DNA of 64,000 bases from a bacterium. GTDB taxonomy: Bacteria > Zhuqueibacterota > Zhuqueibacteria > Residuimicrobiales > Krinioviventaceae. The stretch lies in NCBI GenBank assembly GCA_963693055.1, contig OY843751.1, positions 928,001-992,000 of the forward strand. Direction: 5' to 3'. A program made the translations under genes and the position numbers. How positions within the stretch are numbered: the first letter of the stretch is position 1; each line of letters opens with the position of its first letter. The notes under the pieces are model-generated. The model ran no database searches, was not told where the DNA came from, and was given only the letters and a program-made list of their open reading frames with translations. Below are positions 1-64,000 of the stretch, in pieces.

Positions 1-916
1 TCAGATTCTGGATCCGGCTATCAAACCCAGTAGACCCATTAATCCCAGTAAAATGTCACGCGTTTTGTTAGGTGGTGGCTTGGGCATGCTTTTGGGTATT
101 ATTCTGTCTATTCTTTTGGAAGTGCTGGATAACAAGATCCGCACTTTTAACGATGTGGAAAAACAGCTCCGCTTGCCGGTTTTGGGAGCTATACCCATTG
201 TAAAGTTTAAAGATATTGATGATTTTGAAGATTTTGAAAAGGCCAAACAAATTGACCGGCAATTGGTAACGCACGATTATTCTCCAACACCTATTGGAGA
301 GTCTTATCGGGCATTGCGTACCCATTTAATGTTTTCAAAGCAAACTGGTAGAATTCACACGCTTTTGATTACCAGTATAAGTCCTGAAGAGGGCAAGTCA
401 TTTACTGCCAGTAACCTTGCAATTATTCTCGCGCAGCAGCGTACCAATACCCTGCTTGTTGACGCAGATTTACGGCGAGGTGTTTTGCACAATACTTTTG
501 GAATGAACAAGGAACCGGGTTTTACGAATTATCTGAACAATCGTGTTGCATTGTCCAGTGTTGTACAGCAAACCCATGTTCCGAATCTGTCGATCATCAG
601 TTGTGGCTCCATGATCCCTAATCCTTCAGAATTGTTGGGATCACCGCAAATGAAACGCTTTCTGGATGAAGCAAGACGTAAATTTGACTTTATTTTATTT
701 GACGCACCGCCATTGGAAGCCGCTACAGATGGTGTTGTAATAGGCACCCAGGTGGACGCTGTTGCCGTAGTAGTAAAGTCTGGCCAGACCAACCGTAAAG
801 TGGCACAAGAAAAACTTGAAGTCTTTAATAATGTAAATGTGAACGTTATAGGAGTTGTGCTGAACGGAACAGAAAACGCATTGGTGAACGATACATATAG
901 CTATTATCATTATTAA
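1..916 (+). CDS. wzc: Polysaccharide co-polymerase / BY-kinase (Wzc/CapB), C-terminal part; 5' end lies outside the window
   Basis: Frame open from base 2 (QILDPAIKPSRPINP), TM helix, ESYRALRT, Walker A SISPEEGKS, LLVDADLRR, Walker B FDAPP, C-terminal Tyr cluster DTYSYYHY. Confidence 0.93.
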   Translation, partial: QILDPAIKPSRPINPSKMSRVLLGGGLGMLLGIILSILLEVLDNKIRTFNDVEKQLRLPVLGAIPIVKFKDIDDFEDFEKAKQIDRQLVTHDYSPTPIGESYRALRTHLMFSKQTGRIHTLLITSISPEEGKSFTASNLAIILAQQRTNTLLVDADLRRGVLHNTFGMNKEPGFTNYLNNRVALSSVVQQTHVPNLSIISCGSMIPNPSELLGSPQMKRFLDEARRKFDFILFDAPPLEAATDGVVIGTQVDAVAVVVKSGQTNRKVAQEKLEVFNNVNVNVIGVVLNGTENALVNDTYSYYHY

Positions 917-937
917 ATTTTCAATAAAGGAACACAA

Positions 938-1885
938 ATGAAGGTTTTGGTTACCGGAGGGGCTGGGTTTATTGGTTCTCATCTTGTTGAAAAGTTAATT
1001 GCCAATAATCATCAAATCGTATGTCTGGACAGTTTTAACGATTATTATGATCCTTCCATAAAACGAAATAATATTAAAGCTGCACTTAAAAGCAGTTCTT
1101 ATCAGCTTGTTGAAGGAGAAATTCTGGATAACGAGCTATTAACCCAATTGTTTAATGAACACTCGTTCGATATAATTGTCCACCTTGCCGCGCGCGCTGG
1201 CGTTCGTCCATCGATCCAGGAGCCCCTGCTCTATGAAAGAGTGAATGTACAAGGCACCATGAATCTGTTAGAACAGTGCAGAATACATGATATTAAAAAA
1301 TTTGTCTTTGCATCTTCTTCATCGGTTTACGGTGCAAATGAAAAAGTACCTTTTGCTGAAAGCGACAGTGTAGACAATCCCGTATCTCCTTACGCCGCCA
1401 CCAAAAAAGCGGGTGAGCTGGTTTGCTATACCTACCATCACTTGTACAATATATCTGTCAATTGTTTGCGCTTTTTTACGGTTTATGGACCAAGACAGCG
1501 TCCCGATATGGCTATTCACAAATTTGCGAAATTGATACATGAGGGCAAAACCATTCCTGTTTTTGCACATGGTAAAAGTAAACGTGATTACACCTATATT
1601 CAGGATATTATTCAAGGCATAACCGGTGCCATGGAAAATTGCAATGGTTATGGAATTTACAATTTAGGCGAGTCTAATACTGTTGAATTGATGTATCTTA
1701 TCGATTTGATTCAGAATAATTTGGGGATAAAAGCAAATTTAGAGTTTATGCCGGCACAGCCCGGAGACGTACCCATCACTTATGCAGATATCAGCAAGGC
1801 CGGAAAGGAATTGGATTATAAACCCAATGTCCAGATTGAGGAGGGGATAGAGCTGTTTGTGCGGTGGTTTAAAGAGGTTTATTAG
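938..1885 (+). CDS. NAD-dependent nucleotide-sugar epimerase (UDP-glucuronate 4-epimerase-like extended SDR)
   Basis: TGGAGFIG, HLAARAGVR, ASSSSVYG, YAATKK (YxxxK), FFTVYGPRQRPDMA. Confidence 0.9.
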   Translation: MKVLVTGGAGFIGSHLVEKLIANNHQIVCLDSFNDYYDPSIKRNNIKAALKSSSYQLVEGEILDNELLTQLFNEHSFDIIVHLAARAGVRPSIQEPLLYERVNVQGTMNLLEQCRIHDIKKFVFASSSSVYGANEKVPFAESDSVDNPVSPYAATKKAGELVCYTYHHLYNISVNCLRFFTVYGPRQRPDMAIHKFAKLIHEGKTIPVFAHGKSKRDYTYIQDIIQGITGAMENCNGYGIYNLGESNTVELMYLIDLIQNNLGIKANLEFMPAQPGDVPITYADISKAGKELDYKPNVQIEEGIELFVRWFKEVY

Positions 1886-1911
1886 GTATTTAATATTTTT
1901 GGGCAAGTTGT

Positions 1912-3369
1912 ATGGTCTCTGAAAAGGAAAGATTTCTCGGAAATGTAATGAAGGTCATAGATTTTTTTGTCCTTCTTTTAGCTTTCCCCATAGCATATTT
2001 TCTGGATGAATTTATCCGAGATATTGCAAATCTGAGCATTAAAGCTTATGCGGATAGTGCCACTTGGACCGGATTTTTAAATTACGCCGAAAATTATTGG
2101 ATGATGTTTCTCGGCTTTCCTTTGATTTGGGTAATCATTCTATCCATTTATGGTTTATACCAAGGCTACAGGACCCGCTCATTTGCAAGAATGATGGGGC
2201 TTGTTGTTATATCTGGTTTGTGGGCCACCTTGGCTTCAGGTAACTTTGTGTTTTTAATGAAGCTTGAAATGACCAGTCGTCTGTTCTTTGGTGTTTATGC
2301 AACCACAGCTTATATATTGATCCTGCTTGACAAGCTGGCCATTATAAAAATCATGGATAATGCGCATTCTAAAGGATATAATCAGGAGAATCTGCTCATT
2401 GTTGGAACCGGACAGCGGGCTTTGGAATTTATTGAAGCTGTTCAACAGCATTCCACATGGGGGCTCAATATAGTCGGACTGATTGATGATGACCATGAGC
2501 TTTATGGAAAAGAAATTAACGGATATCGTGTCATTGGCAAGATTAAAGATATTCCGTTTATTATCAATCAAATTGTTATTGACAGGGTGATTTTTGTTGT
2601 GCCCCGTCACTGGCTGCCTTTAATCGAGGAAGCAATTCTAGCCTGTGAAGAAGTAGGAATCAATACTTCGTTATCTCTGGACTTTTACAATTTAAACTTT
2701 GCCCGTACCAAACTGTCAGATTTTAATGGATTTCCGCTGGTAGAGTTTCAGACATTTCAGGCGAAAGAATGGCAATTGTTTATAAAACGCATGATTGATA
2801 TTTTTGTATCTGCAACTGTTCTGCTTATCATGTCGCCGATTTTGTTGCTTATTGCATTACTTATAAAATTAACATCACCCGGCCCTGTTTTTTTCAAACA
2901 GGAACGCAGCGGCTTAAAAGGCCGCAAGTTTACTTTATACAAGTTCCGGTCTATGGTGGTAAATGCTGAAGAAATTAAAGAAGAACTGATGGATCAGAAC
3001 GAAATGGATGGTCCGGTTTTTAAAATTAAAAAAGATCCCCGTATTACGCTTGTTGGGGCATTCATTCGTAAAACCAGCTTGGATGAATATCCACAGTTGT
3101 TGAATGTTTTAAAAGGGGATATGAGTATTGTGGGGCCGCGTCCCCCAATACCCAGTGAAGTTGATAATTACCAGATCTGGCAGCGTAGACGTTTGAGTTT
3201 AAAACCCGGTATTACCTGTATATGGCAGGTTAGCGGAAGAAACAAACTCTCTTTTGATCAGTGGATGAAAATGGATCTGGAATATATAGATAGTTGGTCT
3301 TTGCTGCTTGATATGAAAATATTATTTCGTACTTTTTTTGTAGTATTGAGTGGGTATGGCGCGGAATGA
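1912..3369 (+). CDS. Priming polyprenyl-phosphate hexose-1-phosphate transferase (WcaJ/WbaP/CpsE family)
   Basis: N-terminal TM bundle, CoA-binding-like domain, C-terminal Bac_transf motifs [43 protein letters not shown]. Confidence 0.93.
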
Positions 3370-3399
3370 TCATACAGAGATTTTGAAAGCATAATACAA

Positions 3400-4617
3400 A
3401 TGACAACTCTAATTAAAGATAATAATCCCAAAAAGTTAAAGATATTAATGCTGGCGCCACAGCCCTGGTTCCAACCCAGAGGCACGCCTTTTAGTGTATT
3501 ACATAGAATTAAAGCGCTTTCTACATTGGGACATAAAGTTGACCTTTTAACTTATCATATCGGCCAGGATATCCCAATTGATGGTTTGACGATTCATCGT
3601 TCCACCCGGATCCCTTTTGTGAAAAAGATCAAAGTTGGTCCTTCAAAAACCAAATTGTTTCTTGATGTGTTTATGGTATTTCATACATTGCGTTTATTGA
3701 TCAAAAATAAATATGATCTTGTACATACGCATGAAGAAGCCAGTTTTTGGGGGGCACTTTTTGCAAAAATGTTCAAAGTCCCTCATTTGTATGATATGCA
3801 CTCATCTTTACCGCAACAGTTGATTAATTTTAAATTTACCAGTTTTAAACCTATTCTCAGTGTATTTGACTGGCTGGAGAGATACACCATTCGCAATGCA
3901 AAATCAGTTATAACTATCTGTCCTGAATTGCAATATTATGTTGAAGAACATTTCCCCGAAAAGCCAAGTCTTTTGATTGAAAATGTTGCGGATAATAGCA
4001 TTGTTTTTCCTCCGGATATGCAGATTAAGGAAGAGCTGCGAGAAAAGTATGGATTAATCGATAAACGCATTGTACTGTATTATGGTACATTTGAACCTTA
4101 TCAGGGGCTTGATCTGTTTATCAAAAGCGCCAAGCATGTTATTGATATTATGGGAAGCGATGTCCGTTTTGTACTGGTAGGGGGGCACGAAGAGCAAAAC
4201 CGAAAATACAAAGATCTTGTAGAGAATTTGGGTTTAGCTCCCTGGTTTGTTTTTACCGGATTTGTACAGCCCCAGGTAATACCCGCGTTTGTGGATATAG
4301 CAGAAGTGCTGGTTTCGCCAAGGTTAAAGGGCAACAATTCACCCTTGAAAATATATTCTTATCTTCGTTCCGGCAAGCCCATTGTGGCAACGCGGCATAT
4401 AACACATACACAAATTCTTGATGATTCGGTTTCAGTACTTACAGAAACCGATCCTGAAAGTTTTGCCAAAGGTATTGTAGGCATCATGAATGATGCAGAC
4501 CGCAAAGCAGAGATGGTATCGTTGGCAAGAAAACTGGCAGATGAAAAGTACAGTTATGAAGATTATTTGAAAAAAACTGATAAAGTTATAAAATTGGCCC
4601 TGAATGGCACATATTGA
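3400..4617 (+). CDS. Glycosyltransferase family 4 (GT-B)
   Basis: HTHEEA, YYGTFEPYQGLD, SPLKIYSYLRSGKPIVAT. Confidence 0.88.
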   Translation: MTTLIKDNNPKKLKILMLAPQPWFQPRGTPFSVLHRIKALSTLGHKVDLLTYHIGQDIPIDGLTIHRSTRIPFVKKIKVGPSKTKLFLDVFMVFHTLRLLIKNKYDLVHTHEEASFWGALFAKMFKVPHLYDMHSSLPQQLINFKFTSFKPILSVFDWLERYTIRNAKSVITICPELQYYVEEHFPEKPSLLIENVADNSIVFPPDMQIKEELREKYGLIDKRIVLYYGTFEPYQGLDLFIKSAKHVIDIMGSDVRFVLVGGHEEQNRKYKDLVENLGLAPWFVFTGFVQPQVIPAFVDIAEVLVSPRLKGNNSPLKIYSYLRSGKPIVATRHITHTQILDDSVSVLTETDPESFAKGIVGIMNDADRKAEMVSLARKLADEKYSYEDYLKKTDKVIKLALNGTY

Positions 4618-4623
4618 TATGAG

Positions 4624-5379
4624 GTGGGTTTGAGTAAATTATCAAAAAAACATTATAGCTATTCCCTTTATGCAGACAAGAAATTTGCAAGTGATTATGA
4701 GCAGGACCGATTTGGCAAGGGATTTGGGACGTTCTTAAAAAGTTATGAAATTGAATTATATACCAAATTATTGCCAAAATTTGACCGTATGTTGGATGTA
4801 GGGGCAGGTACGGGTAAAATTGCTGCTAAATTTGCAAAACGCGGGCGCGTAGTGGCAAGTGATGCTTCGTTCGAGATGTTGAAAAATGCTCGGGATTTAG
4901 CCAAAGAAGATCATATCTATTTTGATGTTGTTGTTTGCGATGCACATCATCTTTGTTTTAAAGATGGGGCATTTGATGCTGTAGTTTCTTCCCGGGTTTT
5001 GATGCATGTAATCGACTGGAAACTCATGATCAAGGAGTTGTGCAGGGTGTCATCAAATGCGGTTTGTCTTGATTTCCCCGCGTATTGGAGTTTTTCAATT
5101 TTTGAACGTATTATGAGAAAGCTTGCCCGGATCCTTATTCCACGTGTTCAGAGTTACCGTGGATTCGCATCCAAAACCGTTGCCAATGAGTTTATGGCGC
5201 TTGATTTTGAACCGATTGTAAAGTTGAAAAGTTTTTTCCTGCCTGTAGCTGTTTACAGGCTTGTTAACGCTCCCCGAATGACTTTTAAATTAGAGCGGTT
5301 TTGGGGAAAACTGGGATTCACCCGATTTTTTGGAAATCCTGTAACCTATAGATTCGATAAAAAAGTAGGGGATGCATGA
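4624..5379 (+). CDS. Class I SAM-dependent methyltransferase
   Basis: MLDVGAGTG motif I, CDAHHLCF, FDAVVSSRVLMH; GTG start. Confidence 0.85.
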   Translation: MGLSKLSKKHYSYSLYADKKFASDYEQDRFGKGFGTFLKSYEIELYTKLLPKFDRMLDVGAGTGKIAAKFAKRGRVVASDASFEMLKNARDLAKEDHIYFDVVVCDAHHLCFKDGAFDAVVSSRVLMHVIDWKLMIKELCRVSSNAVCLDFPAYWSFSIFERIMRKLARILIPRVQSYRGFASKTVANEFMALDFEPIVKLKSFFLPVAVYRLVNAPRMTFKLERFWGKLGFTRFFGNPVTYRFDKKVGDA

Positions 5380-7040
5380 TTAAAAGAGATATAGAAGCAC
5401 TAGACCAGCCTTTTGACGTGATCATTGTTGGTGGAGGAATGTATGGTGCCGCTATGGCATGGGAAGCGGTTTCTCGTGGTTACAAGGTTGCATTGCTTGA
5501 AAAAGATGATTTTGCTTCAAATACATCTGCAAACAGTTTAAAAATCATTCACGGTGGTCTTCGATATCTTCAATCCCTTGATATTAAGCGTGTTCTTGAA
5601 TCCGTGCGTGAACGAAAGATCATGTTAACAATTGCTCCCCATCTTGTGCAGCCGTTACAGAGCGTAATGCCTACTTATGGTTTGACCATGAAGAGCAAGC
5701 ACGTTATGTGGGCGGGGATGCTTGTGAATGATATCCTTAGTTTTAACCGTAACAGCGGTGTCGATTCTGAGCGTCATTTACCCAATTGTAAAGTTATCTC
5801 CCGGTCAGAAGCGGCTGCCATGATGCCTAAATTAACCGATGATCATTTTACCGGCGCTGCCTGCTGGTACGACGGACAGGCGTACAATACCGAACGGCTT
5901 GCACTTGCCTTTACAAGTTCTGCTGCTGAAAAGGGTGCAGTTGCTGTAAATTATGTTCAGGTTACTGATTTTATTAAAGAAAATGATGCCATAACCGGTG
6001 TTTGTGCCATTGATCGGTTGAACGGAATGGAGCTCAAGGTTAATGCCAAACAGGTTATTACCACAGCAGGACCCTGGACCAATACCATGAATGAGTTGCT
6101 GGGTGACCGTAAACCCGAAAAATTTATCCTTTCTAAAGCCATCAATTTGATAATAAAACGCAAAATCAATTCAGATACCGCACTGGGTATTACCAGCAAG
6201 ATTGTTTATGAAAAGGGCGTTAAAAAGGAACGCAGCAAGAGACGTCAATTGTTTATTACGCCCTGGCGGGATTATACGGTAGTAGGCACTACACATCTGC
6301 CTTATGATGGCAAGCCTGATGAATATCGTGTTAGCGAGTCAGATATTCAGGACTTTATTGCCGAATTGAACGATATTATGCCAGAGATCAATCTTTCAAG
6401 AGATGATGTGACCTTTTTCAACGGCGGAGTATTGCCCCTTGCTGAAGAGCCGGTACCAGGCCAGGATGTAAAATTACTGGGTCATTATCGTGTTTTTGAC
6501 TCTGAAAATGAAACCGGTTTAAAAGGTTTGATTAATGTTGTGGGTGTTAAATATACTACTGCTCGTGATGTTGCGGAAAAAGTAATGGACCAGGTTACCG
6601 GCAAGCTGGGTACAAACAAGAAAGCCTTTTCAACACGAGAAACGCCGTTGACAGGCGGAATTATTAATAATGTAAAAACATTTTTTGAGCAAAAAACTGA
6701 ACACGGATTGTCTGAAACGGTTTTTGAATCCTTGTTATACAATTACGGAACGCGTTACAGTGAAATTATTGATTTGGTGAAAAATGATGCGGATCTTGCC
6801 GAACCTGTAGATGCGGATTCACATGTTATTAAAGCCCAGGTAGTTTATGCGGTACGCAAAGAGAGTGCACAGAAATTGTCTGATGTAGTGCTTCGCAGGA
6901 CCGATCTTGGCAGCGGTGAACAGCCATCCGATAAAGCTCTGAAAGCTTGTGCCGATTTAATGGCCAAAGAGCTGAGCTGGGATGAAAAACGGATTGAATC
7001 TGAAATTAACGAAACCAAAGCGGTATATATCCCCGCATAG
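5376..7040 (+). CDS. glpD: FAD-dependent glycerol-3-phosphate dehydrogenase/oxidase family protein (GlpD-like)
   Basis: DVIIVGGGMYG, LEKDDFASNTSANSLKIIHGGLRYL, GTT, GVKYTTAR, C-terminal DVVLRRT (DAO_C); start overlaps the upstream stop (ATGA). Confidence 0.85.
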   Translation: MIKRDIEALDQPFDVIIVGGGMYGAAMAWEAVSRGYKVALLEKDDFASNTSANSLKIIHGGLRYLQSLDIKRVLESVRERKIMLTIAPHLVQPLQSVMPTYGLTMKSKHVMWAGMLVNDILSFNRNSGVDSERHLPNCKVISRSEAAAMMPKLTDDHFTGAACWYDGQAYNTERLALAFTSSAAEKGAVAVNYVQVTDFIKENDAITGVCAIDRLNGMELKVNAKQVITTAGPWTNTMNELLGDRKPEKFILSKAINLIIKRKINSDTALGITSKIVYEKGVKKERSKRRQLFITPWRDYTVVGTTHLPYDGKPDEYRVSESDIQDFIAELNDIMPEINLSRDDVTFFNGGVLPLAEEPVPGQDVKLLGHYRVFDSENETGLKGLINVVGVKYTTARDVAEKVMDQVTGKLGTNKKAFSTRETPLTGGIINNVKTFFEQKTEHGLSETVFESLLYNYGTRYSEIIDLVKNDADLAEPVDADSHVIKAQVVYAVRKESAQKLSDVVLRRTDLGSGEQPSDKALKACADLMAKELSWDEKRIESEINETKAVYIPA

Positions 7041-7055
7041 ATAAAAAGGAACGAG

Positions 7056-8060
7056 ATGAGCAAGCTTGCACTGGTTACCGGTGCTTCCGGGTTTACCGGA
7101 AGTTATATGGTTAAAAATCTCCTTGAACATGGCTATACAGTCCGGGCTATGGTGCGTTCTACCAGCAATACCAAGGAACTGAATGATCTGGATGTTGAAC
7201 TGGTATCTGGCGATCTCTTGAATCAGGCCGATGTAGAGAACGCGGTAAAAGGTGTTGATGTTGTGTATCATATTGCTGCATTTTATCGTTCCGCAAATGA
7301 ACCGGATCAGGTTTATAGAGATGTAAATGTAACCGGCACCCGCTATATTTTTGATGCAGTCCTGAAACACAATGTGGAACGAGTTGTGTATTGCAGCACC
7401 GTAGGTGTACATGGACATGTTGATAATCCCCCTGCAGATGAAAATGCTCCCCTGAAACCGGGAGATATTTATCAGATCACCAAAGTTGAAGCCGAAGCCC
7501 TGGCTATGCAATATTACAAGGAAAAGAATCTGCCGGTTACCATAGTTCGTCCTACCGGTATTTATGGCCCGGGTGATTTGAGAATGTTAAAACTGTACAG
7601 GATGGTGCAGAAAAAAAGATTCCTGATGCTTGGCAATAAAGACCCGTTTTATCATTTAACCTTTGTTACCGATATCGTTGAAGGATTTCGCCTGGCTGGA
7701 GAGAATTCCAATTCTATCGGTCAGGCATATATCATTGCCGGTGAACCTTATATAACCTTGAAACAGTTTGCTGAAACTATAGCAAATGTACTCAATATAG
7801 ATCTTAAAATTGTAAAATTTCCATTATGGCCGGTATATGCTGCCGGCTATGTGTGCGAAAAAATTTGTATACCCTTGCGAGTACAGCCCCCAATCTTTAG
7901 AAGACGTGTAGATATTTATGTTAAAGATCGTGCTTTTGATTGTTCAAAAGCAAAGAATGAACTGGGTTATAAACCCCAGGTAACTCCGGATGAAGGTATT
8001 CGACGGACCGCAGAATGGTATATAGAAAAAGGATACCTGGCACCTGTTAATTCAAACTAA
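7056..8060 (+). CDS. NAD-dependent epimerase/dehydratase (extended SDR, HpnA/3-beta-HSD-like)
   Basis: TGASGFTG, YQITK (YxxxK), RPTGIYGPGD. Confidence 0.85.
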   Translation: MSKLALVTGASGFTGSYMVKNLLEHGYTVRAMVRSTSNTKELNDLDVELVSGDLLNQADVENAVKGVDVVYHIAAFYRSANEPDQVYRDVNVTGTRYIFDAVLKHNVERVVYCSTVGVHGHVDNPPADENAPLKPGDIYQITKVEAEALAMQYYKEKNLPVTIVRPTGIYGPGDLRMLKLYRMVQKKRFLMLGNKDPFYHLTFVTDIVEGFRLAGENSNSIGQAYIIAGEPYITLKQFAETIANVLNIDLKIVKFPLWPVYAAGYVCEKICIPLRVQPPIFRRRVDIYVKDRAFDCSKAKNELGYKPQVTPDEGIRRTAEWYIEKGYLAPVNSN

Positions 8061-8066
8061 TGGTGG

Positions 8067-8810
8067 ATGATCATGAGCGAACAAGCACCCATTGGAATTC
8101 AACGTGACCTGCATGACCAGTCTCAGGGCAAGCTCGGGAAATACAGCAGTCTTGTGGTTGGTAAAAAAGGGCTGGGGCCATTGATAAAATATGAGCTGGT
8201 ACAGATGTTCAGTACTGCAGTACCGGGCGCATTCGGCTTGTTGCTGCGCAGCAAGTTGTACAAGTCTTTGCTGGGTTCGTGCGGTCGCAATGTCAATTTC
8301 GGCATGAATGTTATCCTTCGTCATCCGCATAAAATACACATTGGTGATAATGTTAATATAGATGATAATTGTTTAATAGATGCAAAAGGGACAAATAACT
8401 CTGGCATTTCCATTGGTTCCGGTTCATTTATTGGCAGAAACACTATACTCAGCTGCAAAGACGGTGATATAGAAATAGGTGAAAATGCCAATATTGGGTT
8501 CAATTGTGAGATTTTCTCGGCAAGCAAGGTCACCCTTGGCAAAAACAATTTATTTGCAGCCTATTGCTACCTGATTGGCGGTGAGCATACTTATGACCGT
8601 ACAGATGTTCCTGTTTTAGAGCAGGAACGGATTTCAAGAGGGATCACTATTGAAGACAATGTCTGGTTGGGTGCATCTGTCAAAGTGAACGATGGGGTAA
8701 CCATTGGTCGGGATTCAATTATCGGTACATCAGCAGTGGTAAGAGAGGATGTACCAGAATTCAGTATTGCTGTAGGAATACCAGCCAAAGTGGTGAAAAG
8801 CAGAAAGTAA
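8067..8810 (+). CDS. Hexapeptide-repeat (left-handed beta-helix) O-acyltransferase
   Basis: IGDNVNI/IGSGSFIG/IGENANIG/IEDNVWLG repeats, AVGIPAKVVK end. Confidence 0.88.
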   Translation: MIMSEQAPIGIQRDLHDQSQGKLGKYSSLVVGKKGLGPLIKYELVQMFSTAVPGAFGLLLRSKLYKSLLGSCGRNVNFGMNVILRHPHKIHIGDNVNIDDNCLIDAKGTNNSGISIGSGSFIGRNTILSCKDGDIEIGENANIGFNCEIFSASKVTLGKNNLFAAYCYLIGGEHTYDRTDVPVLEQERISRGITIEDNVWLGASVKVNDGVTIGRDSIIGTSAVVREDVPEFSIAVGIPAKVVKSRK

Positions 8811-8813
8811 AAT

Positions 8814-10040
8814 ATGCAATTGTCTGGTTCAAATGGAATACAAAAAAAATATTTATTACTGGCAGTTTTGATTTTTGTCTTTATAGCAGGAATCTGGCCG
8901 CAATTGAAAAATGATACAGGTGATTTAAATTTCTATGTGCACCAGGCTGATGCCTTTTTGCATGGTCGTTTGGATATTGCCCCCCAGAAATATGATACCG
9001 CGTATTACAATGGCAAGTATTATGTTCCTTATCCCCCGGTGCCTGCTATTCTCTTGTTACCCTTTGTTGCTATATTGGGTATTGCCGGTACAAAAGTTAT
9101 GTGGATCAGTTTGATTTTAACTATACTCAATATTTTTGTACTGCGAGACGTTTTTAATCGATTAAATGTAAAAAAAGAACTTGTTCCCTGGCTGCTGGTT
9201 GCCTTTTTTACCGGCACGGCTTATTGGATGGTTCTCAGATATACTTCAACAGTGTATTACTTTGCACATATTGTTTCTGTTTCTGCCTTGTTATTATCTA
9301 TTCGGGAGGGATTTGGAAAAGGACGTGGTTGGCTGGCAGGTCTGTTTCTTGCCATGGCAATTTTATCCCGGCAGTTAATGGTGTACAGTACACTGTTTAT
9401 GATTTTCGTTTTATGGCAGCAAAGTAAAGATAAATCCAACAAATCCAGACTTTTCAATATGGCAGCATTTTTTACTGTGCTGGGCGTATTCTTTTTTGCA
9501 TATTTAGGATTCAATTATGTGCGTTTTGGAAATCCTCTGGATACCGGTTATATGTACATCCAGTTTACTCCTTTTTTGAAATTGCGAATAGAAAAATATG
9601 GTTTATTCAATATAGCATATGTTCCGTTTAATTTTATAAACCTGTTTTTACAGGGCTTTCATGTAAATTTCAGTCAGCCCTTGTTGCTACGTATAGTAGA
9701 TGTAGACCATTTTGGCACATCCATAACCTTTGCGAGTCCCTTTGTTTTTGCTGCCTTTTGGGCAAAGGGAGATAGGGCAATTATCCGTGCTGCCTGGATT
9801 TCAATTTGTCTTGCTATATTACACGTGTTGTTTTATCATAATAATGGCTGGTATCAGATTAATGCGCACCGGTTCACGCTAGACTTTTTACCGGTTCTGA
9901 TGGTGTTGGTTGCGTTGAGTGCTCAGTATGTACATCAAAAATTGTTTAAATTTGGTATAATTTATTCCTTAGCATTGAATATTTTTGCTTTATTGCTGGT
10001 TCCACTTTTAGCTGCTGTCTTGAAATTTATTGTAAAGTAA
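8814..10040 (+). CDS. Multi-pass membrane protein, probable GT-C-fold glycosyltransferase
   Basis: ~11 TM helices, N-terminal periplasmic loop with D..FY..QADAFLHGRL and YVPYPPVPA, NYVRFGNPLDTGY, HRFTLD. Confidence 0.6.
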   Translation: MQLSGSNGIQKKYLLLAVLIFVFIAGIWPQLKNDTGDLNFYVHQADAFLHGRLDIAPQKYDTAYYNGKYYVPYPPVPAILLLPFVAILGIAGTKVMWISLILTILNIFVLRDVFNRLNVKKELVPWLLVAFFTGTAYWMVLRYTSTVYYFAHIVSVSALLLSIREGFGKGRGWLAGLFLAMAILSRQLMVYSTLFMIFVLWQQSKDKSNKSRLFNMAAFFTVLGVFFFAYLGFNYVRFGNPLDTGYMYIQFTPFLKLRIEKYGLFNIAYVPFNFINLFLQGFHVNFSQPLLLRIVDVDHFGTSITFASPFVFAAFWAKGDRAIIRAAWISICLAILHVLFYHNNGWYQINAHRFTLDFLPVLMVLVALSAQYVHQKLFKFGIIYSLALNIFALLLVPLLAAVLKFIVK

Positions 10041-10049
10041 AGGAAAAGC

Positions 10050-11186
10050 GTGACAGATAACAAATACAATATTCTTCATGTGATTGATAAATTTTCAATG
10101 GATGGTGTGAATCCAAGCAGCTGCGCTTACCTGATCCGTGATTGGCACCGTTATGCTAATAAAGACCATTTCAATGTGATGGCATGTGGTTTAAAAGCCG
10201 AAGAACCAGCGGGTGAGATTTATCGCAAATCGGGTATTCCGGTTTTCTTTTTGGGTAATGGCAAATATTCTCCCGGTAATGTTACCGGGCTCATGCGTTT
10301 GATTGACTGGGAAAAGATTGACTTGCTGCATTTGCATGGATACAGTTCAGCAAATTTTGGACGTATTGCAGCGAAACTGAAAAAAATACCCAATATAGTG
10401 CATGAACACGCTATTCTTAAAATTTTACCGCATCAATATGTTGCGGATTTACTGCTAAAAGGACTAACCGACTGCGGTGTAGCAGTATCGGGCGCGGTTA
10501 AGGATTTTATGGTTTCCGGAAGGCATGTGCCCAGGAAAAAGATCCAGGTAGTTTATAATGGTGTAAATTTGCAGAAATTTGTCAAGAGCGATTCAGAGTC
10601 GGTTGCAAATCTGCGTCATGAATTGGGGTTGTTGCCCGATCATTTTATTATCGGAAATCTGACTCGGTTACGTGAAGAAAAGGGCAATGCCGTACTGATA
10701 GAGTCGATGAAATCTATTGTTGCAAAACATCCCAAGGTGAGACTGGTTATTGCGGGTGATGGTCCCGAAAAGCAGGAACTTGAAGCGTTGGTAAGTAAAC
10801 TGGAGCTTGATGAATATGTAAAGCTGGTTGGTTTTAGGCGTGATATTATGGAGCTTTTGACCCTGTTTGATTTAATGGCAATTCCTTCTCTGAATGAAGG
10901 TTTTGGCCTGGTTCTTGTTGAAGCTTTGGCAATGGAATTACCTTCTGTTTGTTCGCATGTTGGTGGTTTGGCAGAAATTGCCGGTGAACCACCATGCGCG
11001 CAACTGGTTCCCGCGGGAGATCCTGATTTGCTTGCACAGGGAATTCTTGAATTGATAGATAACCCCAATCTTGCAATACAAATGGCGCAACGGGGATTAA
11101 TTGAAAGTCAGAAATTTAGTATTGAAAACAATGTAATGCGACTGGAAGAAATTTATTTGTCCCTTCTTGAAAAGAAGGATTATTAA
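10050..11186 (+). CDS. Glycosyltransferase family 4
   Basis: RLREEKG, PSLNEGFGLVLVEALAM (ExFG...EA). Confidence 0.9.
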   Translation: MTDNKYNILHVIDKFSMDGVNPSSCAYLIRDWHRYANKDHFNVMACGLKAEEPAGEIYRKSGIPVFFLGNGKYSPGNVTGLMRLIDWEKIDLLHLHGYSSANFGRIAAKLKKIPNIVHEHAILKILPHQYVADLLLKGLTDCGVAVSGAVKDFMVSGRHVPRKKIQVVYNGVNLQKFVKSDSESVANLRHELGLLPDHFIIGNLTRLREEKGNAVLIESMKSIVAKHPKVRLVIAGDGPEKQELEALVSKLELDEYVKLVGFRRDIMELLTLFDLMAIPSLNEGFGLVLVEALAMELPSVCSHVGGLAEIAGEPPCAQLVPAGDPDLLAQGILELIDNPNLAIQMAQRGLIESQKFSIENNVMRLEEIYLSLLEKKDY

Positions 11187-11209
11187 GAATAAAAAAAAGA
11201 GGGCTGTAA

Positions 11210-12229
11210 ATGAGATCTGCTATTGTAGGTTGTGGAAATATATCCCGGTTTCATATTCATGGTATCAGCACCTCTCCGTTGGCGTATCTTGCCGCGGTTT
11301 GTGATACCAATGCAGAACTTGCGGAAAGCAAGGCAAAGGAACTGGGAGTAAAAGCGTATACCCAGGTTGATGAAATGCTTGAAAGCGAAGAACTGGATGT
11401 AATTCATGTTCTGGTTCCACCACAATATCACAAAGATGTTGCAGTGAAAGCATTGTCCCGGGGTGTGCATGTATTGGTAGAAAAACCCCTGGCGGTGTCT
11501 ACCAAAGATGCCGATGCTATGATCGCCGCGGCAGAGGAGAATAATGTAAAGTTGTGTGTAAACCACAACATGACCTATGAACCTTCTTATGTTAAAACAA
11601 GAGATCTGGTGAACAGCTATGAATTTGGCGAGCTCTTGCATATCGACGCATTTATGGCTTTTGATCTGAGACGTACGCTTGGAGAAGGCGGGTTAGACTC
11701 TGTTTGGCAAAGTCAGCTGAAAGGTCATTTTTTGCAGGACTTGTTACCTCATCCTGCTTCTATGGTATTGGAGCTTTTGCGCGGTTATACCAAGGCAAAT
11801 GTTATCTATAGAAAAGATGCTGATGATCGGTTAAAAGATCAGGCCAACATTATGCTTGAATCTCAATTGGCAACTGCCAACATAACCTTGTCCTTGTCTG
11901 CGCAACCCGATGTATTTGGAATGACTTTGTATGGAACCAAGATGATACTAAAGTCTGATTTTTCAAACATGAGTGTTGTAAAACAAAAAACCTATAAAGT
12001 GCCAAGAAAACTGATGCGTGGTGTAGACAGTATCTCACAATCCATGCAGATTTTTGGAAACACTGTTGGCACTACTGTGGGCCTGGCGTTGAAACGCGTT
12101 TCCGAAGCGGGTGGTATGGGTGCGTTGATACATGCATTTTATGAAAGCCTTGATAAAGACTGGCCTGTTCCGGTAACCGGTGCGGAAGCCAGAGGCGTTG
12201 TTGAATTGTCTGAAAAAATCTGGAAATAA
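11210..12229 (+). CDS. Gfo/Idh/MocA family oxidoreductase
   Basis: AIVGCGNIS, HVLVEKPLA, DLLPH. Confidence 0.9.
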   Translation: MRSAIVGCGNISRFHIHGISTSPLAYLAAVCDTNAELAESKAKELGVKAYTQVDEMLESEELDVIHVLVPPQYHKDVAVKALSRGVHVLVEKPLAVSTKDADAMIAAAEENNVKLCVNHNMTYEPSYVKTRDLVNSYEFGELLHIDAFMAFDLRRTLGEGGLDSVWQSQLKGHFLQDLLPHPASMVLELLRGYTKANVIYRKDADDRLKDQANIMLESQLATANITLSLSAQPDVFGMTLYGTKMILKSDFSNMSVVKQKTYKVPRKLMRGVDSISQSMQIFGNTVGTTVGLALKRVSEAGGMGALIHAFYESLDKDWPVPVTGAEARGVVELSEKIWK

Positions 12230-12240
12230 AGGAGCACATC

Positions 12241-13230
12241 ATGAAAGTCCTAGTAACGGGAGCATCTGGTTTTTTGGGCAGCCGTTTGGTTGAGGTGCTT
12301 GTAGAAAAGAAATATGATGTAAAGGCAATGGTAAGGCAGCAAAGTAATCGGGAATATCTCGATAAATTGCCGGTTGAGATCTTTACCGCAGACCTGAAAG
12401 ATAAATCTACACTCCAGGGTATTATGGACGGAGTGGATGTTGTTATACATGCCGGTGCAACCACATTCGGTACATTTGAAGAACAAAAGCAAGGAACTAT
12501 TGAAGGTACGCGCTACATGCTTGACCTTGCTGAAGAAGCGGGAGTTAAGAAATTTATTCACATCAGTTCGCTGACGGTTTATGATATCAACAATGTGCCC
12601 AATAATGCTTTGATCAATGAAGCTTGTCCTATTGAACCATACCCTGAAAAGGTAGGGCCCTATGCTTATACCAAGACCGAGAGTGAAAAGCTGGTTCAGG
12701 AACGCATGAAAAAAGAAACGCTTCCAATAACTATTGTTCGTCCGGGATTGGTTTATGGTTCTCGGCGTAATATGTTTTTTCCGCACCTGGGATTTTCTGC
12801 CGGTGGCGGCAAGTTGATTGTAACCATTGGTTGGGAAAGTAAAGTATTGCCCCTCACGTATTTATACAATACTTGTGAAGTGATTGCACGGCTGATAGAG
12901 CATGAACGTGCGGTTGGGCAAATTTATAACATTGTAGATCCCAAAACCATTACTTATAAACAATACCTGAATTATTATTTGCGCGCAATGAGAATGAAAA
13001 GTATTGTTATACCCTTTCCGTACACACTGTTGAAACTTGCAGCGTTTTGTTTTGAAATGCTGAACAAGATTCCGCCATTAAAAGGCAAGTTTGGTATGAG
13101 TCGCTATCGTTTAAATCCGAAATTTAAAAAAGTAAGGTTTGACGGTTCTCTTGTACTCAAAGAGTTGAACTGGTATCCTGAAATTTCTCTTGATGAATCC
13201 CTTCACCGTGCATTTCATGAGGATGAATAG
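12241..13230 (+). CDS. NAD-dependent epimerase/dehydratase (extended SDR)
   Basis: TGASGFLG, ISSLTVY, YAYTK, RPGLVYG. Confidence 0.85.
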   Translation: MKVLVTGASGFLGSRLVEVLVEKKYDVKAMVRQQSNREYLDKLPVEIFTADLKDKSTLQGIMDGVDVVIHAGATTFGTFEEQKQGTIEGTRYMLDLAEEAGVKKFIHISSLTVYDINNVPNNALINEACPIEPYPEKVGPYAYTKTESEKLVQERMKKETLPITIVRPGLVYGSRRNMFFPHLGFSAGGGKLIVTIGWESKVLPLTYLYNTCEVIARLIEHERAVGQIYNIVDPKTITYKQYLNYYLRAMRMKSIVIPFPYTLLKLAAFCFEMLNKIPPLKGKFGMSRYRLNPKFKKVRFDGSLVLKELNWYPEISLDESLHRAFHEDE

Positions 13231-13240
13231 TTAGCGCCTT

Positions 13241-14260
13241 ATGAAGCAAAAAATTTCAAAGCAATTAAAATTGATTGGCAGAGTGGCCCTTAGCGGGGCC
13301 ATTCTTTTGTATTTAATCAGCAAAATAGATTTTGCTGCTGCCAAAGACAGTCTGTCAACACTCCATTTGGGTTATCTTGCCCTGGCTTTGGTACCGTCGG
13401 TTGTGGAGTTGATTTTAAAATCGCTAAAGTGGCAAATGTTACTGCGTATTAAAAATATCCGTGTGCCTTTTTATGAGATTTTTAAGATCTATTACATCAG
13501 CAGTTTTATTGGTACGTTTTTGCCCTCCAGTCTGGGGATTGATGTATTACGTTCATATAGCATGTCACGATTCATCAGAAATGCCCAGGAATCTGTATCA
13601 ACAGTTTTTGTCGACAGGTTGCTGGGTGTGTTGTCGCTAATCTTTGTAGTATTGCTGGGTGTTTTGTCGGTACAGACTGGTCTGATAAACAATATTTGGC
13701 AGTTTGTTTTAACTATTGTTGGTGTGATTTTTATTTTGTTTACCGGTTTGATCCTTTCACGGCATTTAATTGTTTTACTTGAAAAGATATTAAAGCAGTT
13801 CCGTATTAAACCGGAAAAAATTAGAAAATATATTGACCTGCTGCACAATATTTACAATTCTATAATAGATTTTAAAAACAATAAAGTGCAGGTTTTCAAA
13901 GTCTTTCTGGTTTCTATTGTTTTTCAATTCAGTCGTATTGCTATTACCTGGTGTGTGGGGTTATCGTTTGGAATTGATCTCAGTATAAAATATTGGATTA
14001 TTATAGTACCCTTGGTTACATTGGCTACCATGCTGCCCCTGGCAGTAGGTGGAATTGGTATTCGTGAAGGGGCATTTGTTTTCTTTTTAAATAAAATGGG
14101 TGTACCAATTGAAACCGGCTTTTTGTTATCAATAACGGTTTTTCTGCTCGCTGTATTTACCGCCATACCCGGATTTGGTTTTTATCTTCGGTATGGTATT
14201 AACACTTCCAGGGACAATAATACCGATTTCAAAAATGGCCCAAACGTGCAACAGAATTGA
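13241..14260 (+). CDS. Lysylphosphatidylglycerol-synthase TM-domain / flippase-like protein (UPF0104/YbhN)
   Basis: KWQMLL, FLPSSLGIDVLR, VFVDRLLG, LPLAVGGIGIREGAF. Confidence 0.85.
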   Translation: MKQKISKQLKLIGRVALSGAILLYLISKIDFAAAKDSLSTLHLGYLALALVPSVVELILKSLKWQMLLRIKNIRVPFYEIFKIYYISSFIGTFLPSSLGIDVLRSYSMSRFIRNAQESVSTVFVDRLLGVLSLIFVVLLGVLSVQTGLINNIWQFVLTIVGVIFILFTGLILSRHLIVLLEKILKQFRIKPEKIRKYIDLLHNIYNSIIDFKNNKVQVFKVFLVSIVFQFSRIAITWCVGLSFGIDLSIKYWIIIVPLVTLATMLPLAVGGIGIREGAFVFFLNKMGVPIETGFLLSITVFLLAVFTAIPGFGFYLRYGINTSRDNNTDFKNGPNVQQN

Positions 14261-14431
14261 AATAGAGTGGGACATTTTTATTCGAATTTATTCCCTATAA
14301 AGAAACAAATGGATTACCTGTTTAAAACTGTAAATATTTTTCGCTTACCTTCTCTAACTTGTTGTTTTTGTTGGGCTGAAAATGTTGCAACTTGAAGAAA
14401 TAGGCTTTTGGGGAAACGCTGCTTATTGAAT

Positions 14432-14448
14432 CTGGCATAGTGATTGCT
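14432..14448 (+). promoter_or_regulatory. Putative sigma54 (RpoN) -24/-12 promoter
   Basis: CTGGCATAGTGATTGCT: GG (14434-35) and GC (14446-47) exactly 10 nt apart, in an intergenic region ~70 nt before the next ATG. Confidence 0.7.
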
Positions 14449-14519
14449 CATTAATCGATGGTAATAGTATTATTGCAACTTATATCCTTTGATATAAATT
14501 GGAACCATGGAGAGATAAT

Positions 14520-16133
14520 ATGAAGTTAGAGTTGATACGAAATATGAAAAGTCATTTAATATTATATACTGTATTGATACTGATTCTGGCGGCACTGATC
14601 AACAATGCCCAAGCTCAGCTCAAGGTGTTGGAGAGAAATCCCAATTATCTGACATACAATGGAGAGCCGTTATTGCTGGTTTGTTCTGTTCCTCCTGATA
14701 ATGATTTTCACGTAGAAGATTTTGATCTGACATATTTAGACAGAATGGCTGAATATGGTGCAAATCACGTTTGGATTATGATTGAAAACTTTACGCGTGA
14801 AAGATGGGATTATGCCATTAATACCCCACAGGTATTTTATGACAAGATGGAAGCAATTGTTGCGAAAGCATATGAATATGATATTATTGTGGGTATCTCA
14901 CTATTTGGATATGGACTTGTAAAGTATCCCTATATGTATTCATTTAATGCTGCCTGTACAGGTGACTGTGATGAAGGGCCCGGACCTTTGACTGATCCCT
15001 GGGATTTTTATGATATAACAAACAATTCGCCCGAAGTCATTGAAGCACGTGATGGTCAAAAAGCAATAATGAAACGTATTGTTGAAACTACGTGGGAATA
15101 TCCCAATGTGTATTACAGTCCCGGTTGGGAATTGAATTGTATCTGGAATAGTAATGTTGCTCTTTGGTACAAATGGGTTGTTCAATATATGAAATCCGAA
15201 GGTGAAAAGGTTAATCCTGATTATACACACTTGTTTGCTCTTGAAAAGAGTGTTGATCCTATAGAGGCATACAACCTGGGAGCAGATTTTATTATTGATG
15301 AAGATGGTAATTCTCAAAAAGTTGAAGGTATTCCATTTGTCTATTGGAGTATGGATGGTATTTACCGTGGCGAAACATTCTGGAATAAAGATGATGAACC
15401 ACAAGCCAATTTTGAATTTGCAAGAGATGAATTTGTGCGTGGAGCGGCTGGTATTGCTTCAATATGGAGCACCAGAGCCTATGAAGAAGAATACCTGAGT
15501 GCGATTGCATCCTGGGCATCTACTGTTGAAAATTGGTCGGATGAACCGGGGCAGGAAATCACCGATGAAGCAGTACCTACAACAATAGATGGTATCATGA
15601 ATGATATTCCCGGCGACCCGGATGTGTTGGATTTTACAGATTTTAGTTTATTTGAAATAACAGATATTACTTCTTCAACAGGCCACCCTTTTGTAGTAGA
15701 CAGAGCGATTTCTGTTGGAAATCTTTTTTATACCGACCGTGAATATGTAATAACTTATATACCACCTGATTTCAGGGGATTGGTTTGGTTAAAAACTCCC
15801 AATGATGATAAACGTATTTCAGCAGATCCATATCTTAGCTATCGGATTAATACAGAAGCTACCATTTTTGTTGGATTTGATACAAGAATGCCAACCCCGC
15901 CAGCCTGGCTTAATTCCTGGACATCTACAAATGAGTTTATTGTTGATGATACCGGTGTAGAGTATGAATTGTTTCGCAAAGATTATCCGGCAGGTGTTGT
16001 AGAATTGGGATCAAATGATGGCCTGGAAAGCAGCTGTAGTATGTATATTGTTTTACATAAACCGACAGGCGATATTGACCTTGTTGCACCAGGAATACCT
16101 TCAGGATTCACATTGACTCCCCTGTTTGATTAA
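14520..16133 (+). CDS. Secreted protein with a TIM-barrel glycoside-hydrolase-like N-domain and a C-terminal beta-sandwich
   Basis: ORF track starts at TTG 14499; ATG 14520 follows GGAGAG. Signal peptide (..LILILAALINNAQA), NPNYLTYNGEPLLL, YGANHVWI, YPNVYYSPGWE (GH-A/DUF4038-like), acidic, C-terminal YTDREYVITYIP...TPNDDK domain. Confidence 0.6.
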   Translation: MKLELIRNMKSHLILYTVLILILAALINNAQAQLKVLERNPNYLTYNGEPLLLVCSVPPDNDFHVEDFDLTYLDRMAEYGANHVWIMIENFTRERWDYAINTPQVFYDKMEAIVAKAYEYDIIVGISLFGYGLVKYPYMYSFNAACTGDCDEGPGPLTDPWDFYDITNNSPEVIEARDGQKAIMKRIVETTWEYPNVYYSPGWELNCIWNSNVALWYKWVVQYMKSEGEKVNPDYTHLFALEKSVDPIEAYNLGADFIIDEDGNSQKVEGIPFVYWSMDGIYRGETFWNKDDEPQANFEFARDEFVRGAAGIASIWSTRAYEEEYLSAIASWASTVENWSDEPGQEITDEAVPTTIDGIMNDIPGDPDVLDFTDFSLFEITDITSSTGHPFVVDRAISVGNLFYTDREYVITYIPPDFRGLVWLKTPNDDKRISADPYLSYRINTEATIFVGFDTRMPTPPAWLNSWTSTNEFIVDDTGVEYELFRKDYPAGVVELGSNDGLESSCSMYIVLHKPTGDIDLVAPGIPSGFTLTPLFD

Positions 16134-16142
16134 AATTATTGA

Positions 16143-16179
16143 AAACCACTCTTTTTAATGTTTTTAAAAATAGTGGTTT
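16143..16179 (+). terminator. Hairpin, possible intrinsic terminator
   Basis: AAACCACT-C-TTTTTAA / TTAAAAA-T-AGTGGTTT inverted repeat 10 nt after the stop. Confidence 0.45.
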
Positions 16180-16239
16180 AATTTTATTCAAAAAAATCTT
16201 ACCTTTATCTAAAAGATAAATAATCAATTAGGGATACGT

Positions 16240-17133
16240 ATGTTATCTCATATTCGAAATATATGGGAGAAAAACTGGCCTGAAATACATGCGGCATTGA
16301 AAAAAGGTATGCCGCAGTTTGTATTCTCTCCAAAACCCAAAGCTTTAGGCACAATGATTCCGGTATTTTGTTATCACACTGTTGAGCAAGAGCGGTTTCG
16401 AGGTGATCTGAACTTTCTTGCTAAAAATGGCTATGTTACCATAGATGTCAATACATTACATTCTCATATTTCAGGAGTTGATCTCGCTCCCCAAAACAGT
16501 GTTGTTATCACTTTTGATGATGGTGCTCAAAATCTTCATGATGTTGCCCTGCCATTATTAAAAGAATTTGAAATGACTTCAATAGTATTTATTGCACCGG
16601 GTTTGCATCCTGAAAAAGATGAAACGCAAGCCCCGGTCCGCCCCCTTAGTTGGGAAGCCATGCGGATTATGCAGAATTCCGGGCATTTTGATTTTCAATC
16701 CCATACGCTTGAACATCGTTATGTACCTCGTTGGCCTGAGCTAATACCCTTAGCCGGAGCTGAACCCGGTTATGTACAGAAACGAGCCGGTAAACCCCTT
16801 CCTATGGAAGAAGATTTCAAGCGGGCTAAGAAAATGATAGAAGAACATTTGGAAAAACCCGTAAACCACCTGGCATTTCCCAAGTTTTTTGGTACAGCTA
16901 ATGCTGTTATGATGGGAAAACATATCGGATATGAAGGTTTCTGGTGGGGTGCTTTACCTTACCGTCCCATGAATGCTTTTGGCAGCGGTTCTGAACATAT
17001 TGTTCGTCTAGAGGCGCAGTTTCTAAGGCGAATGCAGGGAGAGGGACGCGAGACATTGGCAATTGTTTTATTTAAAAGATATGCCTCAAGTTTGTTACGT
17101 CTGTTTAGTGTTTTTAAAGGGAAAAAGAAATGA
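16240..17133 (+). CDS. Polysaccharide deacetylase (CE4/NodB-like)
   Basis: [27 protein letters not shown]. Confidence 0.85.
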
Positions 17134-17591
17134 CTTTAAAACAGCAATGGACAGAATTAAAAAGATGGATGGCCGTTTATTGTCCTCATCCCGCTTTACG
17201 GACCAGATTATTTCGACAATGCGGTGTGAAAATTGGTGATCAGGTTGTAATAAATTTTGGTGTTAATATAATCATTCCAATGTCTGAAAAAGGGGTGAAA
17301 GAACATAGTATTGTGATTGGAGACCGGGTAGCTATTGCAACCGGTGTGGTGATTGTGGGGCAATCTGATCCTAATTTTTCGAAATTGTCACGTTTATATC
17401 CGGATGACAGCCGCCCTATAGTTATAGAAGATGATGTTTGGATTGGTGCTAATGCTGTAATATTACCGGGGGTTACAATTGGAACTCAATCCATTATTGC
17501 TTCCGGCGCTGTTGTGAACCGGGATGTTCCACCGTATACTATAGTTGCCGGTGTTCCCGCTAAAAAAATCAAAGACATTCCCAAAGATTGA
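17130..17591 (+). CDS. Hexapeptide-repeat O-acetyltransferase
   Basis: [36 protein letters not shown]. Confidence 0.9.
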
Positions 17592-17605
17592 CCAAATAAA
17601 ATTAT

Positions 17606-18748
17606 ATGAATATCGGACAACCATTAAAAATTAAAGTAATAGATACAGAACAGGGATTTCTTGATCTTAAAGCAGATTGGGAAAACCTTGAAAACCATGT
17701 ACAGGATCTGACTATCTTTCAAACCTGGGTCTTTCAATATTATACATGGAAAATTTTTGAGAACCAATCCTATTTGTATATTCTGGCAATGTATAATGAA
17801 AACAATGAACTTGTTGGATGTGTCCCCCTGGGATGGCAAAAACAACATATTGGGCCAATATCTTTCAAGAGCTTGAGTTTTGCATGTTTAAAATATGTTG
17901 ATTTTCAGAACATTATTGCCCATTCCGGGTATCAAGAAGAGGTTGTCCAACAGTTTACCCAATGGCTTGTGCAGAACCGAAAACAATGGGATGACATTGA
18001 ACTACGGTTGGTACGTGAGGACTTTGTATTATATTCAAAACGTGACACATTAATTCAAACCTTTGGGAATGATGTAAGCATCATCAGTGAAGGTATTGCT
18101 CCTTTTATTACCATTGACGAATCCTGGGATGATTTTCAAAGCACCTTGTCCGGGAAACGTGCAAAATCTGTTCGGTATGAGATCCGAAACTTGTTTAGAC
18201 AGTTTGAGAGTGAATATGTGCACCACTCAAAGGGCGAAGAGCTGATAAAAGCGCTTGTACAGTTTATGGATTTACACCAAAAACGAATTCATCAGAAATA
18301 CCAGTTGGGAGCTTTTCCAACACCGCAGATTCGGCAAGGATTTACAAATCTGATCAAAGCACTTGAACAATATGATTACATAGATATACATACCATACAA
18401 TCATCGGAAAAGACTATTGCCGCCATTGGTACATTTACCCACAAAAATAAAGTATCATATTTCCAGGGTGGATTTGATCCCGATTACTTTAAATTGAGTC
18501 CCGGCAAGGTGGTGTTGGCTTTGAGAATAACTGAAGCCATACAACAGAAAAAGAACGAATTTGATTTTCTGGTGGGTGATGAAGATTATAAATTTGCCTG
18601 GTCTACCGGGCAGAGAGAGATTTTTAAAATTCACATCAAAACCGGATCCTGGAAGCAGGGATTCTATAGCCAGATGAATGATTTTAAAGCAAGACTTGAG
18701 CAATCTATCCGTTTTAGAAAGCTATATTTCAAATTGACCGGTAAATAA
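17606..18748 (+). CDS. GNAT-fold acyltransferase (CelD/BcsL, Acetyltransf_6-like)
   Basis: L..DWENL, TIFQTW, YFQGGFDP..KLSPG, FDFLVGDEDYKFAW. Confidence 0.85.
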   Translation: MNIGQPLKIKVIDTEQGFLDLKADWENLENHVQDLTIFQTWVFQYYTWKIFENQSYLYILAMYNENNELVGCVPLGWQKQHIGPISFKSLSFACLKYVDFQNIIAHSGYQEEVVQQFTQWLVQNRKQWDDIELRLVREDFVLYSKRDTLIQTFGNDVSIISEGIAPFITIDESWDDFQSTLSGKRAKSVRYEIRNLFRQFESEYVHHSKGEELIKALVQFMDLHQKRIHQKYQLGAFPTPQIRQGFTNLIKALEQYDYIDIHTIQSSEKTIAAIGTFTHKNKVSYFQGGFDPDYFKLSPGKVVLALRITEAIQQKKNEFDFLVGDEDYKFAWSTGQREIFKIHIKTGSWKQGFYSQMNDFKARLEQSIRFRKLYFKLTGK

Positions 18749-18844
18749 ATAATATTATGCAAATATATATTGATTCTGTAGTAAATATATATTAACTTAA
18801 CATCTTTTAAACATTAGAGCTTAACTAAAGTTGGATATTTGATT

Positions 18845-19810
18845 ATGAAAGAAGGTATTTCCGTAGTAATACCTGCATACAATGAACAAGATGGTATAGA
18901 ACAGGTTGTACACGATCTTAAAACAATTCTGGATCCTGTTGACATCGAGTATGAGATTATTATTGTAGATGATGGTTCAGTAGACAAGACCGTAGAAAAA
19001 GCCCTGTCTACAGGTGTGACAGTAATTGAGCAGTTGAAAAATCGCGGTTATGGTGCATCTCTAAAGCTCGGCATTCAGTATGCAAACTATGAGTTGATTG
19101 TCATTACTGATGCAGACAATACCTATCCTGCTGAATTTATACCTGAAATGTTGAAATACATAGATGAAGCGGATATGGTTGTAGGCTCCAGAAAAGGTGA
19201 AAAGGTTGCTATACCTTTGGTAAGGCGTCCCGCAAAATGGATGCTGCGCAAGCTGGCAAGCTATGTGACAGGCGAACACATTCCTGATTTGAACTCCGGA
19301 TTACGGATATTTCGTCGTGATTTGATTATGCAATATTTTAACATCTTGTCTGATCGATTTTCTTTTACCACCACCTCTACAGTTTCTTTTTTGAGTGATG
19401 GATACAAGATTAAATATGTACCCATCAACTATCATCACCGTTCAGGTAAATCAAAGATTGTTCCTTGGAATTTTATAGAATTTATCAACCTGGTAATTCG
19501 GCTGTCCATGTTGTTTAATCCTTTAAAGATATTTATCCCTGCGTCTCTTTTTACTTTGGGTCTGGGATTTGTAAAATTTGTTTTTGATGTTATTTGGGCC
19601 ATTGAAGAAGCAAATGGATTCACCTTGTCTTTTTTTACAAGCAAGGTGATTTCGTCAAGTGTTATGGTGCTCTGGTTTTCAGGATTACAAATTCTGTTAA
19701 TTGGTATGATGGCTGATGGTATTAACCGGAAAATAGCACAATACAGTACACCCAAAATTAAATCAAAACACCGGCAAACTGTCAAGATCCACAACGCTGT
19801 TCAAAAATAG
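18845..19810 (+). CDS. GT2, polyprenol-phosphate glycosyltransferase (DPM/GtrB-like) with C-terminal TM helices
   Basis: SVVIPAYNE, VDDGS, NRGYG, ITDADNTY, DLNSGLR; ATG 18845 preferred over TTG 18839. Confidence 0.88.
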   Translation: MKEGISVVIPAYNEQDGIEQVVHDLKTILDPVDIEYEIIIVDDGSVDKTVEKALSTGVTVIEQLKNRGYGASLKLGIQYANYELIVITDADNTYPAEFIPEMLKYIDEADMVVGSRKGEKVAIPLVRRPAKWMLRKLASYVTGEHIPDLNSGLRIFRRDLIMQYFNILSDRFSFTTTSTVSFLSDGYKIKYVPINYHHRSGKSKIVPWNFIEFINLVIRLSMLFNPLKIFIPASLFTLGLGFVKFVFDVIWAIEEANGFTLSFFTSKVISSSVMVLWFSGLQILLIGMMADGINRKIAQYSTPKIKSKHRQTVKIHNAVQK

Positions 19811-19816
19811 ATTATA

Positions 19817-19848
19817 AAAAGCATGTCATTTACCAGACATGCTTTTAT
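19817..19848 (+). terminator. Probable intrinsic terminator hairpin
   Basis: AAAAGCATGTC-8nt-GACATGCTTTT directly after the stop. Confidence 0.6.
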
Positions 19849-19908
19849 GTTTAGCAAAAGCTTCCGGTACGCAAAAAAGTACGGGCGAAGGTATTCATAA
19901 CATAAAAA

Positions 19909-20943
19909 ATGAAAACACATAAACCATTTAAAAGAATAATCTGGCTGTTTGTTAAGATAGCCATTTCCATAACTGCTGTAGTCTGGTTCGCTTCAACAGT
20001 CAACTGGCAGGAAGTGTTATCCGCTTTAAAGCAGGTAGACTATGTTGTGTTAACGGTTGCTTTTTTTGTGTTCCTGTTGCGAATGCTGCCCTGTTCTTTA
20101 CGTTGGGTGCATGTTGGAAAAACCAGCGGGTATCATATGACCTTGTGGGAAGCATTGCATGGATATATGGCGGGTGGATTTTTTAATACTTTTTTACCCA
20201 GCGGCAGAGGTGGCGATGCGGCGCGGGCAATTATTATTGCTCGATATAAGAAATGCTCGCTTGGCGGATTGATGGGAACAATCCTTTTGGAACGTTTTGC
20301 CGGTTTAATTATCACTGTGGCAATTGCCTTGGCGGCCAGCTTTATTGCCTCTGCTCATATTGAAGCATTGCGCAATGCCTTGCCGGGCATGCTGGTATTG
20401 ACATTGTTACTTGTTGCTGCAGGTATAGTGCTTTTGACTCCGTTTTTCCGCAGTTTGTTCCTCAAAATAACAGACAAAATGCCATTTCAAAAAGTGTGGA
20501 AAGCGGTTGACGATATGCTGGTGGTGTTTCAGGGATATAGAAAACGTCCTGGTGCTTTGAGCGGGGTTGCTATATATTCTTTGTTAAACCAGATCGTTTT
20601 TATTACCGCGGGATATTTGGCAGCGCGATCAATTGCAGGATTTGAAGCCCCCTGGTACAGTTTTGCGATTGTTGTTCCTTTGGTATTTATTGCGGAATTG
20701 ATACCCTCAATTGGTGGTTATGGTATACGCGAAGCAAGTTTTGTTGTTTTCTTTGGCTGGTTTGGTGTACAGCCCGAAAGTGCGGTTGTTTATGGAATAT
20801 TGCAGCTGATCTTTATGTGGGTTTCGGCTTTGATAGGTGTTGTGTTTTTTGTTGCAGGCCTGCCCGGCTCAAAATCCAGTGTAGATGATATTCAACATGT
20901 TGAAAATAAAGAACTCGAGTTGGAAACGAATGAATACAAATAG
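19909..20943 (+). CDS. Second LPG-synthase TM-domain / flippase-like protein (UPF0104)
   Basis: LRW, FFNTFLPSGRGGDAAR, ILLERFAG, IPSIGGYGIREASF. Confidence 0.85.
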   Translation: MKTHKPFKRIIWLFVKIAISITAVVWFASTVNWQEVLSALKQVDYVVLTVAFFVFLLRMLPCSLRWVHVGKTSGYHMTLWEALHGYMAGGFFNTFLPSGRGGDAARAIIIARYKKCSLGGLMGTILLERFAGLIITVAIALAASFIASAHIEALRNALPGMLVLTLLLVAAGIVLLTPFFRSLFLKITDKMPFQKVWKAVDDMLVVFQGYRKRPGALSGVAIYSLLNQIVFITAGYLAARSIAGFEAPWYSFAIVVPLVFIAELIPSIGGYGIREASFVVFFGWFGVQPESAVVYGILQLIFMWVSALIGVVFFVAGLPGSKSSVDDIQHVENKELELETNEYK

Positions 20944-22378
20944 TGAAAAAAATATATATATACTGGGTGCAGGCCCTGCAGGCCTAGCGCTCGCAATGAG
21001 GCTGCTCAAGCGTAATGTTGCAGATTGGAAAGTTACCGTAATAGAACAAAAACCTTATGTTGGTGGAATTGCGGCCAGTTTCAAGGAAGAAGGCTTGTAT
21101 ATGGATTATGGCAGTCACCGGCTGCATCCTGCAACCTCACCCGAGATTATGGCAGAGCTGAAATCCTTGCTGGGTGACGATTTAAAATTACGCCCCCGAA
21201 ATGGCAGAATCCGTTTAATGGGCAAGTTTGTTAAATTTCCACTGAATCCTGTAGACTTGATGCTGCACATGCCGCCGCGTTTTTTCATCGGTATGCTCAA
21301 AGATATGTTGACTAAACCGTTTCGCAAGAAAAAACAACAGCCCGAAAATTTTGCTGATGTTTTGATGGATGGTTTGGGACCCACGGTATGTAATTCATTT
21401 TATTTCCCTTATGCAAAAAAGTTATGGGGCTTGGAACCGGAAGAGATTTCCATCATCCAGGCACAACGCCGTGTTGCGGCAAACAGTGTTGGCAAAATTT
21501 TGATAAAGATTATCTCGTTGCTCCCTGGAATCAAAAAAGGTGAGGCGGGCAAATTTTATTATCCGCTTCAGGGATTTGGAGAGATCAGCGAAAAACTTGC
21601 AGACAAGGTGAGGGAACTGGGTGGAGAGATATTGCTTTCCACATCAGTAAAAGAAATTAAAATTGGAAAAGACGCTAAGAACAAACTCCTTTTGGAAAAA
21701 GTGGATGGTACAGAAAAATCTGAGAGCTGGCAAGAAAGTGATTTTATTTTTTCCTCCATACCGCTTACTGTGTTGGGCAGATTGATCAAACCCGAAGCAA
21801 GTGCAGAGATTGGGAATGCTGCTTCGAAACTAAAGTTTCGCAGTATGGTACTGCATTATTTGTTTTTGGAAACAGACCAGTTTACTCCCTATGACGCGCA
21901 TTATGTTCCGGAATCAGGTGTGTATATTTCAAGAATCTCGGAACATCGTAATTACAGTGACGTATCGGAGCCCAAAGGTGTTACCGGAATTTGCAGCGAA
22001 ATTCCCTGTCAGGTGGGTGATGATCTTTGGAACATGCCGGATGAAACATTGACCCAACAGGTTGTTAAAGAATTTGAAACTATTGGTTTACCGGTATCTC
22101 AAAAAATCCGTAAAGCATTTACAAAAAAATTGCCTTTTGTTTATCCTGTATATGACCGTAATTTTGAGCTCGCTTTTGAAAAGCTGGATGCATTTGTATC
22201 ACAGCAACCGGGTTTAATATCGCTTGGGAGGCAAGGGCTGTTTGCGCATGATAATACTCATCATACCATAGAGACTGCAAATGCGGCCTGTGACTGTCTG
22301 GCTGATGATATGAAATGGGACCATGTTTTGTGGCAGCAGCATCGTGAAGAATTTGAAAGGCATGTTGTTGAAGATTGA
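20930..22378 (+). CDS. FAD-dependent oxidoreductase (protoporphyrinogen-oxidase / UDP-galactopyranose-mutase-like, glycan-locus type)
   Basis: ILGAGPAGL, EQKPYVGG, DYGSHRLH, FYYPLQGFG, YPVY, GRQGLFAHDN; ATG 20930 preferred over 20885. Confidence 0.8.
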   Translation: MNTNSEKNIYILGAGPAGLALAMRLLKRNVADWKVTVIEQKPYVGGIAASFKEEGLYMDYGSHRLHPATSPEIMAELKSLLGDDLKLRPRNGRIRLMGKFVKFPLNPVDLMLHMPPRFFIGMLKDMLTKPFRKKKQQPENFADVLMDGLGPTVCNSFYFPYAKKLWGLEPEEISIIQAQRRVAANSVGKILIKIISLLPGIKKGEAGKFYYPLQGFGEISEKLADKVRELGGEILLSTSVKEIKIGKDAKNKLLLEKVDGTEKSESWQESDFIFSSIPLTVLGRLIKPEASAEIGNAASKLKFRSMVLHYLFLETDQFTPYDAHYVPESGVYISRISEHRNYSDVSEPKGVTGICSEIPCQVGDDLWNMPDETLTQQVVKEFETIGLPVSQKIRKAFTKKLPFVYPVYDRNFELAFEKLDAFVSQQPGLISLGRQGLFAHDNTHHTIETANAACDCLADDMKWDHVLWQQHREEFERHVVED

Positions 22379-22454
22379 TTTTGTTCGATTTACGCAATAA
22401 ATTGAAATGGATGTATTAATAGTACTTGATAGATAGGATTAAGAATATAGATAT

Positions 22455-23000
22455 ATGGCATCACCTGTAGGACACGCGCTTGGCGGAGTATTGGTATACG
22501 CCCTGGACCGGAAGCGGAAATTTAATATCCCTGTTTTTCTAGTGGCTATTCTTTTGGCCGGCTTACCGGATATAGATTTTTTATTTGGTTATGTTATTGG
22601 TCAACCGAATAAATATCACCATGGTTTTACACACAGTTTTGTCTTTGTAATCATTGCCGGTTTAATTGCTGCCCTGATTATGGGACGCAAAAGCAAAAAA
22701 CAATTCTGGTCTTTGAGTGGGCTCTTTGTTGGCTCTGGTGTGAGTCATATAATTTTGGACAGTATTGCCAAAGATACAAGTCCGCCTTTTGGGTCACCTG
22801 TTTTCTGGCCTTTTACAGACAGGTATTTCATTTTTCCGGTTGAGGTGCTTTCTGATATACACCGAGCTTCTGATTCAACCGGCTTTATAAAAAGTCTGTT
22901 TTCAATGCACAACATGATGAGCGTAGGCAGAGAGTTGTTGATCCTTTTGCCTATTATATTATTAGTAATAATTTTAAATAAACGATATCGTACTAAATGA
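22455..23000 (+). CDS. Membrane-bound metal-dependent hydrolase (YdjM/DUF457-like)
   Basis: GHAL, LPDIDF, HHGFTHS, SHIILD, FWPF. Confidence 0.85.
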   Translation: MASPVGHALGGVLVYALDRKRKFNIPVFLVAILLAGLPDIDFLFGYVIGQPNKYHHGFTHSFVFVIIAGLIAALIMGRKSKKQFWSLSGLFVGSGVSHIILDSIAKDTSPPFGSPVFWPFTDRYFIFPVEVLSDIHRASDSTGFIKSLFSMHNMMSVGRELLILLPIILLVIILNKRYRTK

Positions 23001-23959
23001 GTGAATCCGTAAATACACAAAATATGAATCCTTACCTTTCTGTTGTAGTTCCTTTTTATAATGAAGAGGAAAATGCAGAAAGACTGTGGAATATCATCAA
23101 AGAAGTACTTGATGGTACCGGCAAGTCTTTTGAAGTCATCTTTGTGGATGACGGCAGTTCTGATGAAACCCGTAACATTCTACGTCGTTTAGCTCAAGAG
23201 AATAAAGAACTGCGGGTGATTTTATTTCGGGCCAATTTTGGTCAATCTGCTGCAATGGCTGCGGGATTCAAAGCAACACGCGGCGAGATCGTTGTGGCTA
23301 TGGATGGAGATCTGCAAAATGATCCCCGGGACATACCGGTTCTGCTGAAGCGCCTGGATGAAGGATTCGATGTAGTCAGCGGTTGGCGCAAGAACCGTAA
23401 AGACAAACTGATCATGCGGAAAATCCCATCCAAGATTGCAAACCGGATTATTTGTTCTGTAACCAATGTAAAGTTGCATGATACGGGTTGTTCGTTAAAA
23501 GCCTTTCGCGGAGACATGCTTCGCAGTATTTCTCTGTATGGCGAACTGCACCGGTTTATACCGGCGCTTTTGCGCATGGAAGGTGCAAATATCAATGAAA
23601 TACCGGTTCGGCACCATCCACGTCAATATGGACAATCCAAATACAATATTACCCGTACATTTCGGGTGATTATGGATCTGACCACAATTCGTATGCTGAT
23701 GAAACATTTGGAAAATCCGGTACGCTTTTTTGCGGGATTTGCCTGGTTGTGTTTCTGGTCAGGCTTTGCGGTATTGTTGTTTGGTTCGTATCATTTGTTG
23801 TTTCGACATGTGGATATAATAAATTTAAATATTCCCATTACTTTGATCGTTCTGTTCTGGGCAACGGCTTTTCAGTTCCTCTGTTATGGGCTGGTAGGCA
23901 AGTTGGTGGTTAACACCGGGTCTCGGAAGAAATTTGAATATAAAGAGAAGGTGCAATGA
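22997..23959 (+). CDS. GT2, ArnC/GtrB-like undecaprenyl-phosphate glycosyltransferase
   Basis: VVVPFYNE, VDDGS, NFGQSAA, MDGDLQNDP, VSGWR, HDTGCSLK, GELHRFIP, two C-terminal TMs. Confidence 0.9.
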   Translation: MSESVNTQNMNPYLSVVVPFYNEEENAERLWNIIKEVLDGTGKSFEVIFVDDGSSDETRNILRRLAQENKELRVILFRANFGQSAAMAAGFKATRGEIVVAMDGDLQNDPRDIPVLLKRLDEGFDVVSGWRKNRKDKLIMRKIPSKIANRIICSVTNVKLHDTGCSLKAFRGDMLRSISLYGELHRFIPALLRMEGANINEIPVRHHPRQYGQSKYNITRTFRVIMDLTTIRMLMKHLENPVRFFAGFAWLCFWSGFAVLLFGSYHLLFRHVDIINLNIPITLIVLFWATAFQFLCYGLVGKLVVNTGSRKKFEYKEKVQ

Positions 23960-24903
23960 GTCAATCGATTAAATCATCACGTATTTCCGTAATTGTTGCG
24001 GTTTTTAATCAGGAAGCATACCTGCCAGAATTACACGGCCAGCTTGTGCAGACGTTTTCAGAACATATTGATGATTATGAGCTGATCTATGTTGATGATG
24101 GCAGCAAAGACAACTCCTGGCAAGTCATAACTGATCTGCCAGCGCAGGATGTAATTGTTAAACGGGTTAAACTACGAACTTCTTTTGGTGAATCTGCAGT
24201 GCTAGATGCCGGAATCAAGGCGGCAGAAGGAGAGCAAATATTGTATTTCACATGCCGTGTGCGTAGCAATCCTAAGGACTTGTTGAAATTGCTGGGTAGA
24301 CTGGACGAAGGAAATGATGTGGTTATGGGCTTGCGTGAACCCCGCAGAGATTCCAAACTGAATCAGTTTGTATCCAAATTGTTCAACTCTATGACCAATC
24401 GTATGACCCATGTGGGCCTGAATGATATAAACAGTGGTGTTATGGCTCTGCATCGCGGCGTTTTAGAGCATGTACCGTTTTATGGCTCATTGAATGCATT
24501 TATTCCGGTATTGGCCCACCGCCAGGGATACAAGGTAGTTGAAGAACCCATTGAACAGCTTCCCGGTCAATTTGAACAATCATTGTATCCCAAGAATTAT
24601 ATCAAACGCTTGCTTGATTTTCTCAGTGTTATTTTTATCAGCAAGTACTCTAAAAAGCCGTTGCACTTTTTAGGCTTTATGGGTGCTATTTTTACATTGA
24701 TTGGCGCTATTATCAATATCTATTTATTTATTTATCGTATTTTAGGTGTGGGCCCCATTGCCGGACGTCCCATGCTTTTACTGGGTGTGCTTATGTTTAT
24801 CATTGGTATTCAGTTGATCTCTATAGGTCTGCTGGGCGAAATGATCATTTACACCCATGCTAATGAAATTGAAGACTATAACATTGAAGAGATCATTGAA
24901 TAA
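23956..24903 (+). CDS. GT2 ArnC-like paralogue lacking the DxD motif
   Basis: Colinear with the upstream ArnC-like protein (VDDGS, SFGESA, DINSG, FIPVLA, GLLGEMI) but has FTCRVRSNP where the paralogue has MDGDLQNDP. Confidence 0.8.
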   Translation: MSQSIKSSRISVIVAVFNQEAYLPELHGQLVQTFSEHIDDYELIYVDDGSKDNSWQVITDLPAQDVIVKRVKLRTSFGESAVLDAGIKAAEGEQILYFTCRVRSNPKDLLKLLGRLDEGNDVVMGLREPRRDSKLNQFVSKLFNSMTNRMTHVGLNDINSGVMALHRGVLEHVPFYGSLNAFIPVLAHRQGYKVVEEPIEQLPGQFEQSLYPKNYIKRLLDFLSVIFISKYSKKPLHFLGFMGAIFTLIGAIINIYLFIYRILGVGPIAGRPMLLLGVLMFIIGIQLISIGLLGEMIIYTHANEIEDYNIEEIIE

Positions 24904-25865
24904 TGAAACTCATCATACAAATACCCTGCTTTAACGAAGAAAAGACCCTGCCGCAAACGCTGGCGGATCTTCCCAAATCCCTTGACGGAGTGGATGAAAT
25001 TGATCTGTTGATCATTGATGATGGCAGCACCGATGAAACGGTACGTGTTGCGCGTGAATTGGGCGTGCAGCATATTGTCAGCTTTCCGCAGAATAAAGGC
25101 CTTGCTATGGGGTTCAATGCCGGTATGGATGCCAGTTTAAAACTGGGCGCCGATATCATTGTCAATACCGATGCTGACAATCAATACAGCGGTGATGATA
25201 TTCAGGCATTGATTCAACCGATTCTGGACAAGAACGCGGAAATTGTGATTGGTGATCGGCAAACGGACCAAATTGCTCATTTTTCGTGGACGAAAAAGCG
25301 ATTACAAAAACTGGGCAGTCTGGTTGTTCGTCAGATATCCGGCACTTCGGTTCCGGATGCAACCAGTGGGTTCCGTGCTTTTTCACGTGAAGCCGCGTTA
25401 CGAATGAATATCGTATCTCAATTTACATATACCCTTGAAACCATTATTCAGGCCGGCAAAAAGAATTTAATTGTTACCGATGTACCTGTCCGTACCAATG
25501 AAAAAACCCGCGAGTCCAAGTTGTTTCGCAGCAATAAAGAGTATATACGTCGTTCTATTTCTACCATGCTGCGTATTTATGCCATGTATGAGCCTATGAA
25601 ATTGTTTTCGCTGATTGGCGGCATTTTGTTTATGGGCGGCTTTTTGATTGGTTTGCGTTTTCTCTATTTTTATTTTTTTGTTTCAGGGATGGGGCATATT
25701 CAATCTTTGATTCTGGCTGCTGTTCTGTTGATCGTTGGATTTCAGGTGCTGGTTATTGGTTTGCTGGCTGATATTATCGGTTCAAATCGCCAATTGATAG
25801 AAAATGTTTTATACCGTGTGCGTAAAATGGAATCGGATGGTTTTCGCAATAAAAGGGGAGAGTGA
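24903..25865 (+). CDS. GT2 polyprenol-phosphate glycosyltransferase with C-terminal TMs
   Basis: QIPCFNEE, IDDGS, NTDADNQY, DATSGFRA, FTYTLET. Confidence 0.9.
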   Translation: MKLIIQIPCFNEEKTLPQTLADLPKSLDGVDEIDLLIIDDGSTDETVRVARELGVQHIVSFPQNKGLAMGFNAGMDASLKLGADIIVNTDADNQYSGDDIQALIQPILDKNAEIVIGDRQTDQIAHFSWTKKRLQKLGSLVVRQISGTSVPDATSGFRAFSREAALRMNIVSQFTYTLETIIQAGKKNLIVTDVPVRTNEKTRESKLFRSNKEYIRRSISTMLRIYAMYEPMKLFSLIGGILFMGGFLIGLRFLYFYFFVSGMGHIQSLILAAVLLIVGFQVLVIGLLADIIGSNRQLIENVLYRVRKMESDGFRNKRGE

Positions 25866-27055
25866 TACGGTTGGGCAAAGACGGTAAAATGAACATATAT
25901 ATGATAGGTCCCACATATCCGTATCGTGGTGGTATTGCGCACTATACTACACTTTTGTTTCGGGAATTTAGAAAAAAACACAATGTAACCCTCTGTGCTG
26001 TCAAACGACAGTACCCTATGTGGTTGTATCCCGGAGAGACCGACAAAGATCCCAGTAAAGAATATCTTACTGAAGAGGGTATAGAATACATGCTGGATTC
26101 CATGAATCCACTGACTTGGTTCAAGATCATTGCGCATATCCGCAAGACAAAACCAGATGTAGTTATTATTCCCTGGTGGGTCACTTTTTGGACTATACAA
26201 TACTGGACAATCTGTGCAGCGATTCACTGGTTCAAGTTGTCAAAAGTTTTATTTGTTTGCCACAATGTGGTAGAGCATGAATCGAGCAAGCTCAAAACTT
26301 TTTTGACTCGTATTGTATTGAGTAAAGGTGACTGTTTTCTGGTCCATTCCGGCGAAGTCAAAGATACCCTGCTGAAATTACTTCCTAATGCAAGAATTGG
26401 TGTCAAAGGGCACCCAAAGTATGATTTTTTCAAGACTGCTCAAACGGATCGTGATGCTCAACGTGAAAAATATGGATATGAACCGGATGATCTGGTGCTG
26501 CTGTTTTTTGGTTTTGTACGCAAGTATAAAGGTGTTCCGGTGTTGCTGGATGCAATGAAAACACTGGCACCCAAATATAAAAATATAAAATTGTTACTCG
26601 TTGGAGAAGCCTGGCACGAAGAAGAGACGGTTATTGAAGAAAAAATCGCCAGCTATGGACTTGAGAATAAAGTCGTTAGGGTAAATGCCTATGTGCCCAA
26701 TGAAGATGTGCAATTGTATTTCAACGCATCGGATGTGGCTGTTTTTCCATATTCTACTGCTACTGCAAGCGGGGCATTGCAAATTGCTTTGGCGATGAAT
26801 GTGCCTGTAATTGCCACTCGTATGAGTTGTTTTGAAGAAATTGTAGATGTGAATGAATCAGGATTTATTATTCCCCCTGATGATCCCAAAGCAATTGTAG
26901 ATGCTGTAGAAAAATTTATGAATGATGGTGAAATAAACCGTCAACTGATTCAGGATATGAAGGCCCATATCAGCAAGCAGAACAAGCAGGTCGATTGGGA
27001 AGAAATGGCTGATTTTTTGACAGAACTGGTGGAAAGTGGAACCCATGCCGATTGA
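25862..27055 (+). CDS. Glycosyltransferase family 4
   Basis: GPTYPYRGGIAHY, FFGFVRKYKG, PYSTATASGA; true start may be ATG 25889. Confidence 0.88.
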   Translation: MIRLGKDGKMNIYMIGPTYPYRGGIAHYTTLLFREFRKKHNVTLCAVKRQYPMWLYPGETDKDPSKEYLTEEGIEYMLDSMNPLTWFKIIAHIRKTKPDVVIIPWWVTFWTIQYWTICAAIHWFKLSKVLFVCHNVVEHESSKLKTFLTRIVLSKGDCFLVHSGEVKDTLLKLLPNARIGVKGHPKYDFFKTAQTDRDAQREKYGYEPDDLVLLFFGFVRKYKGVPVLLDAMKTLAPKYKNIKLLLVGEAWHEEETVIEEKIASYGLENKVVRVNAYVPNEDVQLYFNASDVAVFPYSTATASGALQIALAMNVPVIATRMSCFEEIVDVNESGFIIPPDDPKAIVDAVEKFMNDGEINRQLIQDMKAHISKQNKQVDWEEMADFLTELVESGTHAD

Positions 27056-27944
27056 CAAGAACCAAAAACCGGATATCTCTGTAATCATTCCCTCTTTTAA
27101 TCACGAGCATTACATTGTAAATATGCTGCAATCGCTTGAAAAGCAGGAAACAGATTATAATTACCAGTTGATTGTTGTTGACAGTGGTACTGATAATTCT
27201 GCGTCTATTATCAGCGAGCGTTTTCCCTGGGTGGAACTGGTGCGTTCAAAAGAACGTTTGTATCCCGGACAGGGCCGCAACAAGGGAGTAGAGCTGGCTG
27301 GTTCTAATATTATTGCATTTACAGATACCGATTGTACCATCAGCCCCGGTTGGGTTCAGAATATGGTTAATGGGCATAAGGATGGTAAAAATCTGCTGGT
27401 TGGTCCGGTATTGAACGGTACGCCAAAAAGTATAATCGGTACGGTTGATTATTTGCTGGAATTTTTTGATTCCTGGAACACGAAGGATGGCATTAAAATC
27501 GGTCCTGTAGGTACCGTGAATGTATGTTTTGACCGTTCCATATTTGAAACCTATGGGCCGTTGGATGGGTTTGTCAAAGGAAGTGACAGCCGGTTTTTTC
27601 GTAAAGTACTGGATGCGGGTGAGACAATATACTGGTTAAAAGGAATGAGTGTAACGCATCATAATCGTACCAAATTCAAAGTAGTGATGCGAAATCAGTA
27701 TCACCTGGGGCTAGGTGCCGCTGCTACTGGCAAAGTGCACAAGTCCCGCGCTCAGTTTATGATGAATTACCCGATTTTCATTCCGCTTATTCCGTTTATG
27801 AGGTTCATCCGTATTGGCTGGATATTATTGCGAAAAGCACCACTGAAGCATTTTATATTATATATTTTATTATCTCCACTCATCATGTTGGGATTGGTTG
27901 TACATGCAACCGGGTTTGTCGCCGGTGCGCTCAAAAAATCATAA
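27045..27944 (+). CDS. Glycosyltransferase family 2
   Basis: ISVIIPSFN, VVDSG, GRNKG, AFTDTDC; ORF track start 27036 (GTG), ATG 27045 overlaps the upstream stop. Confidence 0.87.
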   Translation: MPIDKNQKPDISVIIPSFNHEHYIVNMLQSLEKQETDYNYQLIVVDSGTDNSASIISERFPWVELVRSKERLYPGQGRNKGVELAGSNIIAFTDTDCTISPGWVQNMVNGHKDGKNLLVGPVLNGTPKSIIGTVDYLLEFFDSWNTKDGIKIGPVGTVNVCFDRSIFETYGPLDGFVKGSDSRFFRKVLDAGETIYWLKGMSVTHHNRTKFKVVMRNQYHLGLGAAATGKVHKSRAQFMMNYPIFIPLIPFMRFIRIGWILLRKAPLKHFILYILLSPLIMLGLVVHATGFVAGALKKS

Positions 27945-28001
27945 ATATCGATTGTTTTAATCTTGTACAAGGTTAATTTATTTTTTTTATAGAATTATAT
28001 A

Positions 28002-29300
28002 ATGAATAAAGAAACAAACGCTGCCAGGGTAGCATTTATTTTAAATTATTTTCCAGTCTTGTCAGAGACCTTTATCTTTTCCGAATTGGATGGATTGTAT
28101 TCACGCAACATTGATCTGGAAATTTTTTCTCTTTTCAGAAAAAGTGACAATAGCCCGGTACAAGACGCCGGTGAACTGGGAAACCGGACCACATATCTGT
28201 CAGATTATACCAAACCCTTGAATGTATTGTCAAGTCATCTCGTTTTTATGTTCAGCAGGCCTGTTCAATATTTTAAAACTCTTGCATTTGCTGTCCGTAA
28301 TGGTAATCCTGGGTATGTGCTTGGAGCAGTTTTTAAATATTTGGTTTTGCACAAAGGTGATCGAAAAAAAATACCCTACAATGTACGCCAGGATTTGTTC
28401 ATTCATTTTATTCTGGCTGTTCCTTTTGCGCGGATCATGAAAAAGAAACAATTTAACCTGATTCATGGTCATTTTGCCGATGCTGCTACCAGCTTTGCCA
28501 TGTTGATCTCTAAACTGTGCAATATACCATTCAGCTTTACCACGCATGCTACGGATTTGTTTGTAAGACCGGTATTGCTGTCGTTGAAAGTTAAAAATGC
28601 AAAGTTTGTCCTAACCTGTACGGAATATAACAAGAATTATATTGTTGAAAATATTAAAGATATCCCCAAAGATAAAGTGATTCTCAACTATCATGGCGTT
28701 GCTGTTGAAAAATTTGTTCAAGATGCAAAGCAAAAGAACACTATCCCGGTAATATTTACAGTTGGCAGGCTTGTTGAGAAAAAAGGATTTGATGTATTGT
28801 TGCGGGCATGCAAGATACTCAAAGAACAGGGAATAAAAGCTCGTTGCAAAATTGCCGGGCAAGGACCACTTTGGGATGATTTACATGAGCAATGTTTAGA
28901 ATTGGGACTGGAAGTAGAATTTTTAGGTGCGGTATCTCATCAGGAAATGAAAGCGCTTTACCAAAATGCCGATATATTTGCGTTACCTTGCAGAATTGCA
29001 AAAAACGGTGACCGCGACGGCATTCCCAATGTTATTGCAGAAGCTATGTCTATGGAACTGCCGGTTGTTTCAACATATGTGTCTGGAATTCCGGAAGTTA
29101 TTGAATCCGGGAAAAGCGGATTTTTGGTTGATCCCAATGATCCGGTTGCTCTCGCTCAGGCATTTAAATACCTGATTGAAAATCCTGAAATCCGTAATGA
29201 TATCGGTCTACAGGCAAGAAATAATATTACATCGGTATTTAATAAATCTGAAAAAATCGATGAACTGGTCGAAATTTTCCGGAAGCAGCTCGGAGAATAG
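28002..29300 (+). CDS. Glycosyltransferase family 4 (WcaL-like)
   Basis: FPVLSETFI, HGHFA, FSFTTHATD, GRLVEKKG, GDRDGIPNVIAEAM. Confidence 0.9.
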   Translation: MNKETNAARVAFILNYFPVLSETFIFSELDGLYSRNIDLEIFSLFRKSDNSPVQDAGELGNRTTYLSDYTKPLNVLSSHLVFMFSRPVQYFKTLAFAVRNGNPGYVLGAVFKYLVLHKGDRKKIPYNVRQDLFIHFILAVPFARIMKKKQFNLIHGHFADAATSFAMLISKLCNIPFSFTTHATDLFVRPVLLSLKVKNAKFVLTCTEYNKNYIVENIKDIPKDKVILNYHGVAVEKFVQDAKQKNTIPVIFTVGRLVEKKGFDVLLRACKILKEQGIKARCKIAGQGPLWDDLHEQCLELGLEVEFLGAVSHQEMKALYQNADIFALPCRIAKNGDRDGIPNVIAEAMSMELPVVSTYVSGIPEVIESGKSGFLVDPNDPVALAQAFKYLIENPEIRNDIGLQARNNITSVFNKSEKIDELVEIFRKQLGE

Positions 29301-29301
29301 G

Positions 29302-30129
29302 GTGACCGATGATACATATCTGATAGTCAATGCAGATGATTTTGGACTTACCCCGGCTATTACACAGGGTACCATTAAAAGTATAGCTGATGGCTTAGTA
29401 AACAGTGTATCTATTGCAGCCAACGGCAGTGATTTGGAAAACGCCTGCAATTTTTTAAAAGACCACCCGAAAATCTCTCCGGGTTGGCATATTAACCTGA
29501 CATCCGGAAAGCCAATCAGCGGTAGTTCAGACAGGCATCTCTTTAAAGGCAAGAACAAGCTGTTTGCAGCAGAACTATTGAACCAATTGGATGTTGATTC
29601 GATTAAAAGTGAATTGTTTGCACAATGGAACCAGTTGAATGCATGGGGTTTAAATATTACCCATGTAGACAGTCATCATGATATTCACTTTATGCCCCAA
29701 TTGCGTGGATTGATTGTTGAATTTATCAAAGAGTTGGGTATTCCTTTTTTAAGGTATTCCGGTTCTCGATTGTATAAAATGCCGGTTACAAAAATCATAA
29801 AAAATGGAATAGAATTCGGAATAACAAATTGTATTTTAAGGTTATTTTCGATAAAAGGAACTCATGATGTTGATTTTATTCAATTTCGTGAGTTATATCA
29901 ATCCCCAAATAAAGCAGAGATATTACATTTATATATAAACCGGTTAAAACCGGGAACAACACTTTGGATTTGCCACCCGGGTTATGCAGATCCGGAAAAT
30001 CCAATGAACTTGAACTATAATCATTCAAGACAACTTGAAACAGAGGCGTTATGCCTTGACTCTGTTCGTAAAGCACTGAACGAAAATAATATTAAATTGG
30101 TAAATTTCAGAGACGTAATGTATGCTTGA
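29302..30129 (+). CDS. YdjC/ChbG-family carbohydrate deacetylase
   Basis: LIVNADDFG, GWHINLT, THVDSHHDIH, ICHPG, R.LE; GTG 29302 right after the upstream stop is preferred over the overlapping 29176 start. Confidence 0.85.
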   Translation: MTDDTYLIVNADDFGLTPAITQGTIKSIADGLVNSVSIAANGSDLENACNFLKDHPKISPGWHINLTSGKPISGSSDRHLFKGKNKLFAAELLNQLDVDSIKSELFAQWNQLNAWGLNITHVDSHHDIHFMPQLRGLIVEFIKELGIPFLRYSGSRLYKMPVTKIIKNGIEFGITNCILRLFSIKGTHDVDFIQFRELYQSPNKAEILHLYINRLKPGTTLWICHPGYADPENPMNLNYNHSRQLETEALCLDSVRKALNENNIKLVNFRDVMYA

Positions 30130-32059
30130 TGCACAAAAAAATAACCGGTATTCTTTATATATTGCTGTTTTGCTGTTGACCGGGCTGCTTGTACGTATTG
30201 GCTTGCTCTATATCAGATGGATCAACCCTGATGAGGGCGCCCATATGATGGATGCCCGCATGGTTCTTGATGGATTGCTTCCCATCGTGGATTATGAGTC
30301 ACGTCAGCCTTTTTATGTATTTTCCATTGCGTTATTGTTCAAAGTGTTTGGTGTACACTATTGGGTGGGAAGGCTGCTGCCTATGATTGCAACTTTGGGC
30401 ACAGGATTCATGATGTATCTTATTGGCCGACGAATGTTTAATGATATTGTCGGTTTGTTGGCTTCTGCGGTGTACCTGTTTCTGCCCTTGTCTCTGGCTT
30501 GGTCAGTTATTGTGAAAAGCGAAACCCTTGCGGTGTTTTTAGGGAGTATTAGTATCTTTTTCGTTCTCAGGGCTGTCGATCAAAATGTTCGTAATGCAGG
30601 CTGGATGATGCTTGCCGGTATGTTTTCCGCGCTTGCCTATTACTCCAGGCAGCTATCAATCTATTTACCGGTAATCATAATATTGTATTTTCTAATCCGT
30701 AAAGATATGAGGTCGGGGCAAAAAGCTGCACTGATCTTTCAATACATACTGGGATACCTGGCTATTTGTGTGACCTTTGGCGGCTTTTTTATGCAATCCA
30801 TGGGTTTACAAGAAGTTTTATTTTCACAATTGAATCCATTAAACCTGGTATATTTTAATATTTTGCACATTTTTGGAGCACTGCCGCAAGAGTTACAAGT
30901 TGCTGAAAGCAGCGGTATACGTGTATTAAATCAGGATATTCAGATTACCATTACCCAATGGGAACATATCTTTTATTTTACCCTATACATCCTGGTGGGT
31001 GCTTTTGCAGTAGGTGTAAGAATCTTTATGGGCAGCAATAATAAAAATACTATCAAAGCTGCAATTCAGGAAAAACGCTATAATTATATTTTGCTGCTCT
31101 TGTGGATTGTTTTTGTAACATTACCTTACATTGCTCAATCCTTTGTACGTGGATTCTATACATCGTATTTTATGGAGTTTTTGCCTCCGTTAATTTTACT
31201 TGCTTCTGTCTATTTTGAGGTCGTATATCGTAAAGTCGGTTTGGAATTTTTCAAATTTATGGGCCTGGCGCTGGTTGGCTATTATTTCTTTTTCTTTTTA
31301 CAAAAAGCCATGTGGAAGTTTTATCCCGGGGTGGGCGTCTATATGTTGTTAGGTGCTATTGTAGCCAGTTTTGGATTGTATTTCTTTTCAAGAAAATGGG
31401 ATTTAAAGGTCTTGTTTGTACTGAATCTGGCTTCCACTATGATTATTGGTATATTGAATTATAGTTTGGTGGTAGCTGGTCTTAATCAATTGTTGGCGCT
31501 TTTAATTACCATGTTTGTACTTTATTTTGTAATCAAATATCTCACAGTTCGTTTGGTATACTATGGAGAGAAAAAGGCCATGGCCGCATTTGTCAGAATC
31601 TATATTGTGATTGTGGCTTTTGTTATTTCCGGTGCATTTTCAGGCTTACATATTGGTCCCAAATACAACAGTGTATGGTCTCCCAAAACGGTTAATGCGG
31701 TTTCAAAGAAACTTGATGAATTAAGTCAGGCCAATGACCAGGTAATGAGCGGCGGTTCGATCTGGGGCGTCTCCCGGATTTTACATCCCTTTATGGGGAA
31801 AACCCATCCTACTGAATTCTTAAAACAAGCCTGGCCCGATTTTGAACAACAATTCCAAGAGAAAAGACCCCGCTTCATCGTAGTGGATGGGTATACCGAG
31901 AAAAAATTCTATCGCTTTTGGAGCATTATAGAAAAAGAAATACATGATAATTATGTCAAAGTGTCCGAGTATAAAGACAGCGAGTATCCTGTGATTCTCT
32001 ATAAGCTCAAAGACGAATTAATCCGCTCCGAATCATTTCTGGTTTTGCAAAATTCATAA
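30122..32059 (+). CDS. GT-C (ArnT/PMT, GT39/GT83-like) glycosyltransferase
   Basis: WINPDEG loop after TM1, YESRQP, FKVFG, many TMs, periplasmic C-domain. Confidence 0.8.
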   Translation: MLDAQKNNRYSLYIAVLLLTGLLVRIGLLYIRWINPDEGAHMMDARMVLDGLLPIVDYESRQPFYVFSIALLFKVFGVHYWVGRLLPMIATLGTGFMMYLIGRRMFNDIVGLLASAVYLFLPLSLAWSVIVKSETLAVFLGSISIFFVLRAVDQNVRNAGWMMLAGMFSALAYYSRQLSIYLPVIIILYFLIRKDMRSGQKAALIFQYILGYLAICVTFGGFFMQSMGLQEVLFSQLNPLNLVYFNILHIFGALPQELQVAESSGIRVLNQDIQITITQWEHIFYFTLYILVGAFAVGVRIFMGSNNKNTIKAAIQEKRYNYILLLLWIVFVTLPYIAQSFVRGFYTSYFMEFLPPLILLASVYFEVVYRKVGLEFFKFMGLALVGYYFFFFLQKAMWKFYPGVGVYMLLGAIVASFGLYFFSRKWDLKVLFVLNLASTMIIGILNYSLVVAGLNQLLALLITMFVLYFVIKYLTVRLVYYGEKKAMAAFVRIYIVIVAFVISGAFSGLHIGPKYNSVWSPKTVNAVSKKLDELSQANDQVMSGGSIWGVSRILHPFMGKTHPTEFLKQAWPDFEQQFQEKRPRFIVVDGYTEKKFYRFWSIIEKEIHDNYVKVSEYKDSEYPVILYKLKDELIRSESFLVLQNS

Positions 32060-32078
32060 AAATCCATTACATTCACCC

Positions 32079-33572
32079 ATGTCGTCGTTAAAACAAAAAA
32101 CATTATCTGGTGTCATGTGGACCGGCATTGCAAAAATGAGCATGCAGCTTGTGTTACTTGTTGTCATGTTTGTACTTGCCAGATTGATCTCCGAAGAGGA
32201 TTTCGGGATTGTTGCTATGGCAAGCGTTATAACCGTAGCAATTGGTATGGTGAATGACCGCGGGCTGGGTACAGCTATAATCCAGAAAAAAGTTGTATCT
32301 GATAGTTTGTTATCTACAATGTTCTGGGGCAGTGTTTTATTTGGAACATTGCTCTTCTTAATTGGATATATTGCCGCTTATCCGCTTTCTCTTTTTTATA
32401 AAGAACCGGTTGTTATACCTATTGTAAGGACCATGTCACTCGGCTTTTTCATTGGCGGTTTGGGTATTGTGCAAAAAGCCCTGCTCACCAAAGAAATGAT
32501 GTTTAAAAAACTTGCCATTATTGAAACAGGTGCGGTATTGACCAGCGGAATTCTGGCTATTATAATGGCGTTTTTAAATACAGGTGTATGGAGCCTGGTG
32601 GTGCTAACACTGGGTAGAGATATATTTACGGTTTTACTGGTCTGGATATTTTTCAAGTGGCGTCCTGGTTTATATTTTGCTTGGAAAGATTTTAAAAGTG
32701 TATTGGGATTCAGCTCAAATGTATTGGCAAATGATGTAGCTTTGTACCTGGTAACCAATACAGATGTTACCATAATTGGCCGTTTTTTGGGTAAAGCCAT
32801 GTTGGGTTATTACAGTCTGGCGTTAAATCTGGTTAAACTGCCGGTTACCCGTATATCCGGTATAGTTGCGCGGGTTGTTTTTCCTGCTTTCTCTGAACTG
32901 CAGGATGATCTGCCGCGATTCAAAAACAGCTTTTTGCGCTCCGTTACGTTTATCTCACTGATAACATTTCCATTATTGGCGGGGCTAGCGGTGTTTGCAA
33001 AAGAATTTATTCTAGTCGCTTTGGGAGAAAAGTGGCTGCCTATGGTATGGCCGTTGATCATTTTGGTTCCCATGGCCATGTTGAAATCGGTTGGCTCAAT
33101 TAAAGGATCCGTTCTGATGGCTTGTGGGCGTCCGGATATTGAGTTGAAATGGAATTTGTTATATTTCCCACCACTTGTAGCTGTTGTGTGGTTCGGCACC
33201 CAATATGGCCTTACAGGATCGGCCACAGCTTTTACATTATTTTATATACTGACATTTTTTATAATACAACATATTGCCAATAAGCAGATAAATATAAAAA
33301 TGATCGAATTTCTAAAAGCGCTATCAATCAGTTCCTTTTCAACCGCAATTATGGTTATTTTAGGTATACTCTATAAATTGTTTTTGACGCGATTTTTACA
33401 TATTGGTGATATTATTGTACTTGTAACTGGAATAATTATTTCTGTTTTAATATATTACATGGCTATAAGGATTCTGAAAAAGGATCTGATAATAGAATTT
33501 ATGCAAATGTTTAAAAAAGGGACCGGCAAAAAAATGCAGATAGAGCCAGAAGACGTGATGGTGAGTGAATGA
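32079..33572 (+). CDS. wzx: Wzx-type polysaccharide repeat-unit flippase (WzxC-like, MOP superfamily)
   Basis: LARLISEEDFG, GLGTAIIQ, IIGRFLG..LGYYSLA, VVFPAFSELQDD. Confidence 0.9.
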   Translation: MSSLKQKTLSGVMWTGIAKMSMQLVLLVVMFVLARLISEEDFGIVAMASVITVAIGMVNDRGLGTAIIQKKVVSDSLLSTMFWGSVLFGTLLFLIGYIAAYPLSLFYKEPVVIPIVRTMSLGFFIGGLGIVQKALLTKEMMFKKLAIIETGAVLTSGILAIIMAFLNTGVWSLVVLTLGRDIFTVLLVWIFFKWRPGLYFAWKDFKSVLGFSSNVLANDVALYLVTNTDVTIIGRFLGKAMLGYYSLALNLVKLPVTRISGIVARVVFPAFSELQDDLPRFKNSFLRSVTFISLITFPLLAGLAVFAKEFILVALGEKWLPMVWPLIILVPMAMLKSVGSIKGSVLMACGRPDIELKWNLLYFPPLVAVVWFGTQYGLTGSATAFTLFYILTFFIIQHIANKQINIKMIEFLKALSISSFSTAIMVILGILYKLFLTRFLHIGDIIVLVTGIIISVLIYYMAIRILKKDLIIEFMQMFKKGTGKKMQIEPEDVMVSE

Positions 33573-34690
33573 AAATAGCAATTATGGGAATTCGTGGCAT
33601 TCCGGCAAATTATGGTGGTTTTGAAACCTTTGCCGAAGAACTTGCACCCCGTTTGGTAAAACGCGGACACGATGTTACGGTTTACGGCCGTTCAAATATG
33701 ATTGATTATGACCAGGAATATTACAAAGGTGTACGCATCAAGATCTTGCCGACTATTGGGCACAAATACCTTGATACGGTAATCCATACACTTGTTTGCA
33801 CTTTGTACAGTTTCTTTGTAAAGTATGATATGGTTTTCATCTGTAACAGTGCAAATGCTGCCTTTGCAATACTTCCAAGATTAATGGGTAAACCCGTTGT
33901 ATTGAATGTAGATGGACTGGAATGGAAACGTAAAAAGTGGAACAAGGCTGGGCAGTTGTTTTACAAGGTCTCTGAATTTTTGGCCACTTTTTTACCAACG
34001 GCAATTGTTTCGGATGCGCACGATGTACAGCGTTACTATGAAAAGAAATTTAATAAATCATCTACATTTATTCCTTATGGCGCACCGGATGGACCTGTTG
34101 AAACAAGAAATATTTTAAAAGAGCTGGGTATTGAGCCTCGTGATTATATTCTTTATGTCAGCAGAATGGAGCCTGAGAACAATGCTCACCGGGTGGTTAA
34201 AGCATTTGAGAATTTAAAAACCGACAAGAAACTGGTGATGGTAGGAGATGCTCCTTACAGCAATGAATACATCAAACAGTTGAAAAATACATCAGACAAA
34301 CGGATTATTTTTACCGGGTATGTCTTTGGTCAAGGGTATCGTGAATTGCAGAGTAATGCTTATTTTTATGTACAGGCTACAGAAGTGGGAGGTACACACC
34401 CGGCGTTAGTAGAAGGTATGGGGTATGGCAATTGTGTGCTGGCCAATGATGTGCCTGAGCATCGTGAAGTATTGGGCGAAGCCGGACTTTTTTACAAAAT
34501 GAATGATATTGCTGATATGACACGACAAATGCAGCGGCTATGTGATGATCCTGATAAAGTTGCCCAGTATCGTGATTTGGTTAGCGATTGGGTACATGCG
34601 CGTTTCAGTTGGGACAAGGTAACGAAAGATTATGAAAGTTTGTTTTTTAAAGTAAATAGAAATTACAGGAAAAATAATGGCAGATCCTAA
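33569..34690 (+). CDS. GT4 with DUF1972 N-domain (WchF-like rhamnosyltransferase family)
   Basis: MGIRGIPANYGGFETFAEEL, NVDGLEWKRKKW, RMEPENN, EVGGTHPALVEGM. Confidence 0.9.
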   Translation: MKIAIMGIRGIPANYGGFETFAEELAPRLVKRGHDVTVYGRSNMIDYDQEYYKGVRIKILPTIGHKYLDTVIHTLVCTLYSFFVKYDMVFICNSANAAFAILPRLMGKPVVLNVDGLEWKRKKWNKAGQLFYKVSEFLATFLPTAIVSDAHDVQRYYEKKFNKSSTFIPYGAPDGPVETRNILKELGIEPRDYILYVSRMEPENNAHRVVKAFENLKTDKKLVMVGDAPYSNEYIKQLKNTSDKRIIFTGYVFGQGYRELQSNAYFYVQATEVGGTHPALVEGMGYGNCVLANDVPEHREVLGEAGLFYKMNDIADMTRQMQRLCDDPDKVAQYRDLVSDWVHARFSWDKVTKDYESLFFKVNRNYRKNNGRS

Positions 34691-35441
34691 AAAACGTTTG
34701 TTAATCTTGATTCCTTCGTATAACGAAGAAAAAAATCTACCTCCTGTTTTGCAAAAGCTATTTGGAGAAATGGATGATTTGGCAGGTAATTATTGGGATA
34801 TAGAAGTGCTGGTGATTAACGATGGATCAAAAGATAAAACTGCACAGATTGCAAAAGAAAAGGGTGTTAAAGTAGTATCGTTACCCATCAATCTGGGCTA
34901 TGGTGCGGCATTGCAGACCGGTTTTAAAATTGCCCAGGACCAGGATTATGACGCAGTGATCTGTATGGATGCAGATGGACAGCATCGTCCTGAAGATTTA
35001 AAAGTACTCATGAAAGAGTTTCAGGAAAAGAAATACAAAGTAATTCTGGGTTCACGCTTTGTGACCAACACGGGTTACCAGACAAACATTTTTCGGAAAA
35101 TGGGTATCATGATGTTCAGCTTGGTACTGAAAATGTTGTGTGGTAAAAAAATCGCAGATGTTACAACAGGATTGCAATTGTTAGACAAGCAGGTTGTTCG
35201 TCTTTTGGCAGAAGAATATCCCCATGATTTTCCGGATACTCAGGTGTTGTTAATGTTGTCACTTGTGGGCTTTGATATCAAAGAAGTACCGGTCAAAGTT
35301 GAACAGCGTATTTACGGGACCTCGATGCATTCATCATTAATGTCTCTGTTGTATCCGTTACGGAATTCCCTGGCAATCATATTAACATTGTTACGGATTG
35401 CACAGATCAAACGTAGTGTTATGCAGACGGTAAGTGAATGA
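34677..35441 (+). CDS. Short GT2 (DPM1-like polyprenol-phosphate glycosyltransferase)
   Basis: IPSYNEE, INDGSKD, NLGYGAALQTG, MDADGQH, GSRF, DVTTG, YPHDFPD. Confidence 0.88.
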   Translation: MADPKKRLLILIPSYNEEKNLPPVLQKLFGEMDDLAGNYWDIEVLVINDGSKDKTAQIAKEKGVKVVSLPINLGYGAALQTGFKIAQDQDYDAVICMDADGQHRPEDLKVLMKEFQEKKYKVILGSRFVTNTGYQTNIFRKMGIMMFSLVLKMLCGKKIADVTTGLQLLDKQVVRLLAEEYPHDFPDTQVLLMLSLVGFDIKEVPVKVEQRIYGTSMHSSLMSLLYPLRNSLAIILTLLRIAQIKRSVMQTVSE

Positions 35442-37093
35442 AATTGCCATCGGTTCAAAAGATTGGTCTGGAACATATAATCCTTGCAGCTATATTATTG
35501 CTGGCGGGTATTCTTCGGTTTTATGCTATATCTTTTGGTACCCCTTTTAAATACCATCCCGACGAAGTCAAGCTTGTTGTACAGGCGGGCCATTTCCTCA
35601 ATACCCGCTTTGTCGATCCAAATGTTTATTTCATGGGCGGCATATATCCTGTTTTGTTTACACTTGTACTAGCTGTCTTGATGGGGATTTACCTTTTTTT
35701 TGCATTACTCACCGGCAGGATTGCAGGATTTAGCCAGGCCGCGCAATATTACCAGGACCATAGTTTTGAATTCTTTCTTGTGGGACGTTATTTTGTAGCG
35801 ATTCTGGGCGTATTATCAGTATTTGTACTTTACCTGATTGTGAAACGATTATTCAATAGCAACCGACTTGCACTGGTGAGTTCGGCATTGCTTGCCGTTA
35901 ATTTTGTGCATGTGCGAAATTCTCATTTTTGTACAGTGGATGTTCCAGCTACATTTCTTGCATTATTGGCCATCTATTTTGCTGTCAAGGTATTACAGCA
36001 ACCCAGTACTTGTAATTATTTTCTATCAGCTTTACTGACTGCTGCAGCAATAGGAGCTAAATACAGTTTGTTTCCAACCGCATTGCCGTTGATGTATGCG
36101 CATATATACCATGCATGGGGAAAACCATTTGATTCTAAAAAGTTGTTTAACCTTAAAGCAGTAACTGCAATTGTAACTGCCATTGCAGGATTTTTTATTT
36201 TTTGTCCCATGTTTATTATTGATTTTCAGCGTACCATGGCGCGGTTGTTTCGGTACCAGGCTTTTGAAAAAATTGGCAAGATTGGCAGCGGTGGCAGTTT
36301 TTTATCCTATTGGACAGGTGACCAGTCTCCGGGATTCGGGATGTTTTATCCCAACTCTATTCCCACAACATTTGGTGTATTTTTAACGATTTTGATTCTT
36401 GTCGGAATCGGCATCCAACTGTATCGACATAAAAAGCAAGATGTCTTTATTTTGATTTTTATTTTACCCATGTATTTTTATTTTGATCATTTGGCATATA
36501 AGGCCATGCGGCACATTTTGCCAATTATTCCTATTCTGCTAGTGAGTGGCGCCGTTGCACTGGTCTGGCTGAGTGAAAAAATGTTTAAAAATCCTGTGCT
36601 CAAATTTTCCGCATTGGCGGGTTTGCTGTTGGGGCTTGTGATTTCGGGAATAGTGAGCTCCATGAATTATCTGGATGAGATTCAAAAGACCGATCCCCGT
36701 ACAGATGCAGTTGCGTGGATACAGCAAAATATACCTACAGGTTCTCGTGTTGCAGTTGAAGCGTTTCCTCCGGATATACCGGGTTTGTATGAAGAAAATG
36801 TGGAAAATGGATACGAAATAACCCGGCTGGAATTACAATCCAAGCAGGAATCACTTGCAGACTCGTTAATTAATCGATTTAAGAAAAAAGAGTTTGATTA
36901 CTATATTGCCGATGGTTTTACGCGTCAATGGCTTTCGTGGAAATATACACGTAAAAAATATGCCAAAGTTGTTAAAGACCGATATCAGCTCTTTCAATGG
37001 CTGGATACGGACGTAACTATAGCCGCGGAATTCAGACCGGATAACGAGCAAATTCAACCATTTATTATTATATATACATTTGTAAATGAATAA
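35438..37093 (+). CDS. GT-C (ArnT/PMT-like) glycosyltransferase
   Basis: YHPDE loop after TM1, HVRNSHFCTVD, GAKY, RHILP, DPRTDAVAWIQQNIP. Confidence 0.82.
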   Translation: MKLPSVQKIGLEHIILAAILLLAGILRFYAISFGTPFKYHPDEVKLVVQAGHFLNTRFVDPNVYFMGGIYPVLFTLVLAVLMGIYLFFALLTGRIAGFSQAAQYYQDHSFEFFLVGRYFVAILGVLSVFVLYLIVKRLFNSNRLALVSSALLAVNFVHVRNSHFCTVDVPATFLALLAIYFAVKVLQQPSTCNYFLSALLTAAAIGAKYSLFPTALPLMYAHIYHAWGKPFDSKKLFNLKAVTAIVTAIAGFFIFCPMFIIDFQRTMARLFRYQAFEKIGKIGSGGSFLSYWTGDQSPGFGMFYPNSIPTTFGVFLTILILVGIGIQLYRHKKQDVFILIFILPMYFYFDHLAYKAMRHILPIIPILLVSGAVALVWLSEKMFKNPVLKFSALAGLLLGLVISGIVSSMNYLDEIQKTDPRTDAVAWIQQNIPTGSRVAVEAFPPDIPGLYEENVENGYEITRLELQSKQESLADSLINRFKKKEFDYYIADGFTRQWLSWKYTRKKYAKVVKDRYQLFQWLDTDVTIAAEFRPDNEQIQPFIIIYTFVNE

Positions 37094-38861
37094 ACTTTTA
37101 TTAAAAATAGCAGCAATTTGGGACATGCCCCCAAAGCGTTTTGTGCTGATTGTGTCTGTTTTTATACTGATTTTAAGAATTGGTTATGTAAGTACCCTTG
37201 AGAATAGCTGGTACTTTTTTGATACTATACATTATGACACTGCCGCACAACACATAGTTAAAGGCGAGGGCTTTGGTCCTGGTCTTCATTATTATAATAT
37301 ATACAAACAGTACAGTCTTGAACCGGTATATCCTTTATTTTTAGCAGGTATATACTCGGTGTTTGGGCATTCATTCCTTGCCGTACGTATTGCTCAATCC
37401 ATACTCGGACTCTTGACACTGTTGTTCCTGTATCTGATTGCAAAAAATCTAATGCCGGAACGTTATGCGCGGGGAGTGCTCTTGTTTGGCGGTGTATATC
37501 CTTTTTTTATTTATATTGCCGGATTATTATACGCAACCCAGATTTTTACTTTTTTTATTGTATTGGGTGTTTGGATCTTTATCGAGTATTTTAAAAATCC
37601 TCGCATGTGGTTAATGTTAGTCGGGGGAATTGTGCTGGGTTTTGCGGTTTTGTCTATACCTGTATATGTTGTAGCATTACCTTTGTTTGTGCTTTGGGTC
37701 TTTTTGTTCAGTAAACAAACTTTTTCAAAACGATTTACTGCAGCATTAGTATTAAGTGCTAGTATTGTATTAATTCTGATACCATGGACGGTCAGAAATT
37801 ATATGGTATTTCATGAGATAAAGTACGCACGTGCATTCATTCCACAGGAAGAGGCGTTTTCGCAAGTTTTCTGGAAAATTGAACGTGAAAAATCGTTTCA
37901 AAAGCAAGAGCTGGATGTTGAAAACTTTTCCTTTTATTATTACGAGCAGGATGACAAGAGTTATCTTGACTGTTTTATAAATAATACGCACTTTTTTACG
38001 CTTAACCCTTACAAGAAATTATCAATACCTGACAGTGGTTATTATAATGGTTTGATATTTTTTGGCAAAAGAAAAATCTATGTTAAAGAAAATAGTTTTA
38101 ACGAAAGAACGATTGTGGGGCAGGATACACTGGAAACAAGTATTTGGGATTCAAAATCTGAAATTGAGCTCGTCACACAATCCGAGACTGTAAAAACTGA
38201 AAATCAGCAAATCGTATATCAAGGATTTGAAAGAGGGTGGGACAAACCAGTTTTTGTGAAAAAGTTAAATATAGCCAATTTTTTTGATGTGCATTATGAG
38301 CAGCCCTTGTCACCCAAATATGTGAACCGGGTGGCATTGCTTGTTTTTATGGATAGTATGGAAGCAGATGGAGATGGATATATGGTATGGCTGCACCCCT
38401 GGTTAGAGCCAGATCTTTGGCATATTAAAGACCAGAAACCAGACAGCAGTGTAGCTGTTTTAAAATCATTTGCAGATGGAAGAAGCATTAACTTGATGTA
38501 TCTTTTAAAGAATTATCCTTATGAATATGTTTTCAAGCATTATATACCGGAATTTATTAATTTTTGGTCTCCCGGAATTGCGAGAATATCTTCAAAGGAC
38601 AGGGTACCTGGTTTAAAAATACAGATCGTTGCTATTGCAAGCTTTACACCGATATTGTTATTAATGCCATTTGGCATATGGGCTGCAAGAAAAAATTGGC
38701 GATTGTTGATCTTGTATTTGATACCCATACTCACGGTATCTGCCGGGTATTCTCTCTTTTTTACTGAAACACGCTATCGCATCCCCATTGATGGATTTGT
38801 GGTTCTTTTTGCATTTGTGGGTGCTAGCTGGTTGGTATCGCGATTAAAAATGCGTGCTTAA
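37086..38861 (+). CDS. GT-C (ArnT/PMT-like) glycosyltransferase with a large periplasmic insertion
   Basis: DTIHYDTAA, EPVYPLFLAGIY, PWTVRNY, C-terminal TRYRIP. Confidence 0.78.
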   Translation: MNKLLLKIAAIWDMPPKRFVLIVSVFILILRIGYVSTLENSWYFFDTIHYDTAAQHIVKGEGFGPGLHYYNIYKQYSLEPVYPLFLAGIYSVFGHSFLAVRIAQSILGLLTLLFLYLIAKNLMPERYARGVLLFGGVYPFFIYIAGLLYATQIFTFFIVLGVWIFIEYFKNPRMWLMLVGGIVLGFAVLSIPVYVVALPLFVLWVFLFSKQTFSKRFTAALVLSASIVLILIPWTVRNYMVFHEIKYARAFIPQEEAFSQVFWKIEREKSFQKQELDVENFSFYYYEQDDKSYLDCFINNTHFFTLNPYKKLSIPDSGYYNGLIFFGKRKIYVKENSFNERTIVGQDTLETSIWDSKSEIELVTQSETVKTENQQIVYQGFERGWDKPVFVKKLNIANFFDVHYEQPLSPKYVNRVALLVFMDSMEADGDGYMVWLHPWLEPDLWHIKDQKPDSSVAVLKSFADGRSINLMYLLKNYPYEYVFKHYIPEFINFWSPGIARISSKDRVPGLKIQIVAIASFTPILLLMPFGIWAARKNWRLLILYLIPILTVSAGYSLFFTETRYRIPIDGFVVLFAFVGASWLVSRLKMRA

Positions 38862-38957
38862 TCTTACCTGTTTTGACGTAGGTATTTGAGATTATCATAA
38901 ATTATTGTACATTAACAGTTCTGGATTCATGCAAAGCTAATCATACCGGTTTATTAT

Positions 38958-38974
38958 CTGGTATAAATATTGCG
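38958..38974 (+). promoter_or_regulatory. Putative sigma54 -24/-12 promoter
   Basis: CTGGTATAAATATTGCG: GG 38960-61, GC 38972-73, 10-nt spacing, in the intergenic region before the Wzy/WaaL gene. Confidence 0.55.
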
Positions 38975-39070
38975 CTTAAATTAAAGATATGTTGTTCTAG
39001 GTTGTTTTTATTGATTTAAGGCGTTGAAATTGTATTTTAAATTGTTTCAAACAAAGACATTGTATCAATT

Positions 39071-40483
39071 ATGACTTTATTTATTAGACTTTTATATATT
39101 GCTTTGGGATTGTTCCTGTCCATCAATCAGGGAATTACACTGATTGTGGGTAATCTGCGCAATGGTCAGATCATTGGATCTGATGTATTCATGCCGGTAG
39201 ATTTTCCGTTATACCTATTGTTGTTTTTAACACCGAACAAAAGCAAAGGTACAAAATATTGGTTTTTGGGATTCTTTGTTAAATTATTGATCTTTTTGTT
39301 TTATTTACTCAGTTTTACCGGCGAATCCATTGCATATGACAATGGAGAGTTCCGATTCCAGATGGTGCATCTCACAAGAGCCATGCTTATCTTTTTTGTA
39401 ATAGCGTCAAGATTGCATGATCGCGCTATGCTCAAGAGTTTTGTAGTGGGTTTATTGTTGGGCTTGGGATTCCAAAGTGCGGTAGGTTTTTGGCAATGGC
39501 AGGTAGGTCCGGTTTCTTTACCATTCTTTAATATTGATTCCAGCTATCGTGTCAGTGGTTTGATTGGTGTGCCCAATGCATTTGGAGCATATCTGATCAC
39601 ATTGATCCCCCTTGCCATACGTGTTATCTTTTTTACCAATATAAAACCGAAATGGCTCTGGGTTATTATTACCATTTTCTCATTAGGCTCTTTGTATGCA
39701 ACATACACCCGTGGTGCCTGGCTTGCTTTTGTAGGTGCCATGTTCTTGTTTACGCTCAAGGATTTAAACAGTACAAAGATAAAAACACAGCAAAAATTGA
39801 CTTTTGTTGCAATTGCCATTATTTTTATGGCATTCATGGGGGCAAAATATGGCGGAAATATTTCGGCCAGAATGCAGGGCTCTACCGAGTCTTTGGCAGG
39901 AGATGCCAGTCAAAGCCGTTTGAGCCTTGCCAAAGATGCTCTAAGAATTATTAATGACAACAAAGTCTTTGGCGTGGGACTGAACAATTATCGAAATCAT
40001 GCTGACCAGGCAACCCTGGGATTAAGAATAGTACATAACGCATATTTGTTGATAGGAGCTGAACAGGGACTGTTTGCTCTGTTTTTATTTGTACTTGCTC
40101 ACCTGATAGTCTTGATCGGAGGTTTGAAATTGCTTTCCGCAAAAGACAGGCTCATTTATAATGTGGGGTCTGCAACGTTAACGGGATACCTTGCAATTTT
40201 AGTATATCACCTGATTGCGCCTGATTATCGAATGGTGGGTGTTTTGATGAATCATTGGCGTTTACCCGCAATGATTCTTGCGTTACTGGTTATGAGTGAT
40301 ATTACTGATAAACAAATTCTGCGTAAACGTCTGGTATATAATAAAAAGCGGATGAATGGTTCCCGAAAAATTCAAAATTCTATAGGGAATGGCAATGGTA
40401 ATGGTAACCATCAAACCAATATCAATACAGATTCTTCAATTATATATAAAAGTAATATTGAAAATAATGAACAGGGAGTATAA
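39071..40483 (+). CDS. O-antigen ligase / Wzy-polymerase family protein
   Basis: RVSGLIGVPNAFG, TYTRGAWL, SRL..AKDA, FGVGLNNY, VHNAYLLIGAEQGL (Wzy_C). Confidence 0.87.
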   Translation: MTLFIRLLYIALGLFLSINQGITLIVGNLRNGQIIGSDVFMPVDFPLYLLLFLTPNKSKGTKYWFLGFFVKLLIFLFYLLSFTGESIAYDNGEFRFQMVHLTRAMLIFFVIASRLHDRAMLKSFVVGLLLGLGFQSAVGFWQWQVGPVSLPFFNIDSSYRVSGLIGVPNAFGAYLITLIPLAIRVIFFTNIKPKWLWVIITIFSLGSLYATYTRGAWLAFVGAMFLFTLKDLNSTKIKTQQKLTFVAIAIIFMAFMGAKYGGNISARMQGSTESLAGDASQSRLSLAKDALRIINDNKVFGVGLNNYRNHADQATLGLRIVHNAYLLIGAEQGLFALFLFVLAHLIVLIGGLKLLSAKDRLIYNVGSATLTGYLAILVYHLIAPDYRMVGVLMNHWRLPAMILALLVMSDITDKQILRKRLVYNKKRMNGSRKIQNSIGNGNGNGNHQTNINTDSSIIYKSNIENNEQGV

Positions 40484-40875
40484 TGCAAATAACTGATGCA
40501 GGTATTTCGTTACAGGGTAAATTAATTATCCTGGCGGCAGGAATTATTTTCATCATTTTTATTTTTTACTTGTTAAAGTCACGCAAGATCAGTGATTCCT
40601 TGGGGCTTGTATGGTTAACAGTATCTATTGGTATGGTTTTGGTGATGAGCAGCAATACTGTTTTGTTATTTGTAACTCATATATTGGGAGCGCAGTATCC
40701 TGCTTCTGCGTTGACAATGATTGGGCTGTTTTTTATCATGTCTTTGTTGCTATATTTTACCCTCAAATTAACCAAACTGAACCAGGATCTGCGTGCATTT
40801 GTTCAACAAATGGCAATGAAAAATATGGAGCTGGAAGACAAGATTTCAAAACTTGAATCCGGTAACAAAGATTAA
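40483..40875 (+). CDS. DUF2304-family small membrane protein with a C-terminal coiled coil
   Basis: 3 TMs, LKSRKI..SLGLVW, ILGAQYP, KLTKLNQDLRAFVQQMA. Confidence 0.75.
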   Translation: MQITDAGISLQGKLIILAAGIIFIIFIFYLLKSRKISDSLGLVWLTVSIGMVLVMSSNTVLLFVTHILGAQYPASALTMIGLFFIMSLLLYFTLKLTKLNQDLRAFVQQMAMKNMELEDKISKLESGNKD

Positions 40876-40905
40876 TAATCAGGTTTATTTTACCACCTCA
40901 AAAAT

Positions 40906-42351
40906 ATGGCACAATTACAAAAAAACATCGGCTTTGCCAGTATAGGTCATTTAATCTATACGCTGTTGGCCTTTTTATTGATTCCTTTTGCTACCCGGTA
41001 CCTGGGGGTAATAAATTTTGGTGTTTATTCTCTGGCGACTACGGTCGGTTTCTTTGCCAATTTGTTGACAGATTTGGGCATGTCTATTCTTTTAACACGA
41101 GAGATTTCCAAGCATAGAAAAATTGCCAAAGCATTGTTTGATTCTTTTATGGGAATCAAGTCAGTTCTGGTTCTGATTACAATCGGTTTACTCCTTTTAT
41201 ATCTTCAGGTTGGTAATTTTACTGTTACGGCATTTCATACCATTTTGATATATTCTGTTTCATCAATCATTAGTTCCTATACGCAAAATATTTTTTCTGT
41301 ATTCAGAGGATTTGAGAGAATAGAATATGAATCTCTTGGAATGAGCCTTGACAAATTTTTATCAGTAATTCTGGGTATTCTTTTTCTAATAGCCGGTTTT
41401 GATATTCGTATTTTTATTTCTTCATTTGTAATTGCAAGCCTTGTAAAACTAGTTGTAATTACATTTATTCTACAAAAGCATTTTTTCAAGCCAGGTATCC
41501 AATATTCGTTACCCAGAAATAAAGTACTCATGTTGACTGCTTTACCTTTTGGTCTGTCAAATTTATTGGCATTATGTTATAATTATTTCGATATATTGAT
41601 GCTTTCGGCCATGACCAATTTCAGGGATGTGGGCTGGTACAATGGCAGTTATAAATTCCTGAGTTTAACAACACTGGTACCTATTGTTTTGACAGCAGGG
41701 TTGTTACCCCAATTATCCGTTCATCATAAAAATAGAATAGAGTTGACCGGATTGTTTTTAAAGGGAGTGACCTATTTGTTTATGGTTTCCATACCCATGG
41801 TTCCGGTGATTCTTTTGTCTGCTGAATGGATTGTAAATACTGTTTTAGGTCCTGAATTATATGGATCTATCATTTCGCTCAAGATACTCGTTTTTGCTGC
41901 GTTTGCACAAATGTTGAATTATTTATTTGTTTCCCTGTATGCTGCAGTGAATCAGCAAAAGAAGATTTTATATTTTCAAATTATTGGACTTTTTATTAAC
42001 CTTGTTTTGAACTTTGCACTTATACCTGTAATATCTTATCGTGGTGCGGCATTTGCTACAATAGTAACGGAATGGATTATATTGATTTTTATTGTCGTTT
42101 GGGCATCCATTCATATATTCACTTCCACAGAAGCATGGAAAGTGTTTGTTATCAAGACTGTTCAATTGCTGTTCTCAACAGTCATAATAACGCTGGTTTT
42201 GTGGTTGTCAATAAAAAACCAGATGGCAACATTGTTAGCCCTGTTTGTTAGTGCAGGGGTTTATGTTCTTTGTTTACAGTTGTTTAAGGTTGTTGATCTT
42301 GTGGCGTTATCGCAATCCGTTTTGACAAGAATTAATCATGGAGAGAATTAG
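40906..42351 (+). CDS. wzx: Second Wzx-type flippase (RfbX/MATE-like)
   Basis: TRYLG..NFGVYS, DLGMSILLTREIS, DILMLS, VGWYNGSYK, LNFALIP..SYRGAAFAT. Confidence 0.88.
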   Translation: MAQLQKNIGFASIGHLIYTLLAFLLIPFATRYLGVINFGVYSLATTVGFFANLLTDLGMSILLTREISKHRKIAKALFDSFMGIKSVLVLITIGLLLLYLQVGNFTVTAFHTILIYSVSSIISSYTQNIFSVFRGFERIEYESLGMSLDKFLSVILGILFLIAGFDIRIFISSFVIASLVKLVVITFILQKHFFKPGIQYSLPRNKVLMLTALPFGLSNLLALCYNYFDILMLSAMTNFRDVGWYNGSYKFLSLTTLVPIVLTAGLLPQLSVHHKNRIELTGLFLKGVTYLFMVSIPMVPVILLSAEWIVNTVLGPELYGSIISLKILVFAAFAQMLNYLFVSLYAAVNQQKKILYFQIIGLFINLVLNFALIPVISYRGAAFATIVTEWIILIFIVVWASIHIFTSTEAWKVFVIKTVQLLFSTVIITLVLWLSIKNQMATLLALFVSAGVYVLCLQLFKVVDLVALSQSVLTRINHGEN

Positions 42352-42356
42352 ATATA

Positions 42357-43133
42357 GTGGATTCTAAAATAGAGAGTATTCAGAAATTTTATGAAACGGA
42401 AAAGGCTCTGGTCACATCACCCTTTATTGAACAATCCGGAAAATTGAACCGTGAACTATTGTCAACAGTTTTTGACAAATTGGGTATCAAAACGGACAAA
42501 AGGGTAATAGCTGATGTTGGCTGCGGTACGGGTTTGTTGGCCAGATATTTTGATGATGCAATGTACTATGTTGGGCTTGATCTTGTTTTTCATCCAACAT
42601 TAAGTGCACTTGCAGATGACACCCATCAGTTTGTTCAGGCAGATGCTCAGATCAATCCTTTGCAGGATGAATCGGTTGATTTTATTGTATGCCTTGATAG
42701 TTTTGAGCACTATCCGCATCAGTTAAAAGCAGCCAAAGAATTCTATCGTGTTCTCAAACCCGAAGGAAGCTTGTTTCTGTCTATACCAACTTATGCTAAT
42801 GTGGCAGGTTTGGTAAAATGGTTTTCTGAAAAATATGGCAGTTATGAGAAAAATACATGGGCTCCTTTTGATTACTGGAAACCCGAAGCATTGGAACATT
42901 TTGTAACCCCAAAGTTGGTTCGTAATGTTTTTCAATCGGCAGGTTTTACAGACTTGAGTATGATAGGATATGACAAAGAAGTCGTGGTAGGCATGTTTCC
43001 ATGGGTTTGGCACCCGAAAATGCCTGGCAAGATTGTTGGCTTGATGCAAAGAGTGTTTAAATTTTTTTCTAAACCCTTGGTCAAGATGATACCACAATCA
43101 AGTTTGCATACATTTTGGAAAATATCTAAATAA
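42357..43133 (+). CDS. Class I SAM-dependent methyltransferase
   Basis: IADVGCGTG, ADAQINPL, SFEHY, YRVLKPEG. Confidence 0.85.
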   Translation: MDSKIESIQKFYETEKALVTSPFIEQSGKLNRELLSTVFDKLGIKTDKRVIADVGCGTGLLARYFDDAMYYVGLDLVFHPTLSALADDTHQFVQADAQINPLQDESVDFIVCLDSFEHYPHQLKAAKEFYRVLKPEGSLFLSIPTYANVAGLVKWFSEKYGSYEKNTWAPFDYWKPEALEHFVTPKLVRNVFQSAGFTDLSMIGYDKEVVVGMFPWVWHPKMPGKIVGLMQRVFKFFSKPLVKMIPQSSLHTFWKISK

Positions 43134-43153
43134 TATACGTTGGAGTATTGATC

Positions 43154-45235
43154 ATGAAAAAACCATATATCCTCATAATAATGGCATTATTTGTACTGGT
43201 TCATGCATACAATATATTGGCGCAATCCTATGATCGTTTAAACCCACCATATCCGCGTACGGCCATGTTTAACATGGTTGATCCAACCAAATCATTGCAG
43301 GATGGTGTGCGTCACGAGATGCTCAAAGATTATGATATGGTGATGATTTATGGAATGACAGATTTTGGTGGACATATAATGGCACCTATTCTGCGAGCAC
43401 AAAATCCTAATCAGATTTTATTTGCTTCCGGTATTAATGGTGTTAATGATCGTGATCCTGTTGGTTACTTTATGGTGAGAAGTTATCGAGGTGTTTTAAA
43501 AGAAGATATTGTACCTAACCAGGAATATATAACTGTATCTACAACTGCGGATATACATGCAGGGCAAGCTACTGCAGAATATTGCTATGTTTTTATTGGT
43601 GACGATTTGATCAAAGTCAGAAGTGTGGAAAATGATACAACTTTGCGATTGGTAGTTGACAATGAAGAGCGTTTTGTGATTAGTACCAATCACTTTGCAA
43701 ATGATACACTTTTTAGCCCGCTTCGTTCACCAGGTCCTGGTATTTATCCCGATTTTGGACAATACGCGAAAACTGTGGATGGTATTTATGCATGGGATTA
43801 TATTGCTGAAGAAAATTATTATCGTGAAGTAGATTGGGCATCCGGTTTGTATGATGGAATGTACCATGATTTTTTCACCTATACTTTGCATATTGACGGA
43901 TGGCAATTTGATATTGATAGAAACGGTGTTCCTGATGAAGATGAACACTCTAGTGACTGGTATAATGAACAGTGGCGCTATGGTGCCAGAAAATTTGTCG
44001 AACGTGAAAATCAGATAATGGCCGAACTTACCCCAACAATGCCAAACCTTTTGGCATTAAATGCAGGTGGTGTATTGTTTGATCTTTATGATGTCATTAA
44101 TGGGCACCAGTTTGAGGGTTTTCAACGATTTGTAGCATGGGACTGGTTTAAGGATGATGGTATTGCCTGGATGAATAATGGTAAACAACCCTTGATGATG
44201 TCTATCTTTGATTATTTCCCTGAAAAGCATTTTTACAATGGTAAAAACCGTTTTAATAAAGTTCGTTTTGGTTTGACTGCTTCTATGATGTTCGATATGT
44301 ATTATGGCTATACCGGTGGTGATACCTACTGGTTGTTCTATTGGTACGACGAGTTTGAAACCAATATGGGATACCCAACCGGTCCTTACTCTGAACTTTC
44401 TAATGGATTACTGGTCCGTTATTTTGACAATGGTGTTGCTATTTGTAATCCTACCGGTGCAGATCAAACGTTAACTTCCGCTATGCTTACCGGTGGTCCC
44501 TATTATCGTTTAAAAGGTGGACAAGATCCGGTTATGAATAATGGAGAATTGTTTACCGAAGTATCTTTATATGGTTATGATTATGGTATACAAAATTTGC
44601 GTGGTGATGGTATTTTGCTTTTTAAAGAACCTACCACAGCTATTTGTGATATCATTGTAGATAATTTCTTTTTAAACAGTACTTCTCCCGGTTCTGATCC
44701 TGTTGAATTGACCGGTTCATGGACTAAAGCTGTATCTGCCGGGCATGCTGACTTTACTCAAAACAATCCCTATTGGGGAGTAGATGGTACTCGCCGGGTT
44801 CTGGATTTAAGCAGCTATAATTATTACTATGATGAGGGTTACGGATATCACTATTGTTCGGCGGGAAGTGGAGAAAATACAGCTACCTGGAAACCCACAA
44901 TCGGTGTTGAAGGTTGGTATGAAGTTTCAGAATGGCACGGATGGCATGGAGATGCTGCAAACAGTTACCAGGAAGCGACTAATGTTCCGTTCGAAATGGG
45001 TGTTGATACTGAAGTCCGTTTGCGCGGTACAATAGATCAGCAGAGCAATATAGGGCAATGGAACCGCTTGGGTTATCTGTATTTGCCTGCTGGAAAACTG
45101 GGATATGTAAAGATCACAAACGAAGCGAATGGATATGTTATTGTTGACGCCATGAAGTTTACCTATATGGGAGATTCATCCTTTACCCCGGATTCAACTC
45201 CACCCGCTAAACCTACGAATGTTCAAGTATATTAA
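43154..45235 (+). CDS. Secreted putative glycoside hydrolase (GHL15-like) with a C-terminal golvesin/xanthan-lyase-type carbohydrate-binding module
   Basis: Signal peptide MKKPYILII...ILA, YDGMYHD, WYDEFETNMGYPTG, VRYFDNGVAICNPTG; C-domain ATWKP..EGWYEV..ATNVPF..DQQSNIGQWNRLG..VIVDAMKF. Confidence 0.65.
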   Translation: MKKPYILIIMALFVLVHAYNILAQSYDRLNPPYPRTAMFNMVDPTKSLQDGVRHEMLKDYDMVMIYGMTDFGGHIMAPILRAQNPNQILFASGINGVNDRDPVGYFMVRSYRGVLKEDIVPNQEYITVSTTADIHAGQATAEYCYVFIGDDLIKVRSVENDTTLRLVVDNEERFVISTNHFANDTLFSPLRSPGPGIYPDFGQYAKTVDGIYAWDYIAEENYYREVDWASGLYDGMYHDFFTYTLHIDGWQFDIDRNGVPDEDEHSSDWYNEQWRYGARKFVERENQIMAELTPTMPNLLALNAGGVLFDLYDVINGHQFEGFQRFVAWDWFKDDGIAWMNNGKQPLMMSIFDYFPEKHFYNGKNRFNKVRFGLTASMMFDMYYGYTGGDTYWLFYWYDEFETNMGYPTGPYSELSNGLLVRYFDNGVAICNPTGADQTLTSAMLTGGPYYRLKGGQDPVMNNGELFTEVSLYGYDYGIQNLRGDGILLFKEPTTAICDIIVDNFFLNSTSPGSDPVELTGSWTKAVSAGHADFTQNNPYWGVDGTRRVLDLSSYNYYYDEGYGYHYCSAGSGENTATWKPTIGVEGWYEVSEWHGWHGDAANSYQEATNVPFEMGVDTEVRLRGTIDQQSNIGQWNRLGYLYLPAGKLGYVKITNEANGYVIVDAMKFTYMGDSSFTPDSTPPAKPTNVQVY

Positions 45236-45255
45236 GATTGAATATATATATTTCA

Positions 45256-45290
45256 AGGCCCTGTTGTTACATCAGCAGGGCTTTTTTTTT
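45256..45290 (+). terminator. Intrinsic terminator
   Basis: GCCCTGTTG-6nt-CAGCAGGGC followed by T9. Confidence 0.85.
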
Positions 45291-45485
45291 ATTATCTAAA
45301 ATACTTGTAATTAATAGAAAAAAAGATTAATTTAAGTGTCTATCTAAAGGCTTTAAGAGATATCTTAAAGTGTTACTTTAGGACGTGTCAGGTATAGGTG
45401 TTATAAAATAAAAAATTTTTCGGCAATATTGAAAACAAACCCTATTGTCAATATATTGTAATAGGTTGTTTGAAGGTTTGTCAGG

Positions 45486-46679
45486 ATGAAGACTTTGTAT
45501 ATCGTCTATTTTAATTACATGCAGGATTTGTACGGAAGCTCTATCGGTTCGACGATAAAAGCAGAACGGCTGTTTGAGAACCTGCAACAAATGGGGCATA
45601 CAGTCTCTGCCTATTGGCGTTATGCAGATGAAGAACTTGACCCGCATGTGCAACCAAGACGGGTGCAAAAAAATAGTATAAAACCTTTTTTACGGAAACT
45701 GTTTTTTACGCCCAAAGAGATTTTGAAAAATCTGGTCGAGCTTTTTCGAGAATGGAAGTTCCTTCATAAGCATCATCCTGATGTGGTCATTATAAGGTGC
45801 GACGCATATCGATATTCTGCTGCGTTGCTCTGCAAGCTGCTGAATATGCCACTCATTGTAGAAGCTGATGGCGCCAATTCTTATGAATGGCTGACTTTTA
45901 ACAATAAAGATGGTAATATCTGGAGGAGCTGGCTTTTGGGTATTGAAAAATATAATTTTAAAATTGCCAAACATATATTTGTTCAATCCAATATCGCCAA
46001 AGATTATTATGCGTCGGTTTTTCCGGATCAGCAGGATAAGATCTCTGTTATTACAAATGGTGCAGATCTTCGGTCTGTTGACAATGTTGGCATGAAGCAA
46101 AAACTTGAAATCCCTATAGATGCGGTTGTATGCGGATTTGTGGGGTCGATGCACTATTGGCACAACACTGGATTGCTGTTTGGTTTGTTAAACACGCTTA
46201 TGCCCAAACATACCAAACTTTATTTTGTAATGGTTGGCGGTGGCGGACCTATGGCGGATGCATTTAAGCAACAATGTGCTGGCTATGATTGGAGTAATAG
46301 AATTATTTTTACGGGCAAAGTTCCGTACGAGACAACACATGAATATATGAATATTATGGATATAACACTTGCGCCTTATGCAAAAAGTGATATGTTTTAT
46401 TATTCACCCGTCAAAGTGTTTGAATATATGGCACAGGGTAGAGCTGTAGTAACTACAGCAGTAGGACAAATAGAGGAACTGGTTCAGGATGGTGTGAATG
46501 GTCTTTTTTTTGATCCTGATTTGGAAAATGATCTGTCTGATAAAGTGGATCAATTATTGTCCGAACCTGAATTGCGTAAAACTTTGGGTGATAATGCCAG
46601 AGCGTGTATTGCGCGTGAACATACATGGAAACATAAAGCAGAACAGCTTCAGCAGTTATGTTTGGATGCTGTAAATTAA
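45486..46679 (+). CDS. Glycosyltransferase family 4
   Basis: GFVGSMHYWH, SPVKVFEYMAQGRAVV. Confidence 0.88.
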   Translation: MKTLYIVYFNYMQDLYGSSIGSTIKAERLFENLQQMGHTVSAYWRYADEELDPHVQPRRVQKNSIKPFLRKLFFTPKEILKNLVELFREWKFLHKHHPDVVIIRCDAYRYSAALLCKLLNMPLIVEADGANSYEWLTFNNKDGNIWRSWLLGIEKYNFKIAKHIFVQSNIAKDYYASVFPDQQDKISVITNGADLRSVDNVGMKQKLEIPIDAVVCGFVGSMHYWHNTGLLFGLLNTLMPKHTKLYFVMVGGGGPMADAFKQQCAGYDWSNRIIFTGKVPYETTHEYMNIMDITLAPYAKSDMFYYSPVKVFEYMAQGRAVVTTAVGQIEELVQDGVNGLFFDPDLENDLSDKVDQLLSEPELRKTLGDNARACIAREHTWKHKAEQLQQLCLDAVN

Positions 46680-46683
46680 GACT

Positions 46684-48291
46684 ATGAAAACTGATTATTT
46701 TAAAATTGCTATTGTATTGGGAACCTTGCTTGTACTTTACCTGCATTTATGGGGTATTGACAAACTTGTTCTGGGCAGTGATGAATTGCACCCAGCAAGG
46801 GCGTTAATCAGTGATGACTGGAGTCTGACGGTGCATCCATGGCCTGCAGATGCTGTTCGAGAGTATTATGACAACTGGCCCATACAGTTTCCTCCATTGT
46901 TTGGATTAATGGTACGTGCTGCTGTTGTATTGTTGGGTGTAACCCATGTGGCTTTGCGTATTGTACCTGCTATTTTTTCATTGTTAGCAATTGGTGCTAT
47001 TTTTTTACTATTTAAGCAGTTTCTAAAAAATGGCTATGTATTTGGATTCACACTTTTGCTTGCAATGCTATCTGACAAGATGCTCATCTATGCCAAATCC
47101 CTCAAACATTATACATTGGATATCTTTTTTGCCACATTGATTCTTGCATTTGGCAAGATGTTGGGTGATCGGTTTGAAGATAAAACATGGATTGGGTTTA
47201 CTATCATTTCCGCTATCAGCATATGGTTTGCTTTTGCATCCATTTATGCTGTAGCCGCAGTGTATTTATTTTTGTTTGTACGGTTTGTCTTTTTAAAACA
47301 GCATCGAAATAGTGGCTTTTGGTACAAGATCATTCTATCCGGTTTGGTGTTTACCGCATCTTTTGCGGGACTGTATGTAACCAGTATTTCCAATGCTGTA
47401 TCTAATCCGGTTTTTCTTAAAGAATGGCTGGTACAGATTTTTCAGTGGGACCGTGCTACCGATTTGGGGTACCTGGTAAAATATTTTGGGCATGTTGGAA
47501 AGCATGTTTTGATTCTTCCTGCATATTTCTTTTTTGATTCTCTGCTGGTTGCATTGATTGGTGATATTTTAATCGCGGTTTGGATTTGGGACCGCTTTAA
47601 ACAGAAGCAATGGGATACTGTGCTATTGCTGGTAACACCGTTGTTGTTGGTTATATTGGCCTCTCTGGCGGGTAAGTACCCGTTTTCGGCAGGGCGATTG
47701 ACTTTGTTTTTAATGCCGGCCTGGTCGGTTATGATACTATTGGGAGCCCAAATTGTCTATAATCGTTTAAAAGATAAACAAATCTGGCTGTCACGAATTG
47801 CAATTGTTGCTGTAACAGCCCTTGTAATATCGGGTATTTGGCTTAATATTAACAATGTATCTAATTTAAATTATTCTGGCGGCAGACATGTTGACCAGTT
47901 GATGTATGCATTGAAAGCAAATGCGCAAGATGGCGACACGGTTTACGTCCATTGGGGCGCTATAATGCCGTTTTATTTTTATTTTACGGACCATCAGCCG
48001 GGTTATCAAAACGAATACCCCATACGTTCAGCGAACGAAAAAATACATGTGATCTGGGGTGAAGAGCATACACTGCATCCTGAAAATAATGAGCCTTTGT
48101 TTGAGCGTATTGAGCAGGTACCCGGTAGATTATGGATTGCCTTTGGCCATTTATGGCCCACCCGGGATATGAAATTGTTAGAATCTCGTTTGAATGAAAA
48201 ACGAACATTATTAGAAGAACAGACTTTTAAAGGCTGTAAATTATTATTGTATGATAAATTACCGTCTGATAAAGCTGAGAATAGAAATTAA
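46684..48291 (+). CDS. GT-C-like membrane glycosyltransferase
   Basis: LGSDE loop after TM1, QFPPLF, LRIVP, YAKSLKHYTLD, YPFSAGRL. Confidence 0.75.
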   Translation: MKTDYFKIAIVLGTLLVLYLHLWGIDKLVLGSDELHPARALISDDWSLTVHPWPADAVREYYDNWPIQFPPLFGLMVRAAVVLLGVTHVALRIVPAIFSLLAIGAIFLLFKQFLKNGYVFGFTLLLAMLSDKMLIYAKSLKHYTLDIFFATLILAFGKMLGDRFEDKTWIGFTIISAISIWFAFASIYAVAAVYLFLFVRFVFLKQHRNSGFWYKIILSGLVFTASFAGLYVTSISNAVSNPVFLKEWLVQIFQWDRATDLGYLVKYFGHVGKHVLILPAYFFFDSLLVALIGDILIAVWIWDRFKQKQWDTVLLLVTPLLLVILASLAGKYPFSAGRLTLFLMPAWSVMILLGAQIVYNRLKDKQIWLSRIAIVAVTALVISGIWLNINNVSNLNYSGGRHVDQLMYALKANAQDGDTVYVHWGAIMPFYFYFTDHQPGYQNEYPIRSANEKIHVIWGEEHTLHPENNEPLFERIEQVPGRLWIAFGHLWPTRDMKLLESRLNEKRTLLEEQTFKGCKLLLYDKLPSDKAENRN

Positions 48292-48297
48292 GGACAG

Positions 48298-49437
48298 ATG
48301 CCGTTTATGAATAGTAAACGAAAAATCAATGTTCTTCAACTTGTTGAAGGTCTGGGAAACGCCGGTGCTGAAAAGAAACTATGGGAACTGGTGCACCGTA
48401 TGGATAAAGACCGTTTTAACACACTGGTTTGTGATCTGGGTGTTGGACCGGTACAGCAGCCTGAACAATTGGAAAAACTGGGCCTAAGACATGTAACCCT
48501 GAAAAGAAGAACCCAGTTTGATTTTTCACTGATCTGGCGTTTGCGTAAACTGATCCGTGAGGAAAAGATTGATGTTATTATGACCACATTATTCTATGCC
48601 GATTTTATGGGAGCACTTGTGGGCAAGTGGGCAGGAGCAAAGGCCGTGTTCTCATGGGAGACCATATCTTCACCTTACTGGCTGGTTCCCAGACGATGGT
48701 ATCCATATCGTGCAGCAATTAAACGTGCCGACATGGTAATATCTGTATCTCAGGCGACTGCTAAATGGCTGATTGAAGACCGGAAAGTTTCAACACGGCA
48801 AGTCATGGTAATTCCTTATGGCGTTGATCTGGACAAATTTAAGCGTGTGCCTGATCCTGAGCTTAAAAAAGAATTGGGTATACCGGAAGATGTACCTATT
48901 GTAGGTATGGTGGCCCGCTTGCAGGAGCAAAAAGGTCATATCTATTTGTTTAAAGCCGCGAAAAAGATTTTAAAAGAGGTACCCAATACCCATTTTGTAT
49001 TGGCAGGTGGCGGCCCGGATGCTGAAAAGCTGCAACAACAGGTTAAGGATATGGGGCTGGATGACCATTTCCATTTTCTGGGGTACCGAACCGATGTATA
49101 CAGAATTTTACGTATTTTTGACGTGTTTACGCTGCCTTCATTATTCGAAGGCTTGCCCAATGTTGTGCTGGAAGCAATGTCCAGCGGATTACCGGTGGTA
49201 GCCACACCGGCAGATGGTACCAAGGAAGCGGTTGTGCCGGGTGAAACGGGTATACTGGTCCCTAAAAAGGAACCGGAACCCCTTGCAGATGCATTATTGG
49301 ATATGTTGAAAAATCCTGATAAAGCCAGATCTTTGGGCGATAGGGGACGTAAAAGAGTAGAAGAAGAATTTTCTTTACAAATGCAGGTCAATCGATTTCA
49401 GGACCTGTATGAAGAATGGACATACAAGAATCAGTGA
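48298..49437 (+). CDS. Glycosyltransferase family 4
   Basis: GAEK, ARLQEQKGH, PSLFEGLPNVVLEAM. Confidence 0.9.
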   Translation: MPFMNSKRKINVLQLVEGLGNAGAEKKLWELVHRMDKDRFNTLVCDLGVGPVQQPEQLEKLGLRHVTLKRRTQFDFSLIWRLRKLIREEKIDVIMTTLFYADFMGALVGKWAGAKAVFSWETISSPYWLVPRRWYPYRAAIKRADMVISVSQATAKWLIEDRKVSTRQVMVIPYGVDLDKFKRVPDPELKKELGIPEDVPIVGMVARLQEQKGHIYLFKAAKKILKEVPNTHFVLAGGGPDAEKLQQQVKDMGLDDHFHFLGYRTDVYRILRIFDVFTLPSLFEGLPNVVLEAMSSGLPVVATPADGTKEAVVPGETGILVPKKEPEPLADALLDMLKNPDKARSLGDRGRKRVEEEFSLQMQVNRFQDLYEEWTYKNQ

Positions 49438-50714
49438 GTAACAGGAGCGGTTTGTTGAAAGTATTAATGATACACAAGTTTCACTATATTGAGGGCGGTG
49501 CGGAACGTTATGTTTTTAATCTGAGCGAGTTGTTGGAGAAAAAGGGGAATACGGTTATCCCTTTTTCAATGCATCATCCTAAAAATATAGAATCTCCTTA
49601 TGCTGATCATTTTGTATCTTATTTTAATCCGGACCAGTTGCGTAACAGTGAATCTTTGATGCAGACATTCAAAGTTGCAGGACGTGTGGTTTATAACAAA
49701 GAAGCACAAAACAAACTGGCAGAATTGATTAAAGAATCAAAACCGGATATTGCACATATACACAGTATATATCATCATATATCTCCATCTATATTTAAAA
49801 CATTAAAAGAATTTAATATACCTGTTATTCTTACTTTGCATGATTTTAAACTGGTTTGTCCCAATATCGTATTTCTGGATGGAAAAGATCGGGTTTGTGA
49901 AAAATGTCAGGGAAAATATTTCTGGAATGCTACATTCAAGAAATGTTTTAGAAAATCTTATGGTGCAAGTCTGCTGGCGACTGTGGAAGCTACCGTACAT
50001 TATCTGTTAAAGTCTTATCGTGGTAATGTAGACATGTTTCATTCACCCAGTGCTTTTCTGGCAGAGAGAATATCAAAATACGGTTATGGGCACAAACCGG
50101 TCAAGGTTTTACCCTATACTCTGGATGTTGAAGCGTTTGAACCCAAACATGATCCCTCTGATTATTTTGTCTATGCCGGCAGAATGTCTGTTGAAAAGGG
50201 TGTTTTGTTTTTGGTAGATGCAATGCGCCAGGTAAAAGGAAAACAACTGTACCTGATTGGTACAGGTCCTTTGGACGAAGAAATTCGTACCCGGATACAG
50301 AAATATGGATTGGATAATGTTAAGCAATTGGGTTACAAATCCGGAAAAGAACTGCAAGAGATTATTTCCGGAGCGGCATTTACGGTAATGCCTTCATTAT
50401 GTCATGACAATTCACCACTGGCAATCTATGAATCCTTGTCTCTTGGCAATGCAATTTTGGGTTCTGACAATGGTGGAATACCGGAATTAATTAATGATGG
50501 AATAGATGGTTATATTTTTAAAGCGGGCGATGTGAATGATTTTGCGGCCAAAGCGGAAAAGTTGATTAATGATCCTCAGGCTGCAATTGACATGGGGAAA
50601 CGGGGTCGGGAAAAAGCCCTGCAAATGTTCTCACCTGATGAACACTATGAACAGATAAAAGCACTATACGAACAAACCATAACGTTAAAAAAGAAAGGTG
50701 CTGCCGGTAAATAA
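49416..50714 (+). CDS. Glycosyltransferase family 4
   Basis: HKFHYIEGGAERY, TLHDFKLVCP, GRMSVEKG, DNSPLAIYES, GGIPEL; exact start uncertain. Confidence 0.88.
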   Translation: MDIQESVSNRSGLLKVLMIHKFHYIEGGAERYVFNLSELLEKKGNTVIPFSMHHPKNIESPYADHFVSYFNPDQLRNSESLMQTFKVAGRVVYNKEAQNKLAELIKESKPDIAHIHSIYHHISPSIFKTLKEFNIPVILTLHDFKLVCPNIVFLDGKDRVCEKCQGKYFWNATFKKCFRKSYGASLLATVEATVHYLLKSYRGNVDMFHSPSAFLAERISKYGYGHKPVKVLPYTLDVEAFEPKHDPSDYFVYAGRMSVEKGVLFLVDAMRQVKGKQLYLIGTGPLDEEIRTRIQKYGLDNVKQLGYKSGKELQEIISGAAFTVMPSLCHDNSPLAIYESLSLGNAILGSDNGGIPELINDGIDGYIFKAGDVNDFAAKAEKLINDPQAAIDMGKRGREKALQMFSPDEHYEQIKALYEQTITLKKKGAAGK

Positions 50715-50758
50715 ATTCCGGGATCATTTTGTAAATATACTGATACACTCTTGTTTTC

Positions 50759-50775
50759 ATGGCACTGTCTTTGCA
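50759..50775 (+). promoter_or_regulatory. Sigma54 -24/-12 promoter, near-perfect consensus
   Basis: TGGCACTGTCTTTGCA matches TGGCAC-N5-TTGCA, upstream of the giant secreted protein gene. Confidence 0.78.
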
Positions 50776-50928
50776 TTTTTTACTGGAGGATTTGTTAAAA
50801 GTGTATATAAAACAAATACTTATGGTTTATTTTAAATTTCAAAATTGTATCAGCATGATTTGATTTGTTGAAACTGTTTTGTTTTGAAACATTAAGTGTT
50901 GATAAATTGATCTGGAGGTAATACTACC

Positions 50929-53900
50929 ATGTTGAAAAAAACGACAACCCTCACTTTTCAGATTGCTATTGCGGTCCTCCTGAGTCTTACCGCATTTGCA
51001 TTTGCGCAAACCAGTACAGATGACTTTGACCGTCCTGATGGCGCTCTGGGTGCTAACTGGACCTCTGATACCGATCTGGTAATTGCAAGCGGAAAATTGC
51101 ATAACCAAAGTGCAGGTTCTGACTGGTTACTTGCTATATATGATGGCAATGGAACCGTCACTAATCCTGATGAGGTCACAATTAATTGGGCTACTACCGG
51201 TGACGGAGTACAATGGGGTGGCGCAGCATTTGTGAATACCAATGCATCCGTTGGGGCTGCAAACGGTTACCTGGTCCAATATCGGCTCAGCTCTCCTAAC
51301 AAAATCCGTTTATGGAAAATTACTTCCGGCGCATTGGATGTAGGTGCAGGTATTGTTGATGAAGTAACCGCATCCGGTTCTGCTCCCACTGCTGATGCTC
51401 CTTTGAAAGTGAATCTTGACCCTGCAACCTACACATTACAGGTTTATGTGGATGATGTGATTGCCGGATCAGTTCAAGATGCAGGTGCTTCATATGATCT
51501 GACCAATCGTTTTGGTGCTGTGGTACTGGCAAGTGGTTCAAGCCTGAATAATGATGTTGAAGATTTTACCGTTGGCATTGAAACTCCGGACAATATTGCA
51601 CCCAATGCAGTGTCTGATTTGAGTGCAACAGCTACCGGAGCTTCTACAGTATTGCTGGAATGGACAGCAAGCGGAGATGACGGAGCTACCGGGCAGGCTT
51701 CACAATATGATATTCGTTATTCAACAAGTCCTATTGCCACCAATACAGACTTTTCAAATGCACAACAAGTAAACGGAGAACCTACACCTCAGATAACCGG
51801 CTCTGACGAGTCTTTTGTTGTGAATGGATTGAATGCCAGCACCACTTATTATTTTTGTCTAAAGGTTGGTGATGATAATGGCAACTTTTCTGCTATTTCG
51901 AATTCAACCTATGCCGCTACAGAAGAAAGTGGCGGGACAGGCAGCGAAGGTGGATTACTAACAGTCACAGATGATTTTGAACGTGCTGATTTGGGTACCA
52001 GTTGGGCTGCAACAGCCAAACACCAAATCAAAAATGGTACGTTAGATGTTATTGATGGTACATCAACAGACTGGAATAACCTTGCCGTATATAAAGGTAA
52101 CCGTTCAGTGAGTCCTGCGGGTGTTTCAATTTGGCTGGATGATACGGAATGTAGTGCTAGTGGTGCGCTGGCTGTAGGTACAGCTATTTTGCTGGATTCC
52201 CCTTCAAGTAGTGCCAGTGGTTATTTTATTTTACGACGTACCAGCAGTCTTGAATTGTGGGATTTAAGCAATGGTGTTGTTGGAGCAGGTGGACGTTTGG
52301 CACGTGATTCCAATCCAGACCAACCTGATCCTACTCCTGGAGATAGAATTAAGGTCATGGTAACCGGTGATGACGATACCGGTACTATTACTATAGATGT
52401 ATATGTAAATGATTATATGGACGGACAGTTTATATTAAATGGTACCGAACCCTCTACCTGGTATGCAGGTGTTTTTCAACATGGTTCTTATGCAAATAAT
52501 ATAGATGCTTTTACTATATATTCTGATGGCAGCAGTGCTGAAATGATCAGTGAATATTATGGAAATGGCCAGGCTGGTCCTATTCAGGCAACTTTGAGTG
52601 ATTCCATTGCCGTTCAGGTTACCGATGGTTTGGGTAATCCTGCAGCGGGCACTGTTGTTAATTTTGATATTGTAAATGGTGATGCTACACTGAGTATTGA
52701 TAGTTATGATTACGGCGGTTTGATCTGGAAAGAAGTTGAAGATGGTGCTATTCTTTCTCCTGCTGTTACTCAGGCAGATGCAAACGCCTCAAATGGTACT
52801 TTTGTATTAACTCCTAATGATATACAATACTCCCGACAGGGTGGTTCGGTTATGAACCTGTATGTTCCTGAAGCGGGTAATTTTAATGTATGGTTACGTG
52901 TAATTGCTCCTTCGTCCACCTCAAATAGTTTGTTTTTGCGGGTTAATGATGGCGATACAACAGAAGTGAAATGGGGTAACACCTGGACTTCCTGGCGTTG
53001 GGAGATGCTTAAAAATATTAGTCTGGCAAAAGGATTTAACCAGGTCAGTATTTTAACACGTGAAGAAGGTACACAATTTGACAAGATTGTGCTTGCTGAA
53101 ACCACCAAGCAGCCCGGTTACACACCTACGGGAACGGGCGGTTCAGGATCAACTTTGCCAAACGTTACGGATGTGAATGGTATTGCATATACATTTGTAA
53201 CCTTTTTAACCAATGCTGACGATGATGTTGTAATTGAAGCTTCTGCTTTTAAAGATGATGGCTCAACTGCATTAACCGGCTCTCCGGTAACATTTACTCT
53301 TGATCCTATATCAGGTTCCGCTGTTTCTATTGTCAGAGACCCCGCGCAGCCGGATACTCTTTTGGGTGAACCCATTCAGCAAATGACAACGCCATTGCGT
53401 GCCTATGTACGAGATTCTTTTGGCAATGGTGTTAGCGGTGTTTCTGTAAGTTGGGCGATTACAGAAGGAACCGGTACTTTATCTTCATCTCAAAATACAA
53501 CGGGTAATACTGGTACTTCTGAGACCTATTTAACGTTGTCAGCACAAAATACACCTTATACTATACAGGCAACAGCTGCAGGTCTTTCCGGATCTCCGGT
53601 CAGTTTTTATGTAAAACCGGGTGATCCCCCAACGGAAATACAGCAAACCAATCCTACAACACAGGTAGCTGGTGATGCTGGTGTTGAATTGACAGAAATT
53701 TTAACAGTTCGCGTAATTACCGAAGATGGTACGCCATTTCCGGGTTTTCCGGTAAATTATGTAGTAACCGAAGGTGATGGAGCACTGAGTTCTGAACTTG
53801 GCTCTGAAAACGCTACTGAAATACAGATCCTTTCTGATGAAAACGGTTATGCCCGCGCGCGTTGGGTATTGGGAGATGAACCCGGTCTCAATCGTGTTGA

Positions 53901-56900
53901 AGCACAAGCAGAAGGATTGACCAACAGTCCAATTTTATTTGAAGCTTTGGGTGAAATTGGCGATCCTTCCTTATTAACCATTATTGATGGTAATAATCAA
54001 TCTGGTCCTTTGGGACTTGCATTGCAAGAACCTTTTATTGTTAAATTAACTGATCAGGTTGGTAATGGTATCCCAAATCAGAATATAGAATATCGTATAC
54101 TTCAAGGTTCTGGTGCAACGTTGGGATCTTCAGGATTAACAGTTCGGAACGTAAAAACTGATGCAGAAGGTGTTGCCCGGGATACGTTGGTGATTGGTAA
54201 TCAGGTAGGCCAAACACACCAGGTGCAGGTATCTGTTGCAGGTAATTCTTCGGTATCCGCTCAAATCTTTTATGCAACTGCTACAGCAGCAATTGCAAGT
54301 GAAATTGTCTATGTTTCTGGTAATGGTGTCAAAGTCGGAACCGCTTATAATTATCAGAGTTCTACCGTGAATACTACATTGGCTCAGGACTTTATCGTTC
54401 AGGTGAATGGTCCTTTTGGTAATGATCCTATTGCCGGCCATGCGGTTACATTTAGAGTTGTAAGCGGTGGTGGTAATTTTTATGGTAATAACAGTACAAC
54501 AGTCAGTACCGGTCCTGATGGAAGAGCGTCTGCAAGACTGACATTGGGTTCTGTAGCTGGCGACAGTGTGCACATAGTTGAAGCTACGGCAAACCGTGTT
54601 GATAATACAACCTTGATGTTAAACAATGCTCCCATCATCTTTAAAGCTGATGGGACGGCATCTGATCCCAACAAGATCACCAAAATGGACTCTACAGACA
54701 ACCAAACCGGTATTGTTGGCGATCCGCTTACTAAACAGGTTCAGGCACTAGTTTCTGATATTTATGGTAATCCTATTAGTGGTCACCAGGTGACTTTTCA
54801 GATTATAAATAATGGTGGCGCATTGCAGGGCTCTACCGGTGAACCGGCTCAGGCCAAACAGGTAACGACCAACGCAAAAGGTATTGCTTCCATTATTTGG
54901 GTTATGCCCACTACACCCGGTCAGGTCCAGATGCAGGCTTTTGCAACAACTGCTACAAGCAATCCTTTGACGGGCAGCCCCATTACATACACCGCTTATG
55001 CCGGCGTTGATGCTGCATATGAAATGGTCAGAGTAACCGGTCAAGATTTGTCTGGTATTGTGGGACAACCACTTGCAGAAAATGCAAGCGTGAAAATTGT
55101 TGATCAATACTCGAATGCAGTTTCCAGTTACCCTGTAACCTTTACCATTACCGATGGTAATGGTCTTGTGAATGGCAGCAATCAGGTTACCGTTCAAACC
55201 GGCACGAATGGAATTGCTTCAGTAGAGTGGACATTGGGTACCGAAAGTGGTTTTGAAAATAATGCTATGGAAGCCACTTCTAGTGTATCAATGAATAATA
55301 AAGAAACCTTTACCGCATCCGGATTGGCTGATGTAGCTTTCCGTATGATTGCGGATTCAACCTATGATACCTTTGGTATTGTAGGCGAGTTGCTGGATAC
55401 ACCCATCAAGGTATTGATTGTTGACCAGTACGATAACCCTGTTGCGGACTATCCCGTAACATTTGAAATTGATGATATTGATGATAATGTAGGTTTTATT
55501 GAAACTGAAGGTACCTTGTCGAAAGTAGAGTCTACTGATGATGACGGTTATGCTCAAATTCGTTGGGGATTGGGACCAAATCCTGGTTCTCAAAACAACA
55601 AACTGACCGTTACTACTAAACGGAATAACATTCATTTAATCAATTCTCCTTATAATGGATTTGTAGTTTCCGCACAGGCGGGTAACGCTTACCAAGTAAT
55701 CAAAGTAACCGATGATGTAACCAAAGAGCTTAGCTCTGTTCATGGCAGCACTTTGCCCGAATATTTAAAGGTCAAGGTTGTTGATAAATTTGGAACTCCT
55801 ATCGCAAGACATCCGGTAACATTCCAGGTATTGAGCCGACTGGTTGCTGATGGTGGTACCCTTGACGGCAGTGTAGATACCGTAAAGGTTAAAGAGACGG
55901 ATTCTAATGGTATTGCATCTGTACAGTTTACTTTGGGTCTGAATGCCGGAAGCAAGATTAATCAGGTCCAGTATGTTGCTGAATTAAATGGCGAGAACCT
56001 TGAAGGCTCACCAGGCACATTCGAGATAACTGGTCTGTCTTCTACCGCCACCCAAATTGTCAAGGTAGCTGGTGATGAACAGCCAGACGGTATTGTGGGC
56101 CAGTTCTGGGATATTCCATTGCAGGTTGCTGCTAAAGATAAAAATGGAAACTATGTTGCCGGACAACCGGTCAGTTTCAAGATTTTACCCAAAGAGGATT
56201 TAATTGAAGAAACACTGGGTTCGTTGGGCGCCGGAACTGCAACCGATACTACGATTTTAACCAACGCTGAAGGACTTGCCATTATTAACTGGCGTGCTGG
56301 TCATCTGGTTGGTGAATATCAGGTCCAGGTTACTTCCTTTGCACTTGCAGAACTTGCCGGTTCACCCATGACTTTTACTGCGACTGCTTTTGCAGAAACC
56401 ACAGACGCAGACCAGTCCATGATTTCAGTCAATCCGGACAGTCTGAATGTTTCTGATGGTTCAATCAGATCTACAATCGTAGTAACATTAAAAGATAAAT
56501 ATGGTAATCCGGTTCAAAACAAGGGTGTTACTTTACAAGCCTCCGGAACCGGTAATATCATCACACAACCGGCTACAGCATCTAATTCAAATGGTCAGGT
56601 AACCGGTTATATTGCATCTGAAAATTCTGGCTTGAAAAATATTTCAGCCCGCGATATTAATAATGAAGTTGATATGGTAGACAAGGCCCAGGTTTATTTC
56701 CGTGCTTCCGAAGCAGACAGGATTGTTAAACATCCGACTGCGAATGGAGACGGACAAAAACGTAACGTGGGTACAGTACTTGAAAATCCACTTCAGGTTG
56801 TTGTTGAAGATTCGTACGGCAACCCCATTCCCAATTTCCCGGTAGTGTTTACAGTTACAGGAGCACAAACGGGTGGTCAGATTGTTGAAAATGTAAATGT

Positions 56901-59154
56901 AACAACTGATGAAAATGGTGTTGCATCTCGTTATTACAGACTTGGTACGGTTAAAGGTATAAATACAATCCAGGTGACTGCACAGGGCATATCCGGTTCT
57001 TCGGTGATTTTCAATGTTGAAAGTGATAATCCCGTTGATTTGCAGAAACCCGTAATTGTAAGTGGTGACAGCGCTCGTGTTTCTCCTGCCCAGCCATTGC
57101 CCGAAGACCTGGTTGTTCAAGTTGTAGATGAACGCGGTTGGCCGGTTTGGAATGAAGGTGTATTGTTTGAAGCATTGAGTACAAACGATGGTCAAATAAC
57201 CAGTAGTAATCCACACAATACCGATTGGTATGGATACGCACGCGCGCAAGCCCAGGTTGGTACCAAAGTGGGTATTAATCTCTTTAGCGCAAAACTTGAA
57301 GAATATCCTGGTAAAGGTACAGTTACATTCTATGCATGGACTGTATCTGCATCTACTGCCAAGTATCTTACTTTTGTAAGCGGACCTACCAGTGGTGTTG
57401 TAGGTCAATCTTTGAGTAGTCCGGTCATTATGAAAACTACGGATGAATATGACAACCCGGTACAGAATGTTACCGTAACATTCCTGGTTGTGGATGATGC
57501 CAGTGTTGACGGTGCAGGTACTTTGCAAGGTGGATTGAAATCCGTAACAAAACAAACAGACAGTAATGGTGAAGTAAGTATATTTTATACACTGGATACA
57601 GTAAGCGGAATAAACAAGATCCGTGTATCTTCATTAAATCTTGAACCCAGTAGTTATGTGGTAACCATAACAGGTAATGCGGATTCACCCTACCGTATGG
57701 AGAAATTCTCTGGTGATAATCAGCGTGGTGAAATGAGTAAACACTTGTTTAATCCTATCTATGTTATGGTACGTGACAGATACGGCAACCCGGCTCCTGG
57801 TGGTGTTGTGACCTTTACCGTAACTCAGGGTGATGGCAGCATCGATGGCGATCAATCCGTACAATCCAATTCAAACGGTCTTGCCAGAGCATACTGGGTA
57901 TTAGGCCCGCGTCCATATGCTGTAAACAACAGTGTTCAGGTTACCAGCTCTTATTTGCAGGGAGGTCCTTTGACTTTTAATGCAACAGGAGATGATCAAA
58001 ATTATCCTGAATTCTCATCATTGCCAAGTAATGTTGAAGTATTTGAGCTTGCAAATATAAGGCTCGAAATTTCAGCTACTGATGAAGATGGCGAAAACGT
58101 ATTCTATAACTCTCAGAATCTGCCATCAGGTGCAAGCTTTGAGATGGAAAGTAACAACAAGTACTATTTCAAATGGACACCGGGACTTGATGTTGTAAAC
58201 AGTCCGGATGTCAGCCAGACATTCTACCCGATCTTTATTGCTCAGGATGATCATGATCCCTCTGGTCGTGTAAAGGATTCGGTCAAAGTTGTAATCAAAA
58301 ATTACAACCGTCCGCCCGAAATTACTAAATATACACCGGAAGCTTCCAGCTTGGATTGGAATCAGGATGAAGTAGCGAGTATTTCTTTTAGTATTGAAAC
58401 CAATGATCTGGATAATGATCCTTTGACTGTTACCTGGTATGTGGGAGACACCCAGGTTGAAGAAGGTCATAATTTGACATTGACTAGTGGTGATTATGAA
58501 AATGGTGTCTATACTGTTAAAGTTAGCGTGAGTGATCAGTTTGCGACCACTGAAAAGTTATGGCAGGTTACTACATCATTAGTCGAGTTGAGTAGTTTTA
58601 GCGCTGTTTCTGAACCTTATAAAGGGATTACCGTTGAGTGGGAAACAGCATCAGAAATTGCAACCGCTGGATTCAATGTATTACGGAGTCTTTCAGAAAC
58701 CGGTACATTTGAAAAAATCAACGAGGATATGATTCTGCCCAACAAGGAAAAGATCTATAGTATTCAGGATAAAGAAGTTCAATCCGGGCAGACCTATTAT
58801 TACAAGCTTGAAGATGTTAGCCTTAGCGGACTTGCAACCCATCATGGTCCTATCTCTGTAGAGGCGCCGGTTCCGAAAAAGTTCTCGTTATCTCAGAACT
58901 ATCCGAATCCGTTTAACCCGGTTACGACTATCCAGTTCGAGCTGCCTAAACATACAGATGTTACCATAGAGGTCTATAATATTATGGGACAAATGGTGAA
59001 TCAACTGATCAATACTCGATTTGAAGCCGGATACCACACCGTTCAATGGGATGGTACAAATTCGAATGGTATGCGGGTTGGTTCAGGTGTTTACTATTAC
59101 CGAATTATAGCCGGAGATTTCAAGAATGTTAAAAAGATGGTATTGTTGAAATAA
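50929..59154 (+). CDS. Giant (2741 aa) secreted adhesin-like protein: 2 DDF(D/E)R lectin-like domains, FN3, ~15 Big_1/invasin-type Ig repeats, CBM-like insert, cadherin-like domains, FlgD-Ig/T9SS-type C-terminal sorting domain
   Basis: GGAGGT RBS, signal peptide, WTASGDDG..YDIRYS FN3, repeated GD.Q.G.VG..L..PL.V.V.D.YGNPV, VELSSFSA, LSQNYPNPFNPVTTI...GVYYYRI...KKMVLLK. Confidence 0.9.
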   Translation: MLKKTTTLTFQIAIAVLLSLTAFAFAQTSTDDFDRPDGALGANWTSDTDLVIASGKLHNQSAGSDWLLAIYDGNGTVTNPDEVTINWATTGDGVQWGGAAFVNTNASVGAANGYLVQYRLSSPNKIRLWKITSGALDVGAGIVDEVTASGSAPTADAPLKVNLDPATYTLQVYVDDVIAGSVQDAGASYDLTNRFGAVVLASGSSLNNDVEDFTVGIETPDNIAPNAVSDLSATATGASTVLLEWTASGDDGATGQASQYDIRYSTSPIATNTDFSNAQQVNGEPTPQITGSDESFVVNGLNASTTYYFCLKVGDDNGNFSAISNSTYAATEESGGTGSEGGLLTVTDDFERADLGTSWAATAKHQIKNGTLDVIDGTSTDWNNLAVYKGNRSVSPAGVSIWLDDTECSASGALAVGTAILLDSPSSSASGYFILRRTSSLELWDLSNGVVGAGGRLARDSNPDQPDPTPGDRIKVMVTGDDDTGTITIDVYVNDYMDGQFILNGTEPSTWYAGVFQHGSYANNIDAFTIYSDGSSAEMISEYYGNGQAGPIQATLSDSIAVQVTDGLGNPAAGTVVNFDIVNGDATLSIDSYDYGGLIWKEVEDGAILSPAVTQADANASNGTFVLTPNDIQYSRQGGSVMNLYVPEAGNFNVWLRVIAPSSTSNSLFLRVNDGDTTEVKWGNTWTSWRWEMLKNISLAKGFNQVSILTREEGTQFDKIVLAETTKQPGYTPTGTGGSGSTLPNVTDVNGIAYTFVTFLTNADDDVVIEASAFKDDGSTALTGSPVTFTLDPISGSAVSIVRDPAQPDTLLGEPIQQMTTPLRAYVRDSFGNGVSGVSVSWAITEGTGTLSSSQNTTGNTGTSETYLTLSAQNTPYTIQATAAGLSGSPVSFYVKPGDPPTEIQQTNPTTQVAGDAGVELTEILTVRVITEDGTPFPGFPVNYVVTEGDGALSSELGSENATEIQILSDENGYARARWVLGDEPGLNRVEAQAEGLTNSPILFEALGEIGDPSLLTIIDGNNQSGPLGLALQEPFIVKLTDQVGNGIPNQNIEYRILQGSGATLGSSGLTVRNVKTDAEGVARDTLVIGNQVGQTHQVQVSVAGNSSVSAQIFYATATAAIASEIVYVSGNGVKVGTAYNYQSSTVNTTLAQDFIVQVNGPFGNDPIAGHAVTFRVVSGGGNFYGNNSTTVSTGPDGRASARLTLGSVAGDSVHIVEATANRVDNTTLMLNNAPIIFKADGTASDPNKITKMDSTDNQTGIVGDPLTKQVQALVSDIYGNPISGHQVTFQIINNGGALQGSTGEPAQAKQVTTNAKGIASIIWVMPTTPGQVQMQAFATTATSNPLTGSPITYTAYAGVDAAYEMVRVTGQDLSGIVGQPLAENASVKIVDQYSNAVSSYPVTFTITDGNGLVNGSNQVTVQTGTNGIASVEWTLGTESGFENNAMEATSSVSMNNKETFTASGLADVAFRMIADSTYDTFGIVGELLDTPIKVLIVDQYDNPVADYPVTFEIDDIDDNVGFIETEGTLSKVESTDDDGYAQIRWGLGPNPGSQNNKLTVTTKRNNIHLINSPYNGFVVSAQAGNAYQVIKVTDDVTKELSSVHGSTLPEYLKVKVVDKFGTPIARHPVTFQVLSRLVADGGTLDGSVDTVKVKETDSNGIASVQFTLGLNAGSKINQVQYVAELNGENLEGSPGTFEITGLSSTATQIVKVAGDEQPDGIVGQFWDIPLQVAAKDKNGNYVAGQPVSFKILPKEDLIEETLGSLGAGTATDTTILTNAEGLAIINWRAGHLVGEYQVQVTSFALAELAGSPMTFTATAFAETTDADQSMISVNPDSLNVSDGSIRSTIVVTLKDKYGNPVQNKGVTLQASGTGNIITQPATASNSNGQVTGYIASENSGLKNISARDINNEVDMVDKAQVYFRASEADRIVKHPTANGDGQKRNVGTVLENPLQVVVEDSYGNPIPNFPVVFTVTGAQTGGQIVENVNVTTDENGVASRYYRLGTVKGINTIQVTAQGISGSSVIFNVESDNPVDLQKPVIVSGDSARVSPAQPLPEDLVVQVVDERGWPVWNEGVLFEALSTNDGQITSSNPHNTDWYGYARAQAQVGTKVGINLFSAKLEEYPGKGTVTFYAWTVSASTAKYLTFVSGPTSGVVGQSLSSPVIMKTTDEYDNPVQNVTVTFLVVDDASVDGAGTLQGGLKSVTKQTDSNGEVSIFYTLDTVSGINKIRVSSLNLEPSSYVVTITGNADSPYRMEKFSGDNQRGEMSKHLFNPIYVMVRDRYGNPAPGGVVTFTVTQGDGSIDGDQSVQSNSNGLARAYWVLGPRPYAVNNSVQVTSSYLQGGPLTFNATGDDQNYPEFSSLPSNVEVFELANIRLEISATDEDGENVFYNSQNLPSGASFEMESNNKYYFKWTPGLDVVNSPDVSQTFYPIFIAQDDHDPSGRVKDSVKVVIKNYNRPPEITKYTPEASSLDWNQDEVASISFSIETNDLDNDPLTVTWYVGDTQVEEGHNLTLTSGDYENGVYTVKVSVSDQFATTEKLWQVTTSLVELSSFSAVSEPYKGITVEWETASEIATAGFNVLRSLSETGTFEKINEDMILPNKEKIYSIQDKEVQSGQTYYYKLEDVSLSGLATHHGPISVEAPVPKKFSLSQNYPNPFNPVTTIQFELPKHTDVTIEVYNIMGQMVNQLINTRFEAGYHTVQWDGTNSNGMRVGSGVYYYRIIAGDFKNVKKMVLLK

Positions 59155-59174
59155 GGAAAATTTTCCGGTAGGTT
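59155..59174 (+). repeat. Left terminal inverted repeat
   Basis: GGAAAATTTTCCGGTAGGTT; outer 12 bp palindromic. Confidence 0.82.
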
Positions 59175-59259
59175 TTGGAAAAAAGGCGGTTATTTCATAT
59201 AGTATTTACTAGAAGTAACCGGAAGTCAAACAAAGATTTCAAAACTTACCGGAGGACAA

Positions 59260-60087
59260 ATGTACAATACTCGTAGTAGTTTGTATGACAGGATATTAGA
59301 AAAAACACCCGAGCAAGTATTCATCAATTCTTTACGAAAAGAATTTGAATTATCACCGGCAGAAAGTAAAGGGATATTGGATTTAGCCAAGCAGTGTTTA
59401 TTTGGCGAGGTTCCCCAGACAGTTGGTAAAATAAAATATATCTGCGCATCCACCAAGGCAAAACATGGCAAGCCCCTGGGTGAGCAGGAATTGAAAGAAG
59501 TAGAGTTAACACTGGATGCCGGTGTAGAAGATTTAAATGTATTAAAAGAAAGCGGTCCCAAGGCACTGCGCCAGTTAAAGGTCTTACGATTGACCGAAGA
59601 AGCCTGGGATCAGGAAGGTTCTTTGACACAAGAGGATTTGGCCCGGATCCTCCAGGTTACGAGTCGCACTGTACGCCAGGATATAAAGTCTTTGCAGACT
59701 GATGGCAACTTTATTCACACGCGCGGAACAGACCATGACATCGGTCGGAGCTTGTCACACAAAAGCCACATTATTGAACTGTATTTGCAGGGAGACACAT
59801 ACGATGCAATTATTCGTAAAAGTCGTCATAGCGCGTTTTCAATAAAACGATATGTGTGCAGCTTTGGCAGGCTGTTGTTATTACTGAATCATGGTATGCA
59901 GGATATCAAAGAGATCAGTCGGTTATTAGGCCAAAGTGAGCGTTTGACCCGTGAGTACCTGGATATTTTTGAGCATCATAAACAGGGTGACAAATGGCCG
60001 CCGATCTATGTAGAGTTATTGGAGCAATTAAAGGTGTTATACCCCTCGAAAAAAAAACAAACCAAGGAGGGGATCGATGAAGACTAA
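59260..60087 (+). CDS. DUF1670-family HTH protein A (candidate transposition protein)
   Basis: GGAGG RBS; RLTEEAWDQEGSLTQEDLARILQVTSRTVRQDI (HTH), TRG..HDIG..LSHK..IIELYLQG, HS..SIKRY. Confidence 0.82.
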   Translation: MYNTRSSLYDRILEKTPEQVFINSLRKEFELSPAESKGILDLAKQCLFGEVPQTVGKIKYICASTKAKHGKPLGEQELKEVELTLDAGVEDLNVLKESGPKALRQLKVLRLTEEAWDQEGSLTQEDLARILQVTSRTVRQDIKSLQTDGNFIHTRGTDHDIGRSLSHKSHIIELYLQGDTYDAIIRKSRHSAFSIKRYVCSFGRLLLLLNHGMQDIKEISRLLGQSERLTREYLDIFEHHKQGDKWPPIYVELLEQLKVLYPSKKKQTKEGIDED

Positions 60088-60892
60088 GCCTTTAAATCGT
60101 TATGAATCAATAGCTAAGCGTAGCTTTCAAAATGCGATTATTCGATTACTGGAAGAAAATTATAAAATGCTGGGAAGCCACAAAGTCATCCGGATGATTG
60201 CAGAAGATATTGTCGCATTGCAAAATGAATTTTATCCAGAGCTGGAAAAGAAAAGTTTTGGTCAGATTATCTGGCGGACAACCAAAGCGACAAACCGAAA
60301 GCCAAGCTATGGCACAAAAGCGGAAGATTATGAGGTTCAGACAGTTGTGCTACCGTTGGTAACAGATGCGGATATTGACAATCGTATCAAAAGCCATTAT
60401 TCTTATCCCCCAAAAGATGGCAGTGCTAATTATGAAAAACAAACAGAACGGGATATTAAAGTAATGGCGCGGTTATGCAAGAGTGCGGCAGAACAGGGCG
60501 GCTGGTTGACAGGTGCAGAACTCAGTGTATTGTTGAATCGCTCATTAAACACTATTGGTCGGTATATGACAATTTATCATGAAACGCATGATGATATATT
60601 GCCGACTAAAGGAATGATGCTGGATCAGGGCAGTAAGCCGACGCATAAAGCCGCAATTATAGATTTGTACGAGCAGGGATATCCCGAACCGGATATCGCC
60701 CGGATTACAAATCACACAATTGAATCAACGAGTCGGTATTTAAAGAGTTACAAGAACGTAAAATCATTATTGGAAAAAGGTTTTAATTTAATGGAAATGG
60801 TAAGAATAACCGGATTAGGACGGAGTACAATATTACAATACCGTGATCTGGTTTATCATTATCATTCAGATTTAATACAAAAGAAAACTTGA
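60077..60892 (+). CDS. DUF1670-family HTH protein B (paralogue of A)
   Basis: AAGGAGG RBS, overlaps the A stop by 11 nt; RLCKSAAEQGGWLTGAELSVLLNRSLNTI, PTKG..LDQG..PTHK..IIDLYEQG, NHT.ESTSRY. Confidence 0.82.
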   Translation: MKTKPLNRYESIAKRSFQNAIIRLLEENYKMLGSHKVIRMIAEDIVALQNEFYPELEKKSFGQIIWRTTKATNRKPSYGTKAEDYEVQTVVLPLVTDADIDNRIKSHYSYPPKDGSANYEKQTERDIKVMARLCKSAAEQGGWLTGAELSVLLNRSLNTIGRYMTIYHETHDDILPTKGMMLDQGSKPTHKAAIIDLYEQGYPEPDIARITNHTIESTSRYLKSYKNVKSLLEKGFNLMEMVRITGLGRSTILQYRDLVYHYHSDLIQKKT

Positions 60893-60923
60893 AAATTTGA
60901 AAAGGAATTAATAGGTTAGGTTG

Positions 60924-60984
60924 TCATTGTTTTTCAGCTAACTCCAGTCGCCCTACGGGCTCCTTTCGTTAGCTGAAAAAATGA
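60924..60984 (+). other. Structured stem-loop inside the element's right end (possible cis-acting RNA or ssDNA structure)
   Basis: 13-bp stem TTTTTCAGCTAAC/GTTAGCTGAAAAA enclosing an internal loop and a GCCC-TACG-GGC hairpin (C-UACG-G, UNCG-type tetraloop). Confidence 0.65.
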
Positions 60985-61007
60985 ATAAATGTTCTAATCT
61001 TAAAAAC

Positions 61008-61027
61008 AACCTACCGGAAATATTTCC
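61008..61027 (-). repeat. Right terminal inverted repeat
   Basis: AACCTACCGGAAATATTTCC; outer 12 bp GGAAATATTTCC palindromic. Confidence 0.82.
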
Positions 61028-61057
61028 TAAACGTAAATAAAAATAAACTCCAGATCA

Positions 61058-61102
61058 AACAAAAAAAAGCCGGCATCTTTAAGATGCCGGCTTTTTTTTG
61101 TT
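61058..61102. terminator. Bidirectional intrinsic terminator between convergent genes
   Basis: AACAAAAAAAAGCCGGCATCTT-T-AAGATGCCGGCTTTTTTTTGTT; 22-bp arms with A8/T8 tracts. Confidence 0.92.
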
Positions 61103-61120
61103 ACAACTATTATTTTATTC

Positions 61121-61963
61121 TTAATTTTTTTCCTGATCTGTATTTTGATCGTTTTCTTTATCTTCTTTTGGTAGGGTGGGTTTTGCAGCAGTAGATTTTT
61201 TACGAGTTGTCTTGGCCGGGGTTTTCTTTTCCTTTGACTCGTTCTCATCTTTGGTTTCAGTTGTTTTAGCTACCGCTTTTTTACGAGGAGCACGTTTGGG
61301 TTTTGTTTCCTTTGGTGCTTCTGTTTTGGTTTCGGTTTCAGTTTTTGTTTCAGGCTCTTGAGTTTTTTCTTCAGTAGCTGGCTCTTTTACTGCTTTTTTG
61401 TGTGAACTGGGCTTAGCCTCAACTGCGGTTGCCGAATCTGTCTCTTTGGCGGCAACTGTCGGTTCAGTTTCTTTTTTCTCCACACTGGCAGGTGCCTTGG
61501 GTTCCGGTTTTATTACCTCTTTTTTGGGCTTTTCCGGCTCTGGAGATTTTATAACTTTTTTTGCCGACTTTTTCGGTTTAAGAATTGTAAAAAGTCCAAA
61601 TATGAGTATAACAATGCCTACAAACAGCACAAGATAAGCTGATGCTCTAAACTTGCGTATTTCGGTTTTTTGAGCTATCAGATCATTTTCCATTAATTCA
61701 AGTGCGGATTTTACAGAGTCCAGTTTAGCTTCACGAACAACCAGATCCAGTTCTTTTTGTTGTAGAGAGTCCAGTAAAGCCTGGGCTTTTAACTGTAACG
61801 CATCGAGTTCGTTCTGCTTCAGTCTGATCTGGTCTTGTATGGCACTTTTTTCAAGTTCCGATTTGAGAATATCTACATTGGCCTTTTCTTCTTCATCAAT
61901 TTTAGAGCATGCAAAAGGCAGCATGAAAATTAGTATGATCGGAATCAGGTATTTGTACTTCAT
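61121..61963 (-). CDS. Putative lipoprotein with coiled coil, internal TM helix and Lys/Glu/Thr/Pro-rich disordered tail
   Basis: MKYKYLIPIILIFMLPFA-C lipobox-like signal, heptad region, TM AYLVLFVGIVILIFGLFTIL, AGGAGG RBS upstream on the minus strand. Confidence 0.75.
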   Translation of the reverse strand: MKYKYLIPIILIFMLPFACSKIDEEEKANVDILKSELEKSAIQDQIRLKQNELDALQLKAQALLDSLQQKELDLVVREAKLDSVKSALELMENDLIAQKTEIRKFRASAYLVLFVGIVILIFGLFTILKPKKSAKKVIKSPEPEKPKKEVIKPEPKAPASVEKKETEPTVAAKETDSATAVEAKPSSHKKAVKEPATEEKTQEPETKTETETKTEAPKETKPKRAPRKKAVAKTTETKDENESKEKKTPAKTTRKKSTAAKPTLPKEDKENDQNTDQEKN

Positions 61964-62043
61964 TGGCCCCTCCTTTCAAGTTTATAATGTTAACTATTAC
62001 AAGATACAAATAATTCCGTTAATACGTAACCGTTATTTTACGA

Positions 62044-64000
62044 TTATTTTTCATATTTCCAGATGAAATCAATACCCGTGGTTTTGTCATCCCCTTTGGT
62101 TGCCTGTATGAAAAAATGACGATTCATTTCATATTCCAGAGACACCTGTTCGGAAACCAGTTCATGGGTTTGCCCGAGATTAAAGCCTTGAATATAACTT
62201 AAATACAGGTCATTGGTTATATATTTTCCCAAAACAATCGAGTTTTTACGCCAATTGTCACTGCCCTGAAATTCAATTACATCCAGATTCAGTTTTTCTT
62301 GCAGAGATCGCGAAATAGGTGCTGTGAGACGTCTGGCAACCCAGTTTTCAAGCGATGCGGTTGACAAGAGACCATTATTCTCCTGAAGTTGTTTTTTTTC
62401 ACCATAAGACAACTCGTTCGTGCTACGTCCAAACAAGAGGTAGGAAATAGCATCCGCTTCTTCAATAGATTCGTCATCCATAAGAAATGCAATTTGAGGA
62501 GATTCAGCATTGCCGGTTATATTGATATAGAGCTTTCTTTTCTCGCTATAAATATCCCGAAAGGTATGAAGGGCAGAAATATCAATTTCAGGGTTTATTT
62601 TCTTTTTCCCTGTAAAATTAATCTCGCCACTTTCAATTTGAAAACGTTTACTGTAAAGATTGATTGTGCCGCGAAGGGTTTCAATCGTACCGAATAGTGT
62701 TATCTGGTTACCGTTTGAAACCAGATCTAAATTACCGCCCAGTTCAATATTCAAGTCATTATTGCTGATCCAAAAGTTTTTATCAAACCGGATAGAGACC
62801 CTTGATTTTATATTGGATTCCAGCGTAGTCTTGGTTTTTACAGCTAATGTATCCTGACTGACGGTTTCCAAAAGGGCAGGAGATGTAGTACCATTTTTTT
62901 TATTCTTTTGTAACAATGGCAAATATATTCGCGATTGCAGAATGTTTATGTTACCATTCAACTCGGGAGTCGAATAATTTCCCTGTAAATCTAGCTCACC
63001 TGAAAATGTTAATCCCAGTTTGTTGCTTTTTGCCAGGGGGTAATTCAAAGGCGTTATATGTATACTAAGATCTTTTGGTTTAAAATCTGGTGTCAAATTG
63101 AAATTTCCATTCAATCTGAAAATTCCATTATCTTTTTTAGATTGAAAAGAATGAATTTGTACAAAGTTGCTGTCTATTTGTATATCACTATTCAAATTTG
63201 GGACCTTGATTGCGTATTCCGGGATGTCAATTTGTGTTTGTAATAATTTCAAATATCCATCAAGGTAGGCATTGCCGGCTATTTTTTGATACTTGAGATT
63301 AAAAGACATATCACCCTGAATGTTAGCAGTGGGGGAGACAAGTGCATTAATCATGGCCATGTTCATTTTATCTGTCGATATTTCAACTTTTAAATCTTTA
63401 TTGATCAGAGGGATTGTATCGTTATCTGTAACGGCCCCTGTCTGTATTGTTCCGGATACTGTTAAAAGCTGTTCCGAATTGTTTGTCAGGCTTGACTGGG
63501 TAGATAACAAGCCATCTTTGTATTGTATGGTACCACTCAGCCTTTCCAAAGGGGTATTATAGAAAACCGGAGATTCTATAGAAATATTGCCATCCAAAAC
63601 TGGGGTCGTTGTATTTCCAGTCAAATCAAGCTTTGAATACAGCAAACCCTTGTATTGCTTTTGTGGAAAATAGGGATTTAAAACCTTGTCTAGATCGAGT
63701 CCCGAGATGTTTAACGACAATAAATGATTACCGCTTTTACCCATACTTCCGTCAATAGCTATGGACTGGTTCCTGCTGAAAAGTTCAAAATCTGAAATAC
63801 TGAATGCCGAGCTGCTAAAACTGGAAGACGCTTTATTTGTTAACTGCCAGATCTGATTTGCTTGCAATATGGCTAAACTGTCAATACTGGCTGTTAACGT
63901 ATCCATCAGGTTTATTGTACCCATCAGATCCAAAGTTGTTGAATCATTTAATTGGATATAAAGATCATGGGCCAGTGATTTATCTTTAAACACGAGCTGT
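62044..64000 (-). CDS. tamB: Translocation and assembly module TamB (DUF490), C-terminal part; 5' end outside the window
   Basis: Beta-taco repeats; LNIELGGNL, RGTINLYSKRFQI..G.I.FTG..INP.IDI.A, EADAISYLLFGR, GKYITNDLYLSY, GIDFIWKYEK; frame open to the window edge. Confidence 0.88.
   Translation of the reverse strand, partial: QLVFKDKSLAHDLYIQLNDSTTLDLMGTINLMDTLTASIDSLAILQANQIWQLTNKASSSFSSSAFSISDFELFSRNQSIAIDGSMGKSGNHLLSLNISGLDLDKVLNPYFPQKQYKGLLYSKLDLTGNTTTPVLDGNISIESPVFYNTPLERLSGTIQYKDGLLSTQSSLTNNSEQLLTVSGTIQTGAVTDNDTIPLINKDLKVEISTDKMNMAMINALVSPTANIQGDMSFNLKYQKIAGNAYLDGYLKLLQTQIDIPEYAIKVPNLNSDIQIDSNFVQIHSFQSKKDNGIFRLNGNFNLTPDFKPKDLSIHITPLNYPLAKSNKLGLTFSGELDLQGNYSTPELNGNINILQSRIYLPLLQKNKKNGTTSPALLETVSQDTLAVKTKTTLESNIKSRVSIRFDKNFWISNNDLNIELGGNLDLVSNGNQITLFGTIETLRGTINLYSKRFQIESGEINFTGKKKINPEIDISALHTFRDIYSEKRKLYINITGNAESPQIAFLMDDESIEEADAISYLLFGRSTNELSYGEKKQLQENNGLLSTASLENWVARRLTAPISRSLQEKLNLDVIEFQGSDNWRKNSIVLGKYITNDLYLSYIQGFNLGQTHELVSEQVSLEYEMNRHFFIQATKGDDKTTGIDFIWKYEK

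Follow-up and report, generated by a model that had tools for sequence, protein, structure and literature searches.

An insertion element in the last codon of secretion-tail genes, probably moved by its own pair of DUF1670 proteins

The window analyzed here, a stretch of 64,000 nucleotides, contains the gene of a 2741-aa Ig-repeat protein (50929..59154) that ends in a T9SS type A/FlgD-Ig tail; its frame is intact, and the protein scores 43.8 bits against TIGR04183, for which the cut-off is 23. At the very end of this gene sits an element of 1886 bp (59149..61034, counted with a single copy of its AA core). Except for the right inverted repeat, all features lie on the forward strand. The target region lies in the C-terminal sorting tail and covers its final ~20 codons (59092..59154; Y-x-Y ... 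K-K-M-h-h-h-K-stop), and the left 2-bp core, AA (59149..59150), coincides with the first two bases of the final Lys codon of the host gene. The core is followed by a left terminal extension, ATA (59151..59153); core, extension and the first A of the adjacent repeat together give AAA TAA, so that the host Lys-stop is regenerated from the element's own left end and the gene is left intact. The left sub-terminal inverted repeat (59154..59174), with an internal near-palindrome around AAATTT, is adjoined by a promoter-like TTGGAA-17-TATAGT (59175..59203), identified by consensus match only.

Two ORFs follow: A (59260..60087, 275 aa), for which three HTH-like units are predicted, and B (60077..60892, 271 aa), which forms a lineage apart from all A proteins. 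A run of nine As (60049..60057), across which the B frame is open, is a candidate A-to-B slippage site. As the initial annotation had it, these two ORFs are the sole cargo, both are DUF1670 (PF07900, E 7e-47 and 5e-48; IPR012872, which we take to be its InterPro number), and they are paralogous (31% identity over 139 aa). The non-coding ends measure 111 and 142 nt; the right one includes a hairpin (60930..60980), for which the right ends of a distant clade are too short, and the right sub-terminal inverted repeat (61008..61028, reverse strand). The two repeats claimed earlier are thus present, being 21 nt long and 90% complementary. Beyond the right repeat lie the element-borne right terminal extension AAACGT (61029..61034), constant in 7/7 copies and in relatives, and the right core copy AA with the displaced original Lys-stop of the host (61035..61040), which depends on the site (AAATAA, AAATAG or AAGTAG). 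The host gene's terminator, located as expected at 61058..61102, is now parted from its gene by the element, while in the empty allele it is next to the stop.

This 1.9-kb DUF1670 segment is a genuine multi-copy mobile element. A genome-wide sequence search of the source genome (G000) revealed seven full copies of family 1 with differing or unrelated flanks, which is far beyond chance, and six copies of a sister family (family 2). In a same-genus genome used for empty-allele comparison (G001), empty orthologous alleles were found at 5/5 family-1 sites tested, and one empty site was resolved for family 2, a resolution that leaves out G000:2354410; for the site of the G001 copy, no orthologous flank was found in G000. 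Comparison of the flanks of the seven copies, the G001 empty alleles and the ends of assembly unitigs give a length of 1886 bp instead of the 1873 bp first proposed. The unitigs of the source-sample assembly start at 59149 and stop at 61036, corresponding to the element plus a second AA core copy.

The initial annotation had presented the segment as a transposon of the classical kind, bounded by terminal repeats and a duplicated TAA target, and had predicted an empty site reading '...TTGAAA TAA ACGT...'. It is true that TAA stands beside both repeats in this one copy. However, TAAACGT directly follows the right repeat in 7/7 copies and is missing from empty alleles: the G001 allele of the host gene reads TTG AAA TAG AAATATACTCC, with ACGT absent. 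Moreover, the right extension of other lineages is AATAGT or AAACGA (TAATAGT or TAAACGA with the preceding T). Since the repeats are sub-terminal, the relative has no single-TAA empty site and the junctions share a 2-bp core only, we reject the classical model as extremely improbable. What survives of the original proposal is an uncatalogued element with the DUF1670 pair as its only genes, backed by the copies, by the empty alleles, by purifying selection on A and on B (dN/dS of 0.058 and 0.073, respectively, relative to the G001 copy) and by distant clades that have the same layout; the model of terminal repeats with a 3-bp duplication falls away. Classical DDE insertion sequences (such as IS3, IS5 and IS630) have repeats at their very ends and a flanking target duplication; the repeats of the DUF1670 element are sub-terminal, and its empty alleles lack the predicted TAA ACGT junction.

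Both junctions carry the same dinucleotide at 30/30 both-ended family-1-like loci (29 AA, 1 CG), and this core is the only sequence common to them; the 29/29 AA compare with 152/211 in the background (7e-5, the rows not being independent). Such equality, together with similar core frequencies at left and right junctions, would suit a true 2-bp target duplication arising from a staggered cut and gap repair, in which case the enzyme would be a new transesterification transposase; the acidic residues E125, D126 and D160 of A could then bind metal. We nevertheless consider a duplication unlikely. Near-identical ends have the same core in 41/42 pairs, including two AG/AG and one CG/CG, as would be expected if the core were carried by the element, the retention of a rare core at different sites being seen in three informative pairs. 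Core equality is also not strict across clades: unequal dinucleotides (CA on the left, CG or CT on the right) flank 6/6 copies of a Verrucomicrobia genome, and the two sides differ at 2/11 loci of a clade that targets hairpins. In this hairpin clade, the second core base becomes the first base of a -10 box upon end-joining and hence belongs to the element. AAG occurs at 0/58 left versus 6/25 right AA-core junctions, and at site G000:2264853 the AAGTAG of the empty allele has been displaced to the right side of the element. The orientation of insertion is fixed within each family. A 2-bp core is likewise used by the serine recombinase of IS607 (in the DUF1670 element one clade tolerates a mismatch), while palindromes near the ends and the lack of a repaired duplication recall IS605. 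Unlike IS200/IS605 and IS607, however, the DUF1670 element has no HUH motif, resolvase domain or TnpB, and its ends are mutual inverted repeats.

The final Lys-stop of genes with a T9SS/FlgD-type tail is split and rebuilt in 12/13 insertions, 14 such tail genes are hit in G000, and 54/57 metagenomic left flanks translate to a sorting-tail ending. About 200 paralogous genes share such an end and its degenerate motif. That a short local motif alone defines the target was rejected: 1644 genomic sites score equally, just 95 of which are tail-gene stops. Selection alone is an unlikely cause of the bias as well, given that a Lys-stop that could be repaired just as well closes ~600 further long ORFs. 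We propose, by exclusion, that DNA is read over a long range; the upstream motif speaks against this, being no different between tail genes with and without an insertion (14/14 versus 118/138, p 0.22). A comparable behavior is known for Tn7 at attTn7, where, according to the accessible part of PMC2918618, TnsD reads a conserved 3' coding end and the element is placed harmlessly at the end of the gene; a protein-read 3' gene end and a harmless placement are also what we propose for the DUF1670 element. Still, Tn7 employs TnsABC+D and one conserved gene, whereas here two small proteins would have to cope with a degenerate motif at ~200 paralogous ends, and it is the last codon itself that insertion splits and rebuilds. 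Neither a TnsABC core nor a TnsD/TniQ selector is present in the element, which holds two DUF1670 ORFs only.

The A and B proteins of 67 pairs form two separate clades. Across both lineages (67 sequences each), conservation is 100% for D160, H167 and Y198 and at least 97% for R110, K/R168, H190 and Y233; R155, E125 and D126 are invariant in A only; Y198 and Y233 of A are equivalent to Y221 and Y255 of B. No homology to DDE, DEDD, HUH, serine or tyrosine recombinases was detected in either ORF. Pfam and NCBIfam gave no DDE-domain match for A or B; neither ORF matches PF01548 or PF02371 (DEDD) at E 0.1, and of the 68 families matching 94 DUF1670 members, the 25 commonest include neither DEDD Pfam. 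A His-hydrophobic-His motif is not conserved in the 67 A and 67 B proteins, which is accompanied by no Pfam Y1 match, and no PF00239-type resolvase catalytic domain was matched, B matching the resolvase HTH (PF02796) only. HTH similarity was likewise all that PHROGs and NCBIfam searches returned, a PDB sequence search yielded an HTH repeat protein only, and VIA-align matched B to HTH domains at Z ≤6.0. Foldseek found no PDB match for A or B at E 0.001, the listed matches being generic HTH domains; a viral structure library gave low TM-scores only, and the best score in the ESM Atlas minus DUF1670 clusters, 0.81, serves only as a lead. The predicted structures of A and B are helical with three short strands and no five-stranded sheet; the conserved His and Tyr fall in HTH turns and recognition helices and, judging from these models, could be structural. 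Prediction of an A-B complex scored 0.18 against a mark of 0.32 and carries no weight in our reading. As the two genes are unlike any known DNA-cutting enzyme, the pair likely represents an undescribed kind of recombinase.

An A-run of at least 7 nt occurs at 53/65 A/B junctions versus 172/3894 control ORF ends, and natural A-B fusions (532-546 aa) exist, as do triple DUF1670 fusions (930-952 aa); from sequence, A and B are likely fused by slippage at this run. With IS3, IS1 and other two-ORF insertion sequences, the element has in common that its two ORFs overlap and meet at a conserved run of A8-A9. In IS3/IS1-type elements, however, OrfB holds a DDE domain, whereas the ORFs described here are paralogous DUF1670 domains. 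Slippage on 9 or 8 As is described for IS genes in the accessible part of PMC1088944.

The claim of a new enzyme class would be dispensable if DUF1670 were a tyrosine recombinase that has diverged to an extreme degree and the element a two-gene relative of the Tn554/RIT type, which is otherwise a variant of our preferred explanation. Tn554 and RIT elements carry two or three paralogous recombinase genes, insert site-specifically into a conserved gene and pass through a circular intermediate; the DUF1670 element shares the paralogous recombinase-like genes and the site-specific insertion into a conserved gene, and a circle is predicted for it. DUF1670 pairs and triple fusions recall tyrosine-recombinase pairs and trios, and residue types and spacing are similar to the R-K-H-R-H/W-Y set: K/R168 - 22 - H190 - 8 - Y198 resembles R - 23 - (H) - 9 - Y of the genome's XerD-like proteins, in whose alignment R247 and Y279 are invariant and the middle His is taken from the consensus. 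A Tn1549 integrase also appears at Foldseek rank 35 (E 0.65). Yet any LuxR/sigma-4-type HTH yields the same spacing. Fold searches list HTH domains only, a result compatible with this ancestry. Profile-profile comparison with five tyrosine recombinases was not significant (probability 1% and 3%, with a shallow comparison profile) and aligned the N-terminal part, not the catalytic box. The 25 Pfam families matched most often by the 94 members include no integrase, no homology to an integrase catalytic domain is detectable in DUF1670, and the usual tyrosine-recombinase overlap of 6-8 bp is longer than the 2-bp core. Overall, we hold such an ancestry to be improbable.

Alternatively, DUF1670 proteins might only bind DNA and leave the cutting to a recruited recombinase of the host or of another mobile element, such as XerC/D, which would make the element non-autonomous for catalysis. 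This would fit the HTH similarity, which alone is detectable, and the source genome has seven tyrosine-recombinase matches and several other multi-copy repeats. Nonetheless, the end geometry recurs over many phyla, the polar set R, D, H, K, H, Y, Y exceeds the needs of DNA binding, and the dif consensus is unlike the predicted circle junction. Genome-wide, ends within 3 mismatches were only those of DUF1670 elements or their remnants, so that they are common to no other element and no other transposase gene has them, and PF01548, and with it an IS110 transposase, is absent from the complete source genome. The non-autonomous element that the initial annotation had offered as an alternative is thereby weakened, and we regard recruitment as quite unlikely.

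In its behavior, the element resembles IS1111. The accessible part of a preprint (bioRxiv 10.1101/2024.04.26.591405) describes IS1111 elements as having sub-terminal repeats, asymmetric extensions, no true target duplication, a specific target and orientation, and a circle-junction promoter. Sub-terminal inverted repeats with asymmetric extensions and a specific target and orientation are found in the DUF1670 element too, and a promoter would arise by end-joining in the hairpin clade: when the ends are joined, TTGA(C/A)n-17-TA(T/C)A(A/T)T is formed in 6/11 both-ended elements versus 7/22000 shuffles, which points to a circular intermediate. In the clade of the present element, a junction promoter was seen at 0/34 right ends, the exact 23-nt pattern of the circle junction had 0 metagenome matches, and no end-joining of family 1 or family 2 was found in source-sample contigs, which drop rare forms. 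The family-2 contig search did show one joint, at single-copy depth, between part of a tail gene and an element end, which we interpret as a further chromosomal copy. The differences from IS1111 are also clear: one DEDD transposase there, two DUF1670 ORFs here; and, by the same part of that preprint, repeats of 11-13 bp there versus 21 bp with internal palindromes here, and extensions of 7 and 3 there versus 3 and 6 bp plus a 2-bp core here.

In the IS110 superfamily, to which IS1111 belongs, targeting depends on a seekRNA or bridge RNA, while the DUF1670 element has no sign of a guide RNA. One might still imagine that, as for IS110/IS1111, the non-coding ends give rise to a small RNA that directs targeting, considering the IS1111-like ends, the 111- and 142-nt non-coding stretches with a hairpin in the element, and the unrelated targets of each clade (tail-gene stops versus hairpins). 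We find this very unlikely: the right non-coding ends of five hairpin-clade elements are only 19-27 nt, the sole recurrent 7-mer common to targets and joined ends lies at the core itself, and no Rfam family matched the element at gathering score. The target motif, moreover, tracks the codon positions, and its degeneracy is too great for recognition by base-pairing.

The family was found in 33/167 genomes of the phylum, in several other phyla and, with one match, in Methanosarcina; tblastn against plasmids and phages gave no match, and IMG/VR gave one weak match. The same end geometry extends across many phyla, and it is identical in the distant clade that targets hairpins. A literature search, with ISfinder, subscription journals and supplements outside its scope, found no paper naming DUF1670 or PF07900; no such family was among the titles found on IS discovery and targeting, nor is it mentioned in the accessible parts of PMC8147514 and PMC6563490.

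Our best reading is thus an autonomous element, IS1111-like in behavior, with a new recombinase and a predicted circle. We think it probable that this insertion element, which rebuilds the last codon of secretion-tail genes, is moved by its own DUF1670 pair as an undescribed recombinase through such a circle. In the proposed scenario, A and B, and probably also an A-B fusion made by slippage, would bind the palindromic repeats through their HTH units and join the ends into a circle, with the palindrome centers 19-20 bp apart; in one clade, the circle would create a promoter for the genes. The same proteins would then read, without a guide RNA, a ~60 bp degenerate motif in tail-coding DNA or, in the other clade, a hairpin instead. 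Strand exchange would occur at the 2-bp core with no repaired duplication, most likely with a conserved Tyr (Y198 of A/Y221 of B, or Y233/Y255) joining protein and DNA covalently, assisted by R110, R155, D160, H167, K/R168 and H190. This chemistry is the weakest part of the explanation, and we see its chances as roughly balanced. We lean slightly towards a broader view, in which DUF1670 would be a new recombinase class consisting almost entirely of HTH units, an A/B heterodimer or slippage fusion would circularize the element and integrate it at the 2-bp core, and clades would have been retargeted by protein alone, from the last codon of secretion-tail genes to REP-like hairpin loops.

To our knowledge, a small number of enzyme chemistries covers every known insertion sequence, and here is a widespread, recently active family in which none of them is detectable. 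If our explanation is true, a new chemistry would stand beside the known DDE, DEDD, HUH, serine and tyrosine classes. An unstudied Pfam family would gain a function, and the new recombinase would be testable with a 1.9-kb construct having defined ends and a defined target. The targeting is surprising in itself, being base-precise, scar-repairing and directed to the last codon of about 200 paralogous genes, and a compact site-specific integrase that spares its target gene would be of interest to genome engineers.

The inverted repeats and both ORFs lie in the window where the initial annotation had placed them, and ORF A (275 aa) and ORF B (271 aa) do belong to DUF1670 (PF07900), as it had recognised, other family matches being to HTH only. 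It had also proposed looking for further copies and for empty alleles in relatives. Both exist: the complete source genome, G000, contains seven full copies (family 1) with unrelated flanks, six at no less than 99.8% identity and one at 92.7%, and five of five sites tested (of the seven) are empty in G001, a genome of the same genus. The expected empty site, a single TAA followed by ACGT, was not what G001 carries at the window locus, where the allele reads TTG AAA TAG AAATATACTCC and ACGT is absent. In all seven copies AAATAA precedes the left repeat and TAAACGT succeeds the right one. At site G000:2264853, the empty form ends in AAG TAG, while the filled form has AAGTAG on the right-hand side of the element, and the host gene there terminates in element-supplied AAATAA. 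From flanks and empty alleles, chiefly this last site, it follows that the element occupies 59149-61034, thus 1886 bp instead of the 1873 bp first claimed, that its inverted repeats are sub-terminal, and that the crossover falls on the first two positions of the host's final codon. Unitigs from the source sample begin at 59149 and end at 61036. A 26-nt part of the right-end hairpin (window 60930-60980) is repeated at G000:C1:2227121-2227146 and 2152972-2152997, two unrelated sites resembling the ends of another mobile element.

The dinucleotide present at both junctions, the core, was equal on both sides in 30/30 two-ended loci (29 AA, one CG), G000 copies and kin included. Near-identical ends shared the same dinucleotide in 41 of 42 pairs, a rare core occurring in three matching pairs only. 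Six copies in one Verrucomicrobia genome, with CA on the left versus CG or CT on the right, counter strict core identity. Among at least 129 metagenomic stretches (about 20 chance pattern matches left out), AAG was found at 0/58 left versus 6/25 right AA-core junctions.

The Lys-stop of genes with a T9SS type A / FlgD-Ig tail is the insertion site of every family-1 copy (seven of seven) and of five out of six copies of a second DUF1670-pair family, two of these insertions being stacked at a single gene; one family-2 copy is off target (6088446). The window host gene (50929-59154) encodes a secreted-type protein of 2741 aa with at least 11 Big_1 repeats, and about 200 genes in G000 share its C-terminal tail. 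Tail genes supply 152 Lys-stops among the 763 long ORFs that terminate in Lys-stop, the two counts deriving from different ORF lists. Metagenomic left flanks encoded the tail ending in 54/57 cases among the matches listed (four stacked insertions dropped). When the final 12 bases and the stop were scored as a matrix, 1644 genomic sites, of which only 95 are tail-gene stops, equalled or exceeded the lowest-scoring real site; with a 60-base matrix 131 sites remained, of which 115 were tail-gene stops. With such a gain in selectivity, target recognition likely reaches far upstream of the insertion point, although hit and un-hit tail genes in G000 showed no detectable difference.

Family 2 (1852 bp, six near-identical copies at G000:C1:56384-58237 and five other places, L031-L034, L026, L027) has about 33% protein identity to family 1 and uses the same target class, with its ORFs pointing the opposite way. 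At locus L223:2825-4631 the outer extensions are exchanged relative to the ORFs, as though the interior had flipped between palindromic repeats, and such an inversion could explain the opposite orientation of the two families. At L187, a left extension, one palindrome and a right extension stand upstream of a full left end; this scar looks, from its sequence, like a deletion between the two repeats. Stacked insertions were found at G000:C1:507852-511585 (L026) and likewise at L005, L100, L110 and L126, the newer element occupying the rebuilt Lys-stop and the older one being displaced downstream; target sites are therefore reusable. Solo decaying left ends stand at tail-gene stops (G000:C1:1730453, 5975654, 3844069 and about 5684744), and a solo decaying right end at G000:C1:333434 replaces a tail gene's last codons.

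Purifying selection acts on both ORFs, as judged by dN/dS against the G001 copy (0.058 for A, 0.073 for B; comparisons with three remoter copies were largely saturated). In 67 A/B pairs, one well-supported branch separates all A from all B. Both lineages keep D160, H167 and Y198 without exception, and R110, K/R168, H190 and Y233 almost without exception; full conservation of R155, E125, D126, T137 and S226 is confined to A. An A-run of at least seven lies within the last 75 bases of A at 53/65 junctions versus 172/3894 control ORF ends, and no stop interrupts the B frame from the run onward in 47. Relative to A, B is in +1 in 43 cases (mostly A9 or longer) and in -1 in 21 (mostly A8 then G). 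Slippage on comparable A-runs is described for IS genes in PMC1088944. Natural DUF1670 two-domain proteins (532-546 aa) exist, as do single proteins with three such domains (930-952 aa; P0145, P0157, P0161, P0165). In the 92.7% copy (L030, G000:C1:2174034-2175906) ORF A ends directly past the A-run, at 266 aa, so the tail beyond it looks dispensable. AlphaFold models, locally confident (pLDDT 84 for A, 89 for B), predict three HTH-like units preceded by a small N-terminal region of helix plus strand.

Movement between sites is documented, as are the ends, the core, the target, the orientation and the selection; we would propose in addition that the DUF1670 pair itself is the recombinase, acting through a circular intermediate, with targeting by protein alone and covalent catalysis through a conserved Tyr. 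Were the ends joined in the predicted circle, the palindrome centres, read off end sequences, would lie 19 bp apart in family 1 and in a distant clade targeting hairpins, and 20 bp apart in family 2. Joined hairpin-clade ends would give TTGA(C/A)n-17-TA(T/C)A(A/T)T in 6/11 two-ended elements, kin included and so not independent, versus 7/22000 shuffles. According to bioRxiv 10.1101/2024.04.26.591405, a promoter created by end-joining is a hallmark of IS1111/IS110 circles. None of 34 family-1-like ends would form one, these elements having a promoter-like site inside the left end instead. Neither the source-sample contigs nor a metagenome search for the junction pattern gave a direct sighting of a circle. 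At L207-L238 the commonest left extension, TATATTTG, matches a sigma-70 -10 box as well as the Bacteroidota TAnnTTTG promoter element.

A trans-acting partner moving the element is disfavoured, since its ends were found in no other G000 element and this complete genome is without an IS110 enzyme; a host enzyme may nonetheless take part. DUF1670 may also be a disguised tyrosine recombinase: the spacing of its conserved residues resembles that catalytic box, but profile comparison gave no support, and sequence, profile and fold searches with DUF1670 proteins revealed no similarity beyond HTH. For every other family examined, the element fails the test of the defining enzyme. In its ends it behaves most like IS1111, and in targeting most like Tn7/TnsD (PMC2918618).

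DUF1670 occurs, mostly paired, in 33/167 genomes of the phylum and in the control genome of Methanosarcina acetivorans. An inverted repeat exceeded the score threshold at 16/18 DUF1670-pair loci examined, the best pair not clearly being an end in two of the 16, and there was none at the other two. The hairpin clade, inserted at the loop side of REP-like hairpins with a mostly CT core, appears in records whose titles name Desulfobacterota, Bacteroidota, Ignavibacteria and Verrucomicrobia, among others. One short contig labelled Bathyarchaeota hardly differs from bacterial copies, so it could have been misbinned. Literature searches on the domain name turned up no paper that mentions DUF1670. 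Overall, DUF1670-pair elements are a real, active insertion-element family, apparently undescribed to date, and we lean slightly towards their enzyme being categorically new, that is, towards a catalytic pair which is no disguised tyrosine recombinase.

Follow-up and report, generated by a model that had tools for sequence, protein, structure and literature searches.

DUF1670 gene pairs form a mobile insertion element and are candidates for its recombinase

Two overlapping genes (A and B) in the 64,000-nucleotide stretch of bacterial DNA analyzed here (the window; contig OY843751.1) raise the question of what proteins of the Pfam family DUF1670 do and whether they could cut and join DNA. A sequence-only reading had noticed that both proteins carry an H...Y motif like that of XerC/D-type tyrosine recombinases and had proposed that DUF1670 may be a highly diverged, minimal tyrosine recombinase or transposase, with a plain helix-turn-helix (HTH) pattern as the alternative. 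Both products matched DUF1670 (PF07900) well above the gathering cut-off of 25 bits (A, E 7e-47 and 160 bits; B, E 5e-48 and 164 bits), and the two are paralogues (31% identity across 139 aa; profile probability 100%). The genes and the features around them are listed in Table 1.

Table 1. Features of the DUF1670 locus, in window positions.
Feature	Position	Strand	Remarks
Gene A, DUF1670, 275 aa	59260..60087	+	Predicted N-terminal helices, beta-hairpin, long helix with winged HTH, two three-helix HTHs
Gene B, DUF1670 paralogue, 271 aa	60077..60892	+	11-nt overlap with A
Motif of A	59722..59853	+	R155, D160 (59737), H167 (59758), K168, H190 (59827), Y198 (59851-59853)
Motif of B	60608..60739	+	K178, D183, H190, K191, H213 (60713), Y221 (60737-60739)
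DUF1670 insertion element, 1,884 bp	59151..61034	+	7 host-genome copies with identical ends; missing at 5/5 orthologous sites checked in sister species G085
2-nt core AA, left	59149..59150	+	Codon positions 1-2 of the host gene's terminal Lys; 7 copies aligned; empty orthologous site in G085
Short end ATAA	59151..59154	+	Gives the host gene's stop TAA (59152-59154); left junction always AA|ATAA, though targets include AAG TAG
Left palindromic box GGAAAATTTTCC (family consensus GGNCAWWTGNCC)	59155..59166	.	Inside 21-nt inverted repeat 59154-59174
Sigma70-like promoter candidate, 9/12	59175..59203	+	Before gene A; consensus match only
Imperfect hairpin	60930..60980	.	On the right, non-coding; no counterpart seen in close relatives (e.g., L020)
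Right palindromic box GGAAATATTTCC	61016..61027	.	Inside inverted repeat 61008-61028
Long end TAAACGT	61028..61034	+	Identical in 7 copies; family-wide pattern box, 7 nt, core
2-nt core AA, right	61035..61036	+	Target continues from 61037
Host target gene, 2,741 aa	50929..59154	+	Ends in T9SS type A sorting domain; intact despite insertion

The motif shared by A and B is real and goes beyond chance. Protein A reads T154-R155-G156-x3-D160-x-G162 and then H167-K168-x9-G178-x11-H190 (59827)-x7-Y198 (59851-59853), and protein B reads T177-K178-G179-x3-D183-x-G185 and then H190-K191-x9-G201-x11-H213 (60713)-x7-Y221 (60737-60739). When we rechecked the coordinates, the motif positions and spacings of the sequence-only reading proved exact, including the T(R/K)G...D.G that it placed upstream of both motifs. 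The pattern HK-x9-G-x11-H-x7-Y occurs in 26 of the 5,428 ORFs of the host genome, all 26 of them DUF1670 (13 element copies with two genes each), as against 0-1 matches in each of five shuffled controls. For conservation, 79 intact pairs out of 111 loci were reduced to a non-redundant set of 68 A and 69 B sequences. At a mean identity of about 33%, B retained D183, H190, K191 and Y221 in all 69 and H213 in 68 sequences, and A retained H167, K/R168 and Y198 in all 68, H190 in 67 and D160 in 68, the last of these being a biased count, as are those of R155 and Q118, because the patterns of the genome-collection scan that supplied A sequences covered these three residues. The B sequences and the H/K/H/Y positions are free of this bias. 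The earlier proposal hinged on family-wide conservation of the histidines and the tyrosine, and these are indeed close to invariant (67-68 of 68 in A, 68-69 of 69 in B), the tyrosine without exception in either protein. An alignment of 91 DUF1670 sequences (A, B and 89 representatives from clustering at 50%) had H167 in 89, K/R168 in 91, H190 in 88, Y198 in 87 and G178 in 60. On these alignments the glycine that produces the box II-like spacing (G178/G201) lies outside the conserved motif, because it is kept in 58 of 68 A but only 32 of 69 B sequences.

Is this motif the box II of a tyrosine recombinase? The comparison had been drawn with RH-x9-G-x11-H-x8-Y, which we found to be right for the real enzymes: 34 aligned PF00589 domains from the host's phylum bear it out, and in them G-x-R-x-x-E, K and H-x-x-R are invariant. 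DUF1670 has HK in place of RH, seven rather than eight residues between H and Y, and lacks the upstream H of H-x-x-R; the sequence at this place is S/T-H-K/R, with no His three residues ahead of the basic residue. No pattern of box I (G-x-R-x-x-E) plus a catalytic Lys was present in the conserved DUF1670 columns. Alignment of DUF1670 with PF00589 by hhalign gave probabilities of 0.56% at full length (E 0.1) and 0.44% for the motif (E 0.14), neither A nor B matched the Pfam integrase profile (PF00589) at E<=1, and integrase was not among the 25 Pfam families listed for 85 homologues. Judged by these profiles, the DUF1670 motif is not a tyrosine-recombinase box II by descent.

Structure prediction placed the motif on an HTH. 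The AlphaFold2 model of A (pLDDT 87, pTM 0.60) comprised a predicted beta-hairpin, a long helix with a winged HTH and a tandem pair of three-helix HTHs, with H167, H190 and Y198 in the first of the pair and D160 in a loop of lower model confidence. The motif segment modelled alone was likewise predicted to form the three helices of an HTH, which in structure comparisons resembled the HTHs of LuxR, sigma-4, resolvases and transposases (Z 5.5-6.2). The full-length model matched winged-helix regulators with a best Z of 6.4, values of 6.2-6.4 being common and saying nothing about function. The winged helix of Topo VI-A (Z 5.7) tied with the regulators and aligned to residues 97-156, outside the motif, and all other fold matches of A were non-catalytic DNA-binding proteins. 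Tyrosine recombinases, Topo IB and Topo V were absent among the 50 structure matches listed for each model (full-length and motif-only). Foldseek returned no match at E<=0.001 against the PDB and viral models, a PDB sequence search gave weak HTH matches only, and the ESM Atlas returned DUF1670 clusters only, followed by scores of <=0.81.

The motif profile aligned with LuxR/GerE HTHs at a probability of 91% (hhalign, E 1e-6). In this alignment Y198 pairs with a near-invariant LuxR His and S194 with an invariant Thr, and H167/K168 fall, by ungapped extension, on an invariant Arg/Glu. Residues H167, K168, S194 and Y198 thus occupy positions that are (near-)invariant in LuxR HTHs, so DNA binding alone could fix them, which counts against a recombinase role. 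DUF1670 differs from the non-catalytic HTHs that its motif unit resembles in fold (LuxR/NarL, sigma-70 region 4, resolvase) in two respects: an invariant His (H190 of A) sits where these have a core Ile/Val, and the invariant Asp (D160) is without an HTH counterpart. In NarL, His190 contacts the DNA backbone (PMC10853779). Equated with this residue, an equation that rests on our reading of the NarL numbering, Y198 and Y221 would be predicted to face the DNA backbone. A tyrosine facing the phosphate would fit a nucleophile and a plain backbone contact equally well. The plain HTH pattern entertained by the earlier reading thus holds for the predicted fold but leaves the joint loss of D, H, H and Y described below unexplained. 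That reading also considered that the structure might show only tandem HTHs with H and Y buried; tandem HTHs are predicted, yet Y198 would take a backbone-facing rather than a buried position. Replacement of Y198/Y221 by F or W was found in 0 of 137 sequences (0 of 68 in A), whereas 8 of the 68 A sequences have F/W in place of the next-HTH Tyr, a difference that favors A and B as the recombinase; the argument is weakened by the next-HTH Tyr of B, which is nearly invariant (67 of 69).

These results bear on the possibility of DUF1670 being a genuine tyrosine recombinase that has diverged extremely far, with A and B working like XerC and XerD. The two proteins share with XerC/XerD, Cre and lambda Int (PF00589) an H...Y spacing near that of box II and the presence of two paralogues; if our proposal for DUF1670 is right, they would also have in common a Tyr nucleophile and a conservative exchange between inverted arms. 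Agreement with XerC/D box II extends to the G-x11-H and HK/RH-x9-G spacings, and the predicted junction of the element (inverted arms, a short spacer and exchange at one edge) is like an integrase site. Against this stand the profile probabilities (0.56% and 0.44%, versus 91% for LuxR HTHs), HK in place of RH, the missing box I and H-x-x-R, the poor retention of the glycine in B, the invariant Asp and a motif on a predicted LuxR/sigma4-type HTH, where Y198 would be part of a long recognition helix, with another, homologous HTH after it. Integrase-family recombinases have a 6-8 bp staggered overlap, as against the 2-nt core shared by the DUF1670 element. Paired integrases and asymmetric footprints are also known in SE/Tn554 elements (PMC10214605), but the long-end extension of DUF1670 elements is lineage-constant and not brought from the last target as in SEs. 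We, therefore, consider integrase ancestry very unlikely.

A separate line of evidence comes from proteins in which DUF1670 repeats are fused. In 14 fusion proteins, every one of the 21 complete repeats retained D/H/H/Y. The degenerate N-terminal repeats of these fusions, 11 in all, kept R110 in 11 and Q118 in 10 cases, and D in 2, H167 in 1, H190 in 0 and Y in 1, counts for which one spurious short match was dropped and some scored columns are gaps. Both the His that replaces the core Ile/Val and the extra Asp revert in the degenerate repeats, and a lone B-like gene (relative L028) has lost D, K, H190 and Y. We infer from these alignments that the joint loss of D/H/H/Y in accessory copies is how catalytic residues behave. 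Four of the 21 complete repeats lack R155 and eight lack K168, none lacking both, so that the fixed core, as aligned, is D-x6-H-x22-H-x7-Y and not R-K-H-R-H-Y. The N-terminal half of the protein, including R110, Q118 and R155-G156, also occurs as the C-terminal HTH of three TPR proteins from one Chloroflexota genome, where the rest of DUF1670 is absent. These losses of R155/K168 and the reuse of the R110/Q118/R155 half in TPR regulators leave no fixed Arg pair, a point against the recombinase reading. R110 and R155 were tried as integrase arginines and rejected, as they persist in the TPR-regulator HTHs and some complete repeats have lost R155.

Genes A and B belong to a mobile insertion element, recognized by near-identical copies, fixed ends and empty orthologous sites. 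BLAST located seven copies of the window element (family 1) in the complete host genome, six at 98.8-100% and one at 92.7% identity. A tblastn search revealed a second pair, 33% identical to the first, in an element (family 2) with six copies that are 100% identical to each other. The elements are 1,884 bp (family 1) and 1,850 bp (family 2) long, and no further long ORF was found inside either; A and B are their only genes. TTGACA stands at the place of the promoter candidate in relatives L011 and L012. The non-coding regions of 110 and 140 nt fold better than shuffles (z -4.5 and -3.9), partly through internal repeats.

The 13 insertions (7+6) occupy 12 sites, one in tandem. Eleven of the 12 sites are the final Lys-stop of genes with a T9SS type A sorting domain, and the twelfth is AT-rich and non-coding; the window target gene, the only one so tested, scored 47 bits against TIGR04183 (cut-off 23). 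Lys-stops of sorting-domain genes account for 155 of the 23,135 AARTAR sites. The sister species G085 lacked the element at all five orthologous sites examined. At an AAG TAG target the junctions are AA|ATAA on the left and AA|GTAG on the right; therefore, only AA is shared, and the stop codon is brought by the element. A 5-bp AAATA duplication fits the window copy and was rejected because it fails at the AAG TAG and AAAAC sites. Leave-one-out matrices were built on 11 sites, without the off-target and second tandem insertions; when only non-disruptive sites were considered, the joint probability was 1e-5 for -12..+4, 0.03 for -20..+4 and 0.13 for -30..+4. Because the -30..+4 matrix reaches 0.13, a degenerate DNA signal of ~25-35 bp plus selection would largely suffice for targeting. 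A long-range targeting cue was also considered and is unneeded, since this matrix and the loss of disruptive insertions largely suffice. Copies in Halanaerobium lie at AT-rich sites, with TAR after the core in one of five.

Across relatives the ends follow one layout. A 12-bp palindromic box GGNCAWWTGNCC was called at 62 loci, with the consensus itself used for calling so that its frequencies are circular, and the extensions measure 4 nt at one end and 7 nt at the other (8 nt in family 2). Among the 43 elements with assignable ends (10 ambiguous ones were dropped), the two flanks agree above shuffled expectation only at -2 and -1 (36 and 39, against 28.6 and 32.3). In the 16 cases other than AA/AA, 7 were matched and 9 mismatched. 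This pattern suits the 2-nt core of a conservative recombination, as far as flank comparison can tell, and a 2-bp duplication blurred by later change could be an alternative. Of the 43 elements, 28 have the long end upstream of A and 15 have it downstream of B, which suits a gene cassette flipped between clades. Opposite orientation of families 1 and 2 was rejected, because the two agree once oriented by their long and short ends and it is instead the gene cassette that is flipped.

The flanks also bear on the reading in which A and B are the enzyme but D, H and H bind metal for direct strand transfer or hydrolysis, with the tyrosine only gripping the backbone. The residues that vary least are D, H, H and Y, not Arg/Lys, the tyrosine position is a known backbone contact in LuxR-type HTHs, and the 2-nt match could be a small duplication, with 7 of the 16 non-AA cases matching. 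The 9 mismatched cores and the asymmetric, subterminal ends are, in contrast, suited to conservative recombination, and a tyrosine that is never F in 137 sequences argues against a mere grip. We judge this metal-based chemistry to be unlikely.

Within the host's phylum, 33 of 167 genomes contain DUF1670. A genome-collection scan, in which 131 of 166 stretches were confirmed, left 80 retained loci that span many bacterial phyla and archaea, 73 of them with a second DUF1670 ORF just downstream. No tblastn match for DUF1670 was obtained in plasmids and phages, and viral contigs held one weak locus. A and B sequences fall on opposite sides of a 100% branch (quick tree, 34+34 rows), and the A distances are correlated with those of B (Mantel r 0.90, 68 pairs), as linkage alone predicts. 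The A+B complex prediction scored 0.21 against a mark of 0.32, a value that we weigh on neither side. Three of the 14 fusion proteins are natural A-B fusions. Together, these fusions, the 11-nt gene overlap and the co-divergence suggest that A and B may work together. We looked for joined ends as well. No end-to-end joint appeared in the contigs of four runs, in which rare forms are dropped, and a search of metagenome contigs for the exact joined-end junction gave 0 matches. With a degenerate junction there were 11 matches in metagenome contigs and 0 in viral contigs: one was an ordinary element end, three were a mini relic and seven had no DUF1670 nearby. The relic, 48 bp long and present in three contigs at another sorting-domain stop codon, consists in order of short end, box, inverted long-AA-short junction, box and long end. 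It shows that joined ends exist as DNA; a circle and a tandem are both compatible with it.

Which enzyme moves the element? We favor A and B because an enzyme is needed, there is no other gene, one end layout is found in bacteria and archaea, and the element has spread without IS110; its 7+6 near-identical copies lie in a complete genome that lacks an IS110 recombinase. Alternatively, A and B might merely bind and pair the ends and the target, while a host enzyme cuts and joins. The three folded units all resemble ordinary HTHs as modelled, the N-terminal half is used elsewhere as a regulator HTH, and the host has seven tyrosine-recombinase matches. However, one end layout across bacteria and archaea would require a near-universal host enzyme, which is not an IS110 recombinase in this host genome; families 1 and 2 have different boxes in one host; and accessory repeats drop D/H/H/Y yet keep R110/Q118. 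A host enzyme is, on this evidence, fairly unlikely. Of the earlier proposal, the recombinase or transposase idea gains from A and B being the sole genes of a mobile element with invariant H, H and Y, and integrase ancestry is unsupported.

The element ends resemble those of IS110/IS1111-type elements, with subterminal inverted repeats, asymmetric extensions and a 2-nt core. IS1111 terminal extensions are 7 and 3 bp (PMC11187229) and the second base of the IS110-family 2-nt core is the stricter one (PMC11208158); the extensions of the DUF1670 element, counted from the box, are 7 and 4 nt, the second base of its 2-nt core is likewise the stricter, and it inserts in a fixed orientation at a specific target. 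This likeness to IS1111/IS621 (PMC11187229, PMC11208158) would suit an IS1111-like, RNA-guided unit moved in trans by an IS110 recombinase, with A and B as passengers. We find this extremely improbable. The DEDD RuvC domain (PF01548) is absent from A and B and had 0 matches in the host genome (100% complete), the element carries two genes rather than one, Rfam gave no match inside it at the gathering score, and many relatives leave merely 14-60 nt from gene B to the repeat, often no space for a long non-coding RNA.

Other known systems can be compared with the DUF1670 element. Classical DDE insertion sequences have terminal repeats and a fixed target duplication, as against subterminal repeats and 9 of 16 non-AA cores unduplicated; no DDE Pfam family matched A or B, and the model is helical with one hairpin. 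HUH transposases carry the HUH motif on a beta-sheet and serine transposases have a resolvase catalytic domain. No Pfam family of HUH (IS200/IS605, IS91) or serine (IS607) transposases matched A or B, and the two His of DUF1670 are 23 residues apart on predicted helices and a turn. SE, GInt, RIT and Tn554 elements (PMC10214605) also have several recombinase-like genes (some without catalytic residues), imperfect terminal repeats, target specificity and a one-sided footprint. They differ in having canonical RHRY recombinases and a 6-bp footprint of the previous target (PMC10214605), unlike the DUF1670 element, whose 7-nt extension is lineage-constant and in which only 2 nt vary. Topoisomerase V (type IC) offers a precedent, by functional analogy only: on a non-integrase fold it has a site made up of Tyr, Arg, Lys, His and an acidic residue (PMC2647283, PMC9489208). 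It is a topoisomerase and not a mobile-element enzyme, with no sequence or fold match among the matches listed.

We, therefore, return to A and B as the element's own recombinase, with D/H/H/Y on a predicted HTH forming a tyrosine-nucleophile site unrelated by descent to XerC/D, a proposal to which we give an even chance. In the proposed mechanism, A and B would act jointly and recognize both the palindromic boxes and the unequal extensions of 4 and 7 nt through their HTHs, the winged one included. Nicking at the core would fall to Y198 and Y221, which would form phosphotyrosine intermediates, and D/H/H would either activate the phosphate or coordinate a metal. Joining of the ends would then yield a circle (box-7 nt-AA-4 nt-box), which would recombine conservatively into an AA|RTAR site read over ~25-35 bp. 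More broadly, and with a chance that we place just short of even, DUF1670 pairs would be a further recombinase class beside the DDE, DEDD, HUH, serine and integrase types: an all-HTH heterodimer of ~270-aa proteins with a recognition-helix Tyr nucleophile, found in bacteria and archaea, that integrates conservatively and in one orientation at a 2-nt core within the last codon and restores the stop.

The literature searched, which excluded ISfinder, most subscription journals and supplements, held no description of DUF1670/PF07900 or of the element, which may go by another name. Within that literature the element family is plausibly undescribed and its recombinase chemistry plausibly new. Because the element is small, has ends of 16-21 bp, inserts in one orientation and leaves the target gene undamaged, the proposal lends itself to direct testing and could interest developers of DNA-insertion tools. 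Even with a host enzyme doing the chemistry, the DUF1670 elements would be an insertion-sequence family without a recognizable transposase. If A and B are the recombinase, a DNA-binding HTH would have turned into an enzyme that cuts and joins DNA, independently of the transposase and recombinase folds known so far, and an uncharacterized Pfam family found across bacteria and archaea would have a function.

In the complete host genome, 251 ORFs end in a sorting domain similar to that of the secreted-type protein listed in the table below, and their commonest ending is Lys-TAA. The perfect hairpin in the window is also kept in the sister species and resembles a bidirectional terminator.

Coordinates and members of the host features, gene-less relic and multi-repeat DUF1670 proteins
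Feature	Location or members	Strand	Remarks
Secreted-type protein	window 50929-59154	+	2,741 aa, many repeats
22-nt perfect hairpin with an A run and a T run on its flanks	window 61058-61102		between convergent host genes
48-bp gene-less relic	L266:2186-2240; also L267, L269		at sorting-domain stop codon
Three-repeat DUF1670 proteins	P0138, P0143, P0146, P0158		930-952 aa; first repeat degenerate
Two-repeat DUF1670 proteins	P0191, P0205, P0216, P0240, P0250, P0253, P0255		506-572 aa; first repeat degenerate

The gene-less relic runs from short end to box, inverted long-AA-short junction, box and long end, and its ends resemble those of loci L084 and L085. It may record an exchange at the palindromic boxes, a process that could also account for the flipped gene cassette. 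In the host genome, family 1 has also left single ends, left or right, standing by themselves (G000:C1 near 1730445, 3844081, 5975631 and 333437); at least two of these remnants are at sorting-domain stop codons. A 26-bp exact match to the right-hand hairpin region of the element (G000:C1:2227121-2227146) lies closely upstream of L118, a partial match to tyrosine recombinases. Elements of the two families also occur together: a single stop codon holds both in tandem at L166 (G000:C1:507200-512300), and at L167 (G000:C1:1345700-1350800) they occupy the stops of two convergent genes, with ~70 nt between. In a further tandem (L016) the partner is a different element end.

Near the end of gene A, immediately before its overlap with gene B, an A-run (window 60048-60057) encodes two lysines, K265 and K266, that are kept in ~70 of the 91 aligned family sequences; family 2 has an equivalent run.

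Three large TPR proteins of a Chloroflexota genome (G174; L227, L228 and L230) terminate in the N-terminal half of DUF1670, comprising the hairpin, long helix, winged HTH and TRG, which is apparently a DNA-binding output domain. The three-repeat proteins lack K168 in repeat 2 and R155 in repeat 3. An intact B-like gene without the D, K, H190 and Y residues stands alone at L028:1417-2277 (-) and possibly encodes a domesticated DNA-binding protein. Among the control genomes of the DUF1670 survey, Methanosarcina acetivorans gave a DUF1670 match above the cut-off and offers a cultured host.
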